Part shown: piece after piece, positions 1 through 5,573 of the stretch
Position numbering within the stretch: the first letter of the stretch is position 1
Layout: the number at the start of each line of letters is the position of its first letter
DNA from: a virus
Lineage: Duplodnaviria > Heunggongvirae > Uroviricota > Caudoviricetes
Strand: one strand, 5' to 3'
Virus record (IMG/VR): IMGVR_UViG_2531839128_000025
Length of the DNA stretch: 5,573 nucleotides
Notes under the pieces: generated by a model
Told to the model about the DNA's origin: nothing
Databases searched by the model: none
The model's input: only the letters and a program-made list of their open reading frames with translations
Program-made: the position numbers and the translations under genes

Positions 1-35
1 TCAGACGTATTAACGTTTGGTAATAACGTTTCCAT
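1..35 (-). CDS. 5' end of a leftward gene of unknown function (partial; body lies beyond window start); N-terminus METLLPNVNTS
   Basis: Minus-strand ATG at 35..33 preceded by a GAGGA Shine-Dalgarno (minus-strand 5'-GTTGAGGACGCGATA-ATG, 7-nt spacer). No in-frame stop between the ATG and position 1, so the ORF runs off the window. Only 11 codons are visible, so coding status cannot be judged from composition. Confidence 0.3.
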   Translation of the reverse strand, partial: METLLPNVNTS

Positions 36-617
36 TATCGCGTCCTCAACAATGAATTTTGTGATGCGGTGCCTGGTGCCTCCAGGTGACGTTAACCAGT
101 TAACAATTAACGCCGGATACAGAGAACCCACCCATAAGAACCAATACGGAGGTCAACTAGCCTTTTTAACTGTTCCGCGTGCGCTTAGCCGCATTCACCG
201 CATCACAAAATTCACTTTAAAAAGGGCGGCAGAGCAGTCACGGAGTAAAACTGATACCGCCAAACGTCACCAGAAAATTGATAACAGAGGGCGTTGCAGC
301 GGAGTTGTCACTTAAGTGTATGGTCAACCTGACAACCCGGTGCTTCATCGGGAAGACATGAACTCCCCGCCATACTTACCGCCGCGCCATTTCGCGGAGT
401 GCCACAACCGGAAGCGCACGGTCGACGAAAATTTAACGACAGGCTATCTATGAACCAGCTACCTCGCCGTGCGCTTTCGCGTTATGGTCTGACTTTTCAG
501 GGAAATATCCTTTCAGTAAACTGTCAGTTCCGGATGCTCACCCGTGTCCGGCGCACGCACTCCACCTCACCCGTGGAGAACTCCTTAATTACCAACCTTA
601 GCTTCGTTGGTTAGCTA

Positions 618-836
618 TTAACGCGGGTATGTAATCATTCTGGCAATGCTTAATGCCGCTGCTTTTTCCAGCCTGGTGATATCCTGCTCCAGAGCGGACA
701 GATTTTCAGCCTGCTTAGCCCTGGCTTCATTGGCCCATTTCAGATCCTGCGCTGCATTAATTTTCTGGCGCATCCACTCATAAAGTTCATCATCGGTATA
801 GTCTGGCGCGATGATGACGGGTTCTCGTTTCTGCAT
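618..836 (-). CDS. small early-left-operon phage protein, 72 aa, unknown function (MQKREPVIIAPDYTDDELYEWMRQKINAAQDLKWANEARAKQAENLSALEQDITRLEKAAALSIARMITYPR)
   Basis: Minus-strand ATG at 836 preceded by a near-consensus RBS (minus 5'-CACAAGGAGTCGAC-ATG; AAGGAG with 5-nt spacer). Protein is helix-like and charged, not antisense-looking. It is the C-terminal part of the 271-codon frame 618..1433. Its position left of the repressor matches where small kil-type genes sit in Rac-like prophages (recalled, not verified). Confidence 0.5.
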   Translation of the reverse strand: MQKREPVIIAPDYTDDELYEWMRQKINAAQDLKWANEARAKQAENLSALEQDITRLEKAAALSIARMITYPR

Positions 837-1433
837 GTCGACTCCTTGTGGTTCGTGTTGCCTGCTTTTAACCACATCAGGCGAGGTGGTATCCTGAAAG
901 CCGACCAAAGCTTTACGGATAAATAAGTTATGTTGCAACCACCAATAAATCCGCTTAAAAATATGAAAATTGATTACTGGTATAAAGCACTTACAGTTGT
1001 TGGTGCTGCGTTGTTTGTCTTTAATGGAACATCTTTTTTTGACAGATACCCCGTTGTTCCACTGGCTTTTTTGTCCTCCGGTATTTTCTTCACTGGCCTT
1101 GGAGAGTGGATCAATCACCCTCTCAGAGTGAGATTTATTGGTCCCGGAGCCGTTGCCCGGGGGCATAACCGTTCTCCGTGCACACTCGGCATTATCTTCG
1201 ATATATTGGGTGTCTGCCTGATTGTTACAGGAGTCGTCAAATTCTTCTGAAGAGAATCCACACACAGGGCATACAACCGGAATACGGCAAATGATTTCAC
1301 CCGGCTCGATGTGTGGGTACTCGCCATCAATTTTTTGTTGCTCCCGTATGCCCATGTTGACCTCATTTCCCCTTAACGCCGGGGTAGCGGAACAAAAACC
1401 TGCTGCATAGTTAAAGTTGAACCCTGCCGTCAT
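618..1433 (-). CDS. alternative long gene model: 271-codon open frame (the 72-aa gene would be its C-terminus); possibly two genes or a decayed gene
   Basis: Uninterrupted minus-strand frame from the ATG at 1433 (GAGG 9 nt upstream); a second in-frame ATG at 1355 has a GAGG RBS with 5-nt spacer. The N-terminal 90 aa contain a Cys cluster (CRIPVVCPVCG...DSC...ECARR). The central ~110 aa (about 836-1180) are K/N/S/I-rich and read like the antisense of the T-rich plus-strand membrane ORF. The full-length model is therefore doubtful. Confidence 0.2.
   Translation of the reverse strand: MTAGFNFNYAAGFCSATPALRGNEVNMGIREQQKIDGEYPHIEPGEIICRIPVVCPVCGFSSEEFDDSCNNQADTQYIEDNAECARRTVMPPGNGSGTNKSHSERVIDPLSKASEENTGGQKSQWNNGVSVKKRCSIKDKQRSTNNCKCFIPVINFHIFKRIYWWLQHNLFIRKALVGFQDTTSPDVVKSRQHEPQGVDMQKREPVIIAPDYTDDELYEWMRQKINAAQDLKWANEARAKQAENLSALEQDITRLEKAAALSIARMITYPR
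963..1250 (+). CDS. small hydrophobic (membrane) protein, ~95 aa, 2-3 predicted TM segments; possible superinfection-exclusion-type accessory gene
   Basis: ORF 930..1250 in the supplied track; the ATG at 963 gives MKIDYWYKALTVVGAALFVFNG...VVPLAFLSSGIFFTGLG...LGIIFDILGVCLIVTGVVKFF with clear hydrophobic segments and T-rich third codon positions. No good Shine-Dalgarno before 930 or 963. Opposite orientation to its neighbours, as for sieB in Rac and lambda (recalled, positional only). Overlaps the long minus-strand frame. Confidence 0.35.
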   Translation: MKIDYWYKALTVVGAALFVFNGTSFFDRYPVVPLAFLSSGIFFTGLGEWINHPLRVRFIGPGAVARGHNRSPCTLGIIFDILGVCLIVTGVVKFF

Positions 1434-1537
1434 GTTCTTACGCCTCGGGCTGGCTACTTAACCCCTGACCACTGCCTGGTAACTCGAAGTATTGCCCTGC
1501 ATTCTGTGGAGCGGGGTGAGTTGGTATGAAAAGAAGG

Positions 1538-1576
1538 ATACCCATAGGTATTTAAAAAGTAAATACCCATGGGTAA
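1538..1576. promoter_or_regulatory. left operator-like site pair (OL-like): two palindromes, ATACCCATAGGTAT and ATACCCATGGGTAA, 25 bp apart
   Basis: TACCCATGGGTA at 1564-1575 is a perfect 12-bp palindrome; 1539-1550 TACCCATAGGTA has one mismatch. Lies in the 184-bp gap between the repressor stop (1618) and the leftward ORF start (1433). Same core motif (ACCYRTRGGTA) recurs twice in the repressor/cro intergenic region. Confidence 0.45.
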
Positions 1577-1617
1577 ATTTTTGCGGTGTCTTAACTGGTG
1601 ACTAGTTGTTTGGTGAG

Positions 1618-2037
1618 CTATGATGCGTTTTGTGCTTTCTTTTTACGGATTTCTTCGTAGATCATATTGTAATACTGTTTTTTCTCTTCAAGAGTTTTTA
1701 ATAAGTTATCCGCTTCACTTTCTGGCAGTTCGTCTAAGAGATCTAAAAAAATACGTTGTCGTGGCGTTAGAACCCTTGTTTCATAACTGGAGGCTGTGTT
1801 CGTTGATGATGAAACGATACCATCCATCCATCCCCGGGGTAACCCAAAGGACTCTTCGATAATCTCCACCATATCATCAGCGATCCGTTTTTTTCCCTTT
1901 TTCCCCTCTGGGTACAACATTCTTGATACATAAGAAGGCTCGCGCCCGATCTTTCTGGCCACGTTAACCGCTTTACCATCGCATTTCTCATCACGAATTT
2001 TGATGAGTTGCTGTCGTCTAAATTCATATTTGTCCAT
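1618..2037 (-). CDS. CI-type phage repressor, N-terminal helix-turn-helix, no S24 peptidase domain (RacR-like immunity repressor)
   Basis: 139-aa ORF; HTH-like segment GKAVNVARKIGREPSYVSRML followed by ...RIADDMVEIIEESFGLPRGWMD, consistent with the phage CI repressor HTH family as I recall it. Divergent from a cro-like gene with operator repeats between them. Too short and lacks an obvious Ser/Lys autocleavage region. No Shine-Dalgarno upstream of the ATG at 2037; a TATTAT -10 (minus strand, plus coordinates 2049..2044) sits 6 nt upstream of the ATG, suggesting a leaderless transcript. Confidence 0.85.
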   Translation of the reverse strand: MDKYEFRRQQLIKIRDEKCDGKAVNVARKIGREPSYVSRMLYPEGKKGKKRIADDMVEIIEESFGLPRGWMDGIVSSSTNTASSYETRVLTPRQRIFLDLLDELPESEADNLLKTLEEKKQYYNMIYEEIRKKKAQNAS

Positions 2038-2137
2038 AGGTAAATAATAGATGCGATTACTGCAAGGTAAACAACCTGTGGGTATTGACTTTTGTTTACC
2101 TGTAGGTATTCTTTGCTGTGTTTACTAAGGAGTAGCT
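2038..2137. promoter_or_regulatory. divergent promoter/operator region (OR-like) between repressor and cro-like gene
   Basis: Direct repeats AACCTGTGGGTATT (2073-2086) and TACCTGTAGGTATT (2097-2110), 24 bp apart. Inverted repeat GGTAAACAA (2066-2074) / TTGTTTACC (2092-2100). Rightward promoter candidate: -35 TTGACT (2085-2090), 16-bp spacer, -10 TATTCT (2107-2112), then RBS AAGGAG (2128-2133) and ATG at 2138. Leftward promoter candidate: -10 TATTAT with -35 TTTACC on the minus strand. Operator repeats overlap both promoters. Confidence 0.5.
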
Positions 2138-2419
2138 ATGGAAGAATTAAGAATATTTCTCAATTCTCTTTCGTCAGATGAACAGCGTATGTTTGCATGC
2201 GAGTGTGGTACCAGCATCGGTTATCTAAGAAAGGCATTGAGTAAAGGTCAAGTGTTAGGGGCATCGTTATGTGTCCTTATTGAGCGAGCCAGTAATGGTG
2301 AAGTTACACGTCAGCAACTAAGGCCTTTTGATTGGATGAATATTTGGCCCGAGCTGGAAGATACCAAAACGTTAACACAACCACTTTCTAGGAGCTTGAT
2401 TCATGAAAATCAAGCATGA
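2138..2419 (+). CDS. Cro-like HTH transcriptional regulator, YdaS family (Cro/CI-type; putative antitoxin-like partner of YdaT)
   Basis: 93-aa ORF with strong RBS (AAGGAG, 5-nt spacer). HTH-like TSIGYLRKALSKGQ and the C..IERA.NGEV....LRP.DW pattern I associate with YdaS-type Cro proteins. First gene of the rightward operon opposite the repressor. Confidence 0.8.
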   Translation: MEELRIFLNSLSSDEQRMFACECGTSIGYLRKALSKGQVLGASLCVLIERASNGEVTRQQLRPFDWMNIWPELEDTKTLTQPLSRSLIHENQA

Positions 2420-2828
2420 ACACATCCGCATGGCGATGAATGCCTGGGCGCATCCGGACGGTGAAAAAGTTCCGGCAGCTGAAATAACCAGGGCTTATTT
2501 TGAACTGGGTATGACGTTCCCAGAACTGTATGACGACAGCCATCCGGAAGCCCTGGCTCGCAATACCCAGAAAATTTACCGCTGGGTAGAGAAAGACACC
2601 CCTGATGCAGTTGAAAAAATTCAGGCGTTGTTACCAGCGATCGAAAAGGCAATGCCACCTTTGCTGGTGGCCAGAATGCGCAGCCACAGTTCAGCTTATT
2701 TTCGGGAGCTGGTGGAGACGCGGGAGCGACTGGTGAGAGACGCTGATGATTTTGTCGCAGTGGCAATCGCCGGTTTCAATCAGATGAACCGTGGTGGCCC
2801 GGCAGGAAATGCTGTGGCAGTACATTGA
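2403..2828 (+). CDS. YdaT-family protein (putative toxic/regulatory protein of the RacR-YdaS-YdaT-type module)
   Basis: 141-aa ORF; N-terminus MKIKHEHI... and C-terminus ...VAVH resemble what I recall for E. coli YdaT (unverified). RBS TAGGAG (2389-2394) 8 nt upstream of ATG. Start overlaps the end of the cro-like gene by 17 nt. Gene order repressor / cro-like / this gene / replication gene matches Rac racR-ydaS-ydaT-ydaU. Confidence 0.75.
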   Translation: MKIKHEHIRMAMNAWAHPDGEKVPAAEITRAYFELGMTFPELYDDSHPEALARNTQKIYRWVEKDTPDAVEKIQALLPAIEKAMPPLLVARMRSHSSAYFRELVETRERLVRDADDFVAVAIAGFNQMNRGGPAGNAVAVH

Positions 2829-2899
2829 CTGACAATAGCCATATCGAATCGCTTCCGGCAACTCGTGAGTAAAAAGATTCGGTATCAGAAGAGGTGAGT

Positions 2900-3970
2900 A
2901 TGGCTAACGCTTGGCTCAGATTATGGCATGACATGCCAAATGACCCTAAGTGGCGAACAATTGCCAGGGTGTCAGGGCAGCCAATTGCAACAGTGATGGC
3001 AGTGTATATCCACCTCCTGGTGAGCGCGTCACGAAATGTCACGCGAGGTCACATTGATGTCACGACAGAAGATTTAGCAAGTGCGCTCGACGTGACAGAA
3101 GAGGTAATTGATTCAATTTTGCAGACGATGCAGGGGCGGGTACTTGATGGTGATTTAATCACTGGATGGGAAAAACGCCAGGTGCTTAAAGAGGACAACG
3201 GCAATATTTCGCAAACCGCAAAATCTCCGGCAGAGCGCAAGAGGGCGCAGCGAGAGAGGGAAAGAAAGCGGGAACAAAATGGCGATTGTCACGGCGCGTC
3301 ACGAAATGTCACGCACATGTCACGACGAGTCACGACAGATAAAGATACAGATAAAGATACAGATCAAGAAGATCAAAACACTATGGTCCATGGCGTAAAA
3401 AACGCCACGAACCAGGCAGGGGATGTTCAGACCGTCAATCCTGGTCAGCCAGCAGGCACGACACCGGAAGCCGATTCAGCGTATGCGCTGAAAGCCGATT
3501 CGGGCGCTGTGCAGCAGGTGATGACCCCAAGGCCGGAGCAATCACACCAACTGCAGCAGCCTGAAGCCGATTCCGCCATTCAGCGGGAAGCCGATCGGGT
3601 AGTCCCGGAAAACACCGGGCTGTCTGTGGGACGAGTGGATTATCCGGATGTATTCGAACAGGTCTGGCGGGAGTACCCGTTGCGTGCCGGAGCAAACCCG
3701 AAGAAATCCGCTTTCAGTGCCTGGAAGGCCAGATTACGCGAGGGGGTGCCACCAGAGGCCATGCTGGATGGCGTGAGGCGTTACGCAAGATACTTGGCGG
3801 CTACCGGGAAAACGGGAACGGAATTTGTTCAGCGAGCGACGACGTTTTTTGGACCGGACCGGAATTTTGAGAACCCCTGGTTGCTCCCGGTAAGCGGCAC
3901 GAACAACCAGCGTTGTGTGAATCATATTTCTGAACCGGATAACGAAATTCCGCCGGGCTTCAGGGGGTAA
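2900..3970 (+). CDS. phage replication initiation protein (replisome-organizer / lambda O-like initiator) carrying its own origin iterons
   Basis: ORF 2894..3970 in the track; the likely start is ATG at 2900 (GAGG at 2891-2894, 5-nt spacer), with GTG at 2894 as alternative. N-terminus ANAWLRLWHDMPNDPKWRTIARVSGQPIATVMAVYIHLL resembles phage replisome-organizer N-domains. C-terminus FEQVWREYPLRAGANPKKSAFSAWKARLREGVPPEAMLDGVRRYARYLAATGKTGTEFVQRATTFFGPDRNFENPW resembles the conserved C-terminal motif of phage DnaD/O-like initiators (recalled). Internal phased repeats plus an acidic DKDTDKDTDQEDQ linker mirror lambda ori-within-O architecture. Confidence 0.85.
   Translation: MANAWLRLWHDMPNDPKWRTIARVSGQPIATVMAVYIHLLVSASRNVTRGHIDVTTEDLASALDVTEEVIDSILQTMQGRVLDGDLITGWEKRQVLKEDNGNISQTAKSPAERKRAQRERERKREQNGDCHGASRNVTHMSRRVTTDKDTDKDTDQEDQNTMVHGVKNATNQAGDVQTVNPGQPAGTTPEADSAYALKADSGAVQQVMTPRPEQSHQLQQPEADSAIQREADRVVPENTGLSVGRVDYPDVFEQVWREYPLRAGANPKKSAFSAWKARLREGVPPEAMLDGVRRYARYLAATGKTGTEFVQRATTFFGPDRNFENPWLLPVSGTNNQRCVNHISEPDNEIPPGFRG
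3024..3064 (+). repeat. iteron-like cluster A: four GTCAC(G/A) hexamers phased at 10-11 bp inside the replication gene N-domain coding region
   Basis: GTCACG at 3028, 3038, 3059 and GTCACA at 3048; inverted copy CGTGAC at 3091-3096. The 21-mer GCGCGTCACGAAATGTCACGC (3024-3044) is repeated exactly at 3294-3314. Confidence 0.5.
3284..3380 (+). repeat. iteron cluster B plus AT-rich tandem repeat: putative replication origin within the initiator gene
   Basis: Five GTCACG hexamers at 3288, 3298, 3308, 3319, 3329 (helical-turn phasing), immediately followed by tandem 12-mers AGATAAAGATAC x2 (3337-3360) and a degenerate AGATCAAGAAGATCAAAAC. The iterons-then-AT-rich layout in the linker between N- and C-domains parallels lambda ori in gene O. 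Confidence 0.55.
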
Positions 3971-4010
3971 GTGTTAATTTCTGGTCATGAGGTAATTTTC
4001 AGGAGGACTT

Positions 4011-4436
4011 GTGGCAAAAGTTTTTACACAAGAAGAGCGGGAAAAAATTAAAGGGCAGGTTGTTGAACTCGTACGCCAGAGTGGGCGCGAGACGTTACGA
4101 CAACTGGAAACTAAAACTGGGGCAACAAGATATCTGATGAGTGTTCTGGCCAGAGAGCTGGTTGCCAGTGGCGATGTATACAACTCTGGTTACGGGTTAT
4201 TCCCGTCTGAACAGGCGCGTAAGGACTGGCAAAATGCCCGTATAAAGCTCTCAAGGGCAAAGCTGAAGAAACCATCTGCGGTTGATCCGGACCTTATCTG
4301 GTCATTACCTGACGGAGAAATACGTCGCTACGATAGTTGTCTAAACATAATCTGTCGCGAGTGCCGGAAGAGCGAAGTTATGCAGCGCATTCTGGCATTT
4401 TATCAGGGAAATGTTAGGTATTTTAGACGTTACTAG
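4011..4436 (+). CDS. hypothetical phage protein, 141 aa, N-terminal winged-helix-like segment; GTG start
   Basis: Strong RBS AGGAGG (4001-4006) 4 nt upstream of GTG at 4011. N-terminal VVELVRQSGRETLRQLETKTGATRYLMSVLARELVASGDVY looks like a wHTH. C-terminal half has a small Cys cluster (CLNIICRECRK). Family not identified; sits where a helicase loader would be in Rac. Confidence 0.7.
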   Translation: MAKVFTQEEREKIKGQVVELVRQSGRETLRQLETKTGATRYLMSVLARELVASGDVYNSGYGLFPSEQARKDWQNARIKLSRAKLKKPSAVDPDLIWSLPDGEIRRYDSCLNIICRECRKSEVMQRILAFYQGNVRYFRRY

Positions 4437-4463
4437 ATTAAAGGGCATTAGTTCAGATATGCA

Positions 4464-4576
4464 TTGACATTTTCATGGCACAAGGTAGAGCTAGCGTGGT
4501 TGTTCGCTTTGTGCCAAGAGTGGTCATTGATAATATTTTGGTGGGTTACATCTGTCAATGTTTCAGGTGATATGAT
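4464..4576 (+). promoter_or_regulatory. candidate promoter/operator region upstream of the AT-rich cargo ORF
   Basis: TTGACA at 4464-4469 with no good -10 at proper spacing. Extended -10 TGaTATGAT at 4568-4576 with no clear -35. 8-bp inverted repeat CATTGACA (4462-4469) / TGTCAATG (4553-4560), and a third CATTGA at 4525. Weak hairpin GGCACAA (4477-4483) / TTGTGCC (4509-4515). All read by eye; none conclusive. Confidence 0.25.
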
Positions 4577-4663
4577 ATACAAATAGCCAGACTTAGACTG
4601 GCATGCTGTTTATTTTTATATTATGGGTGTGCCACATGGATTTAAAACTTATTGAGATATGAC

Positions 4664-5573
4664 ATGGATACTTTTCATAATATTTTGCTTGAGCACATAG
4701 ACAGCCTTTTAAAAGAGAGACTTGATTTATCTGGTGACGCTGATATCGAAAAAGAAATTAATAACCTAATTCCCAAAATAGCCATTGTCGTTAAAAAATC
4801 TCTTATTGGCTCGGCCAATGCAATGCTTAGAGAACATCGTTCTCTTTGTGATGAATTTGTTGAGAGAAATATTTCAAGATGGGCAGAGGCTTTTGATTTG
4901 CTCGAAACACTTATAGTGATATGCACGGAGTCCGGTGAAGAGTTCAATCGTTCTTATAGACCACAAGCTGCCTCTGAAGAGGATGTGGTTTTTGATTTAG
5001 TCGTTCGGCATCACGCAAGAGCTTGCCACATCGCCAACGAAATTTTGTGTCTCTTAAAGAATGGATTTGCAGATGCTGCCCAAGCGAGATGGCGAGCACT
5101 TCATGAGGTAGCGGCCACAGCTATGTTTATAGCAAAGCATGGAAAAGAGTGTGCTGAGCGCTTTTACTACCATGAAGTGGTTGATTCATATACTGGAATG
5201 TTGGAACACAAAAAGTACGAGCACCGGTTAGAAGCAAAAGGTCCAACTATTGAAGAAATAGCTGAGTGTAAAGTTCAATTTGATCTATTAATAAAAAAAT
5301 ATGGCAAAAAATATGCAGATAATTATGGCTGGGCATCTTATATTTTCCCTAACCATAATAAAGTGGGGTTTGGAGCTATTGAGAAAGATGTTCAGTTAGA
5401 ACACATGCGCCCTTATTATAAGTGGGCGAGTCAGAATGTACACACCGGTTCCAAGGCAATGAGAAATAGGCTTGGTCTCTGTGAAACTGGTGATGATATA
5501 TTATTGGTCGGGCAAAGTGATTCAGGAATGGCTGATCCAGCCCATGCTACTGCTATTAGTTTGATGCAGATTA
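4664..5573 (+). CDS. AT-rich cargo ORF of unknown function, partial (303+ codons, 3' end beyond window); candidate accessory/defence gene with HEPN-like R-x4-H motif
   Basis: ATG at 4664 opens a frame with no stop to the window end (protein starts MDTFHNILLEHIDSLLKERLDLSGDADIEKEINNLIPK...). It is absent from the supplied track only because it runs off the window. Strong A/T bias in codons, unlike the replication genes upstream. Weak SD (GAGA). Contains RWRALH (R-x4-H). No family confidently recognised. Confidence 0.75.
   Translation, partial: MDTFHNILLEHIDSLLKERLDLSGDADIEKEINNLIPKIAIVVKKSLIGSANAMLREHRSLCDEFVERNISRWAEAFDLLETLIVICTESGEEFNRSYRPQAASEEDVVFDLVVRHHARACHIANEILCLLKNGFADAAQARWRALHEVAATAMFIAKHGKECAERFYYHEVVDSYTGMLEHKKYEHRLEAKGPTIEEIAECKVQFDLLIKKYGKKYADNYGWASYIFPNHNKVGFGAIEKDVQLEHMRPYYKWASQNVHTGSKAMRNRLGLCETGDDILLVGQSDSGMADPAHATAISLMQI

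Follow-up and report, generated by a model that had tools for sequence, protein, structure and literature searches.

Can a long minus-strand reading frame that stays open across the complement of a small membrane-protein gene be a gene in its own right, or does it reflect chance, decay or a sequencing error? The question was raised by a sequence-only reading of the window, a 5,573-nt stretch of DNA from a virus of the Caudoviricetes (IMG/VR record IMGVR_UViG_2531839128_000025), in which a 271-codon minus-strand frame (618-1433) was found to run antisense to a hydrophobic plus-strand ORF. Follow-up analysis confirmed this observation. The window was found to be the immunity/early-left region of a Qin/DicB-type lambdoid prophage, and the features to which we refer are the following (relatives are designated by L or P and a number).

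930..1250, plus strand: gene for a 106-aa membrane protein (three helices predicted) of an unnamed conserved family, pointing against the early-left operon.
618..1355, minus strand: ORF of 245 codons starting from a ydfA-type Shine-Dalgarno (SD) site and ATG, the likely first cistron of the repressor-controlled early-left (dicBF-type) operon, which in this lineage runs in frame into ydfC.
1251..1355, minus strand: N-terminal segment of the minus ORF outside the overlap, with the conserved motif ...PGE....IP..CP.CGF.S, a zinc-knuckle-like CPxCG.
930..1250, minus strand: part of the minus ORF that reads antisense, codon for codon, through the membrane gene.
837..929, minus strand: 31 stop-free codons joining the antisense part to ydfC; on the plus strand, the 5' region of the membrane gene.
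618..836, minus strand: ydfC, 72 aa, with its own SD (AAGGAG, 847-842).
1356..1433, minus strand: in-frame upstream extension (MTAGFNFNYAAGF...) of the 271-codon ORF, probably 5' leader rather than coding sequence.
1534..1575, minus strand: candidate early-left promoter (TTTACT, 17-nt spacer, TATCCT) flanked by two operator-like palindromes.
1618..2037, minus strand: DicA-like repressor gene upstream of the minus ORF.
896..1365, no strand assigned: exchangeable cassette.

The plus-strand ORF is a real gene. The sequence-only reading had placed its start at 963, but this is an internal ATG, and the family alignment places the start at 930 because N7 and L9 are nearly invariant. Fifty-six homologues down to 34% identity share invariant DYWYKA and GLGEWINHP motifs, and the family comprises 461 clusters at E<=1e-3. 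The gene shows a dN/dS of 0.07-0.20, with values of 0.04-0.20 in every subclade, and AlphaFold gives a confident model (pLDDT 86) with helices at residues 17-32, 42-62 and 85-105; the possibility that the plus ORF is an artefact was therefore rejected. No function could be assigned by homology or fold, as searches of Pfam, NCBIfam and PHROGs returned no match for this protein and searches of BFVD and PDB gave no significant structural match. A promoter scan found no consensus promoter upstream of 930.

The two frames are codon-aligned: plus codons start at positions divisible by 3, and minus codons occupy the same triplets. Only plus-strand TTA, CTA or TCA codons can therefore stop the minus frame, and the gene, with 11 Leu and 4 Ser codons, has none of these three. 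Using the codon usage of the neighbouring genes in the window, 4.6 stops are expected and the probability of finding none is about 0.004. The open run is thus unlikely by chance, as the sequence-only reading had held, though less so than a naive estimate based on 200 codons implies.

The same reading proposed three explanations, namely a decayed longer gene, genuine antisense-overlapping small genes or a sequencing frameshift, and its interpretation was partly supported. It was right that the last 72 codons are a separate gene with its own ribosome-binding site: the SD and the ATG at 836 are the start of ydfC, the 72-aa product of which is identical to the YdfC annotated in L001 (WP_001171946.1), is predicted as a long helix (pLDDT 70-85), and is encoded upstream of DicF RNA (224-275, 76.7 bits) and the 5' end of dicB. 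It was also right that both strands look coding near 1180-1270, but the claim that the real leftward gene is only these 72 codons was not supported, because the 20 codons at 1251-1310 show a coding pattern of substitution on the minus strand. A sequencing frameshift was rejected, as two independent IMG/VR contigs (L046 and L047) give an identical translation of the whole 279-codon open frame and the architecture is conserved. A decayed longer gene was likewise rejected, as the frame is kept open in about 16 diverged lineages. Genuine antisense overlap is the supported alternative, in altered form: these are not two small genes touching at their ends, but a 106-codon gene lying wholly inside a frame of roughly 150-245 codons that is inferred to be translated. 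Stops in one frame among homologues with a conserved protein in the other had been named in advance as the result that would overturn the overlap, and this comparison gave a split outcome. Distant non-prophage homologues do carry stops in the minus frame, which shows that the plus gene is real, while prophage homologues, apart from the variants described below, have stops in neither frame.

Comparison across the family showed that one monophyletic clade, formed by the prophage genes with an open antisense frame and including about 16 lineages saturated at synonymous sites, almost entirely lacks the stop-generating codons. No antisense stop was found in 34 of 35 unique IMG/VR genes (the best 80 of roughly 200 IMG/VR relatives were retrieved) or in any E. 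coli or Yersinia lineage except the L051/L052 allele, which has one. Among 25 representatives, 24 have no stop, whereas 3-8 are expected for most from flanking-gene codon usage; the probability of finding none is 0.001-0.05 for most of about 16 near-independent lineages. Sixteen representatives differ at 50% or more of shared fourfold sites, and are so close to independent. Context-matched controls within the same genes gave CTA 0/243 versus GTA 12/180, TCA 1/65 versus NCA 105/450 and TTA 3/57 versus NAA 116/186, although the Fisher p-values treat related sequences as independent. No such depletion was found in 12 non-prophage homologues, which carry 3-17 stops each. Composition or dinucleotide bias as the cause of the missing codons was rejected by these controls and by the non-prophage homologues.

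The minus ORF also has the properties of an early-operon cistron. Its ATG at 1355 is preceded by GAGG 6 nt upstream, and the leader before it also precedes ydfA (in L004) and the ECs_2282 cassette (in L001), but varies, including indels, upstream of the SD region. Homology to L004 ends around 1352, so that only the leader, SD and ATG are shared with ydfA; Pfam finds no family, and hence no DUF1391 domain, in the 271-aa ORF, which therefore does not qualify as YdfA. The ORF matches phrog_35040, of unknown function. In relatives, SD and start codons are present, the ORF is 149-166 aa long, and gaps of 1-36 nt to cro upstream and 4-29 nt to cII downstream indicate tight packing. The 245/271-aa fusion to ydfC also occurs in P0061-P0063 and L046-L048, but other lineages have a stop 16-36 nt beyond the sense ATG (for example, HNLFIRKA* in L126/L129); the fusion is specific to the lineage of the window and could be due to chance, with an estimated (not computed) probability of about 0.2 for 31 codons.

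The 20-40 codons of the minus ORF outside the overlap are under purifying selection (dN/dS 0.14-0.48). In the 20 codons next to the overlap, 18 third positions vary against 11 first and 9 second positions, I-P-x-x-C-P-[IV]-C-G-F is invariant despite synonymous changes, and the pN/pS of 0.48 is the lowest of the six frames. A plus-strand +1 frame (1222-1410) was judged unlikely to be the source of this conservation, because its translations, as read by eye, are poorly conserved, its pN/pS is 0.59 and the Yersinia sequence, read by hand, has a stop in that frame. A related motif occurs at the same position in Roseateles and IMG/VR phages. One CP.CG knuckle is invariant in lineages A-E, in Roseateles and in several IMG/VR phages, but a second Cys pair is not conserved and many relatives carry PGSV.ID.....VTL.GW at this position, with no Cys, so that these data do not settle whether the segment is a zinc ribbon or zinc knuckle. 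Two profile searches for an independent family carrying the CP.CGF domain found only proteins that also contain the antisense part. Inside the overlap, by contrast, the amino-acid sequence of the minus frame is unconstrained: antisense dN/dS is 1.1-1.6 (0.8-1.6 over all comparisons), synonymous-codon identity is only 1.06 times expectation, and this part has pLDDT below 50.

Taken together, these data suggest, tentatively, that two real coding units share 930-1250. On the plus strand, the membrane gene sits in reverse orientation inside the early-left operon, in the same position and orientation as sieB in prophage Rac, and is therefore most likely a lysogen-expressed accessory gene, perhaps for exclusion or defence. 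On the minus strand, the promoter-proximal cistron would encode a short N-terminal domain under selection and then read antisense through the whole membrane gene. In this view, selection removes any TTA, CTA or TCA codon from the membrane gene so that the minus frame never closes, without constraining what the overlapping part encodes. The most likely reason would be that ribosomes must keep translating the early transcript while it runs antisense through the embedded gene, preventing Rho-type termination or polarity and passing ribosomes on to the next cistron, which here is ydfC and in the cro-cII phages examined is mostly cII. The analysis itself demonstrates the conservation of both frames, the avoidance of stop-generating codons, selection on the N-terminus and the operon packing; that the minus frame is translated, that its purpose is anti-polarity, and that the plus gene is expressed in lysogens and has the function proposed are inferences, as no transcription, translation or proteomic data were examined for either strand. 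The criteria of shared nucleotides and of selection maintaining each frame are thus satisfied for an antisense overlapping gene pair, while that of a constrained second amino-acid sequence is not.

Several findings weigh against this model. Some natural variants break the minus frame: L005 has GGA to TGA just after CPVC, L051/L052 have one internal stop, a 1-nt deletion in L007 removes the start and L170 has stops near the 3' end. A general rule that every reverse-oriented gene in these operons is covered by an ORF is supported by the ECs_2282 cassette, which has the same embedded layout, but contradicted by Rac sieB, which sits in the same kind of operon and orientation yet has 7 antisense stops. 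The K-12 dicBF operon tolerates a long untranslated stretch around dicF (PMC5069750), which weakens the polarity argument for this operon type. Moreover, a conserved N-terminal domain is not needed for a pure ribosome track.

A less likely alternative is that both proteins are functional end to end. The minus-strand product would then be a protein of roughly 150 aa in which the N-terminal domain and a C-terminal motif, FIPV(I/V)..H..RI, are both needed and are joined by a freely evolving disordered linker; the motif would be fixed for free as the antisense of the invariant NPL..L.IDYWYKA, and stops would be avoided because truncation removes the C-terminus. Selection on the N-terminal domain, the conserved length of 149-166 aa with an end just past the sense start, and the retention of P127, VPV and H motifs near the C-terminus in the antisense alignment are consistent with this reading, and in phage Fc02 both antisense-overlapping genes gave an exclusion phenotype and detectable protein (PMC9936078). 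However, there is no detectable constraint on the overlapping part beyond that imposed by the sense gene, pLDDT is below 50 for residues 1-186, truncated natural variants exist (L005, L051, L170), and in the window the C-terminus is not free but fused to YdfC.

It is very unlikely, though not excluded, that the overlapping part is a built-in antisense peptide of the membrane protein. Being encoded codon for codon by the complementary strand, it is hydropathically complementary to that protein (per-codon Kyte-Doolittle r = -0.71) and changes automatically whenever the membrane protein changes. During lytic growth it could bind and neutralise the lysogen-expressed membrane protein, which would explain why the frame must stay open across exactly the whole embedded gene, why it ends just beyond it and why its sequence needs no independent constraint.

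Equally improbable, and strongly disfavoured, is that only the plus gene and ydfC are real and that the minus frame is a shadow ORF caused by codon alignment, amino-acid composition and codon bias. The codon-aligned antisense frame is the one most easily left open, antisense dN/dS is 1 or more, a few high-GC non-prophage homologues (L019, L036) also lack antisense stops, and RefSeq annotates neither ORF in B-type prophages. On the other hand, the depletion is specific to the three stop-generating codons, being absent from GTA, ATA, NCA and NAA codons of the same genes and from non-prophage homologues, and coding-type conservation, SD sites and start codons lie outside the overlap. Least likely is a non-functional remnant, assembly frameshift or accidental ydfA-ydfC fusion, since, although 896-1365 is a recombinational cassette, the frame is fused to ydfC here and to the first 34 codons of ydfB in B-type prophages, and many database entries are frameshifted versions, independent contigs give the same open frame, the ORF stands alone with its own start in lineages D and E, mEp390, Roseateles and many IMG/VR phages, and a decaying gene would accumulate the stops that are excluded here.

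Among known systems, the regulatory module of Pseudomonas phage Fc02 (olg1/olg2 versus gene 10; Ramirez-Sanchez et al. 2023, PMC9936078) is one of the closest. In Fc02, a gene on the repressor-side strand, transcribed in the lysogen, is fully overlapped in antisense by the cistron that follows the cro/ner-like gene in the early lytic operon, and the order repressor, cro/ner, overlapped pair is also found in mEp390, L167 and L138. No homology was detected, however, as tblastn of the membrane protein against 50,697 phage records hit only HannyBb, mEp390 and Bcep176; the minus-strand ORF was not searched against Fc02. In addition, the insoluble protein in Fc02 is the lytic-strand gene 10, and Fc02 has experimental support but no comparative evidence for stop avoidance, the reverse of the situation here. 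Superinfection exclusion gene sieB is a small membrane-protein gene in reverse orientation inside the early-left operon of Rac and lambda, and in Rac it lies just after the ydaG-ydaF (YdfA-like) cistrons, the position of the plus gene. The plus-strand protein did not qualify as SieB-type, as only position and orientation match and no sequence similarity was detected; an exclusion phenotype was not assayed. Rac sieB, furthermore, has its 7 stops in the codon-aligned antisense frame and is not embedded in an ORF.

Antisense overlapping genes have also been reported in E. coli O157:H7 and Pseudomonas (pop/ompA, asa, laoB, ano, nog1; PMC7103648, PMC6294744, PMC5810103, PMC5960689, PMC8850804), where a long ORF is antisense to, and shares codons with, an established gene, and the overlapping frame shows little sequence constraint, as expected if it arose by overprinting (a new reading frame evolving over an existing gene). 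In those cases, the new ORF is embedded in a longer annotated gene and support comes mainly from Ribo-seq and RNA-seq. Here the established gene is the embedded one, the ORF is an ordinary packed operon cistron, and the evidence is deep comparative, with the frame preserved across beta- and gamma-proteobacterial prophages. Compared with the dicBF operon of prophage Qin, ydfA-ydfB-ydfC-dicF-dicB (PMC5069750), the window keeps the ydfA leader, SD and ATG as well as ydfC, DicF and the 5' end of dicB, but the ydfA and ydfB coding sequences are replaced by the overlapping cassette.

Whether long antisense-overlapping ORFs in bacteria and phages are functional is disputed, and most cases rest on Ribo-seq signal in a single strain. 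This locus provides a comparative test with a clear result, and separates selection to keep a frame open from selection on the encoded sequence, which makes the question of whether translation itself is the function directly testable. In practice, databases annotate one ORF, the other or neither: mEp390 gp39 and phrog_35040 are the antisense ORF, Bcep176 gp33 is the membrane gene, and RefSeq skips both in about 790 E. coli genomes (B-type prophages are present in about 790 of 5,426 complete genomes). A family of about 460 clusters of membrane proteins is therefore still unnamed.

With regard to the surrounding sequence, BLAST breakpoints against L001 and L002 define the cassette at 896-1365. 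Most E. coli relatives carry a different insert at this site, the ECs_2282 zinc-binding gene, also on the plus strand; the cassette of the window replaces it, and NCBIfam gave no hit to that family. The window is covered to 91% in 65 genomes, which leaves room for this stretch being the part not covered. The palindromic motif TACC[CT][AG]T[AG]GGTA occurs at 1539, 1564 and 2097, with a variant at 2073, and the stretch containing the candidate promoter, an assignment that rests on our own reading of the sequence, was also flagged as a hairpin. The repressor gene gave a weak NCBIfam match to DicA and is annotated as hypothetical or HTH protein in homologous prophages. Finally, a CCECG motif in Pantoea lies inside the overlap and is not homologous to CP.CGF.

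The stretch represents the immunity and early region of a Qin/DicB-type lambdoid prophage of Escherichia, and the following features were identified in it:

1-35, minus strand, the first codons of dicB (by translation and by alignment to locus L003, a B-type prophage), which form the 5' end of that gene
58-212, minus strand, a sub-threshold STnc100-like match between dicF and dicB (35.3 bits against a gathering score of 47)
224-275, minus strand, DicF sRNA (Rfam, 76.7 bits, above the gathering score)
618-836, minus strand, ydfC
1618-2037, minus strand, a DicA-like repressor gene
Plus strand, a Cro/YdaS-like gene, a YdaT-like gene, an O-like replication gene, a DUF977 gene and a DUF5677 gene (the last at 4664-5573, Pfam E = 5.6e-34)
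1539-1575 and 2073-2108, four copies of the palindrome-like motif (T/A)ACC[CT][AG]T[AG]GGTA, with starts at 1539, 1564, 2073 and 2097
3028-3064 and 3288-3334, plus strand, GTCACG repeats inside the O-like gene, three copies and then five, at roughly 10-11 bp spacing
About 3339-3362, a GATAAAGATACA tandem repeat

The palindrome-like motifs flank the repressor and cro genes and are candidate operators overlapping -35/-10-like hexamers, although the promoter assignments rest on inspection of the sequence; the left pair also forms a 16-bp hairpin followed by a T-run, which was flagged as terminator-like in a scan. The GTCACG repeats are likely origin iterons. In K-12, the corresponding operon is ydfA-ydfB-ydfC-dicF-dicB, which is repressed by DicA (PMC5069750). 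Window 896-1365 is an exchangeable cassette. Sixty-five complete E. coli genomes matched at least 80% of the window, with the best-matching ones covering 91% of it, while two E. coli relatives (L001 and L002) carry a different insert at this site, the plus-strand gene for the zinc-binding protein ECs_2282.

The observation made in the sequence-only reading held, as both ORFs lie where it placed them, except that the plus-strand gene starts at 930 rather than at 963. The two frames use the same triplets on opposite strands and the minus frame can therefore be closed only by TTA, CTA or TCA codons in the plus gene. The plus gene contains none of these codons, although 4.6 are expected from the codon usage of the neighboring genes (P about 0.004). 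Two further contigs, L046 and L047, give the same open frame.

A protein is encoded by the plus strand. A word-indexed search identified 56 homologues, down to 34% identity, which have the same length and invariant D15, W17-A20, G56, G58-W60 and N62-P64, and an exhaustive profile search found 461 clusters at E<=1e-3. Nei-Gojobori estimates of dN/dS, which are approximate and for which many synonymous distances are saturated, were 0.07-0.20 among E. coli and Yersinia lineages and 0.04-0.20 in other subclades. AlphaFold predicted three helices and a hairpin with a pLDDT of 86. No Pfam, NCBIfam or PHROG family and no significant structural neighbor was found for this protein. Stops in one frame of homologues, with a conserved protein in the other, had been named beforehand as the outcome that would resolve the region into ordinary non-overlapping genes, and the result of this test was split; homologues in Herminiimonas, Reinekea, Pseudomonas guineae, Arcobacter and others carry 3-17 stops in the antisense frame, which alone settles that the plus strand encodes a protein. 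In Herminiimonas aquatilis, a distant homologue of the membrane protein (L012, 3001-3309) is located immediately upstream of a DUF5677 gene (3397-4179), and as the window itself ends in a DUF5677 gene, the two families may be functionally linked.

By comparison, the minus frame is kept open by selection. In the enterobacterial prophage lineages the antisense frame has no stop, apart from the natural variants described below. These lineages are A (the window), B (about 790 E. coli genomes), C (Escherichia sp.), D (a metagenomic group) and E (Yersinia), and sense identity among them falls as low as 54%. A second scan of IMG/VR, seeded with the Roseateles-type protein, gave 35 further unique genes with GC 0.42-0.62, of which 34 have no antisense stop; only the best 80 loci of each scan were examined. 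Across 25 representatives, flanking-gene codon usage predicts 3-8 stops for most, but 24 have none and one (L170) has four, clustered at the 3' end. Comparison of stop-generating codons with matched control codons inside the same genes was decisive:

Stop-generating codons and matched control codons in plus-strand genes of the prophage clade
CTA, 0/243; GTA, 12/180
TCA, 1/65; GCA+CCA+ACA, 105/450
TTA, 3/57; A-ending Lys/Glu/Gln codons, 116/186

The 12 non-prophage homologues showed no such depletion in any of the three comparisons. The Fisher tests applied here ignore phylogeny. Sixteen representatives differ from one another at 50% or more of shared fourfold sites and are therefore close to independent trials. 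In a neighbor-joining tree, built without support values, the genes with an open antisense frame form one clade. Two homologues outside the main prophage clade also have no antisense stops, one in a Nitrosomonadales metagenome-assembled genome (L023, GC 0.46) and one on an IMG/VR contig (L172, GC 0.62). These could represent a second origin or chance; L023 has a 133-codon antisense ORF (1474-1875, minus strand) without the N-terminal motifs.

Further analysis showed that the minus-strand ORF resembles a cistron. In every lineage an SD and start codon are found 20-50 codons beyond the sense stop, and ORF lengths are 149-166 aa. In phage mEp390 and in loci L167, L151 and L145, the order is LexA-type repressor (plus), Cro (minus), this ORF (minus) and CII of the CP76 type (minus), with gaps of 1-36 nt upstream and 4-29 nt downstream. 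In the window and in lineages C, D and E, it is the first ORF after the repressor gene and a candidate operator/promoter region; in the window and lineage C, it uses the same leader, SD and ATG that precede ydfA elsewhere, and in lineage B it is fused in frame to the first 34 codons of ydfB. Moreover, the codons outside the overlap evolve like coding sequence. At window 1251-1310, 18 of 20 third positions vary, against 11 first and 9 second positions, and I-P-x-x-C-P-[IV]-C-G-F stays invariant through ATT/ATC/ATA, all four CCN codons, TGT/TGC, GGA/GGT and TTC/TTT. Other subclades gave dN/dS of 0.14-0.48 for this part. The N-terminal motif is found in two forms, ...PG......P....CP.CG.. and F.E.L....PGSV.ID.....VTL.GW.L, with locus L152 carrying elements of both. 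In a Desulfocapsaceae metagenome-assembled genome (L039), a separate convergent 84-aa ORF with a CPSCG motif (1897-2151, minus strand) ends about 20 codons before the membrane-gene homologue, which might resemble an ancestral, non-overlapping arrangement or may be coincidence.

The overlapping part of the minus frame has no sequence constraint of its own. Antisense-frame dN/dS was 0.8-1.6, and at conserved sense residues codon identity among divergent pairs was only 1.06 times expectation, against 0.96 in the non-prophage set. Within lineage B, many alleles share one membrane-protein sequence but differ in the antisense protein. AlphaFold gave pLDDT below 50 for residues 1-186 of the 245-aa product, in which only the YdfC part is predicted to fold.

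Some natural variants break the minus frame: L005 has a TGA directly after CPVC, L051 and L052 have one internal stop caused by an Ala-to-Ser change in the sense protein, L007 has a 1-nt deletion in an A-run that removes the start, and L170 is truncated. Rac sieB, a reverse-oriented membrane gene at the equivalent place after ydaG and ydaF, has seven antisense stops, which shows what an unselected antisense frame looks like and also that covering of a reverse gene is not universal. The unrelated ECs_2282 cassette, which most E. coli carry at this very site, is likewise embedded, codon-aligned, in a 118-codon minus-strand ORF with SD and GTG (in L001, 2909-3265 on the minus strand over 2930-3130 on the plus strand; also in loci L214-L293). 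This holds in all 19 alleles seen, none of which has an antisense stop, and the sense protein is nearly invariant while the antisense protein varies, but these alleles are 92-100% identical and the evidence is therefore weak.

Taken together, the facts call for translation of the minus strand across the whole embedded gene, plus a functional N-terminal segment. The interpretation in the sequence-only reading, which listed genuine antisense-overlapping small genes next to a decayed longer gene and a sequencing frameshift, was supported in part. While conservation of the plus gene, avoidance of stop-generating codons, selection on the N-terminal codons and cistron-like packing are shown by the sequence comparisons, translation of the minus frame, the reason for keeping it open and expression of the plus gene in lysogens are inferred, as no expression data were available. 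The view tentatively favored is that the open frame serves translation itself. Rho suppresses untranslated and antisense transcription, and an early transcript that runs antisense through a gene would be expected to be a target for Rho; uninterrupted translation would protect the transcript and hand ribosomes on to the next tightly spaced cistron. The main rival, considered less likely, is that the full-length protein is needed, in which case its C-terminal motif would come for free as the antisense of the invariant NPL..IDYWYKA. The position and orientation of the plus gene suggest a lysogen-expressed accessory protein, possibly for exclusion or defense; in the Cro-CII phages, it points towards the repressor gene from the place where lambda has PRE. 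The closest published parallel is Pseudomonas phage Fc02, in which forward-strand olg1/olg2 are co-transcribed with the repressor in lysogens and fully overlap reverse-strand gene 10, which follows ner, and in which both olg1 and gene 10 give exclusion (PMC9936078). No homology to that module was detected in a tblastn search with the membrane protein; the minus-strand ORF was not searched against Fc02.

In lineage A, the usual stop 16-36 nt beyond the sense ATG is missing and the frame runs 31 more codons into ydfC in frame. This could yield a 245-aa fusion protein or simply tight coupling, and it may be chance; the same arrangement was found in sequences P0061-P0063 and L048, including with a different ydfC allele. 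The ATG at 1433 is probably not the start, as its SD spacing is poor and the stretch is a shared, variable leader.

Public annotation of the locus is inconsistent (L003/L004, 1533-2150; L211, 1756-2211; L213, 1669-2133; L212, 1783-2400). RefSeq (PGAP) annotates neither ORF in B-type prophages and calls the ydfB fusion a pseudogene. While mEp390 gp39 and HannyBb CDS0038 are the antisense ORF, Bcep176 gp33 is the membrane gene, and the note for mEp390 gp39 cites similarity to Bcep176 gp33, which is encoded on the other strand.

Follow-up and report, generated by a model that had tools for sequence, protein, structure and literature searches.

Closest described switches and the setting of the locus

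In phage lambda, the promoters PR and PRM are divergent, the operators are spaced about 24 bp apart, and OR2 is located about 42 bp upstream of the start of the leaderless cI transcript. Beyond the repressor gene, a second operator set is present at PL. Previous studies have shown experimentally that short, non-cleavable repressors follow the same logic, namely in DicA/dicBp (PMC10448788) and in PaaR2/YdaS/PL933P (PMC8630535). In the Qin prophage of E. coli K-12, operators lie between the repressor and cro genes as well as at the leftward promoter, and dicBp is repressed 22-fold by DicA, a repression that is relieved by the antirepressor Rem (PMC10448788). For CP-933P of E. coli O157:H7, the paaR2 mRNA was demonstrated experimentally to be leaderless, as was that of lambda cI (PMC8630535). 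The recognition repeat of YdaT has been defined as TTGATT-N6-AATCAA (PMC9986795).

In the present study, we analyzed a stretch of viral DNA of 5,573 nucleotides (hereafter, the window), which represents the early part of a lambdoid prophage inserted beside rspB, i.e., at the Qin position in K-12. We propose that four palindromes on the two sides of its repressor gene, together with a degenerate fifth one, probably act as operators in the lambda-type immunity switch of a Qin-like lambdoid E. coli prophage, and we give this reading, which is built on sequence comparison, a probability of roughly 0.85. The genes that surround the proposed switch are as follows.

2037-1618, minus strand: repressor gene, 139 aa
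2138-2419, plus strand: Cro analogue, 93 aa, YdaS-like HTH (phrog_35)
2403-2828, plus strand: CII analogue, YdaT family (PF06254, 37.5 bits against a cut-off of 21; phrog_163)
1-1355, minus strand: leftward operon under PL (first ORF, ydfC, DicF, start of dicB)
starting at 1355, minus strand: first leftward ORF, CxxC-containing and Zn-ribbon-like, with only weak resemblance to the ECs_2282-type zinc-binding protein
836-618, minus strand: ydfC
275-224, minus strand: DicF sRNA (Rfam, 76.7 bits)
35-1, minus strand: start of dicB; 35-3 translates as METLLPNVNTS, against MKTLLPNVNTS in K-12

Against YdaS_toxin (PF15943), the Cro analogue scored 25.8 bits, short of the cut-off of 30; in PGAP annotations, it is called "YdaS family HTH protein" or "transcriptional regulator". 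An exact YdaT site, TTGATT-N6-AATCAA, was found at 2396-2413, where it spans the ydaT start codon at the ydaS/ydaT junction. Rightward, the YdaT gene is followed by a replisome organiser and a DUF977 gene.

Compared with the dicA-dicC/dicBp switch of Qin, the window lies in the same chromosomal neighbourhood and carries a leftward operon with ydfC, dicF, and dicB, in which the ydfA-ydfB segment has been replaced. The two switches share a short repressor lacking a RecA-cleavage domain and transcribed toward the operon that it represses (in the window, by prediction), as well as operators on both sides of the repressor gene, which in the window are likewise predicted. In addition, BLASTP against DicA revealed 33% identity across the 46 C-terminal residues of the window repressor. 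In contrast, the DNA-binding domain and the operators of the window are unrelated to those of Qin, other repeats being present at K-12 dicBp; its Cro and CII are of the YdaS/YdaT type and not DicC; and it has two left sites, compared with three reported for Qin.

The PaaR2/YdaS/YdaT switch of CP-933P resembles the window in its short non-cleavable repressor, its leaderless mRNA (predicted in the window), its PRM-like promoter, its YdaS-type Cro and YdaT-type CII, and its YdaT repeat at the ydaS/ydaT junction (PMC9986795); moreover, its PL copies the PR hexamers and has OL sites of its own (PMC8630535). It differs in that its operators are 18-bp repeats with the consensus half GTTTAGTAA, compared with TACC-N4-GGTA in the window, that PaaR2 shares its transcript with a toxin-antitoxin pair that the window lacks, and that the leftward cargo is a different one.

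The divergent PR/PRM, the spacing of about 24 bp, the position of OR2 about 42 bp upstream of a leaderless start, and the PL operator set are features in common with lambda (PMC8630535). Unlike lambda, the window has a core of 12-14 bp instead of 17 bp, an OR3 candidate 15 bp from OR2, two OL sites instead of three, only about 0.5 kb between OL and OR, and a repressor without the S24 self-cleaving domain. A lambda-like leftward early promoter had been expected from the sequence-only reading; the putative operator pair overlapping a predicted promoter agreed with this expectation, whereas the genes downstream did not, since PL would lead into the ydfC-DicF-dicB operon and not into an N gene. 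The predicted PL is the counterpart of dicBp of Qin, and a predicted repressor-controlled promoter heading an operon with ydfC, dicF, and dicB is a DicA-type feature that appears to be present in the window.

Putative operator sites and the predicted promoters that they overlap

It had been claimed that four copies of the 11-mer ACC(C/T)(A/G)T(A/G)GGTA flank the repressor gene as two pairs with a spacing of 24-25 bp, and that one copy belongs to a perfect 12-bp palindrome. All four copies were located where they had been placed, the start-to-start distance was 25 bp in the left pair and 24 bp in the right pair, and the perfect palindrome was TACCCATGGGTA at 1564-1575. The neighbouring TACCCATAGGTA at 1539-1550 was 1 base away from a perfect 12-bp palindrome. 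Because they are palindromic or nearly so, the left copies (1540 and 1565) matched the 11-mer on the minus strand too. The two pairs occupy the places of lambda-type OR and OL, and each overlaps a sigma-70-like promoter sequence in the same manner. The sites and promoters are listed below.

1539-1550: putative OL1, TACCCATAGGTA, promoter-proximal, its last two bases being the start of the PL -10; contains the 11-mer ACCCATAGGTA (1540-1550)
1564-1575: putative OL2, TACCCATGGGTA, promoter-distal, perfect palindrome abutting the PL -35; contains the 11-mer ACCCATGGGTA (1565-1575)
2059-2070: OR3 candidate, TACTGCAAGGTA, degenerate, with one good half-site, overlapping the PRM -35
2073-2084: putative OR2, AACCTGTGGGTA, ending flush against the PR -35; contains the 11-mer ACCTGTGGGTA (2074-2084)
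2097-2108: putative OR1, TACCTGTAGGTA, overlapping the PR -10 (GGTATTCT); contains the 11-mer ACCTGTAGGTA (2098-2108)
2085-2112, plus strand: PR promoter, TTGACT-16 nt-TATTCT (consensus promoter scan), with a predicted start at about 2119
2071-2044, minus strand: PRM-like promoter, TTTACC-16 nt-TATTAT (consensus promoter scan)
1535-1563, minus strand: predicted PL, with the -35 TTTACT at 1563-1558, a 17-nt spacer, and the -10 TATCCT at 1540-1535 (read from the sequence)

In the window, no match to the 11-mer (ACCYRTRGGTA) was found besides those at 1540, 1565, 2074, and 2098. Dinucleotide-preserving shuffles yielded a mean of 0.01 matches, and the observed count was reached in 0 of 200. We further searched 191 kb of E. 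coli O128:H27 strain 90-9281, which includes an identical copy of 1440-2420 and the whole prophage of about 45 kb. The 11-mer was confined to the four sites there, so the motif was not abundant at random locations across this part of the genome.

The set of four sites was confirmed but proved incomplete, as a third, degenerate right-hand site, TACTGCAAGGTA at 2059-2070, had been missed. This OR3 candidate, at a distance of 15 bp from OR2, emerged when the window was aligned to the phages mEp043 and CharmingMan, in which its counterparts are TACCTGCCGGTA and TACCTGTTGGTA, respectively. Judging from the aligned sites, the core is better written as T-TACC-N4-GGTA-A than as the 11-mer. Another OR3 candidate, TGTCCATAGGTA at 2031-2042, which has 2 mismatches and overlaps the repressor ATG, was rejected, since relatives have OR3 at about -32 and nothing over the ATG. 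The sequence TACCGCTGGGTA at 2577-2588, inside ydaT, fits TACC-N4-GGTA but not the YRYR centre, and it was left aside as probably a chance match.

On the right side, OR1, OR2, and the degenerate OR3 (2059-2108) all fell within the 100-bp repressor-cro intergenic region and overlapped the promoters called by the scan. The PRM-like -10 ends 6 nt before the repressor ATG at 2037, and a Shine-Dalgarno sequence is absent; a leaderless repressor mRNA is therefore predicted. Relative to a start at 2037, the centres of OR2 and OR1 would lie at about -41.5 and about -65.5, respectively.

On the left side, the minus strand of the pair reads TACCCATGGGTA-TTTACT-TTTTAAA-TACCTATGGG(TA)TCCT, which is the same grammar as that of PR, and the predicted start of PL is at about 1527-1528. 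The PL hexamers are weak, with 8 of 12 consensus matches, just under the threshold of the promoter scan, so PL was not called by it. The layout parallels that of PR as well as that of the PL regions in 30 or more relatives, and OL1 is placed like the second member of the downstream pair of 36 among the 49 related loci. A search of 1576-1617 revealed no third OL site.

Conservation of the sites and the repressor domain

To compare the arrangement across species, we assembled 49 loci that share the N-terminal domain of the repressor, from the Enterobacterales, Aeromonas, Neisseria, Burkholderiales, and Xanthomonadales (gamma- and beta-proteobacteria). A one-genome-per-species scan with conserved peptides provided 42 further loci, and 4 more came from protein look-ups. 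The genera in the scan included Yersinia, Edwardsiella, Klebsiella, Pantoea, Brenneria, Aeromonas, Neisseria, Paraburkholderia, Herbaspirillum, Massilia, Ralstonia, Xanthomonas, Stenotrophomonas, and others.

Locus by locus, the core ACC-N4-GGT recurred at the same distances from the repressor ATG, namely about -72, -47, and -32. A site at -90 to -25 was observed in 45 of the 49 loci (P about 3e-76 by a simple binomial expectation), and the site at about -32 was present in 26. A downstream pair with a distance of 24-27 bp was found in 36 of 49 loci (P about 6e-97, simple binomial), at distances of 0.46 to 3.9 kb from the ATG. The first site was, in most pairs, directly followed by a -35 resembling TTGAC or TTTAC, and the second was followed by a TAnnnT-like -10, directed away from the repressor gene. 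Elsewhere in the loci, the core was no commoner than expected by chance (61 occurrences in 346 kb, compared with 84 expected). The consensus from 150 sites was t-TTACC-N4-GGTA-a, with a centre biased toward Y-R-Y-R. The promoter elements were also conserved: 27 of 49 relatives had a TAnnnT hexamer 5-7 nt ahead of the repressor ATG, and TTGAYT right after OR2 was maintained across relatives. The same motif positions in 45 and 36 of the 49 loci, together with the promoter layout, support the proposal of the sequence-only reading that the two pairs represent OL and OR.

The phages mEp043 and CharmingMan are sequence relatives of the switch and not characterised references, as no published mapping of their operators was found in open-access text. 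The N-termini of their cI proteins are 65% identical to residues 1-86 of the window repressor. Both carry three TACCYRYRGGTA sites between cI and cro, spaced as in the window (OR3-15 bp-OR2-25 bp-OR1), and the region reads [TACCTGCCGGTA]AAT[AACCTATGGGTA]TTGATT...[TACCTACAGGTA] or equivalent. Both also have an OL pair. In mEp043, the two sites are 25 bp apart and precede the annotated N gene, a difference from the window, and in CharmingMan, which has no annotated N, they are 26 bp apart downstream of cI. A further difference from the window is that these repressors are 225-228 aa long with an S24 peptidase C-terminus.

Where the DNA-binding domain differed, the sites differed as well. Phage Tritos and K-12 Qin have other DNA-binding domains and homologous flanks, and different repeats occupied the position of the left pair in both. 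Homology of the window to Tritos and Qin sets in again at about 1518-1531, immediately beyond the predicted start of PL, and this boundary is the classic edge of a lambdoid immunity cassette. As far as these comparisons reach, the operator sequence is exchanged together with the DNA-binding domain of the repressor, which is the behaviour of immunity specificity.

The repressor itself is annotated as "hypothetical protein" in carrier genomes (WP_000362155.1). It matched no Pfam family, and no HTH model matched its N-terminal domain at E < 0.1; it did match PHROG 5736, "transcriptional regulator". A PDB sequence search returned only chance-level matches to Z-DNA-binding domains. The database search showed 65-82% identity between residues 1-75 and many S24-type CI repressors of 221-242 aa, which carry PF00717, whereas the 139-aa repressor does not. 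The same N-terminal domain was combined with a DicA-like tail in fewer proteins, of about 137 aa, and phage Tritos is the converse mosaic, with the same C-terminal tail and left arm and an unrelated N-terminal domain. The NCBIfam DicA model NF007257 gave 23.9 bits against a cut-off of 101 and aligned with residues 86-136 only; with this low score and a match restricted to the C-terminus, a full-length member of the DicA family was excluded.

The AlphaFold (AF2) model of the repressor had a mean pLDDT of 86 and consisted of a four-helix N-domain (3-63), a disordered linker (77-86), and two C-terminal helices (92-138). The top fold matches were the SPC32H repressor (5d50) and XRE-family HTH proteins, and they were weak, with a best E of about 1e-3 and probabilities of 0.9-1.0. 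The N-terminal domain is described here as a predicted HTH. The SPC32H Rep of a Salmonella phage (5d50/5d4z), which according to the entry title was solved in complex with an antirepressor, was the best structural match of the predicted model; the identity was just 16-24%, with partial alignments and a high rmsd, and a shared operator or antirepressor is not evidenced in the window.

The protein had been called a lambda-like repressor. This description suits its role and its logic but not its class, because it lacks the S24 peptidase domain of self-cleaving repressors and ends in a DicA-like C-terminus. Without an S24 domain, induction could not proceed by RecA-stimulated self-cleavage. Judging from the analogous DicA and PaaR2 systems, it likely takes place through an antirepressor or a bistable flip (PMC10448788, PMC8630535).

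These observations suggest how the switch may operate. The 139-aa repressor would most likely bind as a dimer, through its N-terminal HTH domain, to the T-TACC-N4-GGTA-A sites. Occupancy of OR1 and OR2 would cover the -10 and -35 of PR, and the Cro-like (YdaS-type) and CII-like (YdaT-type) genes would be turned off. From OR2, centred about 41.5 bp upstream of where the leaderless PRM transcript would start, the bound repressor would be placed to activate its own promoter, and the weak OR3 over the PRM -35 could serve negative autoregulation or repression by Cro. On the left side, OL2 and OL1 would bracket the -35 and cover the -10 of PL, and the dicF-dicB operon would thereby be repressed. With a spacing of 24-25 bp, the sites of each pair would suit two dimers that bind cooperatively. 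We infer binding, cooperativity, the activation of PRM, and the transcription starts from this arrangement. In open-access text, we found no publication describing the operator TACC-N4-GGTA or the binding specificity of mEp043 cI, and no footprint, reporter, or binding studies of the 139-aa protein or its DNA-binding-domain family.

Alternative readings and significance

The alternative that survives best concerns the left pair, which overlaps one further feature.

1529-1575, minus strand: hairpin of both left operators and their inner flanks (TTTA/TAAA), followed by UCCUUCUUUU (terminator scan)

According to this alternative, the second or even the main job of the left pair is at the RNA level, as the intrinsic terminator of the repressor mRNA, a reading that we regard as tentative. 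Such a terminator might keep PRM read-through out of the toxic dicF-dicB operon, while PL transcripts, which start beyond the hairpin, would be unaffected; this role is conceivable and rather doubtful. The minus strand from 1575 to 1539 gives a 16-bp stem and a 5-nt loop and is followed by TCCTTCTTTT in the terminator scan. It was the sole terminator-like site in 1300-2300, it begins 43 nt past the repressor stop codon, and its RNA fold is about -22 kcal/mol (z = -5.5). A hairpin arises automatically from two palindromic sites, but this stem is 4 bp longer than the 12-mers, with TTTA/TAAA replacing the T that is usual before TACC in related loci, and the OR pair forms no extended palindrome. 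The stem contains only 5 G-C pairs.

Close relatives provided further evidence on both sides. In the locus L056, whose repressor is 91% identical, the 16-bp stem is still perfect despite three substitutions at the site centres, with one double change from U-A to C-G, and a Salmonella relative, L052, has kept a 15-bp stem. The U-tract, in contrast, is weak in L056 and absent in L052, and the three supporting loci are close relatives and thus non-independent. Across the family, arm complementarity in 37 OL pairs was no higher than in OR (41% compared with 37% Watson-Crick), and a bias of G-U over C-A was not observed across related loci. Tests of arm complementarity, of G-U versus C-A, and of inner-flank pairing thus yielded no family-wide selection for a hairpin at OL, which limits the terminator idea to the lineage of the window. 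A terminator as the sole function would also leave the identical motif at OR and the conserved promoter layout unexplained. In its combined form, the 37 bases of the left pair would act as OL1/OL2 in the DNA and, with the U-rich PL start region, as the repressor terminator in the RNA that blocks leakage into dicF-dicB, and TACC-N4-GGTA with its Pfam-less domain would define a widespread, uncharacterised immunity family common to S24-type and DicA-type repressors of beta- and gamma-proteobacteria. We consider this combination somewhat unlikely as a whole.

A second alternative is that the repeats are relic operators of a cryptic prophage whose switch no longer works. The element does lie at the Qin position, strain 90-9281 carries an IS3 insertion and some pseudogenes, and the ydfA-ydfB segment of the window has been replaced. 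The immunity region itself is intact, however: every ORF of the switch is open, and the segment 1440-2420 was found, nearly identical and at at least 80% coverage, in 822 of 5,426 complete E. coli genomes (about 15%), while the whole segment was in no record of the phage collection. Moreover, DicF and DicB are toxic when derepressed (PMC10448788), so selection would keep repression working even in defective prophages. Loss of the switch is improbable on these grounds.

It is still less probable that the sites are bound only by the YdaS-type Cro-like protein or by another factor and that the 139-aa protein has a different target. In most loci, the operators are accompanied by a Cro analogue whose N-terminus is conserved (MEELR/MDKLL..LNSL; MEELR..LNSL in the window), and because the sites travel with the repressor domain and usually with the Cro analogue as well, comparison alone cannot assign a protein to a site. 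Binding of Cro would be expected under the preferred operator reading anyway, given that the footprints of YdaS and the repressor overlap in CP-933P (PMC8630535). In contrast, Klebsiella loci with the same repressor domain and without a divergent Cro-like ORF have kept the OR1-like site and the downstream pair, and this links the motif to the repressor domain and not just to Cro. The sites also keep constant distances from the repressor ATG and its -10, and the stretch REPSYVSRMLY, almost invariant in the alignment of the N-terminal domain, is a near-invariant helix that parallels the near-invariant TACC/GGTA half-sites. Finally, a chance cluster of short palindromes, for which nothing but the short motif length speaks, is already refuted by the 0.01 matches expected (0 of 200 shuffles), the absence of the motif elsewhere in 191 kb, and the conserved positions in 45 of 49 loci.

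Collectively, the operator reading describes an ordinary lambdoid OR/OL arrangement. As the switch follows textbook lambda logic, the conceptual gain is modest; it is the operator specificity and the DNA-binding domain that appear to be both widespread and uncharacterised. The operator T-TACC-N4-GGTA-A provides a testable site for a Pfam-less DNA-binding domain that is conserved from the Enterobacterales to Neisseria, the Burkholderiales, and Xanthomonas. The locus is also a clean example of domain shuffling, in which one DNA-binding domain is fused to either an S24 self-cleaving domain or a DicA-like domain. With the operator defined, immunity groups and cross-repression between co-resident prophages may be predicted.

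The repressor N-terminal domain and its fusion partners

We found that the N-terminal domain of the 139-aa repressor (1618-2037 in the window) and of loci L005-L059, which are related by this domain, followed the pattern MDKYE.RR..L..IRD...GKA..VAR.I.REPSYVSRMLYPEGKKGKKRIADDMVE.IE.SF.LPRGWMD. This domain had no Pfam model, and the protein was named "hypothetical" by PGAP. The domain was kept across beta- and gamma-proteobacteria and was fused to either an S24 peptidase domain or a DicA-like helical tail. Phage Tritos carried the same DicA-like tail as the window repressor but an unrelated DNA-binding domain. These combinations are a clear case of domain shuffling.

Variant operator layouts

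In locus L002 (mEp043), a long-spaced inverted repeat, TACCTG-N10-CAGGTA, was located at about 3565-3590, upstream of the OL pair of candidate operators, and its half-sites were the same as those of the operators. Several relatives carried a lone CAGGTAAAC half-site approximately 20 nt upstream of OL2. Either element could represent an OL3 with unusual geometry; no equivalent of either was found in the window. Within ydaT, the window contained a further operator-like match, TACCGCTGGGTA at 2577-2588, also found in strain 90-9281, which satisfied TACC-N4-GGTA but not the Y-R-Y-R centre. This match could be due to chance or could be a weak additional candidate site.

The Klebsiella loci L008, L010 and L012-L014 encoded S24-type repressors carrying the same N-terminal domain. 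These loci lacked a divergent Cro-like ORF and OR2; they retained an OR1-like site and also a pair of operators downstream, with a T-rich stretch after the pair. In these loci, the repressor may regulate on its own and not as part of a phage switch.

Repeats and genes of the rightward arm

The following features were located to the right of the repressor gene:

2396-2413, YdaT-type repeat TTGATTCATGAAAATCAA, spanning the start codon of ydaT, where the Cro-analogue gene ends
3028-3066, four GTCACG copies, period ~10-11 bp, in the replisome-organiser gene
3288-3336, five GTCACG copies, period ~10-11 bp, in the same gene
3335-3358, perfect tandem ACAGATAAAGAT x2, after the second GTCACG cluster
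4440-4680, AT-rich, non-coding, with several TTGACA-like and TATAAT-like hexamers, ahead of the DUF5677 gene
4664 to window end, DUF5677 gene, frameshifted in some related genomes

The YdaT-type repeat exactly matched TTGATT-N6-AATCAA, the recognition repeat defined for CP-933P (PMC9986795), against a chance expectation of 0.03 matches, and is a probable marker of a PRE-like control region. The GTCACG clusters and the ACAGATAAAGAT tandem look like origin iterons within an O-like gene, a placement resembling that in lambda.

The leftward arm

Segment 840-1345 replaced ydfA-ydfB of related prophages and had no match at >=80% coverage among 5,426 complete E. coli genomes. The features of this arm were as follows:

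1-35 (-), first 11 codons of dicB
224-275 (-), DicF sRNA (Rfam, 76.7 bits)
1433..618 (-), unbroken 271-aa ORF, its start weakly similar to an ECs_2282-type zinc-binding protein
930-1250 (+), 106-aa ORF within segment 840-1345, antisense within the 271-aa ORF

The 106-aa ORF had no family match, and its hydrophobic stretches suggest a putative membrane protein. Both DicF and dicB lay downstream of the predicted leftward promoter PL, an arrangement by which the repressor would gate two cell-division inhibitors.

Follow-up and report, generated by a model that had tools for sequence, protein, structure and literature searches.

Analysis of a 5,573-nucleotide stretch of DNA (hereafter the window) points to positions 1618-2828 as the switch between lysis and lysogeny in a lambdoid prophage resembling Qin and Rac, in which the encoded proteins are repressor, Cro and CII analogues and not toxins; the probability of this reading is put at about 0.85. 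It is an ordinary control region, and the lambda-like prophage to which it belongs is common in E. coli. Its three open reading frames are genuine genes with the boundaries first assigned to them: the repressor gene (cI analogue; 1618-2037, minus strand, 139 amino acids), the cro-like gene (YdaS-type Cro analogue; 2138-2419, plus strand, 93 amino acids) and ydaT (CII analogue; 2403-2828, plus strand, 141 amino acids). The repressor gene and the cro-like gene are divergent and lie 100 bp apart, and the reading frames of the cro-like gene and ydaT share 17 nt. The sequence-only reading had described a repressor facing a Cro-like gene in one operon with a YdaT-family gene, and this arrangement, in which the latter two genes overlap, is borne out by the open reading frames and by profile and structure searches. 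The likeness to Rac seen earlier also holds at the level of layout, since the order racR-ydaS-ydaT-ydaU...ydaW parallels that of the window. Each of the three proteins has many homologues, and the gene order is common to the window, Rac, Qin and phage Tritos. An 821-bp cassette was found in 824 of 5426 complete E. coli genomes (15%), almost always in one copy per genome, and 704 of the 824 carry it at an identity of at least 99%. The neighbouring stretch 822-1617 is variable, and at best 44% of it is covered by any complete E. coli genome.

Judged from its sequence, the repressor is a chimera in which the head of a self-cleaving family is joined to a non-cleavable tail of the DicA family, and this constitutes the sole fresh point of the region. 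The protein (encoded on the minus strand) consists of a DNA-binding domain (residues 1-73, nt 1819-2037), a disordered linker (approximately residues 74-88) and a DicA-type helical C-terminal domain (residues 89-139, nt 1621-1773). Residues 1-73 are 65% identical to the DNA-binding domain of the cI of the S24-type phage mEp043, whose S24 domain was confirmed by profile search, and the N-domain shows 70-80% identity to PF00717 proteins of 221-242 amino acids. Peptidase_S24 (PF00717) itself is considered absent from the repressor because the protein gave no Pfam match at E≤1, HTH_3 included, and neither Ala-Gly nor Cys-Gly dipeptides occur anywhere in its sequence. The Pfam search and the structure model therefore agree with the earlier description of a short HTH repressor that lacks an S24 autocleavage domain. 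Its assignment to the RacR type did not stand: the best BLASTP E-value against RacR is 2.3, the NCBIfam RacR family was not matched, the N-domain belongs to the mEp043-cI/S24 lineage and the C-domain is DicA-like.

Residues 89-134 of the repressor match the C-terminal domain of DicA (33% identity, E 1e-7). The DicA model NF007257 scored 23.9 bits against a cut-off of 101, with only residues 86-136 aligned (profile positions 81-131), so the repressor is not a DicA orthologue. The DicA-type domain sits C-terminally in 42 protein clusters; all 34 clusters scanned match the DicA model, and 26 of the 34 have an HTH_3 N-domain. The domain is helical, lies at the extreme C-terminus of proteins of about 125-185 amino acids and is marked by the motif LxPRQxxLLxLFxxLPxSEQD...EEKK, a pattern to which the repressor conforms. 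An AF2 model shows it as confidently folded, with helices at residues 92-103 and 106-138. Single-sequence and profile searches of the repressor against solved structures found nothing significant; fold comparison alone gave a useful result, with the repressor of the SPC32H Rep-Ant complex (PDB 5d50) as the structure closest to the model. A tblastn search of the C-domain against phages returned Tritos-type matches only, the query being too short to reach DicA, and the exact repressor is present in no phage isolate of the phage collection searched. Short homologues of the repressor are present in immunity regions of Yersinia, Serratia and Salmonella that have intact operators. Within the DNA-binding domain, the codons for Gly-Lys-Lys-Gly-Lys-Lys include an A7 homopolymer on the coding strand (1888-1894, minus strand). 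Alignment and frameshifted products revealed A8 frameshift alleles at this tract in other genomes, and in the lineages concerned the cro-like, ydaT, replication and dicB genes are all intact. Sequencing error or immunity supplied in trans may account for the A8 alleles.

The cro-like protein is a YdaS-type Cro by fold and lies below the Pfam cut-off, scoring 25.8 bits against YdaS (PF15943; cut-off 30) over profile positions 30-62 only. Among 15 of its homologues, 13 match the YdaS family at E≤0.01 (best E 2.9e-6). The protein has the YdaS/Cro HTH fold and is 72% identical to the cro of mEp043; its gene is the first of the PR operon, upstream of ydaT, and is preceded by an AAGGAG ribosome-binding site (2128-2133, plus strand). 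The HTH core comprises residues 1-76, and the low-confidence tail (residues 77-93), whose last codons overlap the YdaT box described below, is missing from 76-aa homologues.

The third protein is a true YdaT and a functional analogue of CII, its function in this prophage being assigned by analogy. It scored 37.5 bits against PF06254 (cut-off 21) and matches phrog_163 (CII-like transcriptional activator; 5.6e-45). Placement of the three proteins in Pfam families, as had been proposed, was thus secured for YdaT, remained sub-threshold for YdaS and failed for the repressor. Full-length alignments were obtained with PDB 3c4r (about 98% identity, 5.5e-91), with 8bt1, the YdaT of CP-933P (about 85% identity, 3e-80), and with Rac YdaT (34% identity). 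As in the solved structures, a POU-like HTH domain is followed by a C-terminal tetramerisation helix, in which the core positions I103, L110, V111, V114, F117, V118 and A121 (PMC9986795) are represented here by L, L, V, A, F, V and A. CP-933P YdaT binds DNA as a tetramer, serves as a CII analogue by switching on a PRE-like promoter, and showed no toxicity on expression (PMC8630535, PMC9986795). The consensus of its OM operator, TTGATT-N6-AATCAA, is matched exactly by the YdaT box of the window (TTGATTCATGAAAATCAA; 2396-2413, no strand assigned), which is the sole match without mismatch in the window and extends from the end of the cro-like gene through the ydaT start codon. The Rac YdaT-box is ATGATTCATGAAAATCAA (PMC11879457). 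Near the YdaT box no PRE-like leftward promoter passed the promoter scan, and the hexamers read by eye there are unconvincing.

Operators were searched for with the pattern TACC-N4-GGTA, and the window was compared with 200 shuffles. Seven matches were found against 1.17 expected, a number that none of the 200 shuffles reached, and five of these sites cover PR, PRM and PL as predicted operators. The three OR operators (2058-2108, no strand assigned) have centre spacings of 15 and 24 bp: OR3 (TACTGCAAGGTA, 2058-2069) overlaps the PRM -35 and spacer, OR2 (AACCTGTGGGTA, 2073-2084) abuts the PR -35 with its centre at about -41.5 from the probable PRM start, and OR1 (TACCTGTAGGTA, 2097-2108) lies between the PR -35 and -10. 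The PRM-like promoter (2044-2071, minus strand) has -35 TTTACC (2071-2066), a 16-nt spacer and -10 TATTAT (2049-2044), and the PR-like promoter of the cro-like/ydaT/replication operon (2085-2112, plus strand) has -35 TTGACT, a 16-nt spacer and -10 TATTCT. Pattern search placed the OL operators at 1539-1550 (TACCCATAGGTA) and 1564-1575 (TACCCATGGGTA), with centres 25 bp apart. In the PL/OL region (1535-1575, minus strand) the candidate hexamers are -35 TTTACT (1563-1558) and -10 TATCCT (1540-1535); they were read by eye, lie below the promoter-scan threshold and match the consensus weakly (8/12). The predicted PL is flanked by both OL sites and heads a leftward operon with dicF and dicB at its end. 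A repeat search found the OL repeat to be 85% complementary to the PR region. Together the two OL sites also make up a 16-bp hairpin, with a U tract behind it (dG -23.4 kcal/mol, z -4.7), and therefore the RNA could terminate the repressor transcript.

The PRM -10 ends 6 nt ahead of the repressor ATG at 2037 and no Shine-Dalgarno sequence precedes this ATG; for these reasons the repressor mRNA looks leaderless, as are those of lambda cI and PaaR2, the latter shown experimentally (PMC8630535). The distance of six nt between -10 and ATG is kept in the window and its Salmonella, Yersinia and mEp043 relatives (4/4 elements). The immunity regions of Salmonella (S24-type), Yersinia (short-type) and mEp043 have three OR and two OL sites placed as in the window; these positions are conserved while the flanking sequence and the four central base pairs differ between relatives. 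The OL pair recurs at a spacing of 25-26 bp over the annotated PL of mEp043 and in the Salmonella and Yersinia relatives. From these sequences, and by analogy, we infer the operator assignment, leaderless translation and activation of PRM.

In the proposed switch, the 139-aa repressor would act as the cI analogue, probably made from the leaderless PRM transcript. Its dimers would bind TACC-N4-GGTA, occluding PR from OR1 and OR2 and PL from OL1 and OL2; OR2 has the position expected of a site for PRM activation, and negative autoregulation would go through OR3. Repression of PR would silence the cro-like gene, ydaT and the replication genes, and repression of PL the leftward operon ending in dicF, dicB and ydfD. 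The 93-aa Cro analogue would be expected on the same operators in the opposite order. During establishment a YdaT tetramer on the junction box would switch on a leftward PRE-like promoter and so raise the amount of repressor, a role suggested by the near-identical protein and the exact box. A YdaT-driven PRE-like promoter has been shown for the CP-933P protein (PMC8630535) and for Rac YdaT (PMC11879457). Induction could proceed by stochastic Cro-driven flipping, as in DicA/DicC, or through a small antirepressor of Rem or Gifsy type whose gene lies elsewhere.

CP-933P (Sp12) of E. coli O157:H7, with PaaR2/YdaS/YdaT, has the same divergent layout and an intergenic region of about 100 bp (PMC8630535, PMC9986795), an identical TTGATT-N6-AATCAA box at the ydaS/ydaT junction, a short repressor without S24, a -10 placed for leaderless mRNA and, beyond the repressor, a promoter of PL type that carries matching operators. 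It differs in that PaaR2 is another protein (starting MQKKE), its operators are GTTTAGTAA-type repeats as against TACC-N4-GGTA, its YdaS is only about 35% identical to the cro-like protein in structural alignment, and a paaA2-parE2 toxin-antitoxin pair, lacking in the window, follows the repressor. Qin (DicA/DicC/YdfX and the dicBF operon) shares the backbone, with ydfC, dicF and dicB downstream of PL (PMC10448788), and likewise has a repressor without S24 and with the homologous C-terminal domain; its YdfX is a truncated YdaT homologue. DicA, however, has a classical HTH_3 N-domain and other operators, no similarity could be detected between DicC and the cro-like protein (E 0.054), and for the Qin antirepressor Rem no counterpart was found in elements related to the window. 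Coliphage mEp043 (Aguilavirus mEp043, JQ182734) has a recognition helix identical to that of the window repressor, three OR (spacing 25/15) and two OL (spacing 25) operators of the TACC-N4-GGTA type as in the window, and the same -10-to-ATG placement. Unlike the window repressor, its cI has 228 amino acids and a Peptidase_S24 domain (63.9 bits), because of which it is presumably RecA-cleavable, and it is paired with a lambda-type CII (Phage_CII) and an N antiterminator instead of YdaT. Rac shares the order racR-ydaS-ydaT-replication-DUF977, nearly the same YdaT box and, in YdaS, a 28-residue motif of the cro-like protein, whereas RacR has no detectable similarity to the window repressor. Tritos has the backbone and the repressor tail type in common with the window; between the two, the DNA-binding domain, OR and cro have been exchanged as a block, whose junctions fall within the repressor linker on one side and at the YdaT box on the other. 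The box is the exact right-hand boundary of this exchangeable immunity cassette, and identity between the window and Tritos starts there.

The region could instead be a repressor-toxin addiction or growth-arrest module, in which YdaS and/or YdaT are toxins checked by an essential repressor as in RacR-YdaS-YdaT, a reading that we regard as distinctly improbable. Ectopic expression of Rac YdaS and YdaT is toxic (PMC5700373, PMC5700377, PMC11879457), racR is essential in Rac, where its silencing de-represses ydaS-ydaT and arrests growth (PMC5700373, PMC5700377), and Rac YdaT filaments and kills cells through host rcsA (PMC11879457), which makes a host effect of the window YdaT conceivable. Rac and window YdaT recognise the same box, and both Pfam families carry "toxin" in their names, as in "Bacterial toxin YdaS". 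The Rac proteins are also regulators (PMC5917428). Against toxicity, the closest characterised homologue of the window YdaT is that of CP-933P, closer than Rac YdaT and a non-toxic CII-like activator (PMC8630535, PMC9986795), so that the label of toxin, which the sequence-only reading had applied, is outdated for this branch of YdaT. Addiction in CP-933P is due to paaA2-parE2, missing from the window, profile searches matched no toxin-antitoxin family, and the repressor is unrelated to RacR. The A8-frameshifted repressors in lineages with otherwise intact genes argue weakly in the same direction. If derepression of the proposed switch is harmful at all, this would more plausibly come from the PL operon (dicF, dicB, ydfD) and phage replication than from toxins. 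The notion that the repressor is a decayed S24-type cI, a truncated pseudogene of a cryptic prophage without regulated function, draws on the N-domain shared with full-length S24 repressors, the RefSeq product name "hypothetical protein" and the absence of the exact repressor from phage isolates. It was rejected as very improbable: the last 50 residues are a folded helical domain homologous to DicA and not a frameshifted S24 remnant, the gene is at least 99% conserved in 704 genomes, short homologues with intact operators occur in three other genera, and in a lysogen of a plaque-forming phage, expression of the related Tritos repressor exceeds background 24-fold (PMC9928086).

As the S24 domain is missing, induction by RecA-mediated cleavage of the repressor is unlikely, in line with the earlier expectation, and by analogy induction is probably independent of SOS. 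SOS could still act through a LexA-repressed antirepressor that inactivates a non-cleavable repressor, encoded in the same prophage or another, as in the Gifsy phages; this appears unlikely, though less so than the readings weighed above. The Gifsy-1/-2/-3 repressors and SPC32H Rep (PDB 5d50) are short, non-cleavable lambdoid repressors like that of the window; those of Gifsy are uncleaved and inactivated by antirepressors, and Lemire 2011 grouped DicA with GfoR/GftR (PMC3121763). The window repressor resembles GfoR/GftR and DicA in its length and in lacking S24 and Ala-Gly, its C-domain is homologous to DicA, the target of Rem inactivation, its best fold match comes from a Rep-Ant complex, and an antirepressor may act in trans from another prophage. 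The likeness to Gifsy is one of repressor type, and the LexA-controlled antirepressor module was not found in the window or related phages. The strict LexA box CTGT-N8-ACAG is absent from the window (≤1 mismatch), the whole Tritos genome and 17 kb of L001, a cassette-bearing prophage. The rem position of related prophages holds no Rem homologue and is occupied, upstream of ydfU, by an unrelated 92-aa phrog_1212 protein without a Pfam match. DicA is relieved by Rem, whose signal has not been shown to be SOS, and by spontaneous DicC-dependent switching, and bistable SOS-independent switching is documented for Qin (PMC10448788). Tritos is produced spontaneously and ciprofloxacin gives no increase (PMC9928086); its repressor shares only the C-domain with that of the window (72%), so this behaviour transfers only indirectly.

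We suggest tentatively, as a possibility more doubtful than probable, that one immunity specificity (mEp043-type DNA-binding domain, TACC-N4-GGTA and cro) exists in two versions, SOS-inducible with an S24 tail and SOS-blind with a DicA-type tail. If so, the prophages with the DicA-type tail that about 15% of E. coli genomes carry would give SOS-proof immunity against homoimmune S24-type phages, and such a resident could prevent derepression of a homoimmune prophage in the same cell when DNA is damaged. In that case the DicA-type tail would amount to a portable module for the mode of induction, swapped through recombination within the repressor linker, and might also be the docking site for Rem-like antirepressors. 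The same head with either tail would form a natural pair for a C-terminal swap in which inducibility is changed and immunity is not. The timing and mode of repressor inactivation would affect host physiology because the repressor is predicted to control dicF and dicB, which inhibit cell division and for which effects on host metabolism and phage resistance are reported in the literature. The module is very common and misleadingly labelled, its YdaT appearing in RefSeq as "toxin YdaT family protein", and its reading as a complete cI/Cro/CII-type switch would correct the annotation of hundreds of E. coli genomes.

Three open reading frames were found at exactly the positions assigned by the sequence-only reading, encoding a 139-aa repressor (1618-2037, minus strand), a 93-aa cro-like protein (2138-2419, plus strand) and the 141-aa ydaT product (2403-2828, plus strand). 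The repressor and cro-like genes are divergent with 100 bp between them, and the cro-like and ydaT genes have 17 nt in common. The window corresponds to the early region of an E. coli Qin/Rac-like lambdoid prophage; several chromosomes match it at 98.9% identity over 91% of its length, and related phages include Tritos, Evi and others. The gene order is dicB start, dicF (DicF sRNA, 224-275, minus strand; Rfam, 76.7 bits), ydfC, a variable stretch, repressor, cro-like gene, ydaT, replisome organiser (2894-3970) and a DUF977/Ren-like gene (4011-4436). Among 5426 complete E. coli genomes, 824 (15%) carry the 821-bp cassette that spans the repressor through the start of ydaT, nearly always as a single copy, and 704 copies show at least 99% identity. 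The exact repressor is present in no sequenced phage isolate of the phage collection searched, where the best matches cover just the head (mEp043) or just the tail (Tritos).

Analysis of the repressor revealed no match to any Pfam family, hence no S24 domain, and no Ala-Gly dipeptide in its sequence, which bears out the earlier expectation of a repressor lacking that domain. Its assignment to the RacR type did not hold, as BLASTP found no similarity to RacR; the head resembles mEp043 cI and the tail resembles DicA. Two modules were identified. Residues 1-73 share 70-80% identity with the N-domains of many 221-242-aa Peptidase_S24 prophage repressors from Salmonella, Edwardsiella, Klebsiella and Pantoea. 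This head is 65% identical to the cI of coliphage mEp043, in which the S24 domain was confirmed (63.9 bits), and the recognition helix EPSYVSRML is the same in both. Residues 89-134 are homologous to the DicA C-terminus (33% identity, E 1e-7) and align to positions 81-131 of the NCBIfam DicA model. A tail-only search of the full database returned 42 clusters, in which the tail always formed the very C-terminal end of a protein of about 125-185 aa. All 34 tail-bearing members scanned matched the DicA model and 26 of the 34 carried an HTH_3 head; the head of the window repressor matched none of the Pfam HTH families. The spread of the tail over 42 clusters, with HTH_3 or other heads, indicates that it is a portable module coupled to many DNA-binding heads. 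Judged by sequence, the window repressor is thus a chimera of a DicA-type tail and a head elsewhere linked to a self-cleaving domain. This chimeric repressor, in an immunity cassette in common with the S24-type phage mEp043, constitutes a modestly new point.

Placement of the two neighbours in the YdaS and YdaT families was upheld, the former by fold and position. The cro-like protein scored 25.8 bits against the Pfam YdaS model, below the cut-off of 30 and over its C-terminal half only; 13 of 15 of its homologues matched the model at E <= 0.01. Over its core (residues 1-76) it shares 72% identity with mEp043 cro, and residues 77-93 form a low-confidence tail not present in 76-aa homologues. 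It is filed here as a divergent YdaS-type Cro. The ydaT product exceeded the Pfam YdaT cut-off (37.5 bits against 21) and showed 34% identity to Rac YdaT over the full length, about 98% to PDB 3c4r and about 85% to 8bt1. The last is YdaT of CP-933P, an E. coli O157:H7 prophage, a tetrameric POU-like DNA binder whose target is TTGATT-N6-AATCAA at the ydaS/ydaT junction (PMC9986795) and which activates a PRE-like promoter (PMC8630535). One exact copy of this box occurs in the window (2396-2413), in the last codons of the cro-like tail and across the ydaT start codon. Rac YdaT acts through a nearly identical box, ATGATTCATGAAAATCAA, to activate racR from a reverse promoter (PMC11879457). Because of the close CP-933P homologue with published function and the exact box, window ydaT is read as a CII analogue of an already characterised kind. 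A terminator-like hairpin (GCCACC...GGTGGC, then a T run) lies within ydaT at 2654-2671 (minus strand), reminiscent of the oop antisense RNA, which terminates within lambda cII. A promoter was looked for to the right of this hairpin but none was found, and such sites occur at chance level (2 against 1.2 expected).

A total of seven TACC-N4-GGTA sites (one mismatch allowed) were identified in the window against 1.17 expected, a number reached in 0 of 200 shuffles, and five are placed as operators would be. OR1 (2097-2108) lies between the -35 and -10 of PR (2085-2112, plus strand; TTGACT-16-TATTCT); OR2 (2073-2084) abuts the PR -35, with its centre near -41.5 relative to the inferred PRM start; and OR3 (2058-2069) lies over PRM (2071-2044, minus strand; TTTACC-16-TATTAT). 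PR and PRM came from a promoter scan. OL1 (1564-1575) and OL2 (1539-1550) bracket a leftward promoter laid out like PR, namely PL (minus strand, TTTACT-17-TATCCT, read by eye), and the PL and PR regions form a repeat pair with 85% complementarity. Three OR and two OL sites occur at equal positions in a Salmonella S24-type relative, a Yersinia short-type relative and mEp043, in which the OL pair overlies the annotated PL. As the sites hold position while flanks and central four bases vary among these elements, the phylogenetic footprint supports the assignment of the predicted operators. In each of the four immunity regions, that of the window included, the repressor ATG follows the end of the PRM -10 by 6 nt and lacks a Shine-Dalgarno sequence, which together predict a leaderless repressor mRNA, as demonstrated for lambda cI and PaaR2. 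The OL operators pair into a 16-bp hairpin (1539-1575, minus strand; dG -23.4 kcal/mol, z -4.7). The hairpin lies just after the repressor stop codon, has a U-rich tract behind it, and could double as an intrinsic terminator barring PRM transcripts from the PL operon. A sixth exact site, TACCGCTGGGTA, lies within ydaT (2577-2588). It arises from the Tyr59 codon (TAC), a position occupied by Phe (TTC) in 3c4r, 8bt1 and Tritos. No exact site exists there in L001 (an E. coli F1005 prophage locus) or L006, two loci with the same immunity cassette, and the site may be due to chance.

Overall, our analysis suggests that the region is most likely a cI/Cro/CII-type bistable switch, and it belongs among the already known Qin- and CP-933P-type immunity regions. 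The repressor would silence PR (cro, ydaT and replication) and PL (an operon ending dicF, dicB, ydfD) and probably autoregulate PRM; the Cro analogue would oppose it, and YdaT would raise repressor synthesis at establishment. An addiction module, in which YdaS and YdaT are toxins held down by the repressor, is considered improbable. It follows the E. coli prophage Rac, where both proteins are toxic once de-repressed (PMC5700373, PMC5700377) and YdaT works via host rcsA (PMC11879457). However, the nearer homologue, CP-933P YdaT, is CII-like and non-toxic upon expression (PMC8630535), so that the toxin label is outdated, and its authors and Jobling (PMC5917428) have argued that YdaS/YdaT are regulators. 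Addiction in CP-933P stems from paaA2-parE2, a pair absent from the window, and any harm upon derepression is better explained by PL (dicF, dicB, ydfD) and replication in situ.

A weak natural hint against a strict addiction role comes from assemblies with a frameshifted repressor, in which annotation still gives intact cro-like, ydaT, replication and dicB genes. In at least three assemblies (loci L015-L017, 6001-6411) an A8 replaces the coding-strand A7 tract (window 1888-1894) and frameshifts the DNA-binding domain. The variant may be genuine, as loss or phase-type variation of the repressor, or may stem from a sequencing error in the homopolymer; a real allele is favoured since at least three A8 assemblies have lineage SNPs in common. 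The intact neighbours may alternatively reflect immunity in trans or slippage.

As for induction of the proposed switch, RecA-stimulated self-cleavage is unlikely for a repressor in which the S24 domain is missing, and the evidence points away from SOS. No strict LexA box was found in the window, the whole Tritos genome or 17 kb of a prophage with this cassette. Tritos, which has the backbone and repressor tail class in common with the window, forms virions spontaneously with no increase under ciprofloxacin (PMC9928086). DicA is known to be relieved both by the antirepressor Rem and by spontaneous switching that depends on DicC (PMC10448788), and short Gifsy repressors are inactivated by antirepressors (PMC3121763). 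No antirepressor candidate was found. In K-12 Qin the site upstream of ydfU holds Rem; in related prophages it is occupied, just upstream of the DUF968 ydfU gene, by a conserved 92-aa phrog_1212 protein (L013 28133-28411, L001 13731-14009, L005 38197-38475) with no Pfam match and no similarity to Rem.

Comparison with Tritos revealed that about 98% identity starts exactly at the YdaT box and continues across ydaT. The repressor-tail DNA is about 80% identical (tail proteins 72%), whereas the two share no relationship in the DNA-binding head, OR or cro. As identity stops at the linker and the YdaT box, the exchangeable immunity cassette is head, operators and cro, with junctions at the repressor linker and the cro/ydaT boundary. 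The Yersinia counterpart pairs this repressor type with a lambda-type CII and not with YdaT. In the Salmonella S24-type relative (L007-L009, 3733-4298) the genes for a ParE-family toxin and a partner of 95 aa adjoin the repressor gene, echoing paaA2-parE2 beside paaR2 in CP-933P; this position seems to be a recurrent landing site for toxin-antitoxin pairs.

The query 800-1640, which includes the variable stretch (822-1617), was covered to at most 44% by any complete E. coli genome. Within this leftward operon, where Rac has sieB, a 106-aa ORF with clear membrane-spanning segments (930-1250, plus strand) lies antisense to a 271-aa ORF (618-1433, minus strand). It is probably a real gene, since it resembles proteins of phage HannyBb (hypothetical, 88.7% identity), mEp390 and Burkholderia phage Bcep176 (about 36%). 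The 271-aa ORF concatenates three PHROG families (37620, 35040 and ydfC-like 1744) and may be partly spurious. A sub-threshold STnc100 sRNA match (35.3 bits against 47) occurs between dicF and the dicB start (58-212, minus strand). The right window end cuts through a reading frame that stays open for at least 309 codons (4646-5573, plus strand; first Met about 4664). It corresponds to a DUF5677 gene whose copy in E. coli F1005 carries a frameshifted-pseudogene annotation. The AT-rich composition of the DNA around it (GC 0.34-0.44) suggests that a slot for morons or defence genes follows the replication genes.

Follow-up and report, generated by a model that had tools for sequence, protein, structure and literature searches.

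The region between positions 2,038 and 2,137 of the window (the whole stretch of DNA analysed, 5,573 nucleotides) separates two divergent genes. In the list of open reading frames, a repressor gene on the minus strand and a cro-like gene on the plus strand lie 100 bp apart. They belong to a prophage context that runs from int-xis-exo-dicB to an O-like replication gene. Divergent repressor and Cro-type genes around a short intergenic region are the arrangement expected of a lambdoid switch. The genes at the locus are as follows.

1618 to 2037, minus strand: repressor gene, open reading frame of 139 aa; phrog_5736 "transcriptional regulator", 4e-70
2138 to 2419, plus strand: Cro analogue, YdaS-family helix-turn-helix (HTH) protein of 93 aa; phrog_35, PF15943 at 9e-6
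2403 to 2828, plus strand: YdaT, the CII analogue, 141 aa; PF06254 over the cut-off

The cro-like gene product scores 25.8 bits against the Pfam YdaS family (PF15943), which is under the curated cut-off of 30 bits. The YdaT of the window is near-identical to PDB entry 3c4r (5.5e-91). Of 5426 complete E. coli genomes, 824 have the same intergenic region, O157:H7, O55:H7 and O103 strains among them. In the phage database, the immunity region is found in no sequenced phage, and the nearest DNA-binding domain among sequenced phages is that of mEp043 cI (65% identity).

The repressor is annotated only as "hypothetical protein". It consists of an N-terminal HTH domain, a disordered linker (residues 77–87) and, at the C-terminus, two helices that form a DicA/PaaR2-type domain. 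A Pfam search of the repressor matches no family, and PDB searches by sequence and by profile return nothing significant. The AF2 model (pLDDT 82) has two helices at the C-terminus, and its best fold match, the antirepressor-controlled Rep of a Salmonella phage (5d50), is weak (E 1.6e-3). The N-terminal ~85 aa are 63–82% identical to LexA-family (PF00717) phage repressors of 221–242 aa. Relatives with the same N-terminal domain do carry PF00717, whereas this S24 peptidase domain, which marks the LexA/S24 self-cleaving cI type, is absent from the 139-aa protein. Because the repressor lacks the domain, it is presumably not self-cleaving, and induction probably does not proceed via RecA-stimulated autocleavage.

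Promoters and operators of the intergenic region

The first-pass annotation had placed a divergent pair of promoters in this region. The pair, of the sigma-70 type and here called PR and PRM, is borne out: both hexamer pairs and their spacers can be read from the sequence, and the geometry is kept in related loci. The promoter and translation signals are listed below; the hexamers come from a consensus scan.

2085 to 2112, plus strand: PR promoter, TTGACT-16-TATTCT, with the -35 at 2085–2090 and the -10 at 2107–2112
near 2118 to 2120, plus strand: predicted PR start, from the hexamers
2127 to 2132, plus strand: Shine-Dalgarno AAGGAG of the cro-like gene, -8.6 kcal/mol, 5 nt before the ATG at 2138
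2066 to 2071, minus strand: PRM -35 TTTACC, which doubles as a half-site of operator O3
2044 to 2049, minus strand: PRM -10 TATTAT, 16-nt spacer from the -35, followed by 6 nt (ttacct) and the ATG
2037, minus strand: predicted PRM transcription start at the A of the repressor AUG, from geometry, conservation and the homologue PaaR2

The two sides of the switch differ in their translation signals. The cro-like gene has a leader of ~19 nt that contains its Shine-Dalgarno. On the repressor side, TATTAT does lie 6 nt upstream of an ATG with no Shine-Dalgarno, as had been claimed; the latter follows from the anti-Shine-Dalgarno pairing of the upstream 18 nt, which is only +1.9 kcal/mol. The repressor ATG (2037 to 2035, minus strand) is the first start possible for the open reading frame at 1618–2037. 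An AUG start and an absent Shine-Dalgarno are features of a leaderless mRNA, whose translation is strongly AUG-dependent, and ATG is the start codon in the window, in 23 of 23 genome loci and in all metagenome loci examined.

Promoter-like hexamer pairs are no commoner in the window than chance (2 observed versus 2.1 expected from shuffles), so their significance comes from position and conservation only. The start is predicted at 2037 because the A of the ATG is the seventh nucleotide after the -10 and the sole purine at +6 to +8. With a good -10 (5/6), PRM may work without activation. A real PRM might instead start a few nucleotides upstream of the AUG and give a near-leaderless mRNA with a 5' UTR of 1–5 nt. 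The hexamer-to-ATG spacing of 5 to 7 nt among relatives and the purines at -1 and -2 in several of them would fit such a start. It is nevertheless unlikely, given that position of the only suitable purine in the window and the start of PaaR2, which has the same 6-nt spacing and maps to the A (PMC8630535). The translation outcome would also be unchanged, since a UTR of 1–5 nt is too short for a Shine-Dalgarno.

Operator repeats over both promoters had also been described, and these are real. Their number is not the same: the two repeats first noticed, ACCTGTGGGTATT at 2074–2086 and ACCTGTAGGTATT at 2098–2110 (24 bp apart), are each half of a 14-bp dyad, and there are three such dyads in OR rather than two. 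The operator consensus is (T/A)TACC-N4-GGTA(T/A). A further pair is present in OL. All are given without a strand.

2096 to 2109: operator O1, TTACCTGTAGGTAT; centre at -65.5 relative to the repressor ATG; overlaps the PR spacer and 3–4 bp of the -10
2072 to 2085: operator O2, CAACCTGTGGGTAT; centre at -41.5 relative to the repressor ATG; exactly between both -35 hexamers
2057 to 2070: operator O3, TTACTGCAAGGTAA; centre at -26.5 relative to the repressor ATG; overlaps the PRM -35 and spacer
1538 to 1551 and 1563 to 1576: OL operator pair, ATACCCATAGGTAT and ATACCCATGGGTAA, 25 bp apart, just beyond the repressor gene

The earlier statement that the repeats overlap the -35 and -10 of PR holds for the full dyads, with O2 reaching into the -35 by 1–2 bp and O1 covering the -10 to the extent listed. 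Several similar dyads over both promoters and a second cluster at PL are again the pattern of a lambdoid switch. The OL region contains a leftward PL candidate, TTTACT-17-TATCCT, for the ydfA-dicF-dicB operon. This candidate is preferred for its homology to PR and to the OL regions of relatives, and a reading of PL as TTTACC-17-TAAATA is demoted. On the repressor strand, the OL pair folds into a 16-bp hairpin followed by a U-run (-23.4 kcal/mol, z -5.5). A terminator-like match at 1539–1575 is reinterpreted as the OL operator pair, and it is possible that the hairpin doubles as a terminator.

Two other candidate sites are left out of the operator set. The first, TTACCTATGGACAA at 2031–2044, would add a fourth operator that spans the start codon. 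With two mismatches in its core and no conservation beyond the close E. coli lineage, it is not counted. The second, a perfect TACCGCTGGGTA at 2577–2588 within ydaT, is probably a chance match, since an O157 prophage that shares the immunity type has a broken copy.

The dyads are attributed to the repressor, and this attribution draws on more than the motif itself. Cro shares operators in lambda-type switches, so sequence alone cannot assign the dyads, which might bind the Cro-like YdaS or another factor instead of the 139-aa protein or be chance palindromes. Such an explanation is highly improbable. At one mismatch or fewer, TACCNNNNGGTA occurs 7 times in the window versus 1.17 expected, a count that none of 200 shuffles reaches, and five of the seven matches fall inside the two control regions. 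The motif co-occurs with the repressor DNA-binding domain in the 24 genome loci described below, tracking the domain even in Klebsiella loci that have no YdaS-like neighbour. It also returns as an OL pair 3' of the repressor gene, with a spacing of 25–26 bp, in 17 loci.

Conservation across related loci

The genome set consists of 23 loci plus the window. These come from Enterobacterales, Aeromonas, Burkholderiales, Xanthobacteraceae and Stenotrophomonas and share a homologous repressor DNA-binding domain. A second, independent set consists of 21 distinct metagenome regions. A scan of viral contigs returned only copies that are at least 99% identical and are of no use for comparison.

The order of -35, 16–17 nt, hexamer, 5–7 nt and ATG is kept in 19 of the 24 genome loci and in the 21 metagenome loci, counts that are not independent events because related loci share ancestry. 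Among the loci that keep this geometry, the sequence between the PRM elements is randomised. About 40 diverged loci have TTTAC(C/T) at 28–30 nt upstream of the ATG, with 31 nt in a single case. The distance from -35 to ATG is 28–29 nt in 18 of 19 loci of the genome set, and it is 28–30 nt in the 21 distinct regions of the metagenome set. Nearly all related loci have a -10-like hexamer 5–7 nt from the ATG; the exceptions are L022 and L012, where it is weak, and the odd locus L179. L023 and L025 have acquired a longer N-terminus with a different ATG, and here too TAAGAT is found 6 nt ahead of the start codon in use.

The operators of the genome set are centred at -66, -42 and -27 from the ATG (±1, up to 3 in one locus), and 21 of the 24 loci have an operator between -26.5 and -29.5. 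The O2 copies detected by the scan have exactly one core mismatch each, and those of L003 and L017 have more mismatches and fall under the scan threshold. In a gap-free alignment, conservation is confined to the operators, the -35 hexamers and TA..aT (-12 to -7) and does not extend to the flanks. The PR -35, TTG(A/C)nn, is kept abutting O2 in related loci. The rest of the cro side varies, with 46–57 nt from -35 to ATG where a Shine-Dalgarno is present or 29–30 nt where there is none. By this comparison, the leaderless geometry on the repressor side is under selection.

The beta-proteobacterial loci have a weak hexamer (TGAAAT or TTGAAT), and a better-scoring hexamer lies 16–18 nt from the ATG without a matching -35. 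In L009 and L005, GGAGG or GAGGG is found 12–13 nt upstream of the ATG and could serve transcripts of an upstream promoter. The 82–85-bp switches of beta-proteobacterial relatives are predicted to be doubly leaderless.

Proposed regulation of the switch

A further element lies at the junction of the cro-like gene and ydaT.

2396 to 2413, no strand: YdaT recognition site TTGATT-N6-AATCAA, an exact match that spans the ydaT start codon

The YdaT motif and the role of PRE933P have been described (PMC9986795, PMC8630535), and in CP-933P this promoter is activated by YdaT (PMC8630535). A CII-type activator whose site lies at the cro/cII junction is a further feature of lambdoid switches; here, the activity of the PRE-type promoter is predicted. 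Because the YdaT site is exact, a second, leadered repressor transcript from this promoter is also likely. A start far upstream with a leader, which the first-pass annotation would have read against a leaderless repressor mRNA, would not by itself refute PRM if it came from the PRE-type promoter.

The same element raises the question of whether the repressor is made only from leadered upstream transcripts, initiated at the PRE-type promoter or at a promoter inside ydaS, so that TATTAT is not a working -10. The exact YdaT site and the activation of PRE933P in CP-933P are in keeping with this explanation, as are the extra upstream starts known for RacR (PMC9638921) and the chance-level frequency of promoter-like hexamers in a single sequence. 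It is quite improbable all the same. Leadered transcripts would not fix the distance from -35 and operators to the ATG across classes of Proteobacteria amid randomised sequence, nor would they shift the hexamer together with a new ATG as in L023 and L025. The repressor also has no Shine-Dalgarno for a leadered transcript. A PRE transcript is most likely additional to that of PRM, not a replacement for it, as in lambda.

The preferred reading is therefore a leaderless maintenance transcript from PRM with a probable establishment transcript beside it. The anatomy of the sequence, its statistics, the conservation and the homologies are demonstrated here, and repressor binding to the operators, the PRM start, activation and repression are all predicted from sequence and by analogy with lambda and CP-933P. 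Repressor at O1, over the -10 and spacer of PR, and at O2, next to the PR -35, would turn PR off. O2 is centred at the same position relative to the PRM start (-41.5) as lambda OR2 and thus seems placed for PRM activation, so that it is predicted both to repress PR and to activate PRM from a class II position. O3, over the PRM -35, is predicted to be a site of negative autoregulation and/or the preferred site of Cro, which would shut PRM there. PRM would start at the A of the repressor AUG and give a maintenance transcript with neither a 5' UTR nor a Shine-Dalgarno, read by leaderless translation. At the OL pair (1538–1576), the same repressor would shut the leftward ydfA-dicF-dicB operon. YdaT at 2396–2413 would provide the extra, leadered establishment transcript.

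Repressor transcription very probably begins at the gene's own ATG. The earlier proposal of a leaderless repressor mRNA, like that of lambda cI, thus gains support from the conserved geometry and from the RACE-proven homologue PaaR2. With good confidence, the region at 2038–2137 can be read as the OR-type control switch of a lambdoid prophage in E. coli whose immunity type is uncharacterised, and the repressor maintenance mRNA would be leaderless. For this repressor, the analysis provides the operator consensus given above, a map of the promoters and a prediction of how it is expressed, and its predicted target is a cell-division inhibitor operon, ydfA-dicF-dicB.

A broader reading is put forward tentatively, as a serious possibility. 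The switch may be an old and widespread module in which the AUG is the transcription start by design and the AUG, the promoter and three operators are locked together from Enterobacterales to Burkholderiales, with both mRNAs leaderless in some beta-proteobacterial switches of 82–85 bp. If this is true, the -42 placement is a general constraint on a repressor that activates its own leaderless maintenance promoter and not a peculiarity of lambda.

Comparison with known switches

The cI mRNA of lambda from PRM is leaderless. In lambda, OR1, OR2 and OR3 are centred at -66, -42 and -19, an intergenic region of 100 bp separates cI and cro, and 6 nt lie between the -10 (TAGATT) and the ATG. The window resembles lambda in the centres of O1 and O2 (-65.5 and -41.5 versus -66 and -42), in the 100-bp intergenic region and in the 6 nt between the -10 and the repressor ATG. 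Both also have TTGACT as the PR -35, a second operator cluster at PL and a CII-type establishment element at the cro/cII junction. Unlike lambda, the window has 14-bp rather than 17-bp operators, a repressor without an S24 self-cleavage domain and two OL sites rather than three, and the protein sequences are unrelated. O3 is at -26.5 over the -35, whereas lambda OR3 is at -19 over the -10. The centres of O2 and O3 are 15 bp apart versus 23 bp in lambda, so the autoregulation logic may differ.

The dicA-dicC region of Qin shares the same leftward operon of ydfA, ydfB, DicF (Rfam) and dicB. DicA and the window repressor are both short and have no peptidase domain. The repressor C-terminus matches DicA residues 84–129 (E 1e-7) and carries the motif LxPxxxxLLxLFxxLPExE, as in a DicA-type C-terminal domain. 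The N-terminus has no significant alignment to DicA and so does not resemble a DicA-like HTH. The Cro analogue in Qin is DicC, in contrast to the YdaS type here.

In immB of the telomere phage PY54, the cI and cro mRNAs are both leaderless by RACE (PMC4488713). This is a precedent for the predicted doubly leaderless beta-proteobacterial switches of 82–85 bp. The proteins and operators of PY54 are unrelated to those of the window, where only the repressor mRNA is predicted to be leaderless.

In the Rac prophage, primer extension shows a leaderless transcript from PracR3, the main promoter of racR; there are three racR starts, and RacR autoregulates and represses ydaS (PMC9638921). The repressor gene is divergent from a YdaS-YdaT operon, as in the window. 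RacR and the window repressor have no significant alignment, and the window repressor is not of the Rac type. YdaS is weakly similar, and the operator motifs differ.

The same architecture is found in the CP-933P/Sp12 immunity region of E. coli O157:H7, which contains PaaR2, PRM933P/PR933P, YdaS and YdaT in this order (PMC8630535, PMC9986795). The PaaR2 mRNA is leaderless according to 5' RACE, N-terminal sequencing and mass spectrometry (PMC8630535). Its gene reads GATAAT-taccac-ATG, with the same 6 nt between -10 and start codon as in the window. The window repressor is a distant homologue of PaaR2 (BLASTP E 9e-9, 23% identity over 90 aa), aligned over the last part of the HTH domain and over the C-terminal domain. 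Downstream of PR, the YdaS-family Cro is 36% identical to CP-933P YdaS (E 5e-17), and the YdaT-family CII is close to 8bt1 (E 3e-80). Between the divergent repressor and cro genes there are 97 bp in CP-933P and 100 bp in the window. In both, TTGATT-N6-AATCAA lies at the ydaS/ydaT junction, a PL/OL region lies beyond the repressor gene and dicB is found downstream.

The operators are not the same. In CP-933P, they are 18-bp inverted repeats of the GTTTAGTAA type, four in OR, whereas the window has three TTACC-N4-GGTAA dyads. The CP-933P intergenic region contains GTTTAGT-type repeats and no TTACC-N4-GGTAA sites (PMC8630535). The N-terminal part of the DNA-binding domain has no detectable similarity, and the window lacks a paaA2-parE2 toxin-antitoxin pair after the repressor gene. 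Two Sakai prophages were examined: Sp11 contains only ydaT and ydfA parts, without the repressor and intergenic region, and Sp12 carries paaR2; the published Sakai dRNA-seq is therefore probably unusable for this switch.

The different operators place the window in a different immunity type within the same architecture as CP-933P. The design itself is already well known, and it is the immunity type that is new here, not the mechanism. The window thus represents a third, heteroimmune member of the YdaS/YdaT-type switches, in two of which a leaderless repressor mRNA has been demonstrated before.

Elements of the divergent switch

The repressor mRNA transcribed from PRM, the repressor promoter, is predicted to be leaderless. 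Conservation supports this reading, already proposed in the first-pass annotation, as does homology to two systems that have been mapped by experiment. On this evidence, transcription from PRM very likely begins with the A of the repressor AUG or no more than about 2 nt away. The original observation is confirmed and is extended to three OR operators, an OL operator pair and PL, a predicted leftward promoter. The elements are as follows.

PR, cro-side promoter (plus strand): -35 TTGACT 2085-2090, 16-nt spacer, -10 TATTCT 2107-2112
PRM (minus strand): -35 TTTACC 2071..2066, 16-nt spacer, -10 TATTAT 2049..2044, then ttacct, then ATG at 2037
O1, 2096-2109: OR dyad
O2, 2072-2085: OR dyad
O3, 2057-2070: OR dyad overlapping the PRM -35
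OL pair, 1538-1551 and 1563-1576: two perfect copies, 25 bp apart, directly past the repressor gene 3' end
PL candidates (minus strand): TTTACT 1563..1558, 17-nt spacer, TATCCT 1540..1535; or TTTACC, 17-nt spacer, TAAATA
YdaT site, 2396-2413: exact recognition sequence of YdaT (the CII analogue), across the ydaT start codon

The promoter hexamers, the repeats and the missing Shine-Dalgarno (SD) sequence described previously are all found in place. The TATTAT lies 6 nt upstream of the repressor ATG, and the 18 nt upstream of this ATG show no complementarity to the anti-SD (+1.9 kcal/mol). In the cro-like gene, AAGGAG lies 5 nt upstream of the ATG (-8.6 kcal/mol against the anti-SD). The ATG at 2037 is the first possible start past the upstream stop codon, and a downstream start is excluded because the N-terminus MDKYE..RR is kept in all homologues. 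The promoter hexamers alone are at chance level in the window (2 found, 2.1 expected), so the window sequence by itself cannot carry the promoter interpretation.

Seven matches to the operator core, at one mismatch or fewer, are present in the window where 1.17 are expected; none of 200 shuffles reached seven. The two 13-nt direct repeats reported as overlapping the promoters (2074-2086 and 2098-2110) do exist, but 14-bp dyads with the consensus (T/A)TACC-N4-GGTA(T/A) describe them better; the intergenic region contains three such dyads, and O3 had been missed. O2 occupies exactly the 14 bp from the PRM -35 (2066-2071) to the PR -35 (2085-2090). A repressor bound there could block PR while touching RNA polymerase at PRM. 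Each O2 site detected by the scan of related loci has exactly one core mismatch, and O1 and OL are mostly perfect. This would be expected of a cooperatively filled site. Loci L003 and L017 have more O2 mismatches and fall below the scan threshold.

Two further operator-like sequences are present. A perfect TACCGCTGGGTA lies inside ydaT (2577-2588); an O157:H7 prophage that has the same repressor carries a broken version (TTCC), and the match is probably a coding-sequence coincidence. The second, TTACCTATGGACAA at 2031-2044, crosses the repressor start codon; its left half-site is perfect, and its right half matches at three of five positions. It is confined to the close E. coli lineage and could be an additional autoregulatory half-site or chance.

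On the repressor strand, the two OL operators form a 16-bp hairpin (1529-1577; -23.4 kcal/mol, z -5.5) followed by UCCUUCUUUU, approximately 40 nt past the repressor stop codon. Possibly the operators themselves make up an intrinsic terminator of the PRM transcript. PL transcripts would begin within or past the hairpin and so evade termination there. The T-run past OL is found only in the window and in Klebsiella-type loci.

YdaT recognizes TTGATT-N6-AATCAA (PMC9986795). The exact match at 2396-2413 implies a PRE-type establishment promoter; Sakai Sp11 and Rac have lost the left half-site. Judging from PRE933P, YdaT probably also drives a leftward transcript with a long leader into the repressor gene. 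This transcript would coexist with that from PRM. In lambda, PRE coexists with PRM. Because a PRE-type transcript is expected, an upstream start alone would not refute a leaderless PRM transcript.

Conservation across related loci

The N-terminal ~85 residues of the repressor are 63-82% identical to those of many 221-242-aa LexA-family (S24) prophage repressors and also match other short repressors. A genome scan recovered 23 loci that encode a homologous DNA-binding domain, in Yersinia, Arsenophonus, Edwardsiella, Klebsiella, Brenneria, Leclercia, Aeromonas, Paraburkholderia, Herbaspirillum, Alcaligenes, Stenotrophomonas, a Xanthobacteraceae MAG and others; these are kin by descent, and their counts are not independent events. 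In most, the operator motif is centred at -66.5, -41.5 and -26.5 from the A of the repressor ATG (within 1, and shifted by 3 in one locus). The OL pair is present downstream, 25-26 bp apart, in 17 loci. Klebsiella loci with a homologous repressor but without a YdaS-like neighbour retain the motif upstream and as an OL pair. The predicted operator motif thus tracks the repressor's DNA-binding domain.

The PRM -35, TTTAC(C/T), doubles as the O3 half-site. Of 19 loci, 18 have it ending 28 or 29 nt upstream of the ATG and one has it 31 nt upstream, a distance made up of a 16-17-nt spacer, the hexamer and 5-7 nt. The -10 hexamer is TAnnnT in enteric and Aeromonas loci (TAGAAT, TAAGAT, TAGACT, TAAACT, TAATCT, TATGCT) and weaker in beta-proteobacterial loci (TGAAAT or TTGAAT). 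The repressor start codon is ATG in every locus. In L023 and L025, which have N-terminal extensions of 7-9 residues, TAAGAT is still 6 nt upstream of the new ATG.

When eleven loci are aligned without gaps, the columns that stay conserved are those of the operators, both -35 hexamers and TA..aT at -12 to -7. There is no conservation at -19 to -13 or at -6 to -1; since these flanking positions are randomised, drift had ample time. The column pattern reads as the signature of selection for a -10 element at a fixed distance to the start codon. A second, independent scan of metagenomes yielded 36 distinct upstream regions and reproduces this pattern. In 21 of the 36, a TTTACC -35 lies 28 (2), 29 (17) or 30 nt (2) from the ATG, and TATGAT, TAAAAT, TAGAAT or GATAAT lies 6-7 nt upstream of it. 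The remaining metagenome regions, of the Klebsiella type, likewise have TAGAAT or TAAAAT 7 nt upstream of the ATG.

In eleven loci, 46-57 nt separate the PR -35 from the cro ATG and a GGAG SD is present; in seven, the separation is 29-30 nt and there is no SD. These spacings indicate that the cro side is free of the repressor-side constraint. A set distance of promoter and operators to the start codon is a necessity for a leaderless gene; nothing demands it of a gene that has an ordinary leader. The short spacing occurs upstream of position 2501 in L015, L017-L021 and L024, which are beta-proteobacterial and other non-enteric loci, so that both divergent mRNAs are predicted to be leaderless there. 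The entire switch fits within 82-85 bp in these loci. PY54 is an experimental precedent for two leaderless divergent mRNAs (PMC4488713).

Prophage setting and gene content

The window comes from a lambdoid E. coli prophage, of which it forms the early-control region. Many E. coli chromosomes match positions 1400-2900 at 99.8% identity. The 361 bp surrounding the switch are found in 824 of 5426 complete E. coli genomes and in no sequenced phage in the collection searched.

1618-2037 (minus strand): repressor ORF, 139 aa; phrog_5736 "transcriptional regulator", without a Pfam family
2138-2419 (plus strand): YdaS-like protein ORF, 93 aa
2403-2828: YdaT ORF, 141 aa
2894-3970: O-like initiator ORF
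224-275 (minus strand): DicF antisense sRNA, full-length Rfam match (76.7 bits; gathering score 48)

The ORF order agrees with that of strain 90-9281: int, xis, exo, ydfD, dicB, ydfB, ydfA, "hypothetical protein", YdaS-type regulator, YdaT-family protein, replication protein, and DUF977 and DUF5677 genes. Given the DicF match, the leftward operon below the predicted PL is ydfA-ydfB-...-dicF-dicB, as in the Qin prophage, and the repressor would control this cell-division inhibitor module.

The O-like replication gene, the usual location of a lambdoid origin, contains GTCACG-bearing iteron-like repeats and three tandem ACAGATAAAGAT copies (3028-3066, 3288-3336, 3335-3370). From 4400 to 5573, covering an intergenic stretch and the DUF5677 gene, GC falls to 0.35-0.40; this resembles an insertion of the moron type placed between the replication and nin-type regions. 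In some E. coli repressor alleles (P0015 and P0018), the first ~50 residues come from an overlapping frame (window ORF 1767-2027). Such alleles are frameshifted and presumably sit in decaying prophages.

Comparison with characterised systems

The window YdaT is nearly identical to PDB 3c4r and matches the YdaT structure 8bt1 of CP-933P, an O157:H7 prophage, at 3e-80. The YdaS-like protein and CP-933P YdaS share 36% identity (E 5e-17). The repressor is distantly homologous to PaaR2 (E 9e-9), has a C-terminal helical domain in common with DicA (E 1e-7), is unrelated to RacR and lacks an S24 domain. Its AlphaFold model (pLDDT 82) has a helical HTH domain, a disordered linker and two C-terminal helices; the best fold match, a weak one, is an antirepressor-controlled repressor of a Salmonella phage (E 1.6e-3).

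In CP-933P, GATAAT-taccac lies directly upstream of the paaR2 start codon. 5' RACE, N-terminal sequencing and mass spectrometry place the 5' end of the PRM933P transcript at the A of the ATG (PMC8630535). The footprints of PaaR2 and YdaS extend over the entire intergenic region, and a PRE-type promoter is activated by YdaT (PMC8630535). The operators of CP-933P are GTTTAGTAA-type repeats, whereas those of the window are TTACC-N4-GGTAA, which makes the window a heteroimmune member of the same architecture. The strongest racR promoter of Rac likewise yields a leaderless transcript (PMC9638921). The K-12 dicA gene of Qin (L106, 1400-1437) has no SD and a -10-like TAGCAT 9 nt upstream of its ATG, and may also be near-leaderless.

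The geometry is close to that of lambda. The distances from the centres of the annotated lambda OR1, OR2 and OR3 to the A of the cI ATG are 66, 42 and 19 bp, compared with 65.5, 41.5 and 26.5 in the window. The lambda PRM -10, TAGATT, is followed by taacgt and the ATG, a spacing of 6 nt as in the window, and both intergenic gaps are 100 bp. Unlike lambda OR3, which lies over the -10, O3 covers the -35, and the O3-O2 distance is just 15 bp. The analysis is of value because it annotates an immunity type that is very common among E. coli prophages, and because its comparison demonstrates a leaderless layout under selection. The leaderless-repressor design itself is already textbook, in lambda cI, PaaR2, RacR and PY54.

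Follow-up and report, generated by a model that had tools for sequence, protein, structure and literature searches.

The window, that is, the whole 5,573-nt stretch of DNA analysed, contains an open reading frame (2894/2900-3970) that holds the repeats described here. The initial annotation took the frame at 2900-3970 for a replication initiator gene, and database searches bore this out: its product matches phrog_3729 ('replication initiation protein') with an E-value of 1e-256, in agreement with the name 'phage replisome organizer' assigned by RefSeq (PGAP) and also used in phage records. The peptide RNVTHMSRRVTTDKDTDKDTDQEDQ, quoted in that annotation, is a true translation of this frame. 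Genes with YdaT/CII-like and DUF977/Ren-like products are neighbours of the initiator gene. The features of the locus are as follows:

2900-3970, plus strand: initiator gene ('phage replisome organizer'), 356 aa counted from the ATG at 2900
3028-3064, plus strand: iteron array I, with GTCACG at 3028, 3038 and 3059 and GTCACA at 3048 (spacing 10, 10, 11)
3091-3096, minus strand: one further GTCACG in inverted orientation (GACGTGACAGA), conserved among homologues
3288-3334, plus strand: iteron array II, with five GTCACG at 3288, 3298, 3308, 3319 and 3329
3335-3383, plus strand: A-rich purine tract, ACAGATAAAGAT x2.9 followed by CAAGAAGATCAAAACACTA, with two GATC sites (3362, 3371)
3384-3414, no strand assigned: inverted repeat TGGTCCATGGCGT / ACGCCACGAACCA (arms of 13 nt, loop of 5 nt), immediately past the A-rich tract
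3896-3967, plus strand: DnaT-like tail, the C-terminal 24 residues of the initiator (GTNNQRCVNHISEPDNEIPPGFRG), similar to the C-terminus of the E. coli primosomal protein DnaT

The five GTCACG copies of array II had been reported at 10-11 bp steps between 3288 and 3334, and they lie exactly there, with spacings of 10, 10, 11 and 10. Tandem Repeats Finder returned a period-10 array at 3287-3337 with the consensus TGTCACGACA. The second GTCACG cluster, comprising array I and the inverted copy inside the sequence coding for the N-domain, had been missed; the sequence of this cluster (GCGTCACGAAATGTCACGCGAGGTCAC...ATGTCACGACAGAAGAT) closely resembles that of array II. In total, the window contains 10 GTCACG sites against 1.57 expected, a number reached by none of 200 dinucleotide shuffles.

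The GTCACG hexamers of both arrays occupy all three reading frames (1, 2, 0, 2 and 0 in array II). Synonymous recoding retained 0.7-0.9 copies as compared with the 8 observed, and 0 of 20000 resamplings reached the observed count. Additionally, in a comparison of 25 species, the major allele frequency at third positions was 0.96 inside the hexamers and 0.54 outside them. The use of three frames, the resampling and the conserved third positions together indicate that the repeats act at the DNA level and not at the peptide level, in line with the earlier proposal that the peptide is shaped by the DNA repeats. These results also bear on the idea that the repeats are neutral by-products of slippage in a low-complexity linker, or a repeated peptide motif, lacking a function at the DNA level. 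The linker is certainly a charged, low-complexity segment with predicted disorder, iteron copy number ranges from 3 to 8 among homologues, and array I has been expanded by in-frame insertions in some species. However, a period of 10-11 bp is not a multiple of 3, recoding never yields the observed count, synonymous positions are conserved within the hexamers, and array I is located in a folded domain and has a core identical to that of array II in 48 loci. A neutral origin of the repeats is already strongly disfavoured, and we regard it as extremely unlikely.

The initiator is organized into a winged-helix N-domain (approximately aa 1-95), a basic helix (approximately aa 110-130), a disordered acidic linker, a helical C-domain and the DnaT-like tail. 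The model of the N-domain is a winged helix similar to the N-terminal domain of DnaD and to plasmid initiators, and the protein shows a weak match to the phage replisome organizer N-terminal family PF09681 (16.5 bits versus a gathering cut-off of 23.3, E 0.0085, profile positions 1-119 of 121). Array I codes for the end of helix 29-45 and for loop 46-55 of this domain (SRNVTRGHIDVT). As initially suggested, array II and the AT-rich tract code, according to the predicted structure, for the linker that joins the winged-helix N-domain to the helical C-domain; residues 128-159 (about 128-160) of this linker are predicted to be disordered, with pLDDT values <50. Repeats of GAAGCCGAT were considered as a second set of iterons and rejected, because their spacings (24, 72 and 24) are all in frame and they therefore correspond to a duplicated peptide (EADS), which travels with the C-module.

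Sequence and profile searches against the PDB did not retrieve any relative of the C-domain except via the DnaT-like tail, and the fold match of this domain to a DnaD-type helical domain was weak. The conserved extreme C-terminal tail of DnaT (SEPDxxIPPGFRG) is present in the initiator; phmmer against the PDB retrieved 6aep_A at an E-value of 0.003, with most aligned residues identical, and the NCBIfam DnaT model matched at E 7e-4 over positions 156-179 of 179. Pfam searches did not find the DNA-binding domain of DnaT (PF17948) in the initiator of the window, and this domain is present in homologues that share the N-domain, such as those of an Aeromonas phage (E 1e-16) and of P0064 (E 6e-17). 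The tail is a candidate link to host helicase loading.

Directly after the iterons, the AT-rich tandem repeat noted initially was recovered by Tandem Repeats Finder as ACAGATAAAGAT x2.9 at 3335-3369, with 95% matches. The complete tract (3335-3383) has 29% GC and 71% purines, in a gene with 54% GC. Duplex stability within the gene is lowest here, the minimum being reached in the segment beginning at 3339 for a length of 30 bp and at 3335 for 50 bp, which fits its previous description as an unwinding-type element. Within the whole 5.5 kb window the tract is only about the sixth to tenth least stable segment, and 1.5% of the 50-bp windows of the complete 46 kb genome of phage Tritos are less stable. 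GATC is not enriched in the window, though the tract holds two sites. In 62 homologous loci, mean GC content drops from 56% for the gene to 36% in the 40 nt past the last iteron, where purines make up 74%, and 62 of 86 loci contain a YAGATAAAGATA-type motif in the tract, whatever their iteron core. We propose that 3335-3383 is the DNA unwinding element, and that array II is the main initiator-binding site adjoining it.

The hairpin at 3384-3414 may be a third, as yet unproven, origin element, for which family-wide support is mixed. When folded as single-stranded DNA, it showed z-scores of -5.3 for the minus strand and -2.75 for the plus strand, and it is maintained in phage PhiR5_2 with changes in both arms (from GGCGT/ACGCC to GGCGA/TCGCC). 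Among the homologues, a perfect-stem score was enriched after the tract (44% versus 11% of controls), whereas the DNA folding energy over 80 nt was not below that of control segments (p = 0.87). The hairpin and the T-rich strand complementary to the purine tract could instead form an intrinsic terminator for antisense (leftward) transcription, since a scan of the minus strand flags a 13-pair stem followed by TAGTGTTTTG, and several homologues show on this strand a GC-rich stem followed by TTTATCTTTATC. The T run is nonetheless interrupted and does not start at the stem, and scanning for promoters and terminators revealed no excess over shuffles, with one promoter found versus 0.8 expected and one terminator-like site versus 1.3 in shuffles. 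A terminator, which could coexist with origin function, would explain only this sub-element and leave the iterons and their conservation unaccounted for; we consider it highly improbable as an alternative to an origin element.

A scan of viral contigs with the N-domain returned only copies with 100% identity, and thus had no comparative power; the comparison set was instead built from annotated phages and one genome per species. Homologues, from around 85 phages and bacterial species in a family of roughly 800 members, mostly retain the order array I, array II and A-rich purine tract. The initial annotation had asked whether homologous genes keep the protein and lose the repeats. Comparison of the phased-hexamer count of each gene with 100 codon shuffles indicated that mostly they do not, because 70 of 87 homologues surpassed every shuffle and the other 17 did not contain clear phased hexamers by this criterion; in the DNA flanking the homologues, the count was never >2. 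Array I occupies an equivalent gene position in homologues, with conserved synonymous sites. The inverted copy, at gene position 192, is found likewise in the gene of a Pseudomonas phage and recurs in other homologues.

Phased versions of array II occurred in 75 loci, 48 of which also contained array I with an identical core. The core differs by lineage (GTCACG, GTAACG, GCAACG, CGAACG and others), and usually both arrays switch together; the protein of Ralstonia phage Hennie, for example, is of the GCAACG type. The initiator of Pseudomonas phage phita81A has an N-domain with 69% identity and an unrelated C-domain, and its gene retains both GTCACG arrays; conversely, PhiR5_2 has the same C-module, a different N-domain and no GTCACG arrays. 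The arrays thus go with the N-domain and not with the C-domain. The arrays overlap or abut the sequence coding for the N-domain, and co-inheritance with it therefore follows from linkage; the case for a shared recognizing factor comes only from the switching of both arrays in concert. That the initiator itself binds the hexamers is inferred indirectly: in both arrays the core follows the lineage of the N-domain, whatever the C-domain. A search for specificity-determining residues by mutual information placed on top columns encoded by array I or corresponding to residues 100-113; this result is confounded by phylogeny and we therefore make no claim on specificity residues.

The hexamers could instead be recognized by some other host or phage factor, such as the YdaT/CII-like or DUF977/Ren-like products, for transcription control, packaging or partition. 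Read on the complementary strand, TGTCAC gives GTGACA, which is similar to a -35 hexamer, and array II overlaps with a single weak promoter-like site of the minus strand. However, the promoter scan showed no enrichment, and there are no DnaA boxes near the arrays, their count being below chance. In Tritos, the terminase genes and the genome ends are situated approximately 14 kb or more from the arrays. The arrays persist in phages of Pseudomonas, Aeromonas and Ralstonia with different neighbour genes, and in hosts belonging to several phyla the core follows the lineage of the N-domain, which makes recognition by a conserved host factor less plausible. Recognition by a factor other than the initiator is, in our view, very unlikely.

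The two arrays are the only clusters of at least three GTCACG within 60 nt in the Tritos genome, where the initiator gene is the only replication gene and neither a helicase nor a loader gene is found. GC skew, which the initial annotation had suggested examining along with repeat conservation, was uninformative: cumulative skew in Tritos tracks gene orientation, without a change of direction at the putative origin. Most of 5,426 complete E. coli genomes match parts of the window, and only 65 of them hold >80% of it.

The arrays might also serve the initiator mainly as regulatory sites, through autorepression, a roadblock to transcription or control of copy number by handcuffing, with the origin either elsewhere or limited to array II and the AT-rich tract, array I being regulatory. 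Consistent with this, two separated arrays around the coding sequence of an initiator recall incC and incA of plasmid P1, array I is not adjacent to an AT-rich tract, and the arrays are located 130 and 390 nt into the open reading frame, where bound protein could block RNA polymerase. Against it, the least stable duplex of the gene lies directly after array II and the tract recurs family-wide, the 46 kb of Tritos do not offer any other GTCACG cluster or replication gene, and the proven origins of SPP1 and lambda share this layout (PMC5737612; PMC7466680). A regulatory role of array I is compatible with an origin and not an alternative to it, and a mainly regulatory function of both arrays appears unlikely.

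We conclude that a lambdoid (Qin/Tritos-like) E. coli prophage very probably has its origin of vegetative replication at 3028-3414, within the gene of its own initiator. In the mechanism that we propose, the winged-helix N-domain would bind the GTCACG cores, and the 10-11 bp phasing would set these on one face of the helix, so that the initiator would oligomerize on the five sites of array II and also, approximately 260 bp upstream, on array I, an auxiliary set of four direct sites and an inverted one. The nucleoprotein complex, with the help of supercoiling and of transcription running rightward across the gene, would then melt the tract at 3335-3383. Host DnaB helicase would subsequently be loaded, presumably through the C-terminal module of the initiator, since the phage does not carry a helicase or loader gene; this module, consisting of the weakly DnaD-like helical domain and the DnaT-like tail, would operate with the host DnaC/primosome machinery. 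Being inside an open reading frame, the sites fall in parts of the protein that can accommodate them, a surface loop and the disordered linker, and dictate the peptide of both (SRNVT... and CHGASRNVTHMSRRVTTDKDTDKD). Our literature search found no description of this origin, and no experimental report of replication, unwinding or binding for this initiator family.

A broader proposal is that this locus may be the first example of an undescribed origin design, common to the family in Proteobacteria, Acidobacteria and cyanophages, which would combine a bipartite in-gene origin, a specificity code and mimicry of DnaT. The origin may consist of an array in the loop of the DNA-binding domain, an array in the linker, a conserved tract of AGATAAAGATA type and a hairpin. 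The winged-helix domain may co-evolve with a simple 'specificity code', GNNACG, and the initiator of lambdoid phages with one replication gene may recruit the host helicase by mimicking, with its acidic linker and tail, the restart protein DnaT. Taken as a whole, this design is tentative, and we consider it possible but rather doubtful.

How 'O-only' lambdoid phages replicate is not understood (PMC12315714); the design just outlined, if true, would answer this question, and the tail provides a concrete hypothesis for helicase loading in phages with a single replication gene. Our proposal would also show where the origin lies in a common class of E. coli phages and prophages, represented by Tritos, Evi and vB_Eco isolates, and define the likely origin of hundreds of related elements in other bacteria. 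Natural core variants that switch with the initiator are a ready-made system for studying the evolution of initiator-origin specificity, and the way in which the same DNA can carry both signals and a protein sequence. In practical terms, the segment might be used as a compatible replicon, or as a decoy to counter phage replication, and codon 'optimization' of such initiator genes would destroy the origin.

Several known replicons share elements of this arrangement. In plasmid P1, the separate iteron arrays incC and incA flank the initiator gene, and origins of staphylococcal pathogenicity islands contain short hexamer iterons beside an AT-rich region; in both cases the arrays are intergenic and, to our knowledge, the initiator families are unrelated to that of the window. 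Compared with E. coli DnaT, primosomal protein I, the initiator shares the C-terminal tail and lacks PF17948; we know of no sequence-specific binding by DnaT or B. subtilis DnaD to an origin with iterons of their own.

The initial annotation likened the locus to lambda ori, and this applies to the layout, with iterons, an AT-rich tract and a position in the linker, but not to the protein, in which Pfam searches did not detect the lambda O N-terminal family (Phage_rep_O type) even at E-values up to 10. The lambda ori is located in the middle of gene O, with four to six iterons that are 19-bp imperfect inverted repeats (PMC7466680). As here, lambda ori and its Stx-phage variants contain iterons and an AT-rich tract in the middle of the initiator gene, with extra iterons lengthening the protein, and the early operon transcribed rightward carries the origin downstream of cro and of cII-like genes (PMC7466680). 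Unlike lambda, the locus shows direct cores of 6-7 bp at 10-11 bp phasing, distributed in two arrays, and no P-like loader gene follows the initiator gene.

The oriL of Bacillus phage SPP1 is located in gene 38, whose product, G38P, binds AB boxes adjoining an AT-rich unwinding element, and a 356-bp segment is sufficient in vitro (PMC5737612, PMC6316719). Inspection of the SPP1 sequence coding for the inter-domain linker revealed GAAACGACA and CGAAAAAGACA at 11-bp steps, followed by AACAATGAT-type repeats with 20% GC. In both systems the origin, proven in SPP1 and proposed here, thus lies inside the gene of its own initiator, with short direct repeats and AT-rich repeats in the linker. Although both proteins are called replisome organizers, no homology was detected between the initiator of the window and G38P (hhalign probability 0.1%), and G38P matches only PF09524, in its C-terminal part. 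SPP1 also differs by a further origin, oriR, and by encoding a helicase (G40P) and a loader (G39P), whereas the system described here comprises a single locus and lacks genes for either protein; array I, in the sequence coding for the DNA-binding domain, does not have an obvious SPP1 counterpart. Overall, the repeats almost certainly mark a replication origin, and the arrangement is of a known kind, that of lambda ori and SPP1 oriL, found here in a widespread family of initiators.

The window covers the region for immunity and replication in a lambdoid E. coli prophage, with the following features:

224-275, minus strand: DicF antisense sRNA gene (Rfam RF00039, 76.7 bits, full length)
1618-2037, leftward: cI-like repressor gene
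2138-2419, rightward: YdaS/Cro-like gene
2403-2828, rightward: YdaT/CII-like gene
2894 (GTG) or 2900 (ATG) to 3970, rightward: replication initiator gene, after the YdaT/CII-like gene
3384-3414: inverted repeat with 13-nt arms, directly after an AT-rich tract
4011-4436: DUF977/Ren-like gene, after the initiator gene

In several E. coli chromosomes, prophages adjacent to rspB show 98.9% identity to the window across 91% of its length, and the initiator gene shares 98% identity with its counterparts in the phage isolates Tritos and vB_EcoS-689R5. DicF and, in relatives, the adjoining dicB and ydfABC-type genes place the window in a Qin/Tritos-like prophage. Positions 618-1433 (minus strand) contain an ORF of 271 aa with a Cys-rich segment, CPVCGFSSEEFDDSC, and combined matches to three PHROGs, function unknown. 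The nearest E. coli genomes, covering 91% of the window, annotate small ydfA/B/C-type genes there, indicating that this part is unlike its nearest relatives. The initiator matches phrog_3729, 'replication initiation protein' (E 1e-256), and its RefSeq name is 'phage replisome organizer'.

The initial annotation described five phased GTCACG iterons within the initiator gene, followed by an AT-rich tandem repeat. We recovered both: array II has GTCACG starting at 3288, 3298, 3308, 3319 and 3329 (steps of 10, 10, 11 and 10) and is directly followed by 2.9 copies of ACAGATAAAGAT (3335-3369). That description had missed, however, an upstream array I, with GTCACG at 3028, 3038 and 3059 and GTCACA at 3048, plus an inverted copy at 3091; its sequence, GCGTCACGAAATGTCACG...ATGTCACGACAGAAGAT, is a near-copy of array II. 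Overall, GTCACG occurs 10 times in the window versus 1.57 expected, a number reached in 0 of 200 shuffles. The complete Tritos genome (46,360 bp) contains 25 GTCACG sites on both strands versus 22.6 expected, nine of them within the single kilobase holding the initiator gene, and its only clusters of at least three sites within 60 nt are arrays I and II.

A period of 10-11 bp is not divisible by three, so the hexamers occupy all three reading frames of the initiator gene. Synonymous codon resampling that kept the protein yielded 0.7-0.9 GTCACG per gene versus the eight observed, a count reached in 0 of 20000 resamplings. Likewise, in a codon alignment of 25 species-level homologues using GTCACG, scoring only codons with a conserved amino acid, third positions were 96% conserved inside the hexamers (12 codons) versus 54% outside (46 codons). 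Together, these three results indicate that the DNA signal dictates the peptide (SRNVTRGHIDVT; CHGASRNVTHMSRRVTTDKDTDKD), in agreement with the earlier proposal that the repeats shaped the protein.

The tract following array II (3335-3383) has 29% GC and 71% purine, versus 54% GC for the whole gene. It contains the least stable duplex windows of the gene (30-bp window starting at 3339, 50-bp window at 3335; over 3 SD away from the mean of the gene). Less stable segments exist elsewhere in the window as a whole, and 1.5% of 50-bp windows in the Tritos genome also fall below the tract in stability. Across 62 homologous loci, the 40 nt past the last array II iteron average 36% GC and 74% purine, versus 56% GC for the gene, and the motif YAGATA(A/C)R, in its typical form (C/T)AGATAAAGATA, follows array II in 62 of 86 loci regardless of the iteron core. 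DNA homology between the window and phage PhiR5_2 (locus L002) starts at around 3371 (L002 gene nt ~499), at the end of the tract, which is therefore also a mosaic or recombination joint between N-terminal (specificity) and C-terminal (host-interaction) modules.

The inverted repeat at 3384-3414 is a possible third origin element, with mixed support. As single-stranded DNA it folds with z = -5.3 on the minus strand, where it resembles a weak terminator, and with z = -2.75 on the plus strand. PhiR5_2 retains the repeat with both arms changed (GGCGT/ACGCC to GGCGA/TCGCC), and a GC-rich stem occupies this position in many homologues, in different reading frames and frequently with a CC-T(G/A)AC-GG loop. 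The stem score after the tract was enriched (44% versus 11% of controls), whereas folding energy at this position in homologues was not below that of controls (p = 0.87). Separately, loci L133, L145 and L162 contain, about 60-110 nt past array II, a conserved (T)GTCGCCAGC-N3-4-GCTG(G/A)C(G/A)AC, itself an inverted repeat and reminiscent of two-hairpin single-strand initiation signals; in several betaproteobacterial loci it comes after the first hairpin, in different reading frames.

Homologues of the winged-helix N-domain were gathered from annotated phages and from bacterial genomes sampled at one per species (80 loci). Hexamers phased at 10/11 bp exceeded all 100 codon shuffles in 70 of 87 genes, and the score in flanking DNA of equal length was never above 2. 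The two arrays lie at conserved gene positions (~nt 120-180 and ~nt 350-450), with a lineage-dependent core: GTCACG in 31 loci, CGAACG in 15, GTAACG in nine, GCAACG in three, and GGAACG and GTGACG in two each, together amounting to a GNNACG(C) pattern. Of the 75 loci whose array II is phased, 48 had the same core in array I, which implies that all copies in both arrays switched together several times. In Pseudomonas phage phita81A, with an N-domain 69% identical and an unrelated C-domain, both GTCACG arrays occupy the same gene positions; conversely, E. coli phage PhiR5_2 shares the C-half, has a different N-domain and lacks GTCACG arrays. In these comparisons, the arrays travel with the N-domain and not the C-domain. 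Nevertheless, with the arrays overlapping or adjoining the coding sequence of the N-domain, linkage is enough to account for co-inheritance, and the informative part is the concerted core switching.

Clear phased hexamers were absent in 17 of the 87 homologues by the codon-shuffle criterion, among them L141, L142, L147, L149, L118, L120, L137, L138 and L156. The first four are iteron-less gene copies from one betaproteobacterial MAG, L137 contains ten AGATAA and almost no iterons, and L156 (Pantoea) has palindromic CTACGTAG-type repeats in place of phased hexamers.

An AF2 model of initiator residues 1-159 (mean pLDDT 71) predicts helices at 3-14, 16-25, 29-45, 56-63 and 67-77 as well as a beta wing and a basic helix (110-130), with residues 128-159 forming a disordered tail. 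In this model, array I encodes a helix end and the loop before the helix-turn-helix, and array II and the AT tract a disordered linker. Array I (gene nt 100-290) has in-frame insertions with two extra direct copies in L092 (E. albertii), and with four direct and three inverted copies in L117 (Pseudomonas sp. JAI111); the winged-helix loop of a folded domain can thus gain iterons. The Pfam 'N-terminal phage replisome organiser' profile matched over its full length, at 16.5 bits, under the 23.3-bit threshold, and Pfam gave no lambda O match for this protein.

The initiator ends in 24 residues (3896-3967, plus strand) that nearly reproduce the E. coli DnaT C-terminus, …SEPDNxIPPGFRG (E 0.003), and some relatives contain the DnaT DNA-binding domain itself. 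DnaT-like tails also end initiators with other C-domains (SfV orf39, P0032, P0039, P0045 and P0096). The sequence GAAGCCGAT occurs four times in 3467-3595 (plus strand), at 3467, 3491 (one mismatch), 3563 and 3587. We rejected it as a second iteron set: its spacings (24, 72 and 24) keep all copies in frame (PEADS / KADS / PEADS / READ), and it is a duplicated acidic linker peptide motif, which moves with the C-module and is retained in PhiR5_2. DnaT binds PriB through its acidic linker and docks on PriA through its C-terminal domain, which also forms ssDNA filaments (PMC13377028). The acidic EADS repeats might parallel the PriB-binding linker and, together with the tail, suggest that the C-module mimics this restart primosome protein. 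In PhiR5_2 the same C-module lies upstream of a phage DnaC-like gene, which fits a DnaC-type loader as partner and shows that the DnaT-like tail is not specific to single-gene modules.

Very probably, the 3028-3414 region with its iteron arrays is the phage replication origin, of a known kind. Array II, with its phased hexamers, would be where the N-domain oligomerises and opens the adjacent purine tract, and array I would serve in an auxiliary or looping role; more speculatively, the C-module could then recruit host DnaB-DnaC. Only an O-like gene is found in 34 of 314 lambdoid phages, whose replication 'is not yet understood' (PMC12315714). The window belongs to this type: the initiator gene is the sole recognisable replication gene in Tritos, whose complete genome contains no helicase, loader or primase gene. 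The arrays, the AT tract and the modelled disordered linker support the initially proposed layout of iterons plus unwinding element in a coding linker, to which we add a second array, conservation across the family, core switching by lineage and a testable hypothesis on how the helicase is recruited.

[quoted passage not shown] The inter-domain linker of SPP1 matches the window in anatomy, its own repeats being GAAACGACA and CGAAAAAGACA, spaced in 11-bp steps and followed by AACAATGAT-type repeats (20% GC), although G38P has no detectable homology to the window's initiator. Lambda ori, in the middle of gene O, has 19-bp palindromic iterons (PMC7466680); it also lies inside the initiator gene but, unlike the window, its iterons are palindromic. 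The window thus shares the logic of SPP1 oriL and lambda ori but differs from them in initiator family and in iteron grammar.

Follow-up and report, generated by a model that had tools for sequence, protein, structure and literature searches.

A second iteron array within the DNA-binding-domain codons of a prophage initiator gene, a putative accessory part of its replication origin

Introduction

Why should a single phage gene, coding for a replication initiator, carry two clusters of the same short repeat? The question is raised by a stretch of 5,573 bp (the window, which here means the whole of the DNA analysed), in which one open reading frame at 2900-3970 contains both clusters. An earlier note on this DNA had taken the downstream cluster as an origin sequence and had read the upstream one as a further initiator-binding array, which could mean a bipartite origin, an autoregulatory site or a duplication.

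Origins placed inside organizer genes have functional precedents in TP901-1 ORF13, Tuc2009 Rep2009 and r1t ORF11, and the ori variants of lambdoid and Stx phages hold 4-6 iterons. Organizer proteins bind direct repeats located within their own genes (PMC8965321). In this study, we have compared the two clusters of the window, named array A (upstream) and array B (downstream), with those of homologous genes from a wide range of bacteria and phages.

Results

The initiator gene and its product

The window covers the part of an E. coli lambdoid prophage that governs immunity and early replication. The listing of open reading frames, together with family searches, places there a repressor-like gene on the minus strand (1618-2037), a Cro/YdaS-like gene (2138-2419), a CII/YdaT-like gene (2403-2828), the replication initiator or replisome-organizer gene, on the plus strand and with a product of 356 aa (2900-3970), and a DUF977/Ren-like gene (4011-4436). 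The ATG at 2900 is supported as the start of the initiator gene by its homologues, which begin with MANAWLRLW, and by the Shine-Dalgarno sequence AGAGGTGA that precedes it. The product matches the 'replication initiation protein' family phrog_3729 (E = 1e-256) and, weakly, two 'replisome organizer' families (phrog_4880, 6e-6; phrog_5968, 2e-4). It has no Pfam match at E <= 0.01, thus falling below the threshold for the phage replisome organizer family PF09681/TIGR01714 (N-terminal region), and the same search gave no match to the Phage_rep_O HMM of the lambda O family. Near-identical genes in phages Tritos, Evi and others are labelled 'replication protein O', 'primosomal protein I' or 'replisome organiser', and some database records name the window gene 'replication protein O'.

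Judged by its sequence, the gene appears to code for an initiator of the replisome-organizer type, probably a distant relative of the organizers of Gram-positive phages. An alignment by hhalign with gp47 of Enterococcus phage phiEf11, annotated PF09681, is collinear with the N-terminal domain over aa 4-96 (90 columns, 27% identity, E = 0.004, at a probability of only 8%). TP901-1 ORF13 was considered as a relative and set aside, being a different protein with a single repeat cluster.

The protein is laid out as an N-terminal winged-helix-like domain (aa 1 to ~95), a basic disordered linker and a C-terminal DnaD/DnaT-like region. An AlphaFold2 model, built from a 55-sequence alignment (mean pLDDT 72, above 85 over most of aa 11-90), predicts helices at aa 4-14, 16-25 and 29-45, a loop at 46-55, a helix at 56-63, a turn, a helix at 67-77 and a beta wing at 78-88, followed by a basic helix at 110-127 and then disorder, with pLDDT below 50 from aa 130. 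A Foldseek search of the PDB with this model returned only non-significant winged-helix regulators (E > 0.4), and it is solely the helix-turn-helix-wing topology of the model that suggests a winged-helix fold.

The first 487 nt of the gene were matched in 2186 of 5426 complete E. coli genomes, and a scan of viral contigs returned only identical E. coli copies. O157:H7 prophages are among the E. coli carriers of the module. The gene is itself modular: some relatives share only query nt 1-478, that is, up to position ~3357 of the window, and others only nt 496-1089, a pattern that places a module exchange point directly after array B.

Two arrays of one repeat word

The window contains 11 copies of the word GTCACR where 4.5 would be expected, a count of 11 being reached by none of 200 dinucleotide shuffles, and ten of these copies fall into arrays A and B. 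Array A (3028-3064, plus strand) has four direct GTCAC(G/A) cores, at 3028, 3038, 3048 (GTCACA) and 3059, with a spacing of 10, 10 and 11 bp; it lies ~130 nt into the coding sequence, ~230 bp upstream of array B. A single inverted core, which reads CGTGAC on the plus strand, is found at 3091-3096, 32 bp centre to centre from the fourth direct copy, and encodes aa 64-66, the D-V-T in the turn of the helix-turn-helix. Array B (3288-3334, plus strand) consists of five direct GTCACG iterons at 3288, 3298, 3308, 3319 and 3329, with a spacing of 10, 10, 11 and 10 bp. The four phased upstream copies and the inverted one had been described in the earlier note, and all of them are where it had placed them. 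The exact 21-bp repeat that it had reported is equally real: the 21-mer GCGCGTCACGAAATGTCACGC, made of two adjacent iterons with a conserved AAAT spacer, lies on the plus strand at 3024-3044 and, 270 bp further on, at 3294-3314, the two copies being identical and the bases that flank them differing on either side. Since the offset amounts to 90 codons, both copies share one reading frame (ASRNVT). The unit logos of the two arrays are also alike, with G at -5, T at -1, G at +1 and C or A at +2.

The arrays occupy different parts of the protein-coding sequence. Array A encodes aa 43-55 (A-S-R-N-V-T-R-G-H-I-D-V-T), which in the model form the end of helix 29-45 and the loop before the helix-turn-helix, and therefore sits in the folded N-terminal domain, whereas array B falls in a disordered segment (aa 130-158, pLDDT < 50). 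The four copies of array A lie in three different reading frames, so that a peptide repeat does not explain them. When the peptide was kept fixed and its codons were redrawn from the usage of the window, at least four GTCAC copies were obtained with P = 0.0012. Chance and codon bias as the source of array A are ruled out by the shuffles, by this synonymous recoding and by the codon entropies of the homologues, described below.

Array B resembles an origin core

Array B is followed by an A-rich, low-GC repeat segment (3335-3382, plus strand), composed of ACAGATAAAGAT twice and then ACAGATCAAGAAGATCAA..., which encodes TDKDTDKDTDQEDQ and is presumed to be the DNA-unwinding element. It holds the 12-bp tandem D10, and at 3340-3379 its GC content is 27.5% and its AT skew 0.59. 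Directly downstream, at 3384-3414, there is a palindrome with a 13-bp stem, listed as a terminator-like site on the minus strand. The recombination breakpoint between the N-terminal and C-terminal modules maps to the A-rich segment, and the layout of array B recurs in all homologues that have a D/K-rich low-complexity segment.

Array B looks like an origin core of the lambda style. The lambda ori likewise lies inside the initiator gene, O, between the N-terminal DNA-binding and the C-terminal parts (PMC7466680); in both cases direct repeats at helical spacing precede an AT-rich segment and then a palindrome, and in both the origin travels together with the N-terminal half as a single exchangeable module. 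The differences are also clear. The window protein is unrelated in sequence to the Phage_rep_O of lambda, its iterons have short, asymmetric cores of 5-7 bp that recur every 10-11 bp, whereas those of lambda are 19-bp palindromes, and lambda has one array only, whereas the window gene carries a second one in the coding sequence of the DNA-binding domain. In its linker-coding part, the phiEf11 gp47 gene resembles the window at array B: five GTAACG copies, 10-12 bp apart, precede (GATAAAGAnATA)n, and blastn aligns this repeat stretch to the window; no upstream array is present in the N-domain of this Gram-positive relative.

No low-GC segment was found beside array A, the GC content being 42-55% over 3020-3139; lacking an AT-rich unwinding element, array A alone would thus make no independent origin. 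A search for DnaA boxes near the origin found none, and no known RNA family in Rfam overlaps the arrays.

Synonymous sites within array A are nearly invariant

Homologues were collected from E. coli O157:H7 (L001), from Pseudomonas and Aeromonas phages (L002 and L003) and from 58 diverse genome loci. Codon use was compared in 21 non-redundant, indel-free genes with repeats of the GTCAC class (pairwise nucleotide identity 61-87%, median 69%), at residues conserved in at least 80% of them. Codon entropy averages 0.20 bits at the ten columns whose third base falls within an iteron core and 1.51 bits at the other 48 conserved columns (Mann-Whitney p = 1.3e-6). Within the cores of array A, Val47 and Val54 are encoded by GTC, Thr48 by ACG and Gly50 by GGT in 21 of 21 genes, His51 by CAC in 20 of 20 and Ser44 by TCA in 20 of 21, and Val65, in the inverted copy, is GTG in all 17 homologues compared. 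Outside the cores, Val32, Val41 and Val81 are each encoded in three or four ways and the spacer residue Arg49 in four, and three to four codons are in use for the other conserved Val, Gly and Thr residues.

The same picture emerges from the loci in which the repeat is CGAACGC, with 0.00 bits at seven core columns against 1.25 bits at 47 columns (p = 1.7e-5); among their array A columns, the only codon that varies is that of a spacer Gly. This near-fixation in two classes of homologue indicates that array A is under purifying selection at the DNA level. Free synonymous variation, which the earlier note had named as the mark of an upstream cluster with no such constraint, is clearly not what these genes display.

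Array A follows the repeat word of array B

The repeat word differs among lineages. Most gamma- and beta-proteobacterial loci have GTCAC(G), about 15 loci have CGAACGC and four (L024, L027, L034 and L040) have GTAAC(G); the word is GTGACGC in L058, TAACGC in L043 and GGAACGC in L048. In each locus, the phased 6-mer was derived from array B alone and then counted elsewhere. This word is enriched 70-fold in region A over the rest of the locus (17.8 against 0.26 copies per kb), and the class called from array B is the class called from array A in 43 of 47 loci. The remaining four hold no true discordance: three have no array A, and L058 is a tie, with the B word present three times in A.

On a neighbour-joining tree of N-domain residues without region A, which is short and weakly resolved, has only ~67 residues behind it and includes several loci that are MAG contigs, the repeat classes are intermingled, GTAAC being found in at least four places and the CGAACGC locus L035 lying among GTCAC loci, which points to several independent switches. 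The clearest case is offered by two sister loci with 69% nucleotide identity, L026 and L027. In both arrays, the direct copies are without exception GTCAC in the former and GTAAC in the latter, and all the inverted copies correspondingly read GTGAC and GTTAC. The change includes a synonymous Val codon of the conserved 'LDVT', so that Val65 is encoded by GTT in L027, whose iterons are of the GTAAC class. By these sequence comparisons, array A is made of repeats of the same words as the origin, matched to array B through changes of word.

Gain, loss and age of array A

The number of copies in array A ranges from two to six or more. In the O157:H7 and E. albertii relatives, a 21-bp (7-codon) insertion adds exactly two iterons and brings the total to six, and an independent expansion by 7 codons is found in L024, L026 and L027. 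In L043, an insertion of 14 codons in A is a ~30-nt near-copy of the B unit of the same locus, both encoding ETTGNAGVTQG, and adjoins a remnant CGAACGC. All insertions in A fall between T48 and R49, within the loop at aa 46-55. Multiples of 21 nt fit the 7-codon events and the 14 codons of L043; as a general rule they were rejected, given L028 (22 or 23 extra codons) and variants with one or two extra codons. The array may also move. In L057 the usual position is empty, and four perfect CGAACGCAAY units, which match the B array of that locus, are found 60 nt further on, in the region coding for the helix-turn-helix.

Array A was not found in three of the 47 loci (L036, L038 and L053), in all of which array B is present. 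L038 keeps the peptide 'ERG' with AGA in place of CGC, and the constraints on protein and DNA are thus separable. As array A is missing from these loci and from phiEf11, it is probably not essential for origin function.

Sequence comparison indicates that array A is ancient and conserved in position from Enterobacteria to Sphingomonads and Acidobacteria. Among loci of the GTCAC class, the longest word common to A and B has a median length of 10 nt both within a locus and between different loci (p = 0.43), and the 17-mer GTCACGCAATGTCACGC recurs in four other loci. Since A-B words from the same locus are no longer than those from different loci, recent duplication and ongoing gene conversion were rejected as the source of the 21-mer, which is better described as an extreme case of a double-iteron unit (S-R-N-V-T) that is ancestral and shared by the two arrays. 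The two initiator-binding arrays envisaged in the earlier note fare well in so far as array A repeats the words of the origin and co-varies with B, and its suggestion of a duplication finds no support if a recent or accidental one is meant. The distances from A to B cluster modulo ~10 bp, in values that are not independent and that can be explained by shared ancestry together with the gain and loss of B copies.

Discussion

The comparisons described here show that the upstream cluster is an array of the words of the origin, maintained by selection on the DNA itself. Having no unwinding element and being lost on occasion, array A is, by these sequence criteria, accessory. The reading we favour, to which we would give a probability of about one half, is that array A is an accessory initiator-binding array that cooperates with array B in a looped, bipartite origin. 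The simplest reader of both arrays would be the N-terminal domain of the initiator, by analogy with lambda O and with organizer proteins that recognise repeats in the genes encoding them (PMC8965321, PMC7466680). The initiator would then bind array A, overprinted on the codons for a loop of its own N-terminal domain, so that A would capture initiator molecules; these and the molecules bound at B would touch through protein-protein contacts and loop out the ~230 bp between them, and the looped complex would be a larger, more cooperative and stabilised origin complex. Both the looping and its positive effect on initiation are what we infer from the arrangement of the sites.

The most serious competitor, which we hold to be possible and clearly less probable, would turn the sign of the effect around. 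Array A might be a negative control site of the incA/incC type, or an autoregulatory one. It would then titrate the initiator, 'handcuff' array B, whether in cis or on a sister copy, or hinder, as a roadblock, transcription of the initiator gene and of those downstream, and would so hold down either initiation or the synthesis of the initiator. The incA locus of P1, incC of F and the 3-iteron cluster of RK2 act as control arrays. The facts that mark A as a selected array of origin-type sites apply equally here, as do the missing unwinding element and the apparent dispensability of A in some lineages; the variable copy number is a feature of plasmid control arrays too, and a position ~130 nt into the initiator coding sequence puts A in the path of rightward transcription. 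Array B, however, lies in the path of the same transcript, so that a roadblock needs no array A, a temperate phage that replicates lytically has no obvious need for a limit on its copy number, and nothing in the sequence gives the sign of the effect.

All explanations other than the cooperative and control roles have, taken together, at most a small share of the probability. It is improbable that array A is functionless, left over from an old duplication or a conversion by B and kept only for the sake of its peptide. The arrays do encode similar peptides in the same frame (ASRNVT and ESRNVT; NATERGRT and NATERxQT), L043 documents an event of copying from B to A, and R49-G50 is conserved even in L038, where the iterons are lost. 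A constraint on the protein, however, cannot fix synonymous third positions, nor does it explain the parallel switch of the Val codon from GTG to GTT with the repeat class or the distribution of the four A copies over three reading frames. The likeness of A to B, being no greater within a locus than between loci, argues against upkeep by ongoing conversion, and L038 encodes its 'ERG' with AGA and not CGC. Just as improbable is a reader other than the initiator, whether a host protein, the phage repressor or a signal at the RNA level: A carries the word of the origin array, whichever word that is, the inverted copies co-vary as well, which points to duplex DNA and not to mRNA, the immunity region has operator-like palindromes of another sequence (TACCCATAGGTA), and the arrays have no Rfam match. 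Least probable of all is that array A is a second, independent origin, since its four phased iterons, although oriented as in B, are surrounded by DNA of far higher GC content than the 27.5% beside B and are followed by constrained helix-turn-helix coding sequence.

Split sets of initiator sites are also known from other systems. In plasmid replicons (P1 incC/incA, F incB/incC, the 5 + 3 iterons of RK2 oriV, and R6K), one site likewise forms two arrays that are linked to the initiator gene and separated by hundreds of bp. As in the window, the array beside the unwinding element is accompanied by an accessory one whose copy number varies. In the plasmids, however, the accessory array is intergenic, whereas array A is overprinted on the codons of the initiator DNA-binding domain, and the protein families are unrelated. 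In the oriC of B. subtilis and H. pylori, clusters of DnaA boxes flank dnaA, one of them at the unwinding element, and looping has been proposed (PMC3479198); the oriL and oriR of SPP1 are also split initiator sites (PMC6316719). The window differs from these three in protein family, in having both clusters inside coding sequence, and in scale, with 230 bp between the parts against 1 kb or more in the chromosomes and 32 kb in SPP1.

Origins within initiator genes, accessory iteron arrays in plasmids and bipartite chromosomal origins (PMC3479198) are thus already known. In the literature on organizer iterons, Stx-phage Eru replication types and bipartite origins, of which our coverage is incomplete, we found no account of the origin of this family and, within the same limits, no description of a second array overprinted on an initiator DNA-binding domain or of its co-variation with origin iterons. 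What appears to be new is an accessory array written on the codons of the very DNA-binding domain that presumably reads it, and tracking the origin repeats through several switches of specificity. It would represent a natural case of dual coding, in which a protein and a putative protein-binding DNA site share the same bases. For annotators, the invariant residues S44, V47, T48, G50, H51, V54 and T55 may reflect a constraint on the DNA and not on the protein. As the module is very common in E. coli, the finding bears on the induction and replication of prophages and, possibly, on replication-based exclusion between co-resident prophages.

A broader proposal, which we regard as tentative, concerns the family as a whole. 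This large prophage initiator family, present in ~40% of complete E. coli genomes and in Proteobacteria and Acidobacteria, may have a bipartite origin with its upstream half on the codons of the DNA-binding domain, and may acquire new specificities through the copying of iteron pairs out of the origin and into a permissive loop of the protein, each step having a length that leaves the reading frame intact (21 bp, or two iteron periods). If so, the site and its reader would be physically interleaved. In the strongest version of this proposal, the loop residues encoded by the iterons would themselves join in DNA recognition, and a change in the site would then alter its reader at the same time.

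Discussion

The initiator gene (window 2900-3970, + strand) has a recombination breakpoint at 3357-3375, directly past array B (five GTCACG iterons at 3288-3334, the presumed origin core) and its A-rich segment. In one set of E. coli genomes, exemplified by O157:H7 (L001), just the N-terminal module is shared (85-94% identity); there it is joined to a DnaT-like C-terminus, with a lambda-P-like gene next in line. In other genomes the C-terminal module alone is shared. The initiator's last 24 residues bear a weak similarity to the end of DnaT (E = 7e-4), and its C-terminal half contains an imperfect 36-nt direct repeat (3464-3499 and 3560-3595, 75% identity), with the two copies 96 nt apart and each encoding PEADSA....

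Upstream in the same gene, array A (GTCAC(G/A) iterons at 3028-3064, with an inverted copy at 3091) is spaced from array B such that, across the homologous loci, distances from the last A iteron to the first B iteron tend to cluster near multiples of about 10 bp (period 10.0, resultant length 0.61, uncorrected for common descent); one locus, L016 (+150 to +467), carries a 90-nt (30-codon) insertion between the arrays. In a Pantoea locus (L024), GTAAC, GTCAC, GTGAC and GTTAC copies are mixed in both arrays (A, +108 to +231; B, +378 to +480), which suggests either that this initiator reads the central base loosely or that the locus is an intermediate stage of a specificity switch. Two further loci, from a Serratia MAG (L044) and Pantoea (L059), have this N-terminal domain fused to a very different C-terminus (YVYYV...GISRNPWAR...); they lack the D/K-rich segment and also the usual kind of A and B iterons, in place of which ACTACG/CGTAG words recur at +314 to +360.

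Regarding the surrounding region, the first gene after the initiator is DUF977/Ren-like (4011-4436), followed by a DUF5677 gene running from 4664 past the window end, and no helicase-loader or helicase gene is found at 3971-5573. Operator-like palindromes (cores TACCCATAGGTA, TACCCATGGGTA, ACCTGTGGGTA and TACCTGTAGGTA) occur at 1538-1577 and 2034-2110, on either side of the repressor-like gene, the former stretch 3' of that gene and the latter in the divergent promoter region preceding the Cro-like gene. A full-length gene for the DicF antisense sRNA (224-275, - strand; Rfam RF00039, 76.7 bits, E = 3e-16) shares its strand with the leftward operon, an arrangement matching that of Qin/Kim-type cryptic prophages.

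The presumed origin itself resembles known systems. Directly 3' of the A-rich segment (3335-3382), a palindrome with a 13-bp stem (TGGTCCATGGCGTAAAAAACGCCACGAACCA, 3384-3414) is reminiscent of the one at the right side of lambda ori. The organizer origin of the Gram-positive Enterococcus phage phiEf11 (L004, 1477-1580) consists of five GTAACG copies plus GATAAAGA repeats, and by blastn it aligns with array B and the A-rich segment of the E. coli gene (80% over 63 nt), an alignment which suggests that the origin grammar is common to different phyla and very old.
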